This document shows, in pieces, positions 1 to 64,000 of a DNA stretch of 64,000 nt. Position 1 is the stretch's first letter. Every line of letters starts with the position of its first letter. Position numbers and translations under genes: made by a program. Below the pieces are notes generated by a model. That model saw only the letters and a list, made by a program, of their open reading frames with translations, searched no databases and had not been told where the DNA came from. The DNA is from Patellaria atrata CBS 101060 (lineage: Eukaryota): assembly GCA_010093705.1 (NCBI GenBank), contig MU006090.1:1577817-1641816 (forward strand). The letters are read 5' to 3'.

Positions 1-331
1 GCAAACTGAACGGATTGAAATATCTATAAGTATGCTTAGTCTTTTCACGAATTCGATCTGTTCGTGTGCAGCAAAGTACAGTGCATGCGCTGGACTCCCT
101 ATTCGTGACTTTGTCGAAAAAAGCAATTCCCATCTAGAACTAGAGCGTGCATTGACCATAATTATTATCGGCCCGGAATCTTATCTGCTTTTTCCCCAGG
201 TTTTCCCCGACCCAGAGCTCACGACCTCATCCGTTGAAATTCAAGACCCACAAATCGTCAATCTACAACCAAAGGTATACTCGACGTACTTCAATCCGTG
301 CCTAGTAAATCACCCCTATACTCTCTCCAGG

Positions 332-1498
332 ATGTCTTCGGAAAAACCATTGCCCTTTATATATCAATTTGCCGCAGGTAAGTACTGGTGGAGCTATGCT
401 TTCTCCGACGCAGACTAAGGTTTGTGCGTAGGTGCGGTCGCGGGTGTGTCTGAAGTAGGTGATCCTCCAATAAATAATAGGTAGACACAGTAGCTTAACT
501 GAAGCTTCCTCTGGCAGATTTTAGTTATGTAAGGTCGTTCCGTCAAATCTTTAGACCAAAGAAGCTGACGGTATTATGCAGGTACCCGTTAGACGTCGTC
601 AAGACCCGAGTGTAAGCTTTAGTGTCCGAATTGATGAATGCAACTGAGTCAGTGAAGGCAATTGCAGACTGGTAAAGGAGCTATTGGTGAGGAAAGCTAC
701 AATGGCATGGTGGACTGCTTTCGAAAGATCATTAAGCACGAAGGGTTCTCCCGGCTCTACAGAGGCATCAGTGCTCCTATCTTGATGGAAGCCCCTAAGA
801 GGTGAGCCCAGCTATATACTTTCGACCGCTAAGTAACTAATACACCTAGGGCAACAAAATTCGCTGCTAACGATGAGTGGGGAAAGTTTTACCGCAATGC
901 ATTCGGTATTCACAAGATGAATCAGTCATTGTCTATCCTTACCGGTGCCAGTGCTGGTGCTACAGAAGCATTTGTGGTAGTCCCCTTCGAGCTCGTAAAG
1001 ATTCGACTGCAAGACAAGGCGCAAGCACATAAATATAACGGAATGGCGGATTGTGTACGCAAAATTATTACCCATGAAGGACCCATGACTTTATACCAAG
1101 GGTTAGAAAGTACAATGTGGCGACATATCCTGTGGAACGCAGGATACTTCGGCTGTATCTTCCAAGTTCGCGAACTGTTGCCGAAAGCAGCGGACAAGAA
1201 GGCACAGATCGGAAATGATCTAGTTTCCGGTGCTATCGGAGGAACTGTCGGTACTATCCTCAATACCCCAATGGACGTTGTGAAATCTCGGATCCAGAAT
1301 TCACCAAAGATTCCCGGTGTCGTACCTAAGTACAACTGGGCATGGCCAGCACTGGGAACTGTCATGAGGGAAGAGGGCTTCAGCGCATTGTACAAGGGTT
1401 TCTTACCCAAGGTCCTCCGTTTGGGTCCAGGAGGTGGTATCTTGCTCGTGGTGTTCACCGGTGTAATGGATTTCTTCAGGACGATGCGGGGCGTCTAG
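332..1498 (+). CDS. ODC1: Mitochondrial 2-oxodicarboxylate carrier (SLC25 family), multi-exon
   Basis: ATG 332 (MSSEKPLPFIYQFAAG), then small exons (GAVAGVSE; an ~11-nt ILVM micro-exon; YPLDVVKTR) bounded by GT-AG. Three carrier signatures PLDVVKTR / PFELVKIR / PMDVVKSR. C-terminal YKGFLPKVLRLGPGGGILLVVF is typical of Odc1/2. Confidence 0.92.
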
Positions 1499-1846
1499 GG
1501 AAAATCTGCTTAGCATTTGTTAACATCTGTCAGCCGTTATAGACTGTATACCCTATGCGAATGATTCAGAACGGATTTCTGTCCTTAGTATTTATCATTG
1601 TACTATAGAATATAGAGAGCAAAATTTGGAGATATACACAATTTTACTTTATTGTTATAGGAATTATATGAACATTATCCAAGTCATGCCGCCTAGACTA
1701 TAATACTCACTTCTGAAATTATATTATCCTCTTAACTAGGGGATTCTAGATTAGTATCGTTCCAAAGTAAAATGATAATATAATAGTCAACTATAAATCC
1801 CGCTCGTGCTGTGATACTGGGCTCCCAGCTCCATTACTATGCTGAT

Positions 1847-2361
1847 TGTTACGGCCACAGGTAATGAGAAGCATGTAGTTGACAAGTGGGGGACACAACT
1901 ACGGAGAAAATCGGTGTCACGGAAGTCACGTGACGTGGACCCAGTGGACGCAGAAGGGTTCTACGTTCAACACGTCCAAAAGGCGACTTGGACGCAGTGG
2001 ACGCAAAAGGGGTTTTACGTCCAACGCGTCCAACGATCAAAGTAGGACGCTCCTTTACGCATGTATTTAGATTCCTCGTAGTTATTCTTACCATCAATCT
2101 TACCCATAGATTTGGATGTTACGGTTTTGAACTTGACTTCATTCGTCACGCTGTTTCCATATAGTACGTCTTGTCTCATTATGAGCATTACCCGGAAGTC
2201 AAGGAGCCAGCAAGTTGTGTCGACAACTTGAAGTGCCATTGTTATACGATTCCTATCACTTGCCAAACCTACCCGAGTGGTTGACCACGTTAGTGAGAAG
2301 CCAGGCGCGTTTCTAGACTTATCCTGTTCTGTCTCGATAAGTATAGACTCCCGTTGTAACA
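1847..2361. mobile_element. Solo LTR (copy A, 515 bp), probably Ty3/Gypsy-type retrotransposon
   Basis: Starts TGTTAC and ends GTAACA (TG...CA, 6-bp terminal inverted repeat). Flanked by a perfect 5-bp TSD CTGAT (1842-1846, 2362-2366). About 300 bp is shared in reverse complement with 12301-12925. Superfamily is inferred, not shown. Confidence 0.9.
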
Positions 2362-2834
2362 CTGATATTCAAGCGATTGTAGTCTCAATAGGGTGCTATG
2401 TTTACGGCTACTAGTACCCCGCCAACTTTTGGGGCTTTCCGCTGCGTTACCGCCCTAACTCTAGGCGCGATTAGGCGTAAGGTAGGCAACTATCGGGCGA
2501 CTAACGGGCGACTACCTAGCGTTTACCCAGCAATGATCTAAGAACCCTTAACTTTGATAAGTTAACACTCTTATATTAATATATTAGGCTTATTTATTAT
2601 TAGGTTGGATATAAATTCTTTTTAATTTAAAAAAAGGTTAATAAAGAGAACTATTAACTAGTGGTTAGCGCCAATAATTAGTGATCATGTGATTATATAT
2701 AATCCTTAAAACTTAAATCAACCTCCTGTAAACACATTGTAAATATAACTCTACACCAACAACAATAACAGTTACGAGAAAGATAAGGAAGACCCAAAAT
2801 ACGAGAAGTAGCTTATCTCATCTAGTCTAAAAAG

Positions 2835-4898
2835 ATGGTAATGGTTATAATACCTCTTAGCCGGAATGGGTCGCCAGTGGCCCCACAAATCAAAACTCAA
2901 GCGGTAAGATATTAGCCCTTCAAAGTAGTCCTTATTACTCGAGTCTTAGCTAAGAAAATATATTATCAATTTTAGATTAGTAAGATTGTTTGCCATAGAC
3001 GTAATAAGGACGATGTAAGTGATATTTAACTAAGAATTAACGTATCTTAATATCTTGATACTACATTATATGCTACGCTAACATGTTCGCTTAATAGATA
3101 GAGGAGTTTTTAATCAAATGGAGTGGTTTCGATAAAGATATATATATCCCCTTCTCATGGCATACGATTGATGAACTGTCAACGTGTCTAGCGTTGGTAC
3201 AGGACTACCTTAATAAACGTCCACGGTAGGTTGATATCCCCACCCTTAACGCTTGATATTGGGCTATAACATCAATATAACACCCCTCACTACATAACTG
3301 ATTATATTATCGATCCCTAGCCCTTTAAAGAAACGCAAAGCGAGTGAATTCGATGGATCAACCCACCTCAACGCTTTCCAGCGTAGCGTTAAACTGAAGA
3401 GCCGATCACCCTCCGTGCTTAGCTCAACATCAGAATCATTCACGTCCAAATTTAATATCGAACACAAGCACGTCAAAATCTATAATGGGGTCCTCAAGCA
3501 AAATAATGGGTTTCTCGAGGTTGAAAGGGTCAGTTAAGATCCAATCATGTTTTTACCCTAAGACCTGCTTACTAATCCGATATAGAGCACGAATCCGAAT
3601 GTAGCACAACTAGAGGCCCGACGAATCCCGACCGAATCCATGATCAATGAGGCTCGTCAGACGTTGACCGTGAGAGCAGCTAACAAGATCCGCGTCGAGA
3701 TCCAGAAACAGCTCGCGCGGATCTCCGGACCACCCGTTCGACTTGCCAACACCATAGACGAATCCTCGCCTCCGCTGAGGTTCGAATGGATCGACGAAAA
3801 CATCTTGGGTGAGGGGGTGCAGAAAGCGGATGCAGACACGATGCTCGGGTGCCAGAGCTGTCGGCCTGACATGGGGCAGAACATCGGGTGCGAATACACG
3901 AAGAAGTGCGACTGTTTGGAATTCGCGGCCGTCAACCAACGCCGGCTCACGGAGGCGCAGAGGTACAAATTGGACCACGGAGACGGCGACAGCAGGGATA
4001 TGCCGAAGCGGTTCCCGTACCACAATTCCGGAGCCTCTGCTGGCTGTCTCGTCAGCTTCTACCTCGAATCGCGGGCGCCGATCTATGAGTGCAACGCTAA
4101 GTGTAGGTGTGGCATGGGATGCAAGAATAGGAACGTGCAGTTCGGGCGGCAGGTTGAGTTGGAGATTTTTAAGACCGCGGACCGTGGGTGGGGTATGTTT
4201 TTGCTCTTTTTCGTTCTCTCTATTTCTTCAAGCACACTCCTCACCTGTCCCTTACCCCTGAGTACCCCTGAGTACACTCGAAAGTCCCCAGACGCCCTAT
4301 TGTACAACCCCATCACATCGAATCCACCTCTATCCTATACCAAACCATCACTAACCTTCTCCTAGGCCTCCGCACCAAATCCCCCCTCAAACGCGGCCAA
4401 TTCATCGACACCTACCGCGGCGAAATCATAACCGACGCCGAAGCCACCCGTCGCGAAACCACCATCCCCACCAGCACGCCCTCCAAAGCCGCCCTCGCGC
4501 ACAAAGACTCCTACCTCTACACGCTCGACAAATTCACCTCCCCCCTCCTCCCCCTGAGCGCGTGCTACATAATCGACGGCTCGCACACGGGTGGCCCCAC
4601 GCGCTTCATAAACCACAGCTGCGCGCCCAACTGTCGCCAATATACCGTCTCTTATAATAAGTACGATCAGCGGGTTTATGAGATTGCGTTTTTTGCATAT
4701 AGGGATATCGAGGCGGGCGAGGAGCTGACGTTTGATTATTTGGATAAGGATGAGGTGGAGGAAGGGGAGGAGGATGGGGAGAGGGAGAAGGATCAGGGGA
4801 AGGGGAAGGAGGGGAGGGAAAAAGAAAGGGAGAGGGAAGAGGGCATGTCGGAGTGTAGGTGTGGGGCCAGTAGGTGTCGGAAGTGGTTGTGGATGTGA
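2835..4898 (+). CDS. clr4: Histone H3K9 methyltransferase (Clr4/DIM-5/KMT1) with N-terminal chromodomain, pre-SET, SET and post-SET
   Basis: Predicted in-frame exons 2835-2903, 2976-3014, 3098-3225, 3321-3528, 3586-4192, 4366-4898. Pre-SET GCQSC...CDC...IYECNAKCRCGMGCKNR. SET motifs RGWGL, RFINHSC, ELTFDY. Post-SET CRCGASRCRKWLW. IAFFA has Phe at the Phe/Tyr switch position, as in trimethylases. SET part certain; 5' exons are predicted. Confidence 0.9.
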
Positions 4899-5407
4899 GG
4901 GGCGTTTAGGTTGGGGGGTTGGGTGCTATGTGTGCAGTGAGCAGGGGGTGCGTAATCTGGGGGTTTCAAGCATCTGGTTGTGATTGCATGTTCTGGGGAT
5001 CTTGGTGGTTGGTTATGCACAAATTTCCTTTCGGTTTCATGCTGCCGGCAATCTCTTGGTGGTTGCTCTTCTTCTCCCCTATTTGGAGTCGGAGGGATTT
5101 CATAGTGGTTCTAGGAACGGATCAAGGTCCGTTCACGGTCTCGATTCTAGGGGTCAAAAATGTATTTCCTTCTCTCCTACCGAAAACACTTAATGCGTGA
5201 AGACTCTGAAGCTCATGATGTAACAAAACATCGCATACGGAGCTCAGGTAACATCGAAACGCAAACCCCGCTGTACTCTCAATCCAAATCTCATGGGTAT
5301 TGTCCCGCCCATATGTACCTACAACACCCAAAAACACCATCTCACCCCCTCCACATGATCCCAAATCAAAAAGTATATCCACGCTTCATCCCACGACCTA
5401 AAGACAC

Positions 5408-7895
5408 CTAAAACAAATTCCCCATGATCCTCGCCAACTCATCATCCTGCCCTAGCACACCCGCACCAATCTCCCCGTTCTCCCCCACCCCACTCGGGCC
5501 AACCTGATACTGATTGCCCAAGAGACCAGAAAACGCGCCTACAGCCTCAAACATGCTGGTCAACTCGTTAGCCATGCCATTCGGGCTCGCCTGATACTGA
5601 CCCGGCACAGGCGTCCCACCACCGGCGCCATTGCCGAATATAGCGGCCTCGTCGACCTGGTGGCCCGCGAGACCCGCCATTGCGACCGCAGCCGAGGAAT
5701 GGGGGTCCGAGGGATCGTGATGGATCGACTGTTGTTGCTGTCCAGGCTGGTTGCGGTAGTTCAGACCGAGCTTCTGGGCCGCTTCTTTGAGAACCTTGAC
5801 TGTTTTCCAGAGTTTGTTGCTGACGAAGGAGGAGCTGGATAGGCCCCGAACGAGGTCAAGCGCCATGTAGAACTCGTTCTTACAGTCGTCGCTGAATTGG
5901 GCGGGCGCGTGGGAGACGGCGAGGAAGAGAACTGCGATGGCGGAGAGGATGAAGTAGTTGAAGAGGACTTGTTGTGTGCGATAGAGGTCCGTCGTTGTGT
6001 TTGTGTGGGTGAGCACGCGGATAGTGTCTTTGGCGACGTCGACGACCGTTTGCGCTTGCGCCATGTTTTCCATGATACTAGTTGCCGTGTGGAGGACGGG
6101 GCGGTAGATCAGGATGCGCATCTGGTTGGCCCGAAGGTAGAGAACGATGCGGAGGCGGTGGATTCCTCGTGGTGCAGGATCTGGTTCTTGACCTGTATTC
6201 GGATGGGTGTAGCGGAGTGAGTCGGGGATTGTGCGATGCCATTGTATGACCTGATAATCAAGATACCCTATTTCTTCTTTGCTCACTTGTTGACCGGGTG
6301 CGTTTTCAACGTTTGCGATCGCTTTCCAGACCTTTGAGCCGATGTTGCTATATGTTACCATTGCGGATAGATATGGCACAACCGTCTCATCCTAAAGAAA
6401 GTCAGTGGTGAAACTAATACAAGCATAACTCTTAAGATATTCATTCGTCAGAAAATACTTACTGGTCGAGGTAGTAATGGATCAATATCAGCATCTTGAA
6501 GGGCGAAAGGCATGCCTGTGCCGAAACTCCACCGTCTATCTAATACATAGATGGACCAGAATAGATTGATAGCAGAGGTCCGTTCGGCTTCGTCTGTGAA
6601 TCCAGTATTATACGTTTCACGTCGGTGAAGGCCCAGCTCCATACACAATCGAGCGGCTATTCCGACAACTCTCCAAGCACGAGTCTCGTCGTCCCGGTGA
6701 AAATGATACATTGCCTGGACTTTCTTTAGTATGTAAATGGGGGCTGAACTAGAGTAACTAACACTTAGACTAAGCATTCGAATACCCTTATCATCAACTG
6801 GTGCCAAAAGCTGTCTCTCAACAGCAATGTGTGCGTTTTCGAACAACCTTCTACCAAGTTCGCTTTTACCACGACCTTCAAGAATGAGGGCAATTGATAT
6901 GATTAGTTTCATTATGCTTGTCTGTGCATCATTGATACCATCAGATCCAGGTAGCGACCCCTGCATCAGACCAGAACGGTTTGCGGCGTCCATGAAGGTG
7001 TACAGCAAGGTTGCATGACGGATCATTTTCTCAATATCTACCACGTTATACATGATCCCCATCTCTTCTTGCCATACTCTCAAGAGTCGTAAAGCCTCGT
7101 CCCTTGGAATTGACCATATAGGATCCTTTGTAGGATGAAGCTGTCTGAAAGCATTGGAAGAAGGAGGTGGGCTTGGTGCGGGAGACTGGTCGATACCGAT
7201 TGCGTCGTCAACAGAATCTATCTCACCACTCGTTATTCCCATTGTTTGCAAGCTAGATTTTGCGACTCCAAGGTTAAAAACGGAACTTGTGGGCCCTTGA
7301 TATTTAGGATGCTTCGCAGATTGGCTAGACCTATGCTGCGTGGGCGAGTTTGGAGTTCCAGACATTTGCGAATTGGACACAGAGCGTGAGAACGAAGGAA
7401 GTTGATTGTATAGGCCAGGATCCACCGGAGTGATACGCGATTCGACTTGAGTCCTGAGCTGATTGAGATTACTGAAGAGGGAGTCGACCTGCGCCTGAAG
7501 ATGTGCGATATGTTCACTCATGGCCTTGTATTCCCTGCGATGCGTGAGTTTATAAGCACGAAATTGGCGCATTAACGCATTAATTACTTACTCCGAGTCC
7601 TTGAACGAGTTGCAGCAATTCGGCGCATATACACACTCGAGGGAGAGATTTCCACATCTTTGACACGGAGTCTGTCCATTGCACTTGATTTTGCGCCTCT
7701 TGCACTCATTGCTGTACGCGACAATGTTAGCATCGCGTCTTGACGCATAGATATATCGTGCTCGAGTATATCGGCGTACCATGCGATTGAAATATATCGA
7801 TTCCTCTTCGCTCTCTGTTGGGGCTGACCGTCTTCGTTTTTGCGCTTGGTACCGGCTGGGTCGTTGATAGGACTTTGAGAGTTCAAAGTTTCCAT
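5408..7895 (-). CDS. Zn(II)2Cys6 transcription factor with fungal-specific TF middle homology region
   Basis: Spliced ISIACNECKRRKIKCNGQTPCQRCGNLSLECVY binuclear cluster. Middle region AWRVVGIAARLCMELGLHRR...FWSIYVLDRRWSFGTGMP. ORFs 6448-7572 and 5408-6379 joined by GT-AG introns. Confidence 0.93.
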
Positions 7896-8073
7896 TCTCG
7901 CGAAACGGGCGCAGGCACCGTGACGCGGCGATTGAAGAGCGGAATTGTCGAAGTGGACCAAAGTGAATGACAGCGTATAGACGAGAAGTGATCGATGGTG
8001 GGTGTGCGGTTCCCTTCCGCTGAGCTTACACTAGAACTACGGGGTACGGTACGGCAAGACGTGTTAAGCCGAA

Positions 8074-8091
8074 CCCTAACCCTAACCCTAA
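8074..8091 (+). repeat. Interstitial telomere-like repeat (CCCTAA)3
   Basis: Three perfect CCCTAA units about 180 bp upstream of the TF start codon. Confidence 0.75.
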
Positions 8092-8664
8092 GAACCAGAG
8101 CACTTGATCTGCTGTAGATTAGAGATCTTGTACCACTACTGCACAAGATGTACTATATGCTCTTCCTTATAAGTATCTATCATTGTACAATACAAGCATG
8201 AAGATTAGAGCTTCATTCCCTGGCCAAGGGGTCGTTGTCAGTATTTTCAGTCTCTGCAACTTCCGCCCAGACATAACACCATACTATCAAACGGGACTCC
8301 TCTCCAACTTTTCAACTGATATCCACAACTAAGCCAGAAAAATTTTTAACTATCAGAAGACTGTTTCGAATCATGGTAACGAAGTTCGGTAACGATTATT
8401 AGTAACCATCTTAATACTAAGAAAATCCTATCAGAATTACTGTCAAGTAGCGCCTCTAGCTTTGTCTAGCTTCAGCAATCATGACCAAACCGAGTAGTCA
8501 TGGGAGATGAATTCGCTCTATATCCCGGTAGTCGGTCGATTTTTCCCCCATCATTATCTACAAGAAGTTCCATATTACATTCGACAGACATACTATGTCA
8601 GCAACGCCCTAAATTGGTCATCTTACGTGATCTCAGATAATGCACTTTATAGAACCTCAGGTCC

Positions 8665-10629
8665 TCACATCACAGCTGCCTCGAGCACTCGTCTTCCTCT
8701 CTGAATCACCGAACTCGCAAAGCGCACACACAATCGTTTGATATCAAAGATCCCGAGTCCTTGTTGTCGGGCATTGTATACCGCCAACAGCGCAAGGGTG
8801 AACGCAAGAATTTCAGCGCTCTTTCGCAGCTTTTGCTTTCTGATACCCTTCTTGGTATATTTGATGTCCCAATCATTCCACGTAGGGAACATATTCTTCC
8901 AGATCCACATATAAGAGCTATACCTATACAAGAGATCAGTCCTACGTCGTTTCCGGCTCTGTTGATTGTTCTACTTACGGATAGACAGTTCCGTTCCACC
9001 CATTAGTCGAATACCAATTATTACATCCGCCCCTCATCATTACCATATCCTTAACTTTCGTCTGAATATCCTTCGTATATGCTACTTCTGCTTCCTTCCT
9101 AACCTCTACCGTTTCCACATCGCCTTTCAAGATTGGCTCGATGAACTGGAGCGCGTGTTGGACTCCGCTTTCAACGTAGAGGACGACAGAGGTGTGTCCA
9201 GTGGCCGTATTGGGTCCAAACAGCATGAAGAAATTCGGGAATCCGTCCATTGCGGTTCCTAGATATGCTTGAGCTCCTCCGCGCTCCTCCATCGTTTCGA
9301 GAATGTCTTTTCCACCTCTACCGATTATCTTCAAGGGATGTGCCCACTTGCTAGTTCCAAATCCGTTTGCTAGCACGATGATGTCTGCGGGGAATTGCTT
9401 CTGTCCCGCGGACTTTTCAGAATTTTTACCCGGACCGAGAGTGACGCTGTGCTCCTGAACGCTCTCGAGACGTCGAGTTGTGAGCTCGATCTTAGGATCA
9501 TTGAGATTAGGGAACCACTCCGCGTCGAAGATCCGCCTCTTGCAGCCGATTGCATAATCTGGAATCAACATCTCATGGTACTTTTCAGGAACCGTTCTCT
9601 TTAGGTAGCGAATAAGCTTGCCTTCGATTTTGGCTCTAGCTTTTTCATGAGACTCTCCCTTTCCCATCAGATCGAATGCAGCTTCGACTCCGAGATATAC
9701 CAGAAACCTAGTTACCAACATAAGACCGGGTATCGTCTTGAAAAGCGTGTTGCTCCACTTCTCCCAAGCATCGTTTCCACCAAGTCCTGGACTCCTGGGG
9801 ACCACCCATGGCGGAGAACGCATAAGCTGAGTTACTGATTTAGCGTTATACGGCGCTTTTATCAACCTAGGGACAAGCTGAGCAGCACTGCAGCCTGTAC
9901 CAATGACCACTACGTCCTTGTCCTGGAAATCCACGCTGCGGTCCCATCTTGCCGAGTGAAAGATTTCTCCCTTGAAGTTCTCGCGTCCAGGGACATTCTC
10001 AGGCCACGCATTCGGCTCCACAAGCCCTCCAACACCACTGATAACGACCTTAGCTCTTACTTTTTCCGTAAACGAGTAAACCCTGTGGTCCCCTTCCTTT
10101 TCAACCAGATCCTGTCGCTCTTTTGTTGTAAGATCTCCAGCACCCTCAACGAGATGCTTGAGCGTGACTTCCCACTCCTTTTCTTCTTCTAACCACCGAC
10201 ACTCCGTCACATCTGTGTTCAACTGTATCTTATCGACAATATTATATTTTTCGCACACGTCTTGCAGGTATCTGACATATTCGCCACCAGGGGGTTGGAA
10301 GCAGGACCAGTTCTTGTTAGGGCAGAACGAAAAGGAGTAGAGAATCGCGGGTCTAAAAGCATATTAGCATTAATCTTCGAAGAGCTCCATTTAGATCAAA
10401 AAGCAGCGTACATATCGCAAGCAACGCCCGGGTACCGATTGATCCACCACGTGCCCCCAATCCCTGATTGCCTATCGAAAATCCTGAACTGATCGAATCC
10501 GAGCTTTTCTTTCAACCTGCAGCCCATAGCGATGCCCGAGGCTCCAGCCCCAACGATGAGGATAGGATAATACGTGTAGCCATTGGGATCGTATGCGTTT
10601 ACCCGTTTGATGGTCTCGCAATGCGGCAT
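8665..10629 (-). CDS. Baeyer-Villiger / flavin-binding monooxygenase
   Basis: Rossmann motifs IVGAGASG and VIGTGCSA; GGTWWINRYPGVACD; BVMO fingerprint FKGEIFHSARWD; ANGF; FPNFFMLFGPN. Introns near 10352-10411 and 8926-8975. Confidence 0.93.
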
Positions 10630-11424
10630 GGTGATCGCTCTGCAGCTATCCGATATCTGGACGATAGTGGAAATGGGAGATGACGAAGCTGGTATGGATT
10701 CAAATATTCTGCAAGTGCAGCGAAAGGAATGTAGGTAGAGACAGATACCGTATGCGAATCTCAAGCACGGATTCGCGAAACGTGAACACCCCGCGCAGAC
10801 ACACGAGAAATTCAACAGAAAACTTCACAACTGAAGGACAGGAAGCAGCTCCGAAACAGTCAAAGTAACGAAGTAGCAAACGGGAACACAACGCATGATC
10901 AAAATTCAGCACAGGACGGAGCTCAATACCTCATCCCTCGGCACCCCGAGAGGACAAGAAAACGTATCCAATCGATGTTCCAAATCAGGCCCAGCACCCG
11001 AGGCAGCCGCTTTCTATCGAATTAAAATCATAAAGCGCCACATCCCCACATTATGCCGTCCTAGATGGAGATCCCGAGGTCCTTTTAATCCCTGCCGACG
11101 AGCCACTCACGTGCGGCGAGGAACCTAAGCCACCGCTATCCATAAGGTACCGTAAGGTAACTGCAGCATCTTGTCGCCCCGAACAGCACATAAGGTAGCG
11201 CTCCTTTCATGTTATTCATCATCTGATCTCTCTTTGGCTACGGACGTAATTAAACATTCTTTATCGTATCGAATACCCGATGAAGCAAAACATGCAGCTA
11301 CGGGCTGCAACAGGAATGACAGGATTCCGTAAGCCGCGTGCAAAAAAAAAACAAGCTTTCTTCCCAAAGCGGGTGGTTGACAGGTGGCGCTAGTACGTTC
11401 GCGTCCAACAAACGCACACTTCCA

Positions 11425-13770
11425 GAAACTAGAAAGTGAACTTCCACAAAATCTCATATCGCACACGAATCTTCGAAATTTTCGAAGAAGATTCTAGATA
11501 ACTATATTAAAATCTCCCCGTGTGTATGGTTAAGCAAATGACCAAAAAAAAAAGAAAAATCTTGAGTTTTTATCTAAAAGACGTCGGGTAACGCGACTTT
11601 GTTCGCGCTTCCGCTCCTTCCTAGAACTAAGGCCAGATGAAAACTGCTTTCCACCAACCGGTCCAAAATTTTCACATCGCACAGGGACGGGAGTCCTCGA
11701 CATCTTTTCAGAACAAGTAGTTATGATAATCTAACCTATGCCAAGATTTTGCATATGGCCCGTACCTTACGTTCACGCGACTTCCCGTCATTTCGTTCAC
11801 GTCCAATACCTGATACCAAAAACTGCACTTCCACTACCTCCAAAAATTTCATATCGCACATGAACCTTCGAGATTTTTAAGGAGATTCTAAATAACTGTA
11901 TCAATCTCTCTCTTCCCTTGTTATTAAGGAGATGACCAAAAAAAAAACTCATGCGTTTAAGAACTTGTAGTAGTATGTCTAAGGTAGTTTCGATATCCAA
12001 TTTATGCCAAGATTACAGGTATGGCTCGTGCGTTAAGCTCACGTGACTTCCACCACTTCCCTTTTGTACAATTTGAGAAAACCTGAACTTTCCACCACCT
12101 ATCCAAAAAAGCTCGTATCGTACGGGAATCCAAGATTCTCGAAGGAGATTTCTGATAACAGTATTAATTTCGCCCTTTACGTATAGTTAACTAAATGACT
12201 AGAAAATCACGCGTTTTAAGGTACCTATTACCTTATACATGCCTCCTATCTTACCCTCGTTCGACCTAAACCAGCTCTTCTTGAAACTGTAGTAGATAAC
12301 TGTTACAACGGGAGTCTATACTTATCGAGACAGAACAGGATAAGTCTAGAAACGCGCCTGGCTTCTCACTTAACGTGGTCAACCACTAGGGTAGGTTAGG
12401 CAAAGTGATAGGATACGTATAACAAAGGCACTTCAAGTTGTCGGTACAACTTGCTGACTCCTCGACTTCAGGTAATGCTCACAATGAGACAAGACGTACT
12501 GTATGGAAACAGCGTGACAAGTGAAGTCAAGTTCAAAACCGTAACGTCCAAATCTATGGGTAAGATTGATGGTAAGAATAACTACGAAGAATCTAAATAC
12601 ATGAGGGAAAGACCGTCCTTAAATATTCCTATCCTCCATAGTCAATTTAGTGTGCCTACACTCTGGTCGTTCTGGTCGTTTGGTCGTTTGGTCGTTCTCT
12701 ACGACCAAAACGTCCACACGTCCAAACGTCCAAGTCACATGATCCCCTTTGGTCGTTCTGGTCGTTTGGTCGTTTGGTCGTTTCTCACGACCAAAACGTC
12801 CGCACGTCCAAACGTCCAAGTCACGTGACTCACTGTTACTCGTTTCACCCGCAGTTCTCCCGAGTGGTGTTCCTTCTTTCCCCTCACTCGTTGTCTGCAT
12901 GTTCTTACAACTTGTGGCCGTAACAATAACTTCACTTTTATTATCTCATCAAAATATCTTATCGCGAACCAATCCTCGACATTTTTCTCCAAGATTCTAA
13001 ATCACAATATCAATCCTCCTCTCACCCACTATGAAGCAAAAGTCCCAGATAAAATTCACGCGTTTAAGAATACCTTTTATACTTATATACGGAGTACCTA
13101 TTACCTTACCATCCAATCTTCGCCAAGATCTCACGCTCTTCCTTTATCACCCTCGTTCAGCTAATATCTTCAACCTAGCCCCAAAACTAAACTTCACTAT
13201 CTCATCGAAATTTCACATCGCACATCAATCCTCGAGATTTTCAAAGGAGATTCCAAATATTAGCATTAATTCCCTCTTTACTTATCGTTAAGCAAATAAC
13301 AAAAAAAAAACTCTCGTTTAAGTAAGAACACGCATGCGGAGATCCAACGCCTTCCCATCTCCCCCGCGTCCACCAGACACCTTTAACCTAACCCCAAAAC
13401 TGAACTTCATTATCCCATAGAAATTTCACATCGCACACCGATCTCTGAGATTTTTCGAAGAGATTCTAAATAATGGTATCAATCTTCCCCTCACCTACCA
13501 TCAACCAAACGACCAAAAAAAAAAAAATCACGCGTTAAAGAACATCTTACCATCCGATCTTCCCCGATCTCCTACGCCTTCCCATCTCAACTTCGTCCAC
13601 CTGATATCTCTAACCTAACCCTAAAATTGAACTTCACCACTACCTCTCTAAAATTTCATATAGCACATCAATGCTCGTGATTTTTGAAGGGAATTTCAGA
13701 AAATAGTGTCGAGGCCCCTATTTATGTGCGGCAAAGGAAATGACCCCAAAAAAATTCGCGCGTTTCGTAG
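11425..13770. repeat. Diverged tandem array, ~8 units of ~200-260 bp, interrupted by a solo LTR
   Basis: Recurring ordered blocks: AAACTGAACTTC..., AAATTTCAYATCGCAC, ATCYTCGAGATTTT..AAG.AGATTC, GACCAAAAAAAA, TCACGCGTTTAAG. Units start near 11425, 11640, 11817, 12077, 12283/12930, 13182, 13395, 13622. Confidence 0.85.
12301..12925. mobile_element. Solo LTR (copy B, 625 bp), same family as 1847-2361, opposite orientation
   Basis: TGTTAC...GTAACA termini. Perfect 5-bp TSD ATAAC (12296-12300, 12926-12930). First 70 bp identical to the reverse complement of copy A; roughly 93-94% identical by eye over ~300 bp. Confidence 0.92.
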
Positions 13771-13989
13771 AGGATTTGGGTGGTGATCTTCTGAGGGGGG
13801 ATATTTTGTCGAGTGGAGTTTTGGGGTCCTTGGTCGTGTACAGTATATAAGAAGATTTTCCAACTACTTTAGAAGAGATATCTTCAACCGTATAGATAAC
13901 GTTTCTCTTCTCCGTGACCTTATATCAGGGACAGAATCTTACCGTATGCTCCCTACCATATTCCAGCTTATCTCCCCATCTCTCCTCAC

Positions 13990-15941
13990 AGTACGACTCC
14001 ATACACCTCATCCCCTCACGCCGCGCCCCCAGCCAAAAGCTTCTCCCCCTTAACGCTCCTCCACTCCATCAACAACGAAAACCCAAACGCAATCCCCCCA
14101 ACCGCAATCGGGCAGCACAAACGCCGCCCTCACAGCCTCCGTATACGCCTCCAGTACTCCCCGCAGCAACTCCCTCGTCACCACCTCCCTAATCCCCGTC
14201 ACGCCCGCCCTAACAACCATCTGAACATCCACCCCCGGCGCCCGCCTTGGCAGCTCCCCCGCAAGCGTATTCGCAAAAATGTTCTGCGCGACACTGATGG
14301 CGAGCGGACCGCCCAGGGAGTTGAAAAACATAGCGATGGCGTTGCCGTTCGGCATGTCCTTTTTAGACAGCACGACCTAGACGGCGAGGAAGGGGATATG
14401 GACGCAAGCGCCTGCGCCGGCGCCGGCGAGGACCTGGTAGCCGATCCAGTGGCCCGGCGGGGAGGCCACGGTGAGGGTGTGTAGGGTGCCGGAGCCGATG
14501 GTGAAGAGGGCGATGCCGAGGCACATCCAGGGGACGTAGATTCCGAAGGCGGTTATGAGGGCGCCGATGAGGAGGGAGGAGAGGGTCGTGCTGACTAGGT
14601 AGGCAATGCAGCGGATGCCGCTTTCTTCGGCGGTGTTGCTTTTTACGGCTTGGAAGTAGAAGGGGAGGTAGAATATGTGGCTGTGGGAGGTTAGTGGGTG
14701 GGAGGTGTGAGGGTTGTGTTGATGGTTTGGGTTTTTGTGGGTGTGGGCGTTGGAGGATGTTGTGGTGTCATAGCTGGTGATTGACTTAAGATGATCTTCG
14801 TACGAGAAAAGTATAGTAGACAGACCAATAGGGGTAGTTTTACTAAAGGATAGAGAGGATATCAAAAGGACGTCTACGAAATATGACTTACGTATATAAT
14901 CCCATGGAAATGAATGCAGAGAACCAAGCACAAGCGAACACAGTCCTTTGACGCAGGAAAACCCGAGGAGGTAGTGTACCACGGTCTCCAAGAACGTGTT
15001 GTACAGCAGCGAACGCAATAACCAAAAGACCAATTCCAATTAATGTCCCATATACTCTCGAATCTTTCCAAGGATACGTCGTTAAGGGCTAATAATAGAC
15101 AGACAATCGCACAGATTAGTAACGGAGCCCCAAGTAGACCAATCTCTCTAATCTTATCCCTTACTGTCATATGGCTATAATCTCTCTCCGGATTTCTAAA
15201 GTAGAAGAACACAGTTGCAAGTGTAACACCACCGAAAGGTAGATTAATCCAGAAACACTAACGCCCTGTAGCTCGGTCGGTGAGAGCACCTCCTAAGATA
15301 GGACCAACGATGGAAGAGATACTGAACATGCTCGATAAAGCAGCAATGTATATAGGTCTTTTCCGAAGCGCCACGGAATATCCGATCATATTCATGCCTC
15401 CTAAATGGAGTCCCGCAGCGCCAGCTCCTGCAACAGCACGTCAAACTATGAGCATGTTAGTGTTCACCGCTGCAGCGCAAAGCACAGATCCAACTTAGAA
15501 AAAGAATAGAGCAACCATGAAGGTCTATTTCACGCTGAAGTAGGCGTAGATTTTGCCAAATGATGGCTGGAGAGTGGTGGTTGTAAGTAGATATTCAGAG
15601 CCATACCAGCCAACATCTCCTAGACTGTTGAATACGGTTGTGATCCTTGGAATAGCGGTTGCTATGATAGTATTATCCAGGGCGATGACGAAAGTAGTCA
15701 TACAGAGGCCGAATGTTAGGGCCCAAAGTGGGAGACCTGAAAGATATATACTCTCATCTTCCACCTCCTCTTGTCCCTCTCCCTGGGTCTGGTCTGTCTC
15801 GTTATGAGTGGTATCTTCTTTGTGCTCTATATTTACCCCGGTCTTATCACCACTGCTATCATGGCCAACATTCACGGCATTGCCGCTATGGACTGATCCG
15901 CTGTTATCATGGACAGGCACCCCAATCTCTGTTTCGACCAC
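13990..15941 (-). pseudogene. MFS drug/toxin efflux transporter (DHA2, AflT/ToxA-like) pseudogene
   Basis: Motifs [67 protein letters not shown]. In-frame stops at 15525-27 (W position), 15495-97 (E), 15441-43 (G), 15258-60 (W) and 14377-79, plus frameshifts near 15070 and 14110. 3' end approximate. Confidence 0.88.
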
Positions 15942-16816
15942 ATCTGAACGGCCTGGGTGTCCAGGAATATCAACGGTGGCATGATCGTTCTTCTCGTCAC
16001 TGGATCCGAGCTTAGTATGTCGGCGCCCATGTCTTTCAGAACGCGGAACAGACGGGAACGGTTAAGCCCGTCTCATGCGCCGACCCGTCTGGTTGGGAGC
16101 TTGTTTGAAACAGTAGCCGTATCCAACGGCTTATGCCATCGAGCCCTAGAAGAAAATACCCGATAAGTGTGGGGAAGCACCGTTGTGGATGATAATCCCG
16201 TTTTCGCAATACTGTAGGGCAGAGGGTAAGAAAGTAGGAAGACATCGCCATAGTTGCGGCAAACTTGAGTTTAAATTATATGCTTCCCGCATCTCTAAGA
16301 GATGGGGTGATACAACGTAGCTCGCTAAGAAGAGTACTAGAACAGTATCCTGGGGAAGGATGAGAACTGTCTCCAGCTGGGTGTATTACCGTCCAATAAT
16401 AGAGCTGGCAAGGTCGCATAACACCCAGTCACTCCGGCGAAAGTACGGAGTACAACCAGGTACTTGTACATCAGGTATATTGCCTTGAAGGAAATTCTTG
16501 TTAGTAGCCTATGGATTCCATGGGTCCAACACTGCAATAATATATGCTGAGAAATTAGTACTGTACCGTACTACACACTTGTCAGCACAAACTTTCTTAT
16601 AAAGCAACAACCGTCCACCATCATATTCGCCAAGGGTCTAAAATGGGTAAAATGACGAGATAAAGATATATTCGCTGTCTTCGTATAGCTGTAAAATCTA
16701 GAGTTCGCGGATTCATAAACACCTCAATCTATAAAATGTGATGTGTCGCATTGCAGGGACCACCACTCTTGCCACGTGAAATGGCCCATTCCCGGGCCGT
16801 AAGCCTCATATCATCT

Positions 16817-16999
16817 CTAGGATGTACCAGATCCACCTTTACAACTTGGACATGGCTGATCGAGCTTCACTGTCGACCATATCTCCCCACCAACGGCTGG
16901 CGTACATCTTCGCTGAATGAGTGCTGCTGACGTGCAGAAGTCGGCAAATATGGCAATCGTGTGCCCGCACTTGTATGAATGGGCGTAGTAACGACACAT
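16817..16999 (-). CDS. Small (~60 aa) Cys/His-rich putative zinc-binding protein
   Basis: MCRYYAHSYKCGHT...C...C...CPSC pattern, with A at -3 of the ATG. Resembles the MC-x(n)-CGH small-protein type of filamentous fungi. A 3' intron cannot be excluded. Confidence 0.6.
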   Translation of the reverse strand: MCRYYAHSYKCGHTIAIFADFCTSAALIQRRCTPAVGGEIWSTVKLDQPCPSCKGGSGTS

Positions 17000-19900
17000 A
17001 TTCGGAATCGCCGAGCTTGCCACAGAAGAGTTTTGGATCGTTGCGGGAGAAAGGCCCAGGTGAAACAGTGAGGCCAAGAGCGATGGGAAGATCTCCTTTC
17101 GCCACAATAGAGTGGACCGAGTGGTTAATGGTGAAAGAGAATGAAGCTGTGCTTAATCAGTTGCTAGTTCCCTATACTGAGTTCAAGGTACCAACGTTCT
17201 GGATACAAACGCCACGAGGAAGAATACTGACGAGACCGCACGCTATAAGACAATAAATAGCTGAAAATAAAACAGTAGTGGGAAATGCTGAACGCTTGAT
17301 GATCGAGAATCTAGGAGCCTAGCTGACGACAACGGAGCTGGTGATGCTTCACGCTTCTTATAGTGCAATCCCTAGAGCAGCATCTAGTAAACTGGTATTG
17401 ATCCCACTGAAGGGTCAAGTCTATGATGATTGTTACCTTGCTTCTGACATGGATTTTGGGCTGATTGCTATTGCCTTGTAGGATGAGCTGAGCCTACCCC
17501 CAACAATCGTTGTGTACGCAATGCGTGATATGCTATAGGATAGTTATGCATAGGTACTGTTGACTCCTGACGTGAGAAAGACCAAAATAGCATTCGGGCC
17601 GTGTCAAAATCGTATGGCCGGTTGACCGGTAAGGACTACAACAACCCAACGGCCTGTTGCATCCATAGGATGCGGTGAAGGCTACAGATGGGTGCAGAGA
17701 AGGAAAAACTAAAAGATCGATGCAATGCTTCGGATAAAATAGAGTCGGAGGCAAGATCGAAAACCGGAAATCCTGCGATGATTGTTAGCCGCAGAGATAC
17801 ACAAACAATAGTAAGTTTGCATCGTAGTGGAGCAGAAGCTAGGGGAGCAGCCCACAATAGTTTACGGGTCCATATCAAATTCGATATGAGGTTGAAAATG
17901 AGTCATGGCGACTCTGAATGAAAAGACTGAAAGCGAAATATTTCGAAACCCTACCAGCCCTATATGTTGAGTCCAACATGGATGGGGTATGTGTGGCACA
18001 ACGTCGTTGGTTGGATTGCATCGTGAGAAAATGCGAAAGTTCTTAGGAGAAATACTTTATGCTTTGTACGAGGCAGGACAAAATGGTTGGAAAATAGAAA
18101 CCAACGATGGAGAAACGGACAGATCTGGTACCTTCGGTTGTTGTTGACATTTGAGACAGAAGAATTGATCATACGTCAGTCAGGTGACTTCAGGTTGGAC
18201 CGAAAGAGAGTGAAGGCTTCAATAGGAAGTAGCACCATGAATACAAGGAAAGGAAAGAGCAACTGTGATGTTAAGTTGGGTATTTTGATGGAGTTACAAA
18301 CCCGACTCCACACTTCCGAAATCCTCAACATACCCAACTTTTTCTCTTGAACTTCTGCAAGCGTGTCGTCGGTTTTTGTCTCTATCTTTCCTCCGCTTCA
18401 TCTCAGACCTACGCGTGTTTTCAACGGCCTGTAAACGGATCCCTCCGAGTTCCATGGGTAACCATTGAGATTAGGATGACGGATCTTGGGTAGCAATGTT
18501 CTGCGCTGGCGGGAATGGCAAGCTTTTAACAACCTCAACTTCAACATTTGCTTACGTCAATTTTTGGTATTATAGGTTTCTGTTGCAAAGTGCAAAGTAC
18601 CAAACTCCTCAAAAGGAGATTTTCGTTTCTAACTCATGTTGAAAGAAAACACCAGCGAATCAGGGAAAAGGCTACACCGCTGTTCAACCTCGCATATAGC
18701 GTGTCTCCATCGTTTCTCTGGTGCAAATGTGCAACCACCAATTTACTGACTGTGCGGTTCGCTAACGTGCTTTACGCATGATGCACTGGGAATCATTCTT
18801 CTACCAGGATCCCTTTGTCGGTACGGTTCATTATGAGGCTATTAAATCGTTTATCCCGAAAGACGATGAAAAGGAGACATTAATTTTCAATTGTTTGCCC
18901 GTTTTCTGGTCGTACAGCGCCCGCTGGGAAGGCCTCAGGCACTTTGGGCAGTACAGACAACACCAGCGTGCTTACAATCCACGACCTTGTACACATCCCT
19001 GATTGTGCCTGAGCATGGGACTATCCTCGATGAGACGATGACGGAGAGTATCTCAGAGTTCGCTTCAGTTGCAGTTCATAAAAGCTGTTGGTGTGATGAT
19101 TGATGATGGAGCATGCAATTGAGCTATCCTGCTAACGTATCGACTACTGGCTACTGGATGTTTCTCCAGAGTCCAGCCACGACTGCCAGCTGGCAATGAC
19201 GCCTCTTTCCCACATACGTTCTGGCCTCTGCGAACATGCGGCGAACTTTATCAAAGACGGAAGTGCATAGGATGGGCCTGGTCTCGTTTTATCCTAGCGG
19301 ATGTCCATGGTCTGCCACGTCGACAGCTCAACATGCATGGAGACATGGACTTTGGACGCAGGACCAGAGGGTAGTCCCGCACACTCTTCCACCCCCAAAA
19401 TGGCGGGAAAGCCGGCAGATTGAGTGCTGCAGCATTGATAATTGTGCGACTGCTCGCTCAATTGCTCATTTCTCTGAGAGAATTCTGTGTTCTCCTGTGT
19501 TTCTTCACCTGTCACACAAAAAGCAACCTTTGTTGTTCTGCGAATTTTTGCTCCGTTCTCACTCGAATTTGCAGTGCGGGCGGATTCGCGAAAAGAAAAA
19601 AAGTAACAGTTCCTACACACCAGAAACAACGCATCAAAGCCAACGCAACACCCAGTCGCGCGGAACCAGCCTCATTACCGCCGAGACAAGCTTCAACGGT
19701 CTAACTATAATAAAAGTCGATTCAGACGCGGGTGCATTGACACTGGAGCTCACCGCCTGCGGAGTGCGGACGTCACAGATTGTTTAAAATAATCGAGGCT
19801 CGCTGTCGTGTCTGTTCGCGCGACCTCATCTCGGGTTCAGGCTCATCGGTGCCAGCGATCGCAATGCGTTGTCTTGCGGCCTCGATATTTGACTGTCCAG

Positions 19901-20751
19901 CCTTCTTACGATTTACGCCTTATGAGTGACGTCTGTTGGCTTTTAAAAGTGTAAAAATTTCCGACTTGTCCTGGAGTTGATTTTCTCGTTCTATTGGCCC
20001 ATCTATAGTATCAACTTTGCCTTATTTAGACGAATGGGAGGTAGTTTGTGAAATCACCAAGGTTACCCGTCTTGACTTGGCCATTTTCGAGGTATTTGGA
20101 CTTGACAACACTGCCATGAATGATTTCATCCACGGTGTACACGTTATGCGGTATACTAATGTTTCCATTAGATTGCTCATATTCAAAAGGAGTTGGCATT
20201 GTGTTTATAGCAATTTACGGACTGTACCATATACAACCCCCTTCGAAACCCTTCGACCTATTGTACCATATTACCCTCAACTCCCGGTGGGCTATTTGCA
20301 AGCACGCTGTACTGTTATAATCGTAATATCGTTGAGGGCCGGTTTGGAAAACGATATCATCTGAAATTCCATCAGATACGTCGAAGCCACCTTGGTCTCT
20401 CTATTGGCGCATCCACCACCAATCGATTTCCTAACCGCGCACGGGTATACGGGACCATTCAAGGCTGTTGACGAGATTCATCCTCGTATAACATTCCAAC
20501 TTCCTTCACGAGTTACCACGGAATCTGTACCAGTAGTGAACTACACCAGCTTGTGTCGCTCACCCCTCCGACAGACTCAGAGCTGGCCTAACAAAAAGGT
20601 ACTCCGGATGGTGAGTTATCCCGTCTCCTTCTCAAGTATAGAATTTTCTCCCCTTAGTCTTAGAGATATGTTTGGAACTCATTACCGCATGATTTATTTC
20701 CTGGTACTATCCTTGAATACCCTATTGACTTTTCAATTAGATAGACATAGA

Positions 20752-22326
20752 ATGGCATCGTCAGATGTCGATCAAAAGTTTTTAGGAAAATGGGCGAAAC
20801 TCACAGCGGATTCAAACGCTCTGCTCTCGAGCTCCTTATATCAGCTCCTGGGACTTTCGGTCCGCTTAGCTCGGAAGGTCGTCAAGGCTCGTAGACACCG
20901 CAAGCTAGACACCTCTCGAGATACAAAGTCGATGTCACTATACCATCACATCATATGGCTTTCACGGGAGGGTCTTTCCATTGTCGAGATCTTCGTCCTG
21001 CCATATACTCAAGAGGGACAGCATGGGCCTGAATGTCAAGTTCTGGCAGCAAAGCTTCGAGCTTCCTTTTTCCATATCTTCTGTTTGTTCCACAATAAAC
21101 CACCAGTGAGCCAACTCAGTCTTGCTGGAGGAATCTCTTCTCCCATCCCTAGTGTCCCGCCAATTCCTCAGAGCCAACAGCAACAACAATCGAGCCCTCG
21201 CGGGAACAATGGGCAGTCTCGTAAAGCTGCAAACTCCGCGTCAAACTCTCCAAACACTGGTCGAACTCGTCCTGGTGCAACTCTCCGCGATCCGATTAAC
21301 TCCATAACCTCAGAGACGTCATTTCTCACCAACCCCTTCGCCTCAGGGGGTCCAGTGCTAACACCACCTCCGCCACCTGGACTTCCCATGCCAGTGTCCA
21401 CCCCACATGCGTCCGCATTCCTGCTTCCACCTCTCAATTTCATTCCCCCAACGACTGCTCACTTCAATACTGTCAGTACTCTTGCTCAAACACTACTTCC
21501 AGGATCACATCCTCTACGCTTGTCAGTCGCGCTCGAGCACTGCGCCTTTCTATGGGACTGTTTGCATGAACGGGAAAGCAGCCGCAAGACGGCTCGTGCG
21601 GCTATCAGAGATGTGTATCGCTCGCAGGAAGGAATGGATGACCGCGAATTTGAGGAGGCCGCGGAGCTAGTGGCTGTGCTAGGCAAGATGATGAAGAGGA
21701 AAAGTTGGGAAGGGACTCCCAAGGTCGGGGGTACAGTCGTGAGCTCACCTGTTAAGGAGACTGGAGGTGGGAACGGACACGCGAATGGGAATGGAAACGG
21801 CGCTGCTGTACAACCGTCGGCGCCAAGCCACACGCGATCGAGCTCTAGGTATTCGAGAGATGTTTATGGCAATCCCATTGAACAATCTCGAATTCCTGAG
21901 GGCAGTCCAACGGGCGGAAGAGAAAGACGACGAAACAGCAGAGGCGAGGAACCACAGCGCCGCGTTCGGGCTCAACCCACTCAACCTCAACCTAGTGAAA
22001 TGAGTTCCAGAAGTGCAAGAGGCGGAACGAGCAGACATGGTGGTAGTAGTGCGGAGACCACACCACGCGCAGCACCAAGTAGACAAGGAAGTAGCAGTGA
22101 AATTACTCCCCGGGCAGGTGTTACCGCGAACCGCTTTAGCGGTGTGAGTGTTGGGAGCTCAACACCACGAGCTCCTCAACAGGGTTCCGCACCGGTGACC
22201 CCACGATCTACGCAACAGCACGGGCGCTCCTCAGGAACACCGCAATCAAGTAGCCGGCAACAACAACGGGAGAGGACGCCGACGACGCCGACGAGCCCAC
22301 GCCGAACCCGGGGAGGGAGGGGTTGA
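20752..22326 (+). CDS. Divergent 14-3-3-like protein with long disordered insertion and tail
   Basis: [23 protein letters not shown] aligns to canonical 14-3-3 [39 protein letters not shown] aligns to the helix-5 KMKGDYYRYLAEF. S/R/P/Q-rich C-terminus. Confidence 0.75.
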   Translation: [524 protein letters not shown]

Positions 22327-22894
22327 AGGGCATGGAGGCGGATCTAAACTCGATTATCTACATCCGCACGGTTCCAAAGTGGGTGGGACATCGAAACGGA
22401 TGACGTTCCCCACGGGACAGACACGGATACTGAACATCCATGTCTCGACACTTAAAGAAACATCTGTGTGGTGACACACAAAGTCTCACTACTTCAAATA
22501 GAAGAGGAAGAGGGGCCCCAAAGAAGAAGAATAGAAGAATCAAGAAGAGTCATAGATAGACATACACAATCTCTGGTACAGATAGAGGGAGTATCGGTAC
22601 GTACATACATACAGCATTTACGGCGCATTTTACGGAGTCAATAGATCAAGCCCTAGATTAGGTTTCTCAAATCACCGCATTTATAATCTCCATTATGGCT
22701 TCTGGGTGGGACGGACGGGTTGTGAGGTGTGATATCCCGGGTGGTCTTAACTGATATTCACGTGTTTTGGTCTAAAAGCTCTGATGGGCGGTGGTTCACT
22801 GAGTCAAATCGCGGCTTGGGGTGTACTTTGTGTTCTGACTTTCCTATCTTGTTTATTTTTCGTGCGTAGTTGTACGTGATGGATGATAGTTAAT

Positions 22895-23416
22895 GGGGAC
22901 TGTTATTTTGACACCCCCCTTTTTATAAGTTGACACCCTCTCCTTCCTACATTGACATCCCCTTCTAAAAAGGGAAGGAGACTAACCTAAAGAGGAAATT
23001 AAATAAAGTATACCTTATACTTACCCTCTAGCAGGGGGTCTCCTTCCGTTTTATTACAGTTTTCAACGCTTCACCTCAAATCTATGCTAGTAGCTCAGAT
23101 ACGTGCTCAGAGTCCGCTCAAACACGTGCTCAGATACGGCACCAGACTCAGCTCAAATTCGTGGTCAGATACAGCATCAGATACGGCTCAAATTTAATGC
23201 TCGGCCAGATAGGACCTTAAGTTCAGCTAGTATCTTACGGGGATATACCTAATTTTAGCTATATTAAGGTTTTGAATTTTGGTGCTATAAGAAATTAGCT
23301 TTGCACGCGCCCTTCACAACGAAAAGTCAGACTGCCGCTTTAGGTTAGTCTCCTTCCCTTTTTAGGGGAGGGGGGTGTCAATGTAGTAGAGAAGGGGTGT
23401 CAAAATAACAGTCTCC
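22895..23416. mobile_element. Non-autonomous TIR DNA transposon (MITE, 522 bp; Mutator- or Merlin-like)
   Basis: Left end GGGGACTGTTATTTTGACACCCC, right end reverse complement GGAGACTGTTATTTTGACACCCC. TIR similarity extends ~80-95 bp through CTAAAAAGGGAAGGAGACTAACCTAAAG. 8-bp TSD TAGTTAAT (22887-22894, 23417-23424). No ORF. Confidence 0.92.
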
Positions 23417-23520
23417 TAGTTAATTATATCACCGCCAGGTTTTTTATAGTACAGGCTTTGTTTGTCTATCAAATTCCTCATCTCGCCACCGCTTCACCTG
23501 AGTGATTATCTTTCACGCGC

Positions 23521-24724
23521 TCACCTGTTCACGGCTCCCTTCGCCATCATGAACGCTGAGTGTGCCAGACTCCCCCTCGCTGCCTTGACCTGCTCGGAGA
23601 AGAAAGTCGGGATGGCGATCATATCGGCTGCCACGGAGATCTGCACTCTATCAGCCTCGCTCAACCCAACCCAATTCAGCTCCCCCTCCCCCGGGGCACT
23701 TTCTTGGGATACATACCATATTAAACCCCTGATCGGCATACTCTCTGGCCTGCGCACCAGAGGTACAGTAGATCCCCGTCGCCTTGCCGTTATCCTGCGC
23801 GGCCTGTCTGATGCGCGAGATGGCGGTCGTCAGCTCGTCGTGCAGGGTGCCGTCGAGGATCGGGCGGTCGATGTTGTTGCCGAGGTCGTAGGGACCGATA
23901 AGGAGGACGTCGACGCCGGGGACGCGGGCGATCTCGTCGACCTGGTGGGGTGGGGATGTTAGGGGAGGAGTCTTTTGAGGGAGGGGGGCGGGGGTTGTAT
24001 ATAGGGCCAATGTAGGGGTAATATGGGGGTATGGGGTGTGGTTAAGGTATTATGTCAGGTTTAGGTTAAGGAGCCTTACACTCTGCAGCGCCTCCTTCGT
24101 CTCAATCTGCACGATCGTAACCAGCGAGTCGTTCGCCTGCTGCAAGTACTCCGTCTGCGATACCGCCGCCGACGCGGTGTTGAAGGCGTTCATGGCGAAA
24201 GGGGAGCCGAAGCCACGTTGGCCGAGGGGAGGGAACTTCGCGGATCGCACGAGGCGCCGGCAGTCCTCGGGGGTGTAGATCAGGGGGACGACAATGCCGT
24301 GGGCGCCGGCGTCGAGGGCGCCTTTGGGTGGTTAGTTCCCTGTGTTTGTGGGAGGGGGGGAAGAGGAGGACATACGCTTTACCATCCACCCTTCGTTCGC
24401 TGCTATGCGGACGATGGGACTGACGCCGGTTCCGGCGATCGCGGCTACGGCTTCATGCATTGCGCCATCTGGGAGTTCTTTGAGCTGGAGGCGGGCATGG
24501 GGTTGGGATTTGCGAACCGTCGATGTTGCCGTGCTCAGTGTCGACGCAGATCCAGTCAACGGGCGTGCTGGCGATTGCGCGGGAGTGGTTGGCTCCTGGG
24601 AGCATCTGGAGTGTATGTGTTAGTAATTGTTCATAGTTGTCGGATTTGGACACCGTACCTGCCATGCTCCAAAGGTAGTATTGCCCTTCTTCAAAGCTCT
24701 CTGTAGGCGGTTTGCAGCCTGCAT
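23521..24724 (-). CDS. HpcH/HpaI class II aldolase (2-keto-3-deoxy-sugar-acid aldolase-like), 6 exons
   Basis: DWICVDTEHG, VSPIVRI, KRALDAGAHGIVVP, KFPPLGQRGFG, IVQIETKEAL, VPGVDVLLIGPYDL across five GT-AG introns. Confidence 0.92.
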
Positions 24725-25111
24725 GGTAGATGATGATATATCAATGACAAGATACGGAGGTATGAAGCTTAAGGGGAATGGCTGGTCTGTCGAATAGAGT
24801 ATGTGCAGTTTTGGAGCCAGAGCGGATATTATGTACACCTATGTTTTGATAGAGGTGCCCCTCCAACGTCATTTCGTAAACATGACCCCGCTGTACATTC
24901 AGCCCCTGATGTACAGTCGGAGCAAACAACCGGTGGATCTTCCGCCGAATGCATTCGTGGCTCCGTACAGTAGGGGAATAAGATCTTAGTATAGTCGAGG
25001 ATGTATTTGTACAGGATAATGCCATACATCGATCCAGTCGTATAGTTCTCGAAAGGGTCCAAACAGAGCTTGAGACCTTGAGTGGGTTGGGTACGTGTAC
25101 GGTCAAAGGAA

Positions 25112-25488
25112 TTATCTCTGGGTTGTATCTTTCTCAACTTCGTTCATTAGTCGTTTAACTTGCTTTTCGGTGAATCGATGCATCAGCTTCCTTGCTGCCG
25201 CTGTTGTCGCAAATGGTGTGGTGTTCCTCTCAACGTGGATCTAAAGGAAGTAAGTATCATGGCAAAAGCAGCACGGTATTTGTATAGGCGTACAACTGGA
25301 GTATCAAACTCATAGTGATTCCTCCATTTCTCCTGTCCTGGACTCATGACATCCGTCTCAGTGTAAGCGAATGGTCGCGTGTCCCAGACATCGGAGAGTA
25401 CAGCTTTGGCAGACGTGCATAGAGAGCAATTGGGGCGAGTGAACAAGGTGATGTGAACCTGCTGTAGGAGTCGACGTGTTGCTATCAT
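25112..25488 (-). CDS. Glutaredoxin-like protein (DUF836 type, probably mitochondrial)
   Basis: ITLFTRPNCSLC (CxxC), YEFDTPV|IHVE across an intron, KLMHRFTE. Short basic N-terminus. Confidence 0.85.
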
Positions 25489-25695
25489 GTTTAGATTGTG
25501 TATAGTGAAGATGATAGAGATCGCGTTTCTATTCTACGCGTACATAGAAACTTGAAGAATCACATCGGTGAAGAGCTCCATAGCACGGACCAGCTGCAGC
25601 AACTATTTTTCGAAATATCGCTGACAACTCTGAGCTTACAGGAAGCCTACATTTTCTCATATATCTTAGCATAGTCCTAACTATCTCTACTCACA

Positions 25696-26842
25696 ATGGC
25701 TCAAAAGTGCGTACATAAGGGTTGCGGTAAAGTGTTTACGGATGAGAACGATGACTGCGTCTATCATCCCGGCCCTCCAGTATGTTTCAATCCCGCCAAA
25801 ACTTACGAGCTTCCTGGAAAATTAATCTAAGTACAGGTTTTCCACGAAGGCCAGAAAGGTGTCTGACGCCCCATTTCATTTCCCTGAGCGTATAACTCTG
25901 CGACCTGAATTGTTTACTGACCCTCCTCAGGTTGGAAATGCTGCAAGCCTCGCGTTCTGACATTCGACGAATTCCTCACCATACCGCCATGTACAACTGG
26001 CAAGCATTCTACTGTAGATGATACACCTATGGAACCTCCTAAACCTGCTGCTGAAGTGCCACCCACCCCCGAACCCGCTATCTCCGCACCCATTCCCCGA
26101 TTACCGACTAAAGCTCCCGCCACCGCTCAACCGCGTGCCGCACAGTCGCCAGCACCTCCAGTAGAGACGGAGGATGACGAACCGGGACTACAAATAGCGG
26201 AGGGTAAGGAATGTAGGCGACGTGGTTGCAATAATAAGTACGATTCGAGCATTGGGAGGTCAGACGATGAGAACTGCGTACATCATCCAGGGCATCCGAT
26301 CTTCCACGAGGGCAGCAAGGGATGGACATGCTGCAAGAAGCGTGTGCTAGACTTTAATGACTTCTTGGGTATTGAGGGGTGTAAGACGAGGTCAAGGCAT
26401 TTGTTTGTTGGTAGTGGGGGAAAGAAGAAGGGAGACGGTGGTGGTGAGGAGGTTTTGGAGTCAGTCAGGTTAGTAGTCCCATCTATCTGCGTACTGGTAT
26501 AGAATGAAGCTTATCGGATGGAATAGACACGATTTCTATCAAACTAGCTCTACGGTCATCGCATCTTTCTTCTTGAAGAAAATCGACAAGGAGAACTCGA
26601 GCATTTCATTCCCGGATTCTTCGACCGTCAGACTAGACCTTATAACCTCAGACAAGAAACGGTTCAAGAAAGATGTTGCTCTCTACGCATCTATCGACAC
26701 TGGGAAGAGCTCCTTCAAGATTCTCGGAACGAAGCTGGAGCTAAACCTCGTCAAGGCAGATGGAACTGGTTGGCCCGTCCTGCGTGCTGAAGACCCATTG
26801 ACGGGAGAAATCATTCAAGCGGGAGGAGCGGGGCGGGCATGA
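25696..26842 (+). CDS. CHORD-CHORD-CS protein (Chp1/RAR1-like Hsp90 co-chaperone)
   Basis: CHORD1 CVHKGC...[21 protein letters not shown]; CHORD2 CRRRGC...CVHHPGHPIFHEGSKGWTCCK; CS domain RHDFYQT...TKLELNLVKADG. Three introns. Confidence 0.93.
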
Positions 26843-26885
26843 AATGGAGTATTGTTGGAGAATAAAGAGCGAGGTTACGAGAGTT

Positions 26886-26922
26886 ATGATGATGATGATG
26901 ATGATGATGACGATGATGATGA
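26886..26922 (+). repeat. (GAT)n microsatellite in the 3' region of the CHORD gene
   Basis: About 12 GAT units with one GAC interruption. Confidence 0.85.
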
Positions 26923-27556
26923 GATGTAGACGATGAAATGTCAGACTGTTGGCGGAGTATCCCAAATAGGAAGTCCAGTCCTTGAATATTAACCCCTTAT
27001 TGATAGAGGAGTTCTTTAGGGGATAAAGTGCCTTTTCCTTCATATGCACTGCTGTTACAATACATATATGCTTGAGTTAATTTTTGTACTTGTACGCTTC
27101 ATACAGTAGCACATCAATTGGCAGTATGAAACGTCGATTATGATGAATACTTCAATAAGATACTCCGTAAGGTAGTTGTCCTGTTTCGAAACGGATAGCA
27201 GAGTCGCAGACGTTAGGTTGGATCGGCTAGCCGCTAAGATTAGTGGGGGCTTCGTTTCCGCACGGGCAAGCTTTGGCCACGTCGCGATCCCCGAATTTCC
27301 TCAATTGCAACCACACCCAGGAGTCTTCGATCTGTTAGCAACACGAATGAAATTACACCGCGAAAAAATGTCTGCACAGCTGTTTTCCCCCTGATACAAC
27401 GTATCCCGTTCTTTAGGACGCAGCATTGAGCTCGCGCATTCATTCGTGCTGTATCTGTTTGCGCTGTCCGTACTTTTATTGTTCTCATATGTTCATTGCC
27501 GGCGTATCGTTCAACATCTTCATGTTTAATTGTTGAATCTGTCGCCATACATCAAG

Positions 27557-30028
27557 ATGGTTGAAATCAAGGGTCCAACAAATCTCAAGGATGCGCAACC
27601 ACCTTCAATGCCATCGCCGACCCTTACCAATCCCGACATGATCTTACCATCGCGCTTCGACGAGAATATGTCTGAATATGGCGGAAGTCAGTTCCAAGCT
27701 GAGCGTCCTCCTTCAGTATCAGACTATCTGCAGCATGTACGACGTCCTTCCTCAGTAACAAGCGTTACCGATCAATCTCAGCGACGTAACAGTCGATCAT
27801 CAGCCTCGACTCCTTCTACAACCCGCTCAGCGACCACACCTACTGCCGATCAGCGTCACGATCAAACCACGCCAACGATGCAATACAGCCGGGGTTATAC
27901 CCTAGCATCTTCACCAACTCTAAGAGATACTCCGCCTAATGGAGCTGTTGATAATCTAAACGGAGAGCGAACTCGGCGATTGAGTAATTCAAGCTCGCTA
28001 AACAGTGAAGAGCTTGAGGAATTGGACTGGTCTCAGTTTGAGAGTAGCACGGACATAGACGAGGCTGAAGGGCCGTCATTCGAACGTAATGGAAGCTTGA
28101 GTGGGCCAACCAGGGTGGATGGTGATAACGATAGCCCGCAACATGATTTCCAGACTGTGGATGATGAAGAGGAGGATGGAGATGCTGAAATGCGCCGCTT
28201 CGAGGCGCATCTAGCTGAAGCTAAGAAGAGGGTAGAAGTAAGCGAAAAGTGGTTTCTTTAATAAATATCTAGGCCTGTTGAGGATCACACTGACATTCGG
28301 TAGATGATGGGTAGTAATATCAAAGGCGTGCGGGAATCTATGGTTACTACGTCACCCTCCTTGGGTTCTTTACGAACTTCATTTCAACTTTCTGCGCGTT
28401 TTAAGGATACCTCAGATTTGCATAAGCAAGTTCTCACTGGCAGAGACCGTATGTATTCTTCCAGTCCGCGATACTCTACAATTGGGTCCTCTCCACTATC
28501 CTCTTCACCACTATCATCTAGCGGGAGTCCTCAGCATGGTAGGGTATCTAGCGAAACATCGGTACCATCTCCTCTGGCAAGGCTCCCTTTGCGTGTCAAT
28601 ACCCCCAATACTCGATCTTTCAGTGCACTCGGTATGCAAAGTACAGGCTGGACTTCGCCTATAACACACAATCGTAAGGAAGACGTTTCGAGGTCCGATA
28701 AATTTGGCTTAGAACGTAAATCTTCGATTGAAAGGAGGGTTAGCTTAACAAGTCCAACTATGCCACATCACGATGATGCTGAGTATGATGAGTCTGGATT
28801 ACGGATATTCCGATTAAATAGCGTACGGTCATCCGAACATCCCTTGCGTCAACCCAAAGCTTCCCCCACACCACCTCCAGCCCTGGAACCGGTATTAGAG
28901 GAGGAATCTCCGTCAAAGACTTTGCGCAGATCCTCGTCTCTTGCCGTCGGTTCTGTGACTGAAACTCTGGAGAAGCTGAACCGCAAAGTATCCAGTTTAC
29001 GTGAGAGTGTGCAGGCAGACAGACTAAAGAGACGTAGTATGCAAAGTTTGAGGACTCCCAGCCCTTTTACAGATGCAGAAGCGTGGAAAAGCAGCAGTGT
29101 CGGGCACCAATCCCAAGTGTGGAGTCCCGGTGCTACACCTAGCTTTGGTACCAAAGAACCGTCACCCATTAGGCATGAATACCAAGATGGCGAGAGCCTC
29201 AAGAGTCCACAATCGATCAAAGAAGAGCTAAAACCTAGCATTGATCCTATTCCACAAACAGAACATACAGTTAATGGGGAAGAAGAAACAGACGAGACTA
29301 AGACTACCGATGTTAGTGTAGTAAATTACGACGACATCTACGATACCGATAGTTCGGCTGCGAGTGTCTATGAAGACGCAGAAGACGAGCATTTTATCGA
29401 AACAGCAGCCGAGCGCCACGAGGATCGGCCGGATGCATTCGACTATCAGAACTTCTTCTTGCACTCTGCAATGGGAACGTACAGCCGCCAGGGGAGGAGA
29501 TCCAGCTTAGAGTCGTCTTCTTCCGTCGAAACCGCACGTGTGTTATCCCCTGTTCGTCCTCCGTCCTCGGATTCAGTCAGGACAGCATACTATGAGCCAC
29601 CCACCGAGATGATTAAACCGGGGAAATCCAGTAGACCCACCAATGGTCATTCACGGAACGGCAGTGCCCTTTCTGTCTCTACTATGGCAACATTTGAGAC
29701 TGCGATGGAAGGCAGCGACTCTGAACCAGGTTCTCCAGCAAACAGTGACCCGGAAATCATTCCAATGTATTACCCTCTGGGAGACGCGCCGTTCCGTTTG
29801 GATATGCCGTCAAAACTCGTAGATGAGTTGCTCAAGCCTGTACCAGCGAATTATCATATCCGTGCCAAGAGGGAGATTCAAAGCGCCGCAGATAAGCAGC
29901 TCCTGCATGACGCTGTTACCAACATTCAAAAGGTAGCCATTAGCTTTTCCTTGGCCCATACGGATGACCTAGCTACCTGGAGGAGTCGACTTCACAAAAT
30001 GAATAAGATATTGAACGGAGAGGAATGA
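27557..30028 (+). CDS. Uncharacterised Ser/Pro-rich protein (~800 aa), 2 exons
   Basis: Two long ORFs joined in frame by intron 28238-28303 (GTAAGC...CTGAC...TAG). Mostly disordered, with conserved-looking islands PSPTLTNPDMILP and HEDRPDAFDYQNFFLHSAMGTYS. Confidence 0.8.
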
Positions 30029-31616
30029 CTACTTTACGTTTCTATGTAGCGGAATTGCTTCGAATTTCTCGTCCAAATCTTTCTTTCTTTACTTTCTTCT
30101 GTTTTTACATGTACTTATACCAATACCCTTTCTTCCGCGGATTGACTTGCCGAGCGCCTGAGCTAGTCCGCTCATTGTTTGTTCAATTCTTCGCTACGTA
30201 TTGAACGTAGACTAATGTCAGATACCCACGAGTACTTACCTTACGGTACTGTCCAGCGGTACATAAAATAATGTCATATCATGCAAAAGTTCCTCCAAGC
30301 CTTTGTACGGCTTTCAGAGTTTTTCTTCGGACTCCACGTAACTATAATTCAAGTAGTCGGTACGGATACAGTACCCCTCACACGTCAAATATGGAAGAGC
30401 CTTAAGCACGTTGAGTTGGTAATACATGATGAGGAGTCAAATATGTATTTGTTGTCGTGATCCAGCATATACCGACAAGATGGGGGACGAATAGCATGTA
30501 CAGGCATGCCGGCAGAGCATGCGACTCAAGCATGCTCTCGCCGTGTCCGTCAGTGGGTTGTTTCAACGAGCCCCCAAACACCAGAAGCACCAGCATCCTT
30601 TGTATTATCAAATAAAAGTGTGAACAGATCGCCAAACAGACACGCTAAGCCTTGAGAAGTTCCCCATTCGCGCAAATATGGTACAAGGAGATGCAGATTG
30701 ATGCAAATTGTATGCAGACCAGCTCCATCCCACATCCTGAGTGGAGCATCTGGTAAAATGATAGAAGATGCGGTGAGGAACAATTAGGAATGGTTTCGAG
30801 GTTTTGAGGTTCTCCTCGAGGCTCACAGACAGAGTGGGTGATGTCCCCCGTCGTCCGATAGGAGTCTTTCAATCGCTAAATGGTATCAAAACAGAGTTAA
30901 CAGACAAAACCCCCCGTTACCCCCCCCCCAAGGGACCCCTTCACGCCTTAACGCCCATCACGCCTTGACGCCTTGTAACTTGTTGACCCTCGGGAACGCA
31001 CGACTGTCATGCATTGGCAGGTAAGAAAGTTCATGTACACAGCGGGAAGGTTTAAAATTCTTTTTTTTTTTGGTCTTTCCCTATTCTGTACTTGCATAAC
31101 AACAACACCGTTCTGTCCCTTAACCTTACTTTTCCTTTCTATTTCTTCTTTTGTGCGAGGGGCCAAAAAAAAAAAAAAAAAAGAGACAGAAGGGTGTGTG
31201 TGACGAGCTCAAGACGGTTAGCTATCCGTTGGCGTCCCCCGCCAATCAGTGTGTCTAAACCTGTTACAAGCAGCGTGTAACGAGGGCAATCAACACATTC
31301 CCACTTCCTACCTTTAGCCTCCTTCTCCTCCACATATCCTCGCCTTGTGACCCCTTCGCAAGACAACCCCATCGTCGCAGACAGAAACCCGGATTTCTGT
31401 CTATCCCAGAACCATACCTACCACCCGTTTCCTTTACCCCCTTCCTTCTTCCTACTCACCAGGGGAGGCCTTCTGCGTTTCCTTTTACACGCTCACCTCT
31501 CTCCACTATCCGCTACCCGCGTCTACCATCCGTCATTCGTTCTTACCCCACGTCAGGTCCTGCTTCAATGAGCGCAAACTCCTCGTCGCAGTGTGCTACT
31601 ATACGGATTCGTTACC

Positions 31617-34600
31617 ATGGCAGCTTCTGTCGCATCGCCCCTCGACGCACTTCTTCTCAGCGGCGCATTGCAGAGACGAAAGATCCCGCGACGGAAGACT
31701 GGGTGGGTTGAAAGAGACAATTGGGCACAACAACAGCTTCTAGATGATTATATCAAGGCGGATCTTGTGTCGAGCGGTGCTCTATGCCGCTATGATACTG
31801 TAACCGAAACGCATCTGGACACGTCGAACGGACGAGCAGACGCACCTTCGAGATCGGTACGAGAATTCACAATTTCTTCCGATTTTCCCATCTTTTCGTA
31901 TTTTGCTTGTGTGTGTTTGTGTGTGTGTTTCCAAAACCGAGCAGACGCCCGTGTGCGGTCATTGCTCTCTTCCCGTCTGAAGACTAAATTGAGCTTCGCT
32001 CTAACCTCGATAAGCGATCGCAGTGCCCGCATTATTCCACAAATACTCTGTACGAGAAGTTCGAAAGTGTGTTGGAGTTATGGAGGAGACCAGATCTACA
32101 CCTCGGAATCGCTCCTCCCGCGTACGGGGATTATGCCCAAGACGCGCCTCCAGAATACGCTGCCACCGAATCCATAGCGACCCAACAGGTTTGGGATGCG
32201 GATATTGAACCCCCACCATACGATGCTGTGAATCCATCCAAGCAGCGCCATCCTTCACTAATTACCGATCCTAATGCTTCTGCTGAAATTGACTTTACGT
32301 CTACTGATCATCTTCGATCTCACGCGAAAAAGAAAAAGAACAATAACGCACCGAAGAATAACAACAATAATAATAATAAGAAGGCAGACGAGCCAGAAAA
32401 AAAAGAGGATGAAGCACCTCCCGAAGAGAATGACGATAAAACTAAAGATGGTGCAGGTAACGGTGGAGATGGGGGTGGAGACGAAGGCGGTGGTGGTGGC
32501 GATGAAGGGGGTGATAATGAAGATGTTTGGGGTTTCGCAAGCGCTAGTAAAAAGAAGAAGAAAGGTAAGAGTGCCAAGAAGGAGGAAGAGGAGGAAAAGA
32601 AAAGACAGGAAGAAGAGGAGAGGAAGAAGAAAGAAGAAGAGGAAGAGGCTGAAAGGAAGCGGATCGAGGAGGAGGAAGAAGCGGAAAGGAAGAAAAAGGA
32701 GGAGGAGGAAGCTGCGGCCGCTGCAACAGCTACGGATCCCTGGGCCGATACGACAGCCGATGGAAATGGGGAAGATGCCTGGGGTGGATTCACGGCGACA
32801 TCAAACAAAAAGAAGAAAGGGAAGAAGGGAAAGGTCGGTTTCTATCATTTGGGTGAGGTGTTCAAGTATGAAAATTGACGAAGTTGCAGGCCGCGGATCC
32901 GCTGCCACCTCCTCCACCCCCTGAACCGGAGCCGCCAATCGAAGAAATAAAGACCGATCATCTAGGAATGGACGACATAAATCTTGATGATGATACAAGA
33001 GCTCCCAAACTTGACCTCAATTTCGGATCAACCACTGAGCCGAAATCAACCTCCGGCTTCGGTTTCGGAGGTTGGGGCTGGGGAGGTGGAAGCAAGTGGA
33101 GTTTCGATTCAGGCGAGAAAGAGAAAGAAAAGGAGAAGGACACGACTGTTGATAGTAGTTCTTGGAGTTTCGGTAGCCTGGGAGGGAAAAAGGACAGAGA
33201 CAAGAAAAAAGAGACCGGCAGCAGCAGCTTCGATTTCAACTTCGACGGCCTGGGCGCAGACCTTGGTACCGCTCCAATGACAACGGAGACGAAGGAGCCG
33301 GACGATGACCCATGGGGTTTCGTATCTTCAAAAAGCACGAAGAAAAAGAAAGGTGGATTGACCGAAGAGATAGTCCCCGATCCTGTGATCATCGATGTTG
33401 GCATCAAAGAGGAACCGAAGGAGGAAGACACTTGGAGCGGAGGTTGGGGTGCACCTAAATCAACTAAGAAGGGTAGCAAGAAGAAAGCCGTAGAGGTGGT
33501 AGAAGAAACCCCTCCAGCCCCTCCAATTTCTCCACCTCCACCTGCAGAGCCTGAACCACTTCCTAATGATGATAATTGGGGTTTCACTCCAACAATAACG
33601 ACAAGCAAAAATAAGAAGAAGAAAAAAGGTGCTAAGGAGGAGCCAGCGAAGATCGAAGAACCTGTAGTTGTACCCGAGCTCGAACCTGAGCCCGAACCCG
33701 AACCCGAACCCGTTGTTGTTGAAGCTGTCGTAGCAGCTCCTCCAGAGGACGATGGTTTTGGCATATTGGGAGGCAGCAGCAAGAAGAGCAAAAAGAAAAA
33801 GGGAGCCAAGGCAGACCCGCCTAAGGTTGAAGAACCGGCCGTTGTCGTAGTGCCAGAGCCAGAGCCCGAGCCCGAACCCGTTGTGGAAGCTCCCAAGGAA
33901 CCTCCAAAAGATGAGAACACGTATGAATTTGGTGGGTTTGGCACAAGCAGTAAAGATAAGAAAAAGAAAAAGAAAAAGGAAGCGGCATCAGCGGCCCCTA
34001 TTATTCCTGAACCCGACCCTGAGCCAGCTCCAGAGGAACTTGTCACTGTTATTGACGTAAATCCTGAGCCTAGCAAGGATATCACCGATGATTGGGGCGA
34101 TGGGTGGGCTGATACAACTACAACTACAACCAAGGACAAGAAGAAGAAAAAGGGGGCAAAAACAGCAGAGCCAGAACCCCTTCCTCCACCCGCACCTCCA
34201 CCACCTCCAGCTGTTCCGGAACAAGTTGAAGAAGAACCAGCGAATGACAGTAGTTGGGGATTTGGTTGGGGTAGCACCAAAAAGGACGAGAAAAAGAAAG
34301 GAAAGAAGAGTAAAGCTGCTGAACTTGAGCCGACACCACCTCCACCTCCACCTCCACCTGAACCGATTGTAGAGATCGTAGAGGAAACGACAATCATGAA
34401 ACCAGATGCCGTTGATGAGCCCAAGGTCGAGGGGGAAGAGGACTTTGGGACAGGCTGGGGTTTCGGTAAGAAGAACAAAAAGAAGATGTCGAAAAAGGCA
34501 GATGTACCTGTCGAAGTGGTTGAGGAGAAAGCTACAGATGTGGTTGTCCAACCAGACGCTATCACGGAGGAGAAACCAGAGGAAGAAGGATTTTGGGGTA

Positions 34601-35855
34601 CTGGAAAGAAGAAAAAGGGCAAGAAGACCCCAATAAATGCCCCTCCAGTGGATTCACCACCTCCTGAAACCGTTGAAGCGCCAGCTCCGCTTGCTATAGA
34701 AGCTCCCCCAGAACCGGAGCCTCGGCCAGAACCGGAACCAGCGCCTGTTGAAGAAACATGGGCTGCTCCAGTTACTGGAAAGAAAAAGAAGACCAAAAAG
34801 GGATCTGTAAGCAAGGAAGTGCCGAAAAAGGATAGCAATGCCCTTGAGAAGAAGATCTCGAAGACTTCCAAAGCCTCTGCGGATGACTTCCAGATCGTGG
34901 AGGAAGAGAAGGAGCCCGAACCAGAGCCAGAACCGGAACCAGCGCCAGAGCCAGAGCCAGAGCCTGTAGTTCCACCTGAACCAGAACCGGAACCCATCCC
35001 GGATCCACCCAAAGAGGAAGAAGAGGAGACTGCTGCGGGCGGCATCTCGAGCTTTTTTAGTTCTTGGGGTGGAGTTGGTAAAAAGAAGTCTAAAGCAACA
35101 CAGGAAAAAGAAAAGAAGGAAAAAGAGAAGAAGGAACGAGAAGAGAGGGAGAGGAAGGAGCGAGAAGAACAGGAAGAACAGGAGCGGCTCAAGGCGGAGG
35201 CTGAGCGTCTTGAACGAGAGGCTGAAGAAGCTGCTGCTGAACTGGCTCGAATCGAAGCTGAAGAAGCTGCTGAGAAAGCTAGGAAAGAAGCCGAAGAAGC
35301 GGAGAAGGCGAAAGCTTTGGACCCTAACGAGATTCTAGAAATTGTCGATGAAGCTCCAATCGGGAAGAAGAAAAAGAAAAAGAAGGAGAAGGCTACAAGT
35401 AGTAAAGCGGACGCTGCAGTAGTGAAAGAGGTTGCTCCCGTGGTTCCACCACCACCGGCACTGCTTACAGAGGACGAGCTGATCGCTGCCGCAGTCGCTT
35501 CAGTACCAGAGGCAGATCTTCTCGATCTATTAGAAGAGACGAAACCAAAGAAAGAAAAAGCGACAGAAAGTGGGTGGGGAAGTAAGTTTGGGGTGTCTTT
35601 GAAGAGCACTAACAACAAGAAAAACAAGTTAGCAGAGCCTAAAACGGTAGTCGATGAAGCAGCCAATGGGAAGCGTTCGCTTGACATCTTACCTTTAGAC
35701 GAGAAGCCTCTGGAAGATGCGGCTGACGAGATTCCGCCACCGCCCAAGGCAACAGCAAAGACGAATCCGCCGATTGCAAAAGGTTCCATCGCAGAGAGAA
35801 TAAAAGCTCTACAAGGTGCTTTTGCGGATGATAAAAAAACATCAGCATCGGCTGT

Positions 35856-35891
<36 letters not shown>

Positions 35892-38580
35892 TGAGCGTGA
35901 GCCAGTTCGTGAACCTACTCCTGAACCTCCTGTTGTAGAGGTTGTAGCACCAACTCCAAAGAAAGTAGAGCGCAAAAGTATTGGTGGTAAATCTGGCAAG
36001 AAGAAGAAGAAGGCTGCTGAACCAGAACCTGAACCTGAACCTCTAGTTGTCGTCGTACCTGAAGTACCTGATATCCCTCATATCTCTACACCAGTTCCAG
36101 GTGGTTTCCCAGAGGACGACGATCTCGTTGACCTCAACTCTCCACCCCCTGAGCCTGAAGTTGTACGTGAACCTACACCAGCACCCGAACCTGTCGTAGT
36201 CGCTACATCCAAGTCCAAGAAGATGGACAAGAAGAGCAAGAAGTTAAAGGCCTCGAAAGCAGCATCGCCTGCTCCTCCACCTCCTCCAGTAGAAGTCGTA
36301 GATCCCGAACCAGAACCAGCAGCAGATGTGATTATCGATGTTGGTGGCGAAGTAGATAGAGGTTTAGATCTGGAAGCGGAGATAGGACAGGGAGCAGGTG
36401 AGGATGCTGATGCAGACGCTATAGTTGTTGATGTACCTCCCAAACTTCCCACTCCGCCACCGGAGCCCGTAGAATCTCCCCCAAAGAAAGAACGTGCGAA
36501 AGTTGTGCGTCCTCAAGGTGGTGCATCCTGGGGTTTCTGGAGTGCAGCAGCTGCAGCAAAGGCGACACCAAGAAAATCATCGGTTTCGAAGGATGATTCT
36601 ACGCCAGTAAAAGCGACGACAGTTGGTTTAACGCGTTCCAAATCTGCAAGAAAGGCTACAGAAAAGGATGTCAAATCAGTCAAGTCCTCTGAATCTGATA
36701 AAGCTACTATCAAGACTCCTACGAGGTCGAAATCGACACGCACTTCAGCTTTTGCATTGTTTGGACCACCGCCAGCGTCACGTGCTAGATCTGTCAAACA
36801 AGCAGCAACGCCAAAGACCCAATCACGTCGTCAGTCTGTTGATCGCGATGCTGGTCTAATATCGCCACCTCCCGAACCAGCCGAACCCGAGATGGCTTCA
36901 AAGGCAGCTGAAGTAATGGACGTCAAGTCTTCTAGCAAATCTAAAAACGCAAAGGGCAAAGGAAGAAGTAAGTTTGTCAATATTACCGCCACGTCATCCC
37001 AGCAAACGTTTGCTAACTCAGTATCAGTGATTCCAGATCCCTATGCAATCGACGACGGTGATCTTATCATGGTCGACGCCGACACCCCTAACGGAGAAGT
37101 AGGCGGGAAATCTTCACGAAGTCGTTACGCTTCCAGGACAAACTCGAGAAGACAATCAAGAGCTCCATCACCTGTCCCTGTTGCCCCACCAGCTGATTTG
37201 ATCGATATGGACGTCACAGAACCCTCTTCGGTTGCACAAGAGACCTCAAGAGGCTTCGACGACGTTCCCGTCACAGGGATACCCCGCCGCCACTCTCCAC
37301 CAAAGAGAGTCCCCACAGCACCAGCCAGCGCAACTCGACGCTCAGAAAGCGGATTCATGGGCGGTTTCTTCGGACTGGGACGCAAATCTGCGCCCGCTAT
37401 AGACGAACGCCGCAGGTCAGCCCCTCTAATGGACGACCGTCGCAAACGCGGTTCCGTCCAAGTGGACACGGAAGAATCCAAACGCCTCCGACGCGAAACA
37501 TCACGACGTGACAGGAGCGGCTATCGATCTCGCAGGGCCTCCGACACAGAGGGCATGACGACCGACGCACCCCGCGGCACGGGGGCGAGCGCGAGCACGG
37601 ATCTGGACGACCCGGACCGCGAGGTCAGACGCGCGGAACGTCGAGCCCGTCGCGAACAGAGGGAAGCCGAAGCAGCTGAGCGCGCGGAGGCGGAACGAAG
37701 GGCTGCGAGAAGGAGGGATAGAGAGGCGAGGGATCGAGACCGCGCGCAGCAGCATGAGTCCCGCCGTGTCCGTGAACGCGAGGCGAGGGACAGAGCGCTC
37801 AGGGAAGAACAAGAGCGCGAAGCACGTCGCGCGGAGGAGAAAAGAGCCAGACGGGCTGCGAGGGAGGAGCGAAGGGTGGTGGAGGAGCAGGAGCGACGAG
37901 AGGAGGAAGCGAGGGAGGAACGGAGGGCGAGAAGGAAAGAGCGGGAGAGGGAACGGGAACGGTACGTCGAGGATGAGACTACAAGGGGTGGGATCGGGCA
38001 TGAACCCTCGAACCCTAGAACCTCGAGACGCAGGAGTCACGTCGATGATGACCCCGCTCGACGCTCTCGACACGAGGAACGTCGGCTCCGGCGGCAGTCC
38101 ACGCAACCTCAGACCCAAACCCAAACTCCGGGCGAGAAGTCAAGAAGACGCTCTTCTGCAAATGTTGAGCCCGTAGCGGATTATTTCGACCCGAGGAATG
38201 GAAGACATGCTCCGTATCAGAATCCGTATCTTGCTGATGGAGGCGATAAGACGAGTTCGTGGGTGAATAGCGTTAATGCGGAACCGCCGCTTCCACCACC
38301 GGTGGAGGGGACGGTGCTGGAGCAGGAGGGCGGGGAGGGGAGTGATGGGGAGGAGGCAAGGGTGGAGGAGGCGAGGAGGAAAGCAAGGAGGGAACGGAGA
38401 GAGGAGGGAGGGGGGAGGAGACGGAGGGAGAGGGACAGAGGGGATAGAGGGGATAGAGGGGATAGAGGGGATAGGGGGGATAGGGGGGATAGGAATGGGG
38501 GCAGGGGATATAGAGAGAGTGGGAGGGAGAGCGGCAGGGAGAAGAAGAGTGGTGGTTGGTTGAAGAAGATTGGACTCTAG
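31617..38580 (+). CDS. Very large (~2,200 aa) low-complexity protein with WG/GW + poly-Lys + PEPEP repeats and an Arg/Glu coiled coil
   Basis: In-frame exons 31617-31856, 32015(or 32024)-32833, 32890-36967, 37028-38580. Repeating module of acidic-WGF/WGG, then KKKK, then PEPEP/PPPP. C-terminal RE-rich helix and GDR repeats. First exon is less certain. Confidence 0.82.
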
Positions 38581-38954
38581 GGTCCCCGTGTACTTGGGGA
38601 AATATTCCAGATAGATTCAGTGGGTTGCTGAAGGGTTCAAGAACTTTGCTAGCGTTGCGGACGTGCGGCCCCGTCCTGGTCCCTTGCAGGCTAGGTAGTA
38701 GATATCCAATAGAAGTCTATCGAGTTACCCGTCCCCCTTTTGGTTGTTGTAAGGATCGAAGATGATGCTAGGAGGGATCTGGTACGTCTGGGCTGGTAGT
38801 ACATCTTTAAGGGTGAAGGAGGATTGTGGGTGCTTGTGAGTGAGGTTGTAGAGGTCTGGCAGAGATTCTATCGAGTTCGCCCTTTTCCGTTATTTTTATT
38901 ATCATTATGACTTTTTATAATGTAAAGATATCTTTTCTGCACGGATTGAGGTTG

Positions 38955-38956
<2 letters not shown>

Positions 38957-38988
<32 letters not shown>

Positions 38989-39010
38989 GAGAGATATTAG
39001 GGGGGGGGGG
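38957..39010 (+). repeat. Poly-G tracts (G31 and G11), G-quadruplex-capable
   Basis: G run 38957-38987 and a second run 39000-39010. Homopolymer length may be affected by sequencing error. Confidence 0.8.
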
Positions 39011-39609
39011 CCTTCATAGGAGGTCGACGGGCAGGCTCGATGAGATATGCACAGCTAGAACCTCCACATTGCTTACTGCACAGTTAACTGAAGCAGGTCA
39101 CTTCCCTTCCAACTTCCCATAGTCACTTTACGGTATGACATAGTAGTAGTATAACATCCCAACAGTAGGATATAATATACCAACAGTACGTTACCCCAGA
39201 GAAGGTAGGCCATATAATGAAACGATCGCACGATAAATCCACTATCACTCAAGTATGACGCAAATGGTATGTCCCGATCCTGTTACCAGGATTATGTGGT
39301 TCTGCGAGGTAGGTTTGGATGGGTGGGTGGGGTTTGAACTGTGGCAGAGGGGAGGAGAGATGGTCGTGTGGGGGATTGGACTTTGGGTTGGGTTGTAGAG
39401 TAGGGGAGACTAAGGTAGGCTAGAGCAGGGGAGGGGACATGAGACGTGTTGTCTACGTAACATGAGAAGGTAGCAAGTGTGTGTGCTCTAGAGTGATATA
39501 AAGTAGCATGAGTGTAGATCGTTTCGGTGTGCTTAGTTTAGTGCGGAAAAGTTGGGTTTCGGAGACGTGTGTGGTGTAGGAAGGGGAATCGATGTGGGGG
39601 AGAAGATGG

Positions 39610-40350
39610 AGGGTACTTAGTTAATTACCTTAGGGAAGACGAGTTTGGACTGGGAAGTAAGATGGAATATCGCTTGGATGGTGTAGAAGAAGGGAGATGT
39701 GCTGGAAGAGTGATGCGGGATTGTATTTGTGGGGATAGAAGGCGCGGCTTGATGTGATATAGTAAGATATAATACCACTTTATGGGGTGGAAAAGGGGAT
39801 CTTATGCTGGGGAATAAGATATGATACCGCTTATTTAGCATAGGAAGAGGTGATTTCGGGCTAGGAAGGAATTTATGGTAGTGCTTGGGTGGTATGGTAA
39901 GACGAACTTGTACTAGAAGAGTGGTACACGATGGCACTTATACGGAGTAGAAGGGGCGGTTTGATACGATATCATTAAAGAGGATATAATTTATGTAGGG
40001 TAGGAAGGCAAGTTAGGGGTAAGGAAATGAGGTTTGGTACTACTTAGATGATATAGAATGACGAAACCGTGCTGAAAGCGTACTACACATTACAACTCAC
40101 ACGGAATATCAAGGGGAGTTCGATATAATACAATCAAAGAGGATACGGCTTATATAGGGTGGAGAAGGCAATTTTGTGCTGAAAAGTAAGATATAGTAAG
40201 GGTTGGATGGTATGGAAAGGGTGAAACTGTGCGGAAGAGTGCTATACGATAGCACTTATAAGTAAGGGGGGAAGGCAGTTTGATATGATATAATAAGGCT
40301 TAATCCCACTTTTAAAGGATGGTAAAGGTGATTCCATGCCAGAAAAAAAG
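39610..40350. repeat. Degenerate ~52-bp minisatellite with ~157-bp trimeric higher-order period
   Basis: Recurrent AAGATATGATA...CTTATA..GGTAGGAAGG..ATTT.GTGCTG.AAGAGT-like subunits every ~52-53 bp; every third subunit is most alike. Confidence 0.65.
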
Positions 40351-40788
40351 CTCCAGAGTCACTTCTATGATATGGAAACGGCCATTGTGTACTGAAATCC
40401 AAACAACCGCATCACTCAGACCGTAGTTGATCAAGTCCTTCTATACTAGAATAAGAGTCAAGTGTCACTCATAGCCTATCATTAAGAGATCACAGCAAGC
40501 ATCGTTGAGAACAAGGTTTACAGGGTTTGTAGTGTTTTTCTATTTTTCGGGCCAGCTTACAAGCCTAACATACAAATATACTGTGTAGAAAAGCCAGAGG
40601 CTTGTGATGAAAAAGAAAGATCGAATATAGAGTCTCTGTGATGAAAGGCCAGAACAAGTACAAGCAGATGAAAACCCACACCTTCCACCCATTATGCCAC
40701 CAAAAGGGCCAATCCAGATCGTACAACACCAACACTCGAAACCAACATAGGGACCAACTGCGCCAAAACACCGTCTTCAACGACGCGT

Positions 40789-41898
40789 CTAGGCCCTCTC
40801 CATGTTGACGTAGCGCAACAGCTGAACGTCATCTTCAATTTGATCGGCCAATATCTTCCAGAGATCATGGATCTCTTCATCCAACACGGCAAGACTGTTC
40901 TGTTTGACGTACTTCTTGAACTCACGTACAACATGGTCTCTAGGCCTGACGACAAGGGTATTCGGATCTTTCCTCGCGATTTGCATCTGTTTGCGTGAGG
41001 CGATAGGCTTGACTTGGTCTTCGCGGTGCCAGTCCAGATACGTATACTGGGACTCTTCGCCAGGGGGCAAGATGAAAGAAGGCTTGAGCTGCAACAAGAT
41101 GGGCGCATGGTACGGCGTCAAAGTCCTCACGGGGAAGTCCTTGAACTCGAGTTCAGGGTCCACATCGGCGCTTGTGCGTAGAATAAGGCGCATCGGCTTC
41201 GTGGGATGCGGTTGCCAGCGGGTGCGACTGAGCTGCGGAATCTGCGCGATGATCTCGAGGATGTCTGTCAGGAGGGTTCCAGCGGTTTGCGAGTTGAGCT
41301 CCATGTAGGCCGGGTCGTACCAATCGCAAAAGAAACTGTTGACTGGCACGCGGAATCGGAGTTGCTTCAGGAGATGGAGCCGCTTGTGCTGACGCTGTAC
41401 CTTGAGGAAGGAAAGCATGGTCCAGAGGCACTGGTGGAACTCAAAAATCGTGTTCTTATAGAACATTTCGATGGCGTCGGTGCGGAACATGCGAGAGACG
41501 CGTGAGATAGTGAGCTTCTGGTTGGGGGTCATGCCAGTGAAGGTCTTAGAGTCTGAAAGCTGGTCGTAGAAGAGCCACGTCCTAAGGGGTGGCAAGGAGT
41601 CAGTGTCATAGTTGGGTTGATTGCTGGATCTGCCCTTGCTTACATCTCTGTATGTGACGCCATTTTCTTGAGTGACAGGATCACTCAGACGTACCACTAC
41701 GAGATCATCGGCACACAAAAATTCAAGAATACGAAGCTTGATCTCTGGAGGGAGACGCTTGAATGGGGCAAAAGGTACGACTTCATGAGCGACGTCGTGG
41801 GCGATTCTAGGTGCGACACTGTTTACGACTTCAGGTTCGACGCCATTTATGCTTTCAGGTGCGACACCATTGACAATGCGGTAGGTAGTGGCGGGCAT
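40789..41898 (-). CDS. F-box-like / 2EXR-like domain protein
   Basis: PFKRLPPEIKLRILEFL F-box-like motif; downstream ISRVSRMFRTDAIEMFYKNTIFEF block typical of such fungal proteins; N-terminal 8-aa repeats (RIVNGVAP/ESINGVEP/EVVNSVAP/RIAHDVAH). Confidence 0.7.
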   Translation of the reverse strand: MPATTYRIVNGVAPESINGVEPEVVNSVAPRIAHDVAHEVVPFAPFKRLPPEIKLRILEFLCADDLVVVRLSDPVTQENGVTYRDVSKGRSSNQPNYDTDSLPPLRTWLFYDQLSDSKTFTGMTPNQKLTISRVSRMFRTDAIEMFYKNTIFEFHQCLWTMLSFLKVQRQHKRLHLLKQLRFRVPVNSFFCDWYDPAYMELNSQTAGTLLTDILEIIAQIPQLSRTRWQPHPTKPMRLILRTSADVDPELEFKDFPVRTLTPYHAPILLQLKPSFILPPGEESQYTYLDWHREDQVKPIASRKQMQIARKDPNTLVVRPRDHVVREFKKYVKQNSLAVLDEEIHDLWKILADQIEDDVQLLRYVNMERA

Positions 41899-42943
41899 TG
41901 TGTTTAACTTTGAGCAGACGCGACTTTGGTTAGATAGCTGTGTGAAATTGGATGGGTTGACTTACATTGATGAGACGCGATTGGTTGATCAAGACGTTGA
42001 TGTAGAGACGCGACTTGTTGAAAATATCTTTGACGTAGAGACGCGTCAAGAATCTACCTTGAAGAATCTTTAGAATAGCTGTGAAATATTTGCGAAATTG
42101 ACTTACGTTGATATGAGACGCGACTTGTTGAGGAAGGGCGATGACGTAGACACCTGGGTGGTTGGGAAAAGCTTTGACGACAAAGAAGCGTCGAGTCTGA
42201 ATGTGACTTTGGAAAAGCTTCATGGATGAGCAATTGGCAAGAAAGACGGTCAATTGACTTACCTGGGCTTGAATGTGACTCAGGCCTGACGTGAAACGAA
42301 AGTTGACTGAGGTAACAGACGTGCTCAAGGCAGGTGCAGCAGAGAGCGAAGAATATGATAGCAGGGTCAACAGCGATGGTGAGATTTACTTACAAAGGTG
42401 CTGACGGAGAAAAAAAGGAAAGGAAGGAAGAAAGAACTGGGGGGAGAAGGTTCTTAAATATTCTACCCCTTGGACGCTGAACGCTCGGACCAGGCGACGA
42501 CGACAAACGGAGACCCCAGCGGTTGAGCAGATTTTGGGCAGGTACTCGTTTGCAAGACTAGATGGAGACGCCAAGTTTACATGTGATAGTACATTAATTC
42601 TTCTATGTGAGAGGAGATTCTATGATATGGGTATCTTACAGACATCTATCAGATGTCAAATACAGCCCGACGATGACGCTTTCCCTGCCCCTTTATGCCG
42701 ACATCGTTCGCCAAATCTTCCTGCTAGGCTAGGATCCAGCACAATAGTAAACAAAACAACTAAAATCCGTCTAGGAACACCAGCGCTTGGAATAGTCCCA
42801 TAAAAGAAAAATTCATCCTAAGCCAAAACGCCACAACATGGTCCAATCCAGCGTTCTCAACGATTGACTCAACATACGAGAACTGAATGTCTGACTGGTA
42901 ATGACTGGAAAGAAAGACTTTTTTATGACTGAAGTTCGTATGA

Positions 42944-45900
42944 CTAAGCGGAAGGTTCCCTGTCCAAAAGGGCAGCAGCACGAGCACCATTGACAAGCTC
43001 CATAATCTTGTTCGCAACTGCGGCAGGATAACCTCTCGATAGACCTTCATTGACTACTGACATGGCGCCATCACGATCCTCAACAGCCATGTAAGCTCGG
43101 GTCATTGCCTCATAGGTACTGGGCTCGCGCTTATCCAAAGGTACTGTATCGTAGATTACCTTGGCTTTGTTGATGTCTTTGGCCATTGCCCAACCGTGGA
43201 TGAGGGAATTCGCAATGTAGGGGGTCAAGTCAACACCACGTGCAGACATGTTCTTGAGCACAGCCTGAGTGTCTTCTATCTTATGGTTGGCGACCATTGC
43301 TTCAAAGAGGGATTGATAGAGGCAAGCTTGGGGACGGACTAGTCCTTCAGACAAGACTTTGTCGAATAGTTGCCTTGCACCCGCCATGTCATGCATAACG
43401 CAACCCTTGGCATGAATCAAAGAGGCGTAATGAACGGCATCGGGCTGCTCTCCGGACGTTTGAACTTGTTCAAGGATGCGTTCAGCAGCTGCCATATCAA
43501 CTGGCTCAAGGGTCGCGTAAGTGTCGATGAGGAGTTTGTAGGTGTGGGTTGTCGGCATTATGTTCTTGGAGCGCATGCGGTCGTAATAAGCAAGCACCTT
43601 GCTACGATCACGCTTCGTGGTAAGGAAGAACTGCATCAAGCTGTGGTATGGAGCTGGCCTAGGTTTGTAATTAGGCATACTTTCCATCTCTTCAAACAGT
43701 TCCTCCGCAAATTTCTCATCACTGACACGACAGAGAGCATTGACGATAGTACCGTAAGTGACACTTGTAGGCCTGATTCCAAGATTGCGCATCTCTGTGA
43801 AGTAGAAAAGGCTGTCGTCGATCCTCCTAGCTTTTCCAAGCTTGCCAATGAGAGCGTTATAGAGGAACGAAGAGGGTTCTACACCCTCAGTCTTAGCACG
43901 CTGGAATATCCTAACAGCCTCGGATGCTTCATCAAAGGTTTTAGTAGACTCTTTAAGCGTTGTGATGTAAAGACCGAAGGTGTTAGCCGAAGGAGCAGCT
44001 CCCATACTTAGCAACTCTTGATGATACTGAGCAGCCAGCTCCCGTCTTCCATTAGTGAGACAAGCAGCAACCATAGCATCTAAGATGGTGACCCAACCGT
44101 ATCGAACAATGCGATATTCCGGCAGGAAGGGGACATCCTGTTTAGCAATTCCTAATATATCGTGCGCGAGGTTGAGGCGGTTCTCTTTGGCAGCAGCAGT
44201 GATCAACTTTGCATACGTGAAGAACCTGGGGTGACGACCAGCACGACGCATGTTCCTGAACTTGGTTAACGCTTCGTTGAGGTGAGACGATGATCGACCG
44301 TGGGCCTTATCAAGCAGATCCGTGATAGCAACCGAGCCTTTGTTGTCCGTGGTTGCGGCATATGGGTCATACGAGTCCTCTGCAGATACAACTCGCGCGG
44401 CGGTTTTCTGAACTGGATGATACGAGCTCGGGGAGAAATGTTGTTCCTGAACTGGGTATTTATACCCTTGCCATTGGCTAACAAGATCCGGTCGATTCAA
44501 CCGTACCAGACCCTTCTCAATAACTCTACTCGTCTGAGATTCGATCTGTAATCCACGAGATGTAAGTAAGCTAAGAAGGTGCGTGAATCGAGCCGTGTCG
44601 TTAATGTCTCGAGAGCCATTGATGATCATTCCAGCTTGAACCTGCATCAATAGATTGAGATCACTCCAACCAAGAGAAGCAATGTGTTCCGGTTGAAGAC
44701 CAGCGATGACGTGAATGGCAACCGATGGGACGACGCCGCCGTTCTCGATCATTGTCTGGAGCATTTCCATCGTTGCGCTTGGGGACAGGTAAATGCACCT
44801 CTTGGCCATGAAGGTGCCAATCACTTCAATCGCCTCGTCAATCTGATCAACAGCCTCCAATTGCGCCTGCTTGGAGCTTGTTTGTGACTCTCGAATACGA
44901 GAAAACATACGCCTGCTCTGACTAATTCCGCGGTCTGATTGTCCACTACCAATGAGAGCAATTGTTTGCATAGTTGTTGACTCGATGTATTGAGGCTTAG
45001 GGGTTGAGAACTCTAAAACGGTCCAATATCGATCAGCAGCTTCAATGTCGCCTAAACGCACATGCATCGCTGCAATAGCCATCGCAGGTCCAGAGACGTC
45101 GATTGAGCCGTCTAGAGAGTCGAAAGATTTCATTGCGATCTCAATCTCATTCCGATCAGCAGCCTTGATGGTAATACCAGCCATAGCAAGATTACGAGCG
45201 CGAGAGTTAAGATGTTCCACCGCATAGGCGAAAGCTTGTTCGAATGATCCGACGTTGAGCCAATATGGTACGAATGCTTTTAGGGCCACCGTTTCTTGCA
45301 GAGCAGCTATAAGTTCCGGTGCTTCAATCACGGTCTCGACGCGCTTGAGGAATTTTTGACCTCCCTCTAATCGATTACAGATGGCGTAAGCTTTGATCAA
45401 TGCAGCGTAGACATCATTATCCTTTCGAACCATTGAGAGATCCCCCTTATCGTTGGAGATGGCCAAGGTTTTGTAACCGTCATAACACTCTACAGCACTT
45501 CGAAGATCTCCAGAAAGAGCAAGCGCATGAATCATTGGAACGAAAGTTTCAGGATGTGGGATAACCTTTTGAGTCTCCATATGGCCGAAGATTCGTACCA
45601 TGTCGTCAACTTTCCCTTGCTCGGCACATGCAGATATGAGTGAACGGTATGTCTTCTCGCTAAAAGAGCGGTGTTGATGTATTGCCGTAGCCGCATCAAA
45701 TAATTTGATAGCAGTAGCAAGTGAGTCATCTTCGACAAGGATGTCGTACTCCGTCTCGTTAGATTTTAACATAAACCTGCCTGCTTCTTCAACTCCACCA
45801 AACCTCTCACGTTTCTCATCCAGGACCTGTTTCATAGCTAGAACATTGAGAGCACGTACGGAGAGCAGCTCAATCAAAGTACTATATATGGCGGTATTTG

Positions 45901-46834
45901 GAACGACATGGCGGCGTAGCATGTCCGAATAGACGTCGAGGGCCTTGGGAACAACCTGGTGCTTTCCTAGAGGGAGATGAATGGCCGCAAGGAGTAAAGC
46001 ATGATAAGCAGAGACCGTTGGTTTAATGTCGGCCAAGAGCATAGACTCGAATACAGCAGGGATTTTTTCATAGTGGCGGTTCTCCACAAGCTTATTCAAA
46101 CGGTCGGTATAGGAAACCTCCTCAGATATTGATGTTGCTACTGTTGACTCCGGCTGTGGCGATGCGTCTGTACTCGCCTCAGATGCGGAGGAAGGCGTTG
46201 CGTCACGAGAAGATGTCGGCGTGGCTGAAGCCTCCGATTTTGCCGTTTCGTCTTTGACATCTTCCCTGACTTTCTCTATCTCCTGCGCAATTGCTTCATC
46301 TACTTGAGCTATAGCAATGGCCTCATCCTCCTCATCACCTACAGCTTTCTTGAAATCATCAACTGCGCTAGCGCTGTAGGCCCGCTCAATGCCGGTACGG
46401 GTTGGCGCGAGGAAGACATCCTCTTCAACAATAACGGCATCCTTTGCGGGAGAAATGCCATCCGGAACTGTAGTTGGTGGTTTCCATTCGATCCTCTTAG
46501 CAAACTGGAACTGTTGCCATTCGTGTTCGCCTACACGTTGATGCTTTTGCCATGCCGCGTAGTAAGCCGCGAGATCGGATTCAGTCTGGTTGGGATGTAC
46601 AGCCTTGCCCGCAGCAGTGGTAGTACTGGGTCGATCAGTGTTATGGAAGGCATTTTGGATGTGGCTTCCGCTAGTCTTCGAATGCCTATTGTTAACATTG
46701 ATAGAAAATTGGCTAAAGGAGTTGGTCTGAGAAGCGTAGGATGACTGCGATGCAGCGACTATGGACTGGGCATATCCATGGGTAAATGTCTTTGCAAGAC
46801 TCTGGCGCGCAAGGTGTAAGGTCTTGAAAACCAT
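42944..46834 (-). CDS. Mitochondrial pentatricopeptide-repeat (PPR) protein, 1296 aa
   Basis: Many 35-aa PPR motifs, e.g. LYNALIGKLGKARRIDDSLFYFTEMRNLGIRPT and VTYGTIVNALCRVSDEKFAEELFEEM. Basic/hydroxylated N-terminus resembling a presequence. Confidence 0.93.
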   Translation of the reverse strand: MVFKTLHLARQSLAKTFTHGYAQSIVAASQSSYASQTNSFSQFSINVNNRHSKTSGSHIQNAFHNTDRPSTTTAAGKAVHPNQTESDLAAYYAAWQKHQRVGEHEWQQFQFAKRIEWKPPTTVPDGISPAKDAVIVEEDVFLAPTRTGIERAYSASAVDDFKKAVGDEEDEAIAIAQVDEAIAQEIEKVREDVKDETAKSEASATPTSSRDATPSSASEASTDASPQPESTVATSISEEVSYTDRLNKLVENRHYEKIPAVFESMLLADIKPTVSAYHALLLAAIHLPLGKHQVVPKALDVYSDMLRRHVVPNTAIYSTLIELLSVRALNVLAMKQVLDEKRERFGGVEEAGRFMLKSNETEYDILVEDDSLATAIKLFDAATAIHQHRSFSEKTYRSLISACAEQGKVDDMVRIFGHMETQKVIPHPETFVPMIHALALSGDLRSAVECYDGYKTLAISNDKGDLSMVRKDNDVYAALIKAYAICNRLEGGQKFLKRVETVIEAPELIAALQETVALKAFVPYWLNVGSFEQAFAYAVEHLNSRARNLAMAGITIKAADRNEIEIAMKSFDSLDGSIDVSGPAMAIAAMHVRLGDIEAADRYWTVLEFSTPKPQYIESTTMQTIALIGSGQSDRGISQSRRMFSRIRESQTSSKQAQLEAVDQIDEAIEVIGTFMAKRCIYLSPSATMEMLQTMIENGGVVPSVAIHVIAGLQPEHIASLGWSDLNLLMQVQAGMIINGSRDINDTARFTHLLSLLTSRGLQIESQTSRVIEKGLVRLNRPDLVSQWQGYKYPVQEQHFSPSSYHPVQKTAARVVSAEDSYDPYAATTDNKGSVAITDLLDKAHGRSSSHLNEALTKFRNMRRAGRHPRFFTYAKLITAAAKENRLNLAHDILGIAKQDVPFLPEYRIVRYGWVTILDAMVAACLTNGRRELAAQYHQELLSMGAAPSANTFGLYITTLKESTKTFDEASEAVRIFQRAKTEGVEPSSFLYNALIGKLGKARRIDDSLFYFTEMRNLGIRPTSVTYGTIVNALCRVSDEKFAEELFEEMESMPNYKPRPAPYHSLMQFFLTTKRDRSKVLAYYDRMRSKNIMPTTHTYKLLIDTYATLEPVDMAAAERILEQVQTSGEQPDAVHYASLIHAKGCVMHDMAGARQLFDKVLSEGLVRPQACLYQSLFEAMVANHKIEDTQAVLKNMSARGVDLTPYIANSLIHGWAMAKDINKAKVIYDTVPLDKREPSTYEAMTRAYMAVEDRDGAMSVVNEGLSRGYPAAVANKIMELVNGARAAALLDREPSA

Positions 46835-47789
46835 TTATCTGATGGAAGAACCCTTCAAGTTGGAAGGGTGAGACTAAGGTATCAATGTCAGTAACGAGTT
46901 CACGACGGACAGTAAGTGCGAAAGGGGTCCATCAAATGAACTTAGACATACTGGTATTCTCAGATTATAGACTTGATGCAGGTTCATTTGACGACTCCCA
47001 AGCCGCCAAAAGAACGCGCGATTGAATATAAAATCGAGGTTATAAAATTTCTATACCCCTTAGCTTGGTGATGGATGACTAGTATAGCTAACCCAAGTAA
47101 CCTTACCAGGGTATAGTATTACGGAAAGTGAGGAAGTGAATGTGAATGCAAAAGAGTAGAAGTTGGCCTGACTTAATAGGATACAATTCTAGAAAAGCGA
47201 ATGCAGAAAATGACAAGTAATGATGGTGACGAAGCTGGAGACGACGCTGGATGCCTTTGGAAATGCGGTCTTGCCAAGAGTTGGACTTTCTTCCCGTCCC
47301 GTCTCTTTTTCTTTGCGGAACGTCGGTGATGTGTGCACCGATGATACGCTAAACCAGTTTTGTGAGCTTAAGACCGATTGAATCAAATAGAACCAATGAT
47401 CCTAGAGGAAATGCTCAGTCATCAAGCTCAGCCTCAGCTGTGACTTGTGAGTTGCACCTTTGTGGGATACCGGCAATACACTAATAAGGGATACGAAAGG
47501 TCCGGGTTGTCAGTTGACTCACATCCGCTTCCTGCACGAAGAAGAACCGGGTCTTCTTTCATCTACTTTGTACAAACCCCGCGTCGAAATCTCAATTTCC
47601 CATAATTGTTTCTAACAATTCAGGCGTAGAGTTCCAACCAACGGCCCAATTGCTTTGGAGAATCTTATCCTAACTGCAAACTACTAAGGTCACAGTACCT
47701 CGAAAGCTTGAATTATCTCCACGATCTAAAGGTGAAAAGCGTGGAATCCGGGGTTAGCTTCTACCACCATTGCTGACCACCATTCCGGC

Positions 47790-49353
47790 ATGACCGGTTC
47801 CCGCAATACCGTATCTGCACCTGGGAAGGTTTTGTTGGCTGGTGGATATTTGGTCCTCGACCGAGAGTATACGGGATTGGTGTTTGGCCTCGACGCTCGA
47901 ATTCATATTCATATCCAGTCTCTACCCACCAGTTCAGGTGTTGAACTTTCAGAGATAATAGTGAAATCTCCCCAATTCAAAGAAGCTCACTGGGAGTATG
48001 GGTACAGATTGGTTGAGAATGGTGGTGGGATCGAGGTGACGCAGCTGAGTACGTAAGTACACTGTCCCTTTCTCTTTGATTCAAACTTCAAACGAGTCAT
48101 GTGTGTGTTCAATATAACATGCGACTTTAAAGTATCAAGATAGTATAATTGGTCTGTAGACAATTATCAGAAAAAGCGCCTTTATTCGAGACATCTATTA
48201 CGACCTTGACTTATTGTCATTTCTCTTTCTTAGAAGCGCTTATGACAAACTTCACCGTAACCCCTTTGTCGAAACCGCCCTGGCATTTGCCCTTACATAC
48301 GTCTCTACTCGAGGTACCAAAATCATCAAACCCGCAACTATCACCATTTTGTCGGACAATGATTATTACTCTACTCCGGAGAGCTCTACCGAAGACCAGG
48401 TCTCAAAATCAACCACTAGATTCCTCAACTTCAATGTTCCCCTATGGGAAGCTCACAAAACGGGTCTTGGCTCTTCCGCTGCGTTGGTAACGTCCTTCAC
48501 AGCAGCAGTGCTAGTACACTACTTAGGAGAAGAAGTCTTTAACTTGAGTTCCGACAAGGAGAAACGAATTCTGCATAATCTTGCCCAAGCAGCTCATTGT
48601 TCAGCTCAGGGTAAGGTTGGATCCGGTTTTGATGTAGCCTCAGCTGTCTACGGTTCCTGTCTCTACAGAAGATTTTCCCCCGAACTACTACAAGCCCATG
48701 GAGATCCTGGGTCACTAGAATTCGGCAACAAATTACAAAAGCTAGTAGAGGAGACAGAACTTTCTACTCAATGGGACACAGAGATTATCAAATCGGCAAT
48801 TTCCGTTCCTCCAGGAATACGCTTGGTTATGTGTGATGTTGATTGTGGATCTCAGACACCAGGAATGGCAAAGAAAGTGCTAGCATGGCGGAAGGAGAGA
48901 CCACAGGTAGCAGAGCAGTTGTGGGGAAATTTACAAGAGGCAAATGAGGCACTTGCGGCAGAGCTTGTTAAACTTGCTAAAAGTAGGTTAATGAACCATA
49001 CGAACCTGAAGTCAAGGATCTTAGACATTCGTCAACTCATTCGGCAAATGTCAAAGTTTTCTGATGTTCCAATTGAGCCACCCGCTCAAACTCAGTTACT
49101 CGACAACCTCTCTAGAGTGGACGGGGTTATAGGAGGGGTCGTTCCAGGTGCTGGGGGATATGATGCGGTTACCCTATTAATCGAGGACCGGCCGGAAGTC
49201 CTTGAGAAAATCAGAGTAGCCCTAAAGGGCTGGAAACCAGACATACAGGAAGGCTCGGAGCCGAGCATTGGCAGAGTTCGAATGCTCGGGGTACGCGAAG
49301 AGATGGAAGGGGTTAGATTAGAAGATCCGGCGAACTATGACAATTGGATTTAA
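47790..49353 (+). CDS. ERG8: Phosphomevalonate kinase
   Basis: SAPGKVLLAGGYLVLD, KTGLGSSAAL, AQGKVGSGFDVA, VPGAGGYDA (GHMP kinase). Intron 48053-48233. Confidence 0.96.
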
Positions 49354-50045
49354 AGGCAATCGTTGGGGTGAAAGGACTATTTGTGAAGACTTGTTTATCT
49401 ATAAAAGTAGGAGAAACAGTCAGGATCAATCGAGTCAGTCGGAAGCTGCAAAACCCTCGTTTACCTATCTATTCTTACTCCTAGAGATTGACTAGGCTGG
49501 ATGAGATTCTAAAATGATCATCACGATCAACAAAAAGGTATCGGTCTGGTGTGGAACGGGAGATCGGCGTTGGAAAGTCGATGAACTGATGTCAAAATGG
49601 TATCAAAAGTATATTTTATATTACTTCAAAAGCGGCGATATTCCTCATGTAGAGATCAATCCATAAGAGAACATTATTTTTTACACAAATATAGTAAAAT
49701 ACGGAGTATACTCTTTTTGAGGGTTTTACCTTAGCGCATAAGAATATAATAAATTGGCTCCGGTCAGTCCTTCATGCTTCACATACGGTAGATATCCAAC
49801 AGACAGGACAGTGCACAAGAGCCGACATCCGCCATATCGTTCACGCTTGCCCCGGTTCCGCGAGTGATACCAATCTAGGCTCACTGGACTAAACAACGTG
49901 GAATAACATCTCACTTATCTCATAGATAAACCCAATCAAATCATTCCCAGTTGATTCTTACAGGACGTATTCGCCATCGGCATCCATTCGCTCAGTACGA
50001 CCGTTTACGTCGTTCTATTGTTACAATCTTTAATTTGTGGCCGCC

Positions 50046-50930
50046 ATGGCCCTGACATCTACTCCACCCCCTGCGGATGCTTCTATGAACCATCAAGCCG
50101 AGACACCACATTCCACGACCGATAATAGATCCCCGACACCCATAGAGATGGCCAATTTGCCCGCGCAATCGTCACAATCTTCAACCGGAGAGCCGCAACT
50201 GACATCGACATCGCCACCGCTTTCTGTGCAACAACGCCTCGAGCAAACGACATCGTCTTTACCGGAGAACTCACAATCGCAGCCTTCTGAGACGGTCGAC
50301 GTCCCTGCAACGTCCTCAGCGGAGGACGCATCGCTCACTCGCAACGACTCGGGAGCCATAGGTCCCTCGACAGACGCCCCGATGAGTCAACCCGATCCTG
50401 CAGGCGGGCCGGCGTTAATGATTACGTTGCTGTTGACGAGCGGGGCACGACATCCATACAAGATTGACGAGAAGTATTTGAAAAAACGAGGCGTGAACGT
50501 CGAGGAAATGGACCCGAGAAATTTAAGCGTTTATCAACTCAAAGAACTGATATGGCGGGATTGGAGGGAAGGTAGGACGGCTCTCAGTTTATGTTGAGGT
50601 CAAGTTTGCTAATGCGATTTCTTTGTTGCGTAGAATGGGAACCCAGACCTACCGCCCCAAACTTCATACGCCTTATCAGTTTTGGTCGCATGCTAGGTGA
50701 TGCCGACCCCTTGAAAAGTAACCGAACACTTTCCTTAATGCGCGTGTTGAACATCATACTGATACATTGACCCAGATTATAAATTCAATGCGGAAGCGCC
50801 GAATGTTCTACACATGACTGTTAAACCACAGGATTTGATAGAAGAGGAAGATACCAAGACCGGGAAATCCACAGCAAGAGACCGTGGGGATAACGAGCCT
50901 ACCGCTGGCTGTCGCTGCGTGATTCTATGA
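50046..50930 (+). CDS. Membrane-anchored ubiquitin-fold protein (UBL3/MUB-like) with C-terminal CAAX
   Basis: ITLLLTSGARH...LSVYQLKELIWRDWREEWEPRP...IRLISFGRML...NVLHMTVKP, ending GCRCVIL*. Two introns. Confidence 0.88.
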
Positions 50931-51541
50931 AAGCATCTAGCTGGCATAAAAAATACCGGTTCTCCTATACCACGCATTCGACGCCCGCTTTCCCCGGTGC
51001 AGAGCCCTCTCGATCTAGGGAGAAGAAAGCACCTTTGACCATATCTAGCGACAATGGCCCGCTGCTAGTTCCGGAGATTTTCGATCGTTAGACCTCATAT
51101 TCAGGGTCAAGTAGATGATTTTAATTGCATTGGGCGGATTGACGAGGCGGGTTTGATATACCGACACCTTTGGAGTTTCGCGAGGTTTGAATGTCGTCCA
51201 TGGATATCTCTTGGTATGGGGGTTTTATCTTCCCGCGAAGTTCTGTTATATTGTATAGGGTCATGACCGGCGACGGATGGTACGGTCACTGTATAAATAG
51301 TTTTCACTCACGCATCTTGGGACTATCGTTTGCTTGGAAGAAAACAGTTTACGGACAGTCCGTCTATTTTGATAACTTGAGCGGTCTATGTGACTTGTGA
51401 AAGTACTGTGAGGTTATGTTGATACTCCGAGTTGATATCCACCATTCGCTCTTGGTCCTGTAAAGAAGTTCCTCAAAGTTCCCCTCAGCGCTAGATACTC
51501 TGTTCGCAACACCCTCCCTAGTTTTCAAAAATCTCCCATAC

Positions 51542-52174
51542 CTACCAATTCATCTTCGCCCTGGCCTCCATCTCCGTATGAAAGTCCGGAAGATCTCTCA
51601 TCTCATCACCTACAGCAAACAACCATATAAGCCACCATCATTTTCAACCGAGCAAGACACAAAAAAAGCACAAAACTCACCCTTAAACACATCCTCCCAG
51701 CCGATCTCGCAATCCCTCCCCTCAAGCACATCCCTATGCACGCTCGCGCTCCCGCCCAAAGTCGCCGGTTTCCACTCCCCCATCCCGGTGATTTTGAGCT
51801 CCATCCCTCGCCGCACCGGCTCCGCGATCCCGAACTGCATCCGGAGCGTCTGCATCTTGAGCGCGTCTTGGGTTGCGCGCCAGTTCGCCAGGCGCGCTTC
51901 TAGAGGATGGGTCGACTGGACGGGCGCGGGTGAGGAGGAAGAGGTCGGTGCTGGGGCAGGCGCGTTGAGGGAGAGGTTGGAGCGGAGGGTGTCGTGGATT
52001 CCCGGGGCGGAGGGGGCTGATGGTCCGGGAGTGGAGCGGGAAGGGTTGGATGACGCGGGGACGATGCGAAGGGACTAGAGGACGTTAGTTGGGTATTAGA
52101 GTGATGAGATGGAGGAGAGGGAGGTTCGTGGTGGTGATAGCATGGGAAAGGTAGAGTAGAGGTAGGCATACCAT
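51542..52174 (-). CDS. UMP1: Proteasome maturation factor Ump1
   Basis: ATG-only first exon, then SLRIVP...HPLEARLANW...LRMQFGIAEPVRRGMEL...HRDVLEGRDCEIGWEDVF and final exon DFHTEMEARAKMNW*. Confidence 0.92.
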
Positions 52175-54269
52175 TTTGGCGGGTAAGAGAGGTGATGATT
52201 GCGAGACTGAGCTAAATGTGATAGTCTGGTTGAATGGGCTGTGTAGATTTGTTGGGTTTGAGGGTAGGGTGGGTGGTTTGAATGAGAGAATGGCTGTTGT
52301 CGGTTTGATAGAGCTTTGAGAGCTCTAGGCAAGCAAAGGTTACGATTCACGGCCCGTCTTGGCGTGAAGTTGCCGGTTAAACTACGGCTAACCTTTTATA
52401 GATCGGTTGACAGGGGCTATATCAGAACAACATGATAGAGTTCAGTTTTCGTTCTGCGTTTGTACAAGGAAATAACATCTCAATCACTGCGACTTTTATT
52501 TATTTTGTACATCGGGTGGGAATGAGCGGATGTATTTGGACATGCTCTCAGAATTTCTCCCTAGTTCCTTTTGAATAAGCGATGTTTTTATGAATATTAT
52601 CCTTCATCGAACGGCAAAGGAGTTGTTGGTTGGGTATCATCGCTTGGGGGAAAGCCTCTACAAGTACAACTAGAAGGCAAAAAACAGGGTTTCTCCACGT
52701 CTATGAAAAAATAGTTCCAAGTCTAACAGGTGCAGGAGATAATACATACCTCTGCACATCAACATATTCATCGGGCACGTTGCAGGTGACCTCCGCGGAC
52801 GCGTAACAGTACATTGTCAACCAAAAACAAGGCCGTCAAAGCCGTTAATCCAATCAACATCCTTCCGGATCATCCGCGCGATGTTATTGTAGACGTATAT
52901 AAAATGTGCATTCATGTAATAGTGTACAGAATATGGGATCTGCAGATAATACATGTTCAATGTGATAAGGGGTTTGAATATCAGTTCTAGTACTGACAAC
53001 TCCGTCTTTCCAGTCGTTGACGATTCACAATTGATGTTAGTTAGAGTGAATTCGTGCATCTGAGTGTGCTTAGTTAGTAGGCACTCGGCTCGAAATAGTC
53101 AATTTAGCTTCACTATGTCATGTCTGAGACCAAGGTGGACTGGCATTTGAAACAGGACTATTGACTTTCCTTTGTACGGCGGACGGTGGCCCCAATAGGT
53201 GTCGGCTGTTCCTAAATCATAGAGCCGCCGTAGCATCAAGTGAGAGAAACTCTCTTGCATTTTCATAGCCCAAATACCAAATCAGGGGAAGACCGGAATA
53301 CAATAAATTCAGAACAAAATACAAAATACCAACTCGGATATGCTTGTATAGTGGGTTATTCGCATTGCTTATTCGTTAAACAAAACCCCCTTGTTCGTTT
53401 TGACGCAAGCGGTCTGTGACTGTGCGGTGGATCGCTTGTCATCGATGCCTAAGAAATGGTGGTGTGTCACTTTAGGGACTCGAGGTGGCTTGCCTACTTG
53501 ACCCTTTGCGTTTCTAGCTGGGTCCTATGTGCGCTTGTGCTCGTTCGCCTTTCGCTAACTGTTCGGTCGGCCAAGGGTGGGTGCAGGTTGCTTGGTGGTG
53601 GTGGTGGTGGTGGTGATCTCAGAAAACACCCCCCAAACTTCTCCTCTTCTTTTCCTCATCTTTCCCAGTTCTCCATCATCCACCTTCCTTTCCGCTCGCC
53701 GCATCGTCGCTGCTGCATTACTTGCACAGTCAGTCCCTCCTCCTGCTTTCGAACACTCCCTCCTTCTTGATCACATATCAAGTCGTCCTTTTGCAGTGTT
53801 GATTGAGCCATCACTGCCCACTACAGCCCATTGTTCGGGGAAGCAACGTCACCCGCTCTTTCACTTTGCGGACCCAATCCTTATCTAACGTCACTCATCT
53901 ACGAGCTTTCGTGCTCTGTCAATCTCTGCAATAAAACAATCATCACGGTATTCAAGCCCCGCGCTATCTGATACTTTAACTTGTTCGACATTCAAATACA
54001 TCGCATTTTGCCAATACTAGGCATACAACGCCAGTCCCGTTTCTCTTGACTCGGTGCAGGACTGCGCTGAAAGGTAAACTCCCACTTCTCCGTTCGTTAG
54101 TGCTCTTAAGCATTACAAACTCGTCCAGTTCAGAGCAACCTTTGACGAGTTCCAGTTTCGAGTCTGGTTAGACTTTCGAGGACGAAACGTATTGCGAATC
54201 ACCTCGAACGGTCTTTCAAACTAAGGCCTGATCATTAGTCCCTGAGTTTAAACATTTCATACATTAAGC

Positions 54270-57200
54270 ATGGACCAACAAGGACATCTTGGTCCTACTG
54301 GACCTGCAGGCCGCAAACTGCATATTGCTCATCGTCGGAGCCCTTCAGAGTTGACTCCGTTAATGAGTAAGACACTCCCTCTAATGAACTTCGTCATCGT
54401 ATCTGGACACACTATGCTGACAATTGTACCTACAGTGGAACAATTAGCAATAGCACAACAGATTGAGGCACTTCAACAGCAACAACAGCAGATTGCTGCT
54501 ACCCACCAACAATATGTCAACCTTGGCATGATTCAGCCTCAGCAGCATTTGCCCGGTGCACAGCAGTATAATGCTATGCAGCAGCAAATGGCCAACGTCT
54601 CACCACATACAAACGCTTTCCAGTTTCCTCAACAAATACAACAACAACAGATCGGCGTTCCTATGAATGCTCCATCCCAACCTGCCAGCCATCGTCGTAA
54701 CCAATCTGCTCTCCCCAACGTCATGGGACCACCACCAGCTCCTTCCTCGGGTGCATCGGGATTTGGTGAGTTTAATCAACAAGGTAGTCAGAGATCAGAG
54801 AATCAAGCCCCTCGAGGTCGTGGAGGAGGTGCTCCAGGCGGTGGTCATGCCAGACGTCATTCCTTGGCTTTACCAGAAGCAAAGAAAGCAGCTGAGTTAG
54901 CTGAACAAAAGAGGAAGACGTCTGGATTTCAATTCCCTATCCCTGGCTCTGCTGACAACCGAGCTACTAGTCCCTCGAGCGCCAACGCAGCGCCCTCCGA
55001 ACCTGCCGCAAACAACCGTCCTCCCGGCCGTGGCTCGTCTCATGGGCGAAGCCAGAGCATGGCAGTCGGTGGTGGACGCGGTAACGGGGGCCAACGTGGT
55101 GGTGGTTCGTTTCAGTTTCCCGGTTCCAACCCTACAGCTGAAACAAACAATAACCAAGGGCAATCAGGGGATTTTCAGAGGCGTGGCAGCCAAGGTCATG
55201 GTCGCTCGGCTTCTCGCAACTTCGAGGGTAATTGGAGGCAACAAGGCGCCCAACAACAGCAAGAGCCGCAACAACAAAGCAACATGGGTAACTTCAATAT
55301 GAACCAGAACGTCAATGCCGCTCCGTTCCAGCCGGGACATCGTGCTCGCGCTTCTATGAACCAGTCTGTTGGGACTCTAGGTAATTTTCAATATCAACAG
55401 CAACCCCAGATCTTACAACTTCCGCAAGGACCCGTGATGGTACAGCCACAGATGTTTGGTGCTCAGGGGTTAAATCCTCTACAAATCGCACAGCTTCAAG
55501 CCTTGCAACAAGCTCAAATGGCCGGACAGGGTATGCCAGGCCTTCAAGCAAGTCAACATGCTCAACCGCAAATGAATTTGCAAAATCAACAGCAGCAGCA
55601 GCGTAAGACTCTGTTTACCCCCTATCTGCCCCAGGCAACGCTACCAGCTCTTCTTGGCGACGGTCAGCTTGTCGCGGGTATTCTTCGGGTCAATAAGAAA
55701 AACCGTAGCGACGCCTATGTCACTACAACGGACCTTGACGCCGATATCTTTATTTGTGGTAGCAAGGACAGGAATCGTGCCCTTGAGGGTGACTATGTTG
55801 CAATTGAATTGCTCGATGTGGATGAAGTTTGGGGCCAGAAGCGTGAGAAGGAGGAAAAGAAGAAGCGTAAGGACAATACTGACTCCAGGGGAGCGAACAT
55901 CGCTGTTAATGATGCTACAACGCAACCTGAAACGAGTCAAGGAGCGGAAGGTGGCATTCGCCGACGAGGCAGTCTGAGACAGCGCCCGACTCAGAAGAAG
56001 AACGATGATGTTGAAGTCGAAGGTCAAAGTCTTCTTCTCATGGAAGAGGAAGAAATCAACGATGAGCAGAAGCCCCTTTACGCCGGGCATGTCGTCGCAG
56101 TTATCGAACGTGTTGCGGGCCAGATGTTCTCAGGAACACTTGGTCTTCTCCGCCCAAGCAGCCAGGCCACAAAGGAGAAACAGGAAGCTGAGCGTGCCGC
56201 GCGCGAGGGTCATAGCGGTCGTCAGCAACAAGAACGACATCAAGAGAAACCCAAAATTGTTTGGTTCAAGCCTACCGATAAGCGTGTTCCTCTCATCGCC
56301 ATTCCAACCGAACAAGCACCCCGCGACTTCGTCGAGAGGCACCAAGACTATGCCAGCCGTATCTTTGTTGCTTGCATCAAGAGATGGCCCATCACCTCGC
56401 TCCATCCTTTCGGTACTCTTGTTGAGCAATTGGGTGAAATGGGTGACTTGAAGGTCGAGACTGATGCGCTACTACGGGATAACAACTTCGGACCCGACGA
56501 CTTCTCTGACGCAGTGATTAAGAATGTTGGTTTTGAGAGCTGGTCTGTTACTAACGATGGCGAGACCGCTTTGGAATCTCGCCGTGATTTTAGAGATGAG
56601 AAGACTTTTACTATTGATCCTAACGGTAGCAATGAACTTGATGACGCTATCCATTTCAAGACCCTTGAGGATGGTAGTATCGAAGTTGGTGTTCATGTTT
56701 CAGATGTGGCGCATTTCATCAAGGCGAACTCGCTCGTCGACCGTGAAGCCAAGAAGCGCGGCACTGCAGTGTACCTCATGAACCGAGCTGTGAACATGCT
56801 TCCACCGAAGCTTGCAGCTGATATCTGTTGTCTCAACCCAGGCGAGGAAAGGTACACTGTCAGTGTTGTCTTCAAAGTTGATCCAAAGTCAGGCAACGTC
56901 TTCGAGGACCAGACTTGGATCGGAAAGGCCGTTATCAAGAGTTCTGGCAAGTTGTCCTACGATGAGGTTGATGCTGTTATCAACGGACATGAGTCGGGAC
57001 TTGATGCCGAGCGTGTAGAGGTCATCAAGAAACTTCATCACATCACACAAAAATTCCGGGAATCCCGATTCGGTGATCGTGCAACAGATATTCCTCCACT
57101 TCGCCTGTTATATCAACTTGATGATGAGAATGTCCCTGTTGAGGACAATATCTTCAATTCTTCCGCTGCTCATGAACTTATCGAGGAGTTGGGCTACAAG

Positions 57201-58492
57201 ACGAATGCGTTCGTTGCTCAGAAACTTGTTGCTGGCCTTCCTGAGAAGGCATTTCTAAGACGCCAAGCTCCACCGAAGCATCGTCGTTTACAAACTATCA
57301 CTGAGAGGCTGAATGCTATCGGATACGATATTGATTCCACCAGCAGTGGTACCCTTCAAAGCAGCCTTTTCAACGTCCAGGACTCGGAGATCCGCAAAGG
57401 GATGGAGACCCTTATAGTTAAGGCAATGCAAAGAGCTAAATACTTCGTTGCTGGAAAACTTGCTCAGGATCAATATCCACATTATGCTCTTAATCTACCA
57501 GTTTACACTCACTTCACTAGTCCCACAAGGCGTTATGCGGATATCGTTGTCCATCGCCAACTCGAAGCCGTGCTTTCAAACAGCGAGTTCACTGAGGACA
57601 TCGAGGCGCTCGCAAAGACTGCTGAGGTCTGCAATGTAAAGAAGGATTCCGCACATGCTGCCCAGGAGCAAAGCGTGCACATTGAGTCTTGCCGCAGGAT
57701 GGATAAGAAGCGCACTGAACTTGGCGGTGACTTGATCAGCGAGGGTATTGTTTTATGCGTCTACGAGTCTGCATTCGATATTCTCATTCCGGAGTATGGT
57801 TTTGAAAAGCGTGTCCATTGTGATCAGCTTCCCTTGAAGAAGGCCGAATTTGATAAGAACACTCGCTTGCTTGAACTCTATTGGGAGAAGGGTGTCCCAT
57901 CATCTACTTACATTCCCGAGGACGAGAGGCCTAAATCAAGTAGTACACGTGCCGCTAACGCTGCGGCTGCTGCTCGTGAAGCGGAAGTAGCTAAGCAGAG
58001 GGCCAAGGAAAATGAGGAGGCACAGAGGCGCCAGATGGTCACTGGCACTATGAATACCGATGAAGAGGCTGCTCTCTTCGATGACGATGATGACGGTGCT
58101 TCCGAGATCACTGAGATGACTGCCGGTGTCTCTTTGAACGCGGGTGATCGCAACACACAGAGCATGCCACCATCGCCAACCAGGCATGAAATGTCGGCGG
58201 CTCAAACCCCCCACCGCACCAAATCCGATTCTCGTCTTACTCACAGCTTGAACGAGGCCCCAGAGGCGAAACTCTCCAACAAGGAGAAATATCTTTCACT
58301 CTTCTCACTTCGCGAGGAGAATGGTGACTGTATTCAGGATGTGCGAGAAATGACCAGGGTTCCAGTTATTCTCAAGACGGACTTGACCAAGAGCCCACCG
58401 TAAGTTAACCGATCGTATTTCTATCACCGAATCCTACTGACCCTTTGACTAGTTGCTTGACCATCCGCTCCCTTAATCCGTATGCTCTATGA
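54270..58492 (+). CDS. SSD1: Ssd1/Gul-1 RNA-binding protein (RNase II/RNB family)
   Basis: Q-rich N-terminus with HxRxxS Cbk1/COT-1 sites and FQFP docking motifs; GILRVNKKNRSDAY; RNB motif YTHFTSPTRRYAD; ends LTIRSLNPYAL*. Introns 54367-54435 and ~58400-58452. Confidence 0.96.
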
Positions 58493-60282
58493 AATCAACA
58501 TAGACTACTACTTGAACATATATCACTCCCCAGCTAAATTCCGCAAGAAGCGGACTACACTACATCCAGAACTTGTATCAACCCCCAGCAGTATTCCGTG
58601 AGAATCGGTCTACACTATGAAGCATTCTTACAGTGAGCCTGCACCCATCTCAGGACATTCAACCGATCAATAGAGCACATCAGGCCGTATGCTAAAATTG
58701 TCGATATTGCCGTGGGCCATATCCTATGTTTTGCTCGGTCCATTCATTCATTCTGCTAGATCTACCTCATATCAAAACTGTTGTTGCCGATTGGAGTTGT
58801 TGCGGTCGAATAAAATGGTCGGACCACGGTATAGGGAGGAGGGGCTGTATGCGACTGCGAATGCGAGCTTAAAGATGGAATTAATGGGAGCCGTGCGAAG
58901 GGCTTGAGGAGAACATATACTATGTAAGAGCGTGGGTCATAACTCCTATCTGGAGTTTGATAGCGCTCGATACTTATAGCTAGATGTTGATAATTCAAGC
59001 ATTGCACACTTCTAGAAATTACATATACTCCCCATGCTTTATTCTAAGTGCTCTCTTACCTAAACTGTGTGGTGGTACTTATTGTGTTAGATGCCGGCGA
59101 ACGCATGAATTTCGGGTTCCGATTCTCCCGTTCCTTTAATCTTCTTCCACCCCAGATCCGAACCCCAGTCGGAACACATGGTCCCACGTATGTTAAAGTG
59201 AATTAAGAATCTCGGTAAGGTCTCTTAGCTGCGATGACAAGCTTGGCAGATTTCAGGTTGCACGGAAGATGTGATATTCGGTGTGGCTAATCTTGAATTT
59301 CATGATGGCCGTTCTTGAAGCCATAAGACGATATTTTCAGAAAGCCTACGAGAGCACAGTATTTCAATTTCAACTTTAGAACTATGTTTATCTATAAAAC
59401 ATCTTGGTCGCCCCTAGTACTGTTGGTTTCGCGCGCGAGAAGGATTATATGAAAAGGCTCCAGAGACTCAAATCACAATGTTTCGATAACAGTGTTTATT
59501 ACCTCCTTTTCCTCCAAAGGGGTCCGGAGCCACCCTCGGAAAGTCAGCGTACCGCTCACAAGACGGATAGATTGATGGCAAAGCTCTCGAACGAGCAGAC
59601 TAATGATCTCGACACACGAGTTTACGGAGTGCAAAATCTCCGTCAGTAGCGAAGGTCGAGAGGTGGTACTCTTAAGGTTTCAGCCGTGAGGTTCCAAGCG
59701 TTGCAGACCCCTGTCCTGCGACAACGTCACCTCCGTCTTTTAACCTCCTCACTCAAACATTTCCCTCACACACAAACTTCTTTGCCTTCTTCGGACAATT
59801 ATCGTCTGCTCCAAGGGCGCTTGAATGATTCACGAACCAACTGGGCTCGTGCTGCTACTGCGGGAACCTCTAGGTTGTGTTGCCGGGCTAGGCTTTTCTG
59901 CAATTGCCAGCAATTATATGCCTGTGCTGATCTATAGCCTAACCGTGACCATGGGGGGTCAGTCAGTCCAGAAATTTGATTTCTCGTCTCAGATCTGCGG
60001 ATGCGAGCGTGATGGCTGATTATAAGGTCTGAAGCACTCCCACCTTCATAGAAAGTTTCTGTTTGTCTGTTGCGCTGCCAGCAAAGAAACTAACCTGTCC
60101 TTCCTTCGACTTCCCTTTCTTTCGTTCTTTTCTAACGACCTTACGGTATCGTCCCTGGTTGGACTTAGTGAAATACACACATTCTTTATATTGTATTTCA
60201 AGTAGTTGATCTATTTGCCCCTCCTTCCACTAAAATTAATACAAACACCAACCATCTACCTCACCCAATACTTAATATCAAA

Positions 60283-61284
60283 ATGCCTAGCTTAGCTAAA
60301 GTATTTCAATGGACTTGTGTCCTCGGTGCCGCCGTTACTCAGGCCGCCCCTGCCTCAAAACCAGTCTCCCGGAGACAGGAGCAGGCACCCATGGGTATCA
60401 CTGATATTGATATTCTACAATTGTACGAAATATTCATCACTTGTAAAAGCCCTTCTTGCTAATCTTAAATCTAGTGCGTTGACTGCAGAGCATCTCGAAT
60501 CAGAGTTCTACAGACAAGGATTCAATTTGTTCCCGAAGAGCGATTTCCAGCAGCTAGGGCTCAGTGAAGAGAGCATTGCAGCTCTACAAAACGTCGGAGC
60601 GACAGAAGCAGCACATGTGTCATTCCTACTATCAGGTATCGCAAATGCAGGCTTCATGCCGGTTTCTCCGTGCGAGTACAACTTCGGCTTCACCGATGCT
60701 GCCGGTATGGTAGGAACGGCACGGATCTTGGAAGCCGTGGGTGTCTCTGCTTATCTGGGCGCTGCTCCTCTCATCAACTCATCGGCAATCCTCGGACAAG
60801 CGGCAACTATCGCTACTGTAGAAGCTCGCCATCAAACCTTCATTCGAGTCGCCTCGAGCTCTGAACCTGTCCCGGGTGCTTTCGACACACCTCTTGGTCC
60901 CCGTGCTGTTTTTACCCTAGCTGCTGCGTTCATCACATCATGCCCTGCCGGCTCTCTGCTCAACATCCCACCATTCCCATCCATTGCGCTTTCAGATCCC
61001 ACCGCTGTCTCCGCCGGTGCGAGGATAGTTCTCGCCGATCCGGCTCAACCCTCTAATGCCGCCTTCTGCGTTTTTGCGACCAAGTAAGTCATTTCTAGTT
61101 TGATAGTGTAATATCGAGCTAATTACGTTACAATAGTGGTGGTTACCGATTTGAAACCATCGAAAACGGCGGTTGTATCGTTCCCCAAGGCTTAGTCGGA
61201 GAAACATACATGATGCTTGCGAGCGCTAAGGCGACGTCTGATGATGTCATCCTCGCAGGTCCGACTGTTATCGTTGTCTCATGA
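60283..61284 (+). CDS. Secreted ferritin-like domain protein (Rds1-like)
   Basis: Signal-peptide-like N-terminus; TDIDILQFALTAEHLESEFY, EAAHVSFL, LEAVGVSAYLGAA, TVEARHQ (Ferritin_2-type ExxH motifs). Two introns. Confidence 0.87.
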
Positions 61285-62043
61285 TCCCTTTTCCCTTGAA
61301 GATTTTCGCAAGTTTGTTACAATTTTTGATACCCTAAAGGTCGTTCACTTGCGGGGGGTGAGATGATTTAGCATAGACGATGAAAGACATGGGAGCTTGT
61401 GTAGGATGTAGTTTGGATTTATTTCATCCGTGCAGCGGCAGCATTAAGAAACAGGACCAACGGAAGATGTGGGCGAGTTGAAGTAGATCCTGTTTGGGTC
61501 TCAAGGGTTTAGTTTTCTTTGCTGTGCAGCGTCGCCGGCCGTTTTTTGGGTTCTGGAACCTTGATGGCTCTTTCATGAGGGTTGTGGTGGTTTGTTTCTG
61601 TTCCTTCTTCTCCTTCTTTTTGCCCTGGCATGTTTTGAAAAGTAATAGAGGATCGGAAATTACTCTCCGCCCGGCCTTTTGATGACACTTCTTGTTTAGG
61701 GCAGAACAGGAGTGAGCATTAGTGTTTAGAGTAGGAGAAGATAATCAATATTTATTTCAAAATGTTTCCTCTACCATTAGATGTGAATATTGTTTGATCA
61801 TACTTTGCTTCTTGGACTCCAGGGGTGTGAGCTGTTACATTTGGGACTTCTACAAAAGTTAAGGCCCTCTTATTTTGGGGAACGAAATCGAATCTAAAGA
61901 CATTATCTATGTCAATTCGTTACTAGAGGTTCAAACAAAATCCCTTCACCAAACAAGTGCCTTATAAGCAATCAAACCCCGCTCACTTTCAATTCTGGCG
62001 GCATTAGCTGAGTGGTGGTAATTTTCCTTTGTCATATTTCCTT

Positions 62044-62279
62044 CAGTCAATTTTCTATCAGTCAATTTTCTATCAGTCAATTTTCTATCAGTCAATTTTC
62101 TATCAGTCAANNNNNNNNNNNNNNNNNNNNNNNNNNNNNNNNNNNNNNNNNNNNNNNNNNNNNNNNNNNNNNNNNNNNNNNNNNNNNNNNNNNNNNNNNN
62201 NNNNNNNNNNTCAGTCAATTTTCTATCAGTCAATTTTCTATCAGTCAATTTTCTATCAGTCAATTTTCTATCAGTCAAC
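62044..62279. repeat. 15-bp minisatellite (TCAGTCAATTTTCTA)n spanning an assembly gap
   Basis: At least 4 perfect units on each side of 100 N (62111-62210). True copy number unknown. Confidence 0.9.
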
Positions 62280-62989
62280 TTTCTAAGCCCTTAATTCGAG
62301 CCCTGGGTCCACCAAAATATAAGGTTAAATGCGTTTGCCGGGTTAACTTTCCCTCCAAGGGGGTTTTCTTTTGTTTTTTTTTTTTCCCTTTTTTCTATTT
62401 TTTTTTCCTATTTTATTTTTCCTATTTTTTTCTTCCTATTGTTTTTTTCCTATTTTTTTTTCCTAATTTTTAAAGGTTCTATTAGGAGTGAGAGGAGATA
62501 TATTTTATTTTTATCATGATATGGAGATTCACCCATACTCGTATATATATCTCCTCAAGATAACTAACTGGGAAATGAGATGCTATAGTAACTTAACATC
62601 AACGGACAGAATATCATCATATTTCAGGAGCCAGACTAGGTGATTCACAGCGTACAGAATCTAACGATACTTTCGTCCAGATGCTATATTGATATCCCGT
62701 CAGAAGGGTATGTCAGTGAGGGATGATAGAGGTGGCTGGAAGCTTAAGCTCAATACGAATTCTGTTGATATGATTGGTCAGCAAGCCGGAACAGCAAGTT
62801 TATCCGGCCATGATCTAACCTCCCCCCTAAAGCTTGCAAGCTGTTGCGCTGAAACCACCACGCGACTGGGGGTAGAATCTGCCCAACCTGCCGCCCACGA
62901 CCGTCATCGCGACCTGCATTCGTTCATTCAAGCTTCAACTCCATTATTATCTTCTCAACTTCCCTTTTGATCCAAAAATTGTCCTTGCA

Positions 62990-64000
62990 ATGCTCGGTCG
63001 CGGCCTCATCAGCCGTTTCTCGGCCGATGTACCCAAAACATCAACACTGGATGTCACGCAGCTCTCGCGATGTCTACAACGACTTGTGCGAGCACATAAG
63101 ACTAGCTCATTACTCAGATCAGGATACTCTTCGCAGCTACCATTCCGTCCAATTGGTCGACATTACGCTACCGCCGGAGCTAAGAAAACGGGAACCCCGA
63201 CTACGAAGGTGAAGAAAGATGTTAAAAAGTCCACACACACATCCACAAGGGTCAGGACGCCCGCGAAGAAGACCGGTACAAAGAAAGCTGCTACGAAGAA
63301 AGCTGCACCAAAGAAGAGCAAGGTAGCGAAGAAGGCTGCACCGAAGAAACCGAGGAAGAGAGTGTTGACAGAGAAGGCGAAAGAGAGACGCGCCGTCCAA
63401 GCGACCAGGGACAGGATCAAGGAGCTCAAAGCCAAAGCATTGAAGGTGCCCAAGGGCGCCAGTCAACGAGGGCTCAGTGCGTACAATGTCTTTACCCAGG
63501 AGAAGCTGAAGGACAAAACTCCCCTCCAAGAAGCCTCGAAGATGTGGAAGGACCTCAGCGCCGCTGACATTGAGGTACCTCCCTCCCTCTCACCTTTCCT
63601 CACAATCAGCAACCCACTAACCTCATCCACAGCACTATAATCATCTCGCCAGGGAAAAGTCCACCGTCGCCCAAGCGGCTTACAAAGCCTGGGTCGAATC
63701 CCATTCCCCGGATGAAATCCGCATCGCCAACAACGCACGCAACTTATTAGGTCGCCGTCTCGACAAGACCAAGGCCGGCCGGAAGCGGCACGATTGCAAC
63801 TTCGCGACCATCCACGACGAGCGCGCACTAAAGACACCCCCGAACCCGTATGCTCGCTTCGCGAGCTCGCGCTGGGACTCAGGGGACATGCGACATATCC
63901 CGGTAACGCAGGCGTCGAAGTTGATCGCGCAGGAGTGGAAGGCGTTGAGTGAGAGCGAGAAGAACGTATGTTTCCCGTTTATGCGAGAAGTGATTTGGAA
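62990..64000 (+). CDS. Mitochondrial tandem HMG-box protein (Abf2/TFAM-like), 3' end outside window
   Basis: Presequence-like N-terminus ending RHYATA; Lys/Ala-rich linker; HMG1 SAYNVFTQEK...WKDLS; after an intron HMG2 PNPYARFASSRW...IAQEWKALSESEK, followed by a GTATGT donor. Confidence 0.85.

Follow-up and report, generated by a model that had tools for sequence, protein, structure and literature searches.

Does the H3K9 methyltransferase gene of Patellaria atrata begin with small exons that encode a chromodomain, and could that domain read the mark that the enzyme is predicted to write? An earlier note on the window (the whole 64,000-nucleotide stretch of contig MU006090.1 that was analysed) had proposed such exons from the DNA letters, and had suggested that the domain lacks the first residue of its aromatic cage and binds methylated H3K9 weakly, or nucleic acid instead. 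We find that the exons and the domain hold up, that the incomplete cage is a property of a whole sampled lineage, and that the domain is better explained as a module predicted to dock on its own enzyme.

Gene model and enzyme identity

On the forward strand, the kmt1/Dim-5 gene of P. atrata runs through six exons from an ATG at 2835 to a stop codon at 4896-4898, giving a single open frame of 527 amino acids. Exon 1 (2835..2903; 23 amino acids) supplies the start codon, a hydrophobic V-V-I-P-like motif common to orthologues (38/66 in the regex set) and Gln22 (2898-2900), which occupies the first cage position. Exon 2 (2976..3014; 13 amino acids) encodes strand 1 of the chromodomain, and exon 3 (3098..3225) encodes strands 2-3 and the helix, with Trp44 at 3119-3121, Phe47 at 3128-3130, His58 at 3161-3163, Leu67 at 3188-3190 and Gln71 at 3200-3202. 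Exon 4 (3321..3528) carries a basic KKRK motif that is a possible nuclear localisation signal, a Ser-rich linker, and a conserved Y-N-G hairpin (Tyr133-Asn134, 3481-3486) that forms part of a predicted docking site. Exon 5 (3586..4192) contains the helix before pre-SET (Ala179, Ile183), Leu212, the pre-SET region with nine cysteines and the start of SET; exon 6 (4366..4898) contains the SET domain, a charged insert, the post-SET cysteines and the stop.

The earlier note had named four splice junctions; all are present in the sequence, with GT..AG ends and an in-frame join to the SET gene. Introns 1 (2904..2975; GTAAGA..TAG) and 2 (3015..3097; GTAAGT..TAG, branch CTAAC) are both phase 0, intron 3 (3226..3320) is phase 2, and intron 4 (3529..3585; phase 0, donor GTCAGT) matches the public P. 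atrata SET-domain protein P0001; a fifth, intron 5 (4193..4365; phase 1), lies beyond the four named junctions. A CTRAY branch site lies 13-22 nt upstream of the AG in introns 2-5; intron 1 has CTAAG in its place. Scored against a profile of 29 orthologue N-termini from which the P. atrata gene had been left out, the proposed model ranked at the top of 44 open spliced models in 2601-3360, with 82.0 bits; by contrast, 40 random 760-base stretches given the same treatment reached at best 5.0 bits, and 9 of them produced no open model. Three relatives bear on the intron positions: P0124 has in-frame insertions at the positions of introns 1 and 2, and P0141 and P0033 have one at intron 2, all beginning with Val and ending with Gln. 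We read these as putative read-through introns at the same places. Transcript-level support comes only from another species, Leptosphaeria maculans, whose orthologue (P0406) contains the whole domain and has introns that were mapped by RACE, according to the available part of the source. For P. atrata, two sequencing runs over the region contain no spliced reads; both probably derive from DNA and so weigh neither for nor against the junctions. Taken together, exons 1-3 are almost certainly real in P. atrata.

P0001 (516 amino acids) agrees with the 527-residue model from exon 4 onward, and exon 5 is 100% identical to it. The public protein skips exons 1-3: its first 68 amino acids are encoded by 1839-2042, joined to 3321. 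That leader recurs at 15 further places (10 of which contain stops) spread over 11 contigs, and has no counterpart among orthologues. It falls in a dispersed repeat (1839..2361, no strand assigned) with an LTR-like 318-bp core at 2044-2361; the genome holds a further 61 DNA matches, of which about 44, by our count, span the core. The repeat lies outside the gene in the new model. P0001 is thus probably wrong at its 5′ end, its first exon having been taken from the repeat, and the public gene model is thereby corrected. This bears out the suspicion that annotation overlooks exons of this kind.

The identity of the enzyme rests on its catalytic part. Exon 5 matches Pfam Pre-SET (E 5.5e-16) and exon 6 matches SET (E 1.4e-22), and the translation has the nine pre-SET and three post-SET cysteines of KMT1 enzymes. 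The closest solved structures to an orthologue model are Clr4, DIM-5 and SUV39H2 (ranks 1-10). This is the only locus in the genome that matches P0001 along both the pre-SET and SET parts, all other SET matches covering the SET part only, at 37-44%. By homology, we identify it as the Kmt1/Dim-5/Clr4 orthologue and the sole H3K9 methyltransferase gene of this Dothideomycete; its activity is predicted.

Fold and distribution of the N-terminal domain

Sequence comparisons place the N-terminus among chromodomains. Exon 3, scanned by itself against Pfam Chromo (PF00385), gave E 0.0019 and 18.5 bits, short of the 25.1-bit cut-off; its six PDB sequence matches were all chromodomains, at weak E values of 0.021 to 1.2. 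A 30-row profile of the N-terminus found CDY1 (E 7.9e-6, 28.8 bits) and CDYL (8.8e-6) in the PDB as well as cpSRP43, LHP1, Rhino, Chp1, Swi6 and HP1; 53 of the 57 PDB sequences matched at E<=1 were chromo-type, as judged from their names. Of the profile members, 29/30 match Pfam Chromo with an E value of 1 or less, the lowest being 1.4e-7. Among orthologues, those of Zopfia (31.7 bits) and Neophaeotheca (29.6 bits) lie over the Pfam cut-off, and others, such as L. maculans LmDIM5 (14.6 bits), lie under it. The spliced P. atrata domain scores 76.4 bits on the local profile.

The predicted structure of the Zopfia orthologue agrees with these matches. An AF2 model of residues 1-81 (pLDDT 83) has three strands and a helix (E22-31, E34-41, E52-56, H61-80), and its nearest folds are Rhino (Z 8.0, rmsd 2.1, 60 aligned), Oxpecker (Z 7.8), the Chp2 chromoshadow domain (Z 7.7) and the SUV39H1 chromodomain (Z 7.2, rmsd 2.1, 57 aligned), the four being tied within 1 Z unit. 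The top Foldseek and VIA matches are likewise chromo folds, and in the ESM Atlas, where the best feature score of 0.79 is a lead only, the structural neighbours are Chromo clusters. The structure of the P. atrata domain itself is taken by homology. On this basis we are highly confident that the P. atrata N-terminus has a chromo fold, as the earlier note had claimed from pattern. Chromoshadow domains form homodimers that bind PxVxL peptides, and the fold match to that of Chp2 is tied with the matches to chromodomains. The idea that the N-terminal V-V-I-P motif forms a strand filling the peptide groove found no support, as the motif has a pLDDT of 47-51 in both Zopfia models.

How widely is the domain distributed? 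We collected 262 proteins with a Kmt1 core (new P. atrata model included), 122 of which have at least 150 residues before the core. The chromodomain profile matches 117 of these 122, the five misses including P0001; among the 140 with a short N-terminus it matches 9 and fails to match 131, and we read such short proteins as candidate truncated gene calls. These profile-based counts replace counts by regex (66/121), which were dropped because the regex forced several columns. Carriers fall in Pleosporales, Mycosphaerellales, Dothideales, Myriangiales, Botryosphaeriales and Trypetheliales, the orders to which we take the named genera to belong, and include the Arthoniomycete Chrysothrix. As judged from these matches, the domain has been retained throughout the Dothideomycetes sampled and in one Arthoniomycete. 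All three word-based searches for relatives were seeded with Dothideomycete sequences, so the counts do not speak to absence in other groups. A profile search of 1.84 billion representatives returned 224 matches, 150 of them listed; ten of the 150 listed comprise four named Dothideomycete SET proteins, one protein labelled SUV39H and five without a name. Inspected by eye, the sequences given for Neurospora, Pyricularia, Botrytis and A. fumigatus in the PMC9963178 supplement do not show the motif. Five of the listed proteins already bear a Pfam Chromo label in databases (P0009, P0013, P0115, P0285 and P0320).

The aromatic cage

To set the register of the cage we relied on the alignment to CDYL (2dnt), in which the first aromatic stands two residues before a conserved Val/Ile. 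In this register the three P. atrata positions are Gln22, Trp44 and Phe47, confirming the proposal that the first aromatic is replaced by Gln while the Trp and Phe are kept. Among Kmt1 relatives, cage position 1 is aromatic in 0/105; position 2 is Trp in 118/120 and His in two Zymoseptoria sequences; and position 3 is aromatic in a single protein of 120, that of P. atrata itself. Thus P. atrata, with two-thirds of a cage, has the best preserved one in the sampled set, and Zymoseptoria tritici (Ser/His/Thr) has lost all three aromatics. A complete cage, the set of three aromatics by which readers of the HP1/Clr4 type are recognised, occurs in 0/104. Substitution extends beyond the cage: the residue after the second Trp is His in 123/124, as against Glu in readers, and the residue before the helix is Glu/Asp in 123/125, as against Asn in readers. 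The Glu after the second Trp and the Asn-Leu before the helix have a role in peptide binding. The genome also encodes a separate HP1-like gene with Tyr, Trp and Tyr at the cage positions (pieces read from unspliced frames).

An alternative first exon could in principle restore the missing aromatic, a possibility that had been raised against the original proposal; no credible one lies upstream. Among 89 upstream GT sites, 6 would place an aromatic at cage position 1, and none of these combines a consensus donor with a start codon outside the repeat. A loss specific to this species was also considered and rejected, the loss being common to the whole sampled lineage. Since a complete cage is found in 0/104, reading of H3K9me is unlikely. 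An SUV39H1 chromodomain without its first aromatic does not bind H3K9 peptide, and the same is cited for CDYL, in the available text of PMC3532415. By analogy with known chromodomain biochemistry, the domain is probably not a canonical H3K9me reader: it is a chromo fold that falls short of the cage by which such readers are defined.

Could the domain nevertheless be an altered reader, binding H3-tail lysine weakly through a Trp/Phe half-cage or, in relatives, recognising a lower methylation state through a pocket of Trp plus acid? In MBT and Tudor domains, pockets that combine an acid with an aromatic prefer lower methylation states. The retained Trp (Trp41 in Zopfia, 118/120) and the Phe of P. 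atrata leave room for residual binding, and Asp or Glu occurs at cage 1 in 49/105 and at cage 3 in 45/120. Against this, cage positions 1 and 3 vary freely, with at least 11 residue types each and Ser/His/Thr in Zymoseptoria, the neighbouring Glu and Asn have been exchanged almost without exception for His (123/124) and Glu/Asp (123/125), the SUV39H1 domain loses binding with its first aromatic (PMC3532415, in the part available), and Trp41 lies within the docking interface predicted for Zopfia. We consider this reading unlikely. Weak H3K9me binding, one of two readings offered in the earlier note, is thus unsupported as a main reading: loss at cage 1 extends over the whole sampled lineage, and among the proteins compared the Phe is kept in P. 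atrata only.

The other reading put forward in the earlier note was nucleic-acid binding. Here the basic end of the helix and the KKRK motif would bind RNA, DNA or the nucleosome, as in Suv39h1, Chp1 and Clr4; the Suv39h1 chromodomain is reported to bind RNA through basic residues of its C-terminal helix, independently of the cage (PMC5538823, available text). A basic motif lies within 30 amino acids after the domain in 59/66 relatives, and 7 of the 10 residues that follow the helix in P. atrata are Lys/Arg. By contrast, the core of the domain is not basic (net charge -1 in P. atrata; median -2, range -7 to +2, n=66), its invariant residues are Gln, Leu, Ser and His, none of them basic, and the KRK motif may also be explained as a nuclear localisation signal. 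As a main function, nucleic-acid binding is therefore unsupported, and we regard it, too, as improbable.

Predicted docking and comparison with known systems

If the cage is dispensable, what has been conserved? Away from the cage, several positions are near-invariant (Zopfia numbering): Ser53 (124/124), His55 (123/124), Leu64 (116/125), Gln68 (125/125) and Tyr70 (122/125), an invariance that is partly circular because 29 of the scored proteins built the profile. All structure modelling was done on the Zopfia orthologue, whose full-length AF2 model has a pTM of 0.81, a domain pLDDT of 92-97 and a linker (95-144) under 50. Rigid superposition on Clr4 places residue 66 of the Zopfia domain where Clr4 residue 195 lies, a model-based hint of docking. 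Predicting Zopfia 11-90 in complex with 145-528 gave a score of 0.76 (runs 0.79, 0.76 and 0.45), as against 0.02 for the best of 3 controls; agreement in contacts between runs falls to as little as 0%, and the partner pLDDT is at least 65. The mark for such scores is reached by 51/78 solved complexes and 2/108 mismatched pairs (39/65 and 2/126 in eukaryotes), and the chains docked here are two parts of a single protein, a type of pair that tends to pass.

The lowest-error contacts pair Gln68, Leu64 and Val67 of the domain with Ile202, Ala198 and Leu231 of the core, and residues 51-53 with Tyr152-Asn153, that is, the third strand with the Y-N-G hairpin. Gln68 and Leu64 had been singled out by conservation before the complex was run. 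All equivalents are kept in P. atrata (Gln71, Leu67, Val70, Ile183, Ala179, Leu212, Tyr133 and Asn134), and the partner residues are conserved among relatives: Leu231 in 126/126, Asn153 in 123/126, Ala198 in 116/126 and Ile202 in 112/126. On the domain side the interface is more conserved than its neighbours (0.56 vs 0.39, P 0.003; the set includes buried residues), and on the core side the difference is not significant (0.53 vs 0.46, P 0.14). Cage positions 20 and 44 lie outside the listed interface and Trp41 lies inside it. On the strength of these models, the domain probably docks on the catalytic core.

The explanation that we favour, with a probability of roughly 0.6, is that a former reader has lost its cage and now serves the enzyme in a structural or regulatory role, docked on the catalytic core. 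Such a domain would not read H3K9me2/3, leaving this to HP1-type proteins, and the enzyme would thus have no read-write loop of the Clr4 kind. As in the Zopfia model, it would fold back across the disordered linker onto the enzyme, where a helix face (Leu64, Gln68 and Leu/Ile71 in Zopfia; Leu67, Gln71 and Leu74 in P. atrata) would pack on the helix before pre-SET (Ala198 and Ile202 in Zopfia) and on Leu231, and the third strand would meet the lineage-conserved Y-N-G hairpin. The docked domain, as a fixed part of the enzyme, would stabilise the catalytic core or tune it, and might offer a surface to the nucleosome, to ubiquitin or to a CUL4 adaptor. In the available text of a study of Clr4, the chromodomain cross-links to ubiquitin and to the autoregulatory loop, and its deletion increases automethylation (bioRxiv 2025.08.28.672867). 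A more specific version, which we hold only tentatively, is that the reader half of the Dothideomycete enzyme has become a fixed subdomain, clamped on pre-SET by a new lineage-specific hairpin, that sets activity or couples the enzyme to ubiquitinated nucleosomes without H3K9me reading. If true, it would place the Dothideomycete enzyme midway in evolution between Clr4, with its reader, and DIM-5, with the domain lost, as an intermediate that has gone unnoticed in the Kmt1 of well-studied crop pathogens.

The domain might instead be kept as a free protein-binding module for a CUL4 adaptor (of the Raf1/DIM-9 type) or ubiquitin rather than for its own core. Clr4 is described as needing its chromodomain plus hinge for Raf1 binding, and its chromodomain for binding H3K14ub nucleosomes (bioRxiv 2025.08.28.672867, in the part available); here, however, the complex model buries precisely the conserved face on the core, which makes this reading quite unlikely. 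Reading, nucleic-acid binding and adaptor or ubiquitin binding need not exclude docking.

A different question is where the domain came from, and capture from a chromodomain-bearing LTR retrotransposon would offer an origin other than inheritance from a Clr4-like ancestor. The genome is rich in such elements (36 Chromo matches, one with an adjoining integrase), and the Clr4 and SUV39H1 chromodomains are absent among the 57 profile sequence matches at E<=1, so that orthology of the domain is not established by sequence. Yet on a 29-row profile the ten best resident copies reach no more than 8.9-10.9 bits, as against 28.8 for CDY1 on the 30-row profile, and in nine of these ten the Tyr/Trp/Tyr cage is intact; a recent capture from retrotransposons resident in the genome is unsupported. 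The domain also stands where Clr4 has its own; Arthrobotrys oligospora AOL_s00076g661 is reported to bear a chromodomain at its N-terminus (PMC9692433), and such an N-terminal domain is called ancestral in fungi (PMC9963178), both in the available portions of these papers. Capture is thus very unlikely, and descent from the Clr4 domain is argued from position and parsimony only. Hardly credible is that exons 1-3 go unused in P. atrata and that the public model (1839-2042 joined to 3321) is correct: P0001 is the deposited protein, but its N-terminus is repeat-derived with no orthologue counterpart, and the exons it skips score 82 bits and share intron positions with relatives.

The presence of the domain runs against published accounts, which we cite from the parts of each source available. 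A chromo domain is said to be absent in filamentous ascomycetes (PMC3945186); Z. tritici Kmt1 is described as having no recognisable chromodomain, with heterochromatin maintenance posed as an open problem (PMC9720130); and a loss is inferred in the ancestor of Saccharomycotina and Pezizomycotina (PMC9963178). The supplement of PMC9963178 gives Z. tritici Kmt1 only SET-region domains in 4/4 rows, on an N-terminus that is, by eye, the same as that of P0306. Within the available text, PMC9676040, PMC10246852, PMC6510446, bioRxiv 2021.12.15.472773 and bioRxiv 2022.09.21.508279 mention no chromodomain on Kmt1; the last of these sets aside Z. tritici chromodomain proteins without cage residues, unnamed. 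Our literature search found no description of a chromodomain on a Dothideomycete Kmt1, most subscription journals lying outside its coverage. There is precedent in Mucorales for chromodomains hidden in unannotated 5′ exons (PMC9963178, available text). As far as sequence can tell, the domain is present across a whole class, in proteins whose papers deny it, but without its cage. Because three papers claim absence or loss where the domain is found in the same proteins, the evolutionary history changes: reading would have been lost before the domain, and loss of the domain would have come later and repeatedly. The crop pathogens L. maculans and Z. tritici are among the carriers of the overlooked domain, and named residues are now available for testing a cage-independent role of Suv39 chromodomains, of which work on Clr4 gave recent hints.

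Both pathogen enzymes are orthologues with the same domain: LmDIM5/KMT1 of L. maculans (CBX92341, P0406) scores 99.8 bits, with Pfam Chromo at E 0.031, and Z. tritici Kmt1 (107709, P0306) scores 52.7 bits, with no Pfam Chromo match at E<=1. LmDIM5 is reported to be 516 amino acids long, with six introns mapped by RACE (PMC3945186), and H3K9me3 to disappear when it is lost (bioRxiv 2021.12.15.472773), in the available parts of both sources. The P. atrata enzyme resembles S. pombe Clr4 and human SUV39H1 in its order of chromodomain, pre-SET, SET and post-SET; the catalytic part of the orthologue model superposes on Clr4 9isz (Z 31.6, rmsd 2.1, 275 aligned), and the N-terminal model resembles the chromodomain of SUV39H1 (3mts, Z 7.2), with a weak match also to that of Clr4 (1g6z, Z 4.1). 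It differs from both in its incomplete cage, the exchanges of Glu to His and Asn to Glu, the invariant helix Gln, the extra Y-N-G hairpin and the predicted docking; a docked chromodomain is seen in none of the 50 solved structures listed as neighbours of the catalytic model. With Neurospora DIM-5 it shares the catalytic core (1peg, Z 29.1) and the lack of a working read-write cage, whereas DIM-5 and the short Kmt1 proteins of Pyricularia and Botrytis are without the whole N-terminal domain (by eye, PMC9963178 supplement). Finally, it resembles the cage-deficient chromo-type domains with recognised uses elsewhere (CDYL without the first aromatic, cpSRP43 and chromoshadow domains), which are among its top sequence or fold matches and likewise combine a chromo fold with a partial cage; these, however, sit in other proteins and have other partners.

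Surroundings of Kmt1 and an upstream repeat

From ORF translations alone, we read three genes as neighbours of Kmt1 and labelled them by motif: what we take to be a mitochondrial carrier-like gene (window 833-1498, + strand), a presumed Zn2Cys6 transcription factor-like gene (5408-8150, - strand), whose end is some 500 bp away from the stop codon of Kmt1, and, presumably, a flavin monooxygenase-like gene (8975-10824, - strand). Kmt1 itself starts 470 bp downstream of a dispersed, LTR-like repeat of 318 bp (window 2044-2361; 3' end TGTAACA) with 61 further DNA matches elsewhere in the genome, some of them lying 1-2.5 kb from the genome's chromodomain matches (C2:2309380, C6:1495463). The adjoining stretch, window 1845-2043, has a lower copy number, and a second copy of the repeat, at 93% identity, occupies window ~12301-12619 on the - strand (G000:C2:1590117-1590435). 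A repeat at the promoter of a heterochromatin enzyme might conceivably place that enzyme under feedback.

Charged insert and gene calls

A purine-rich stretch (window 4740-4845), at which assemblies break, codes for a charged Glu/Lys/Arg/Gly insert, located between SET and post-SET, that exceeds the length found in most of the orthologues compared. At the other end of the protein, the N-terminus is short in 140 of the 262 database Kmt1 proteins (P0001-P0405), and the databases hold several small proteins that correspond to the chromodomain exon and nothing else. Mis-calling of the chromodomain exons thus looks common.

Chromodomains elsewhere in the genome and in Zymoseptoria

The ten best resident retrotransposon chromodomain copies (L001-L010) belong to Ty3/gypsy-type elements of one family, which carry an integrase as well as the chromodomain, as Pfam shows for L003. 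Nine of them have the full Tyr/Trp/Tyr cage, and six carry a stop inside the chromodomain match, as RIP-like mutation would give. The HP1-like gene (L011:759-1400, - strand; G000:C11) has intact cage residues, on separate exons, and its C-terminal part may be a chromoshadow domain. Among the Kmt1 proteins, the cage Trp, too, is replaced (by His) in Zymoseptoria (P0305, P0306), the only such genus in the set; despite this change, both proteins keep Gln68, Ser53, Trp54 and His55 (Zopfia numbering).
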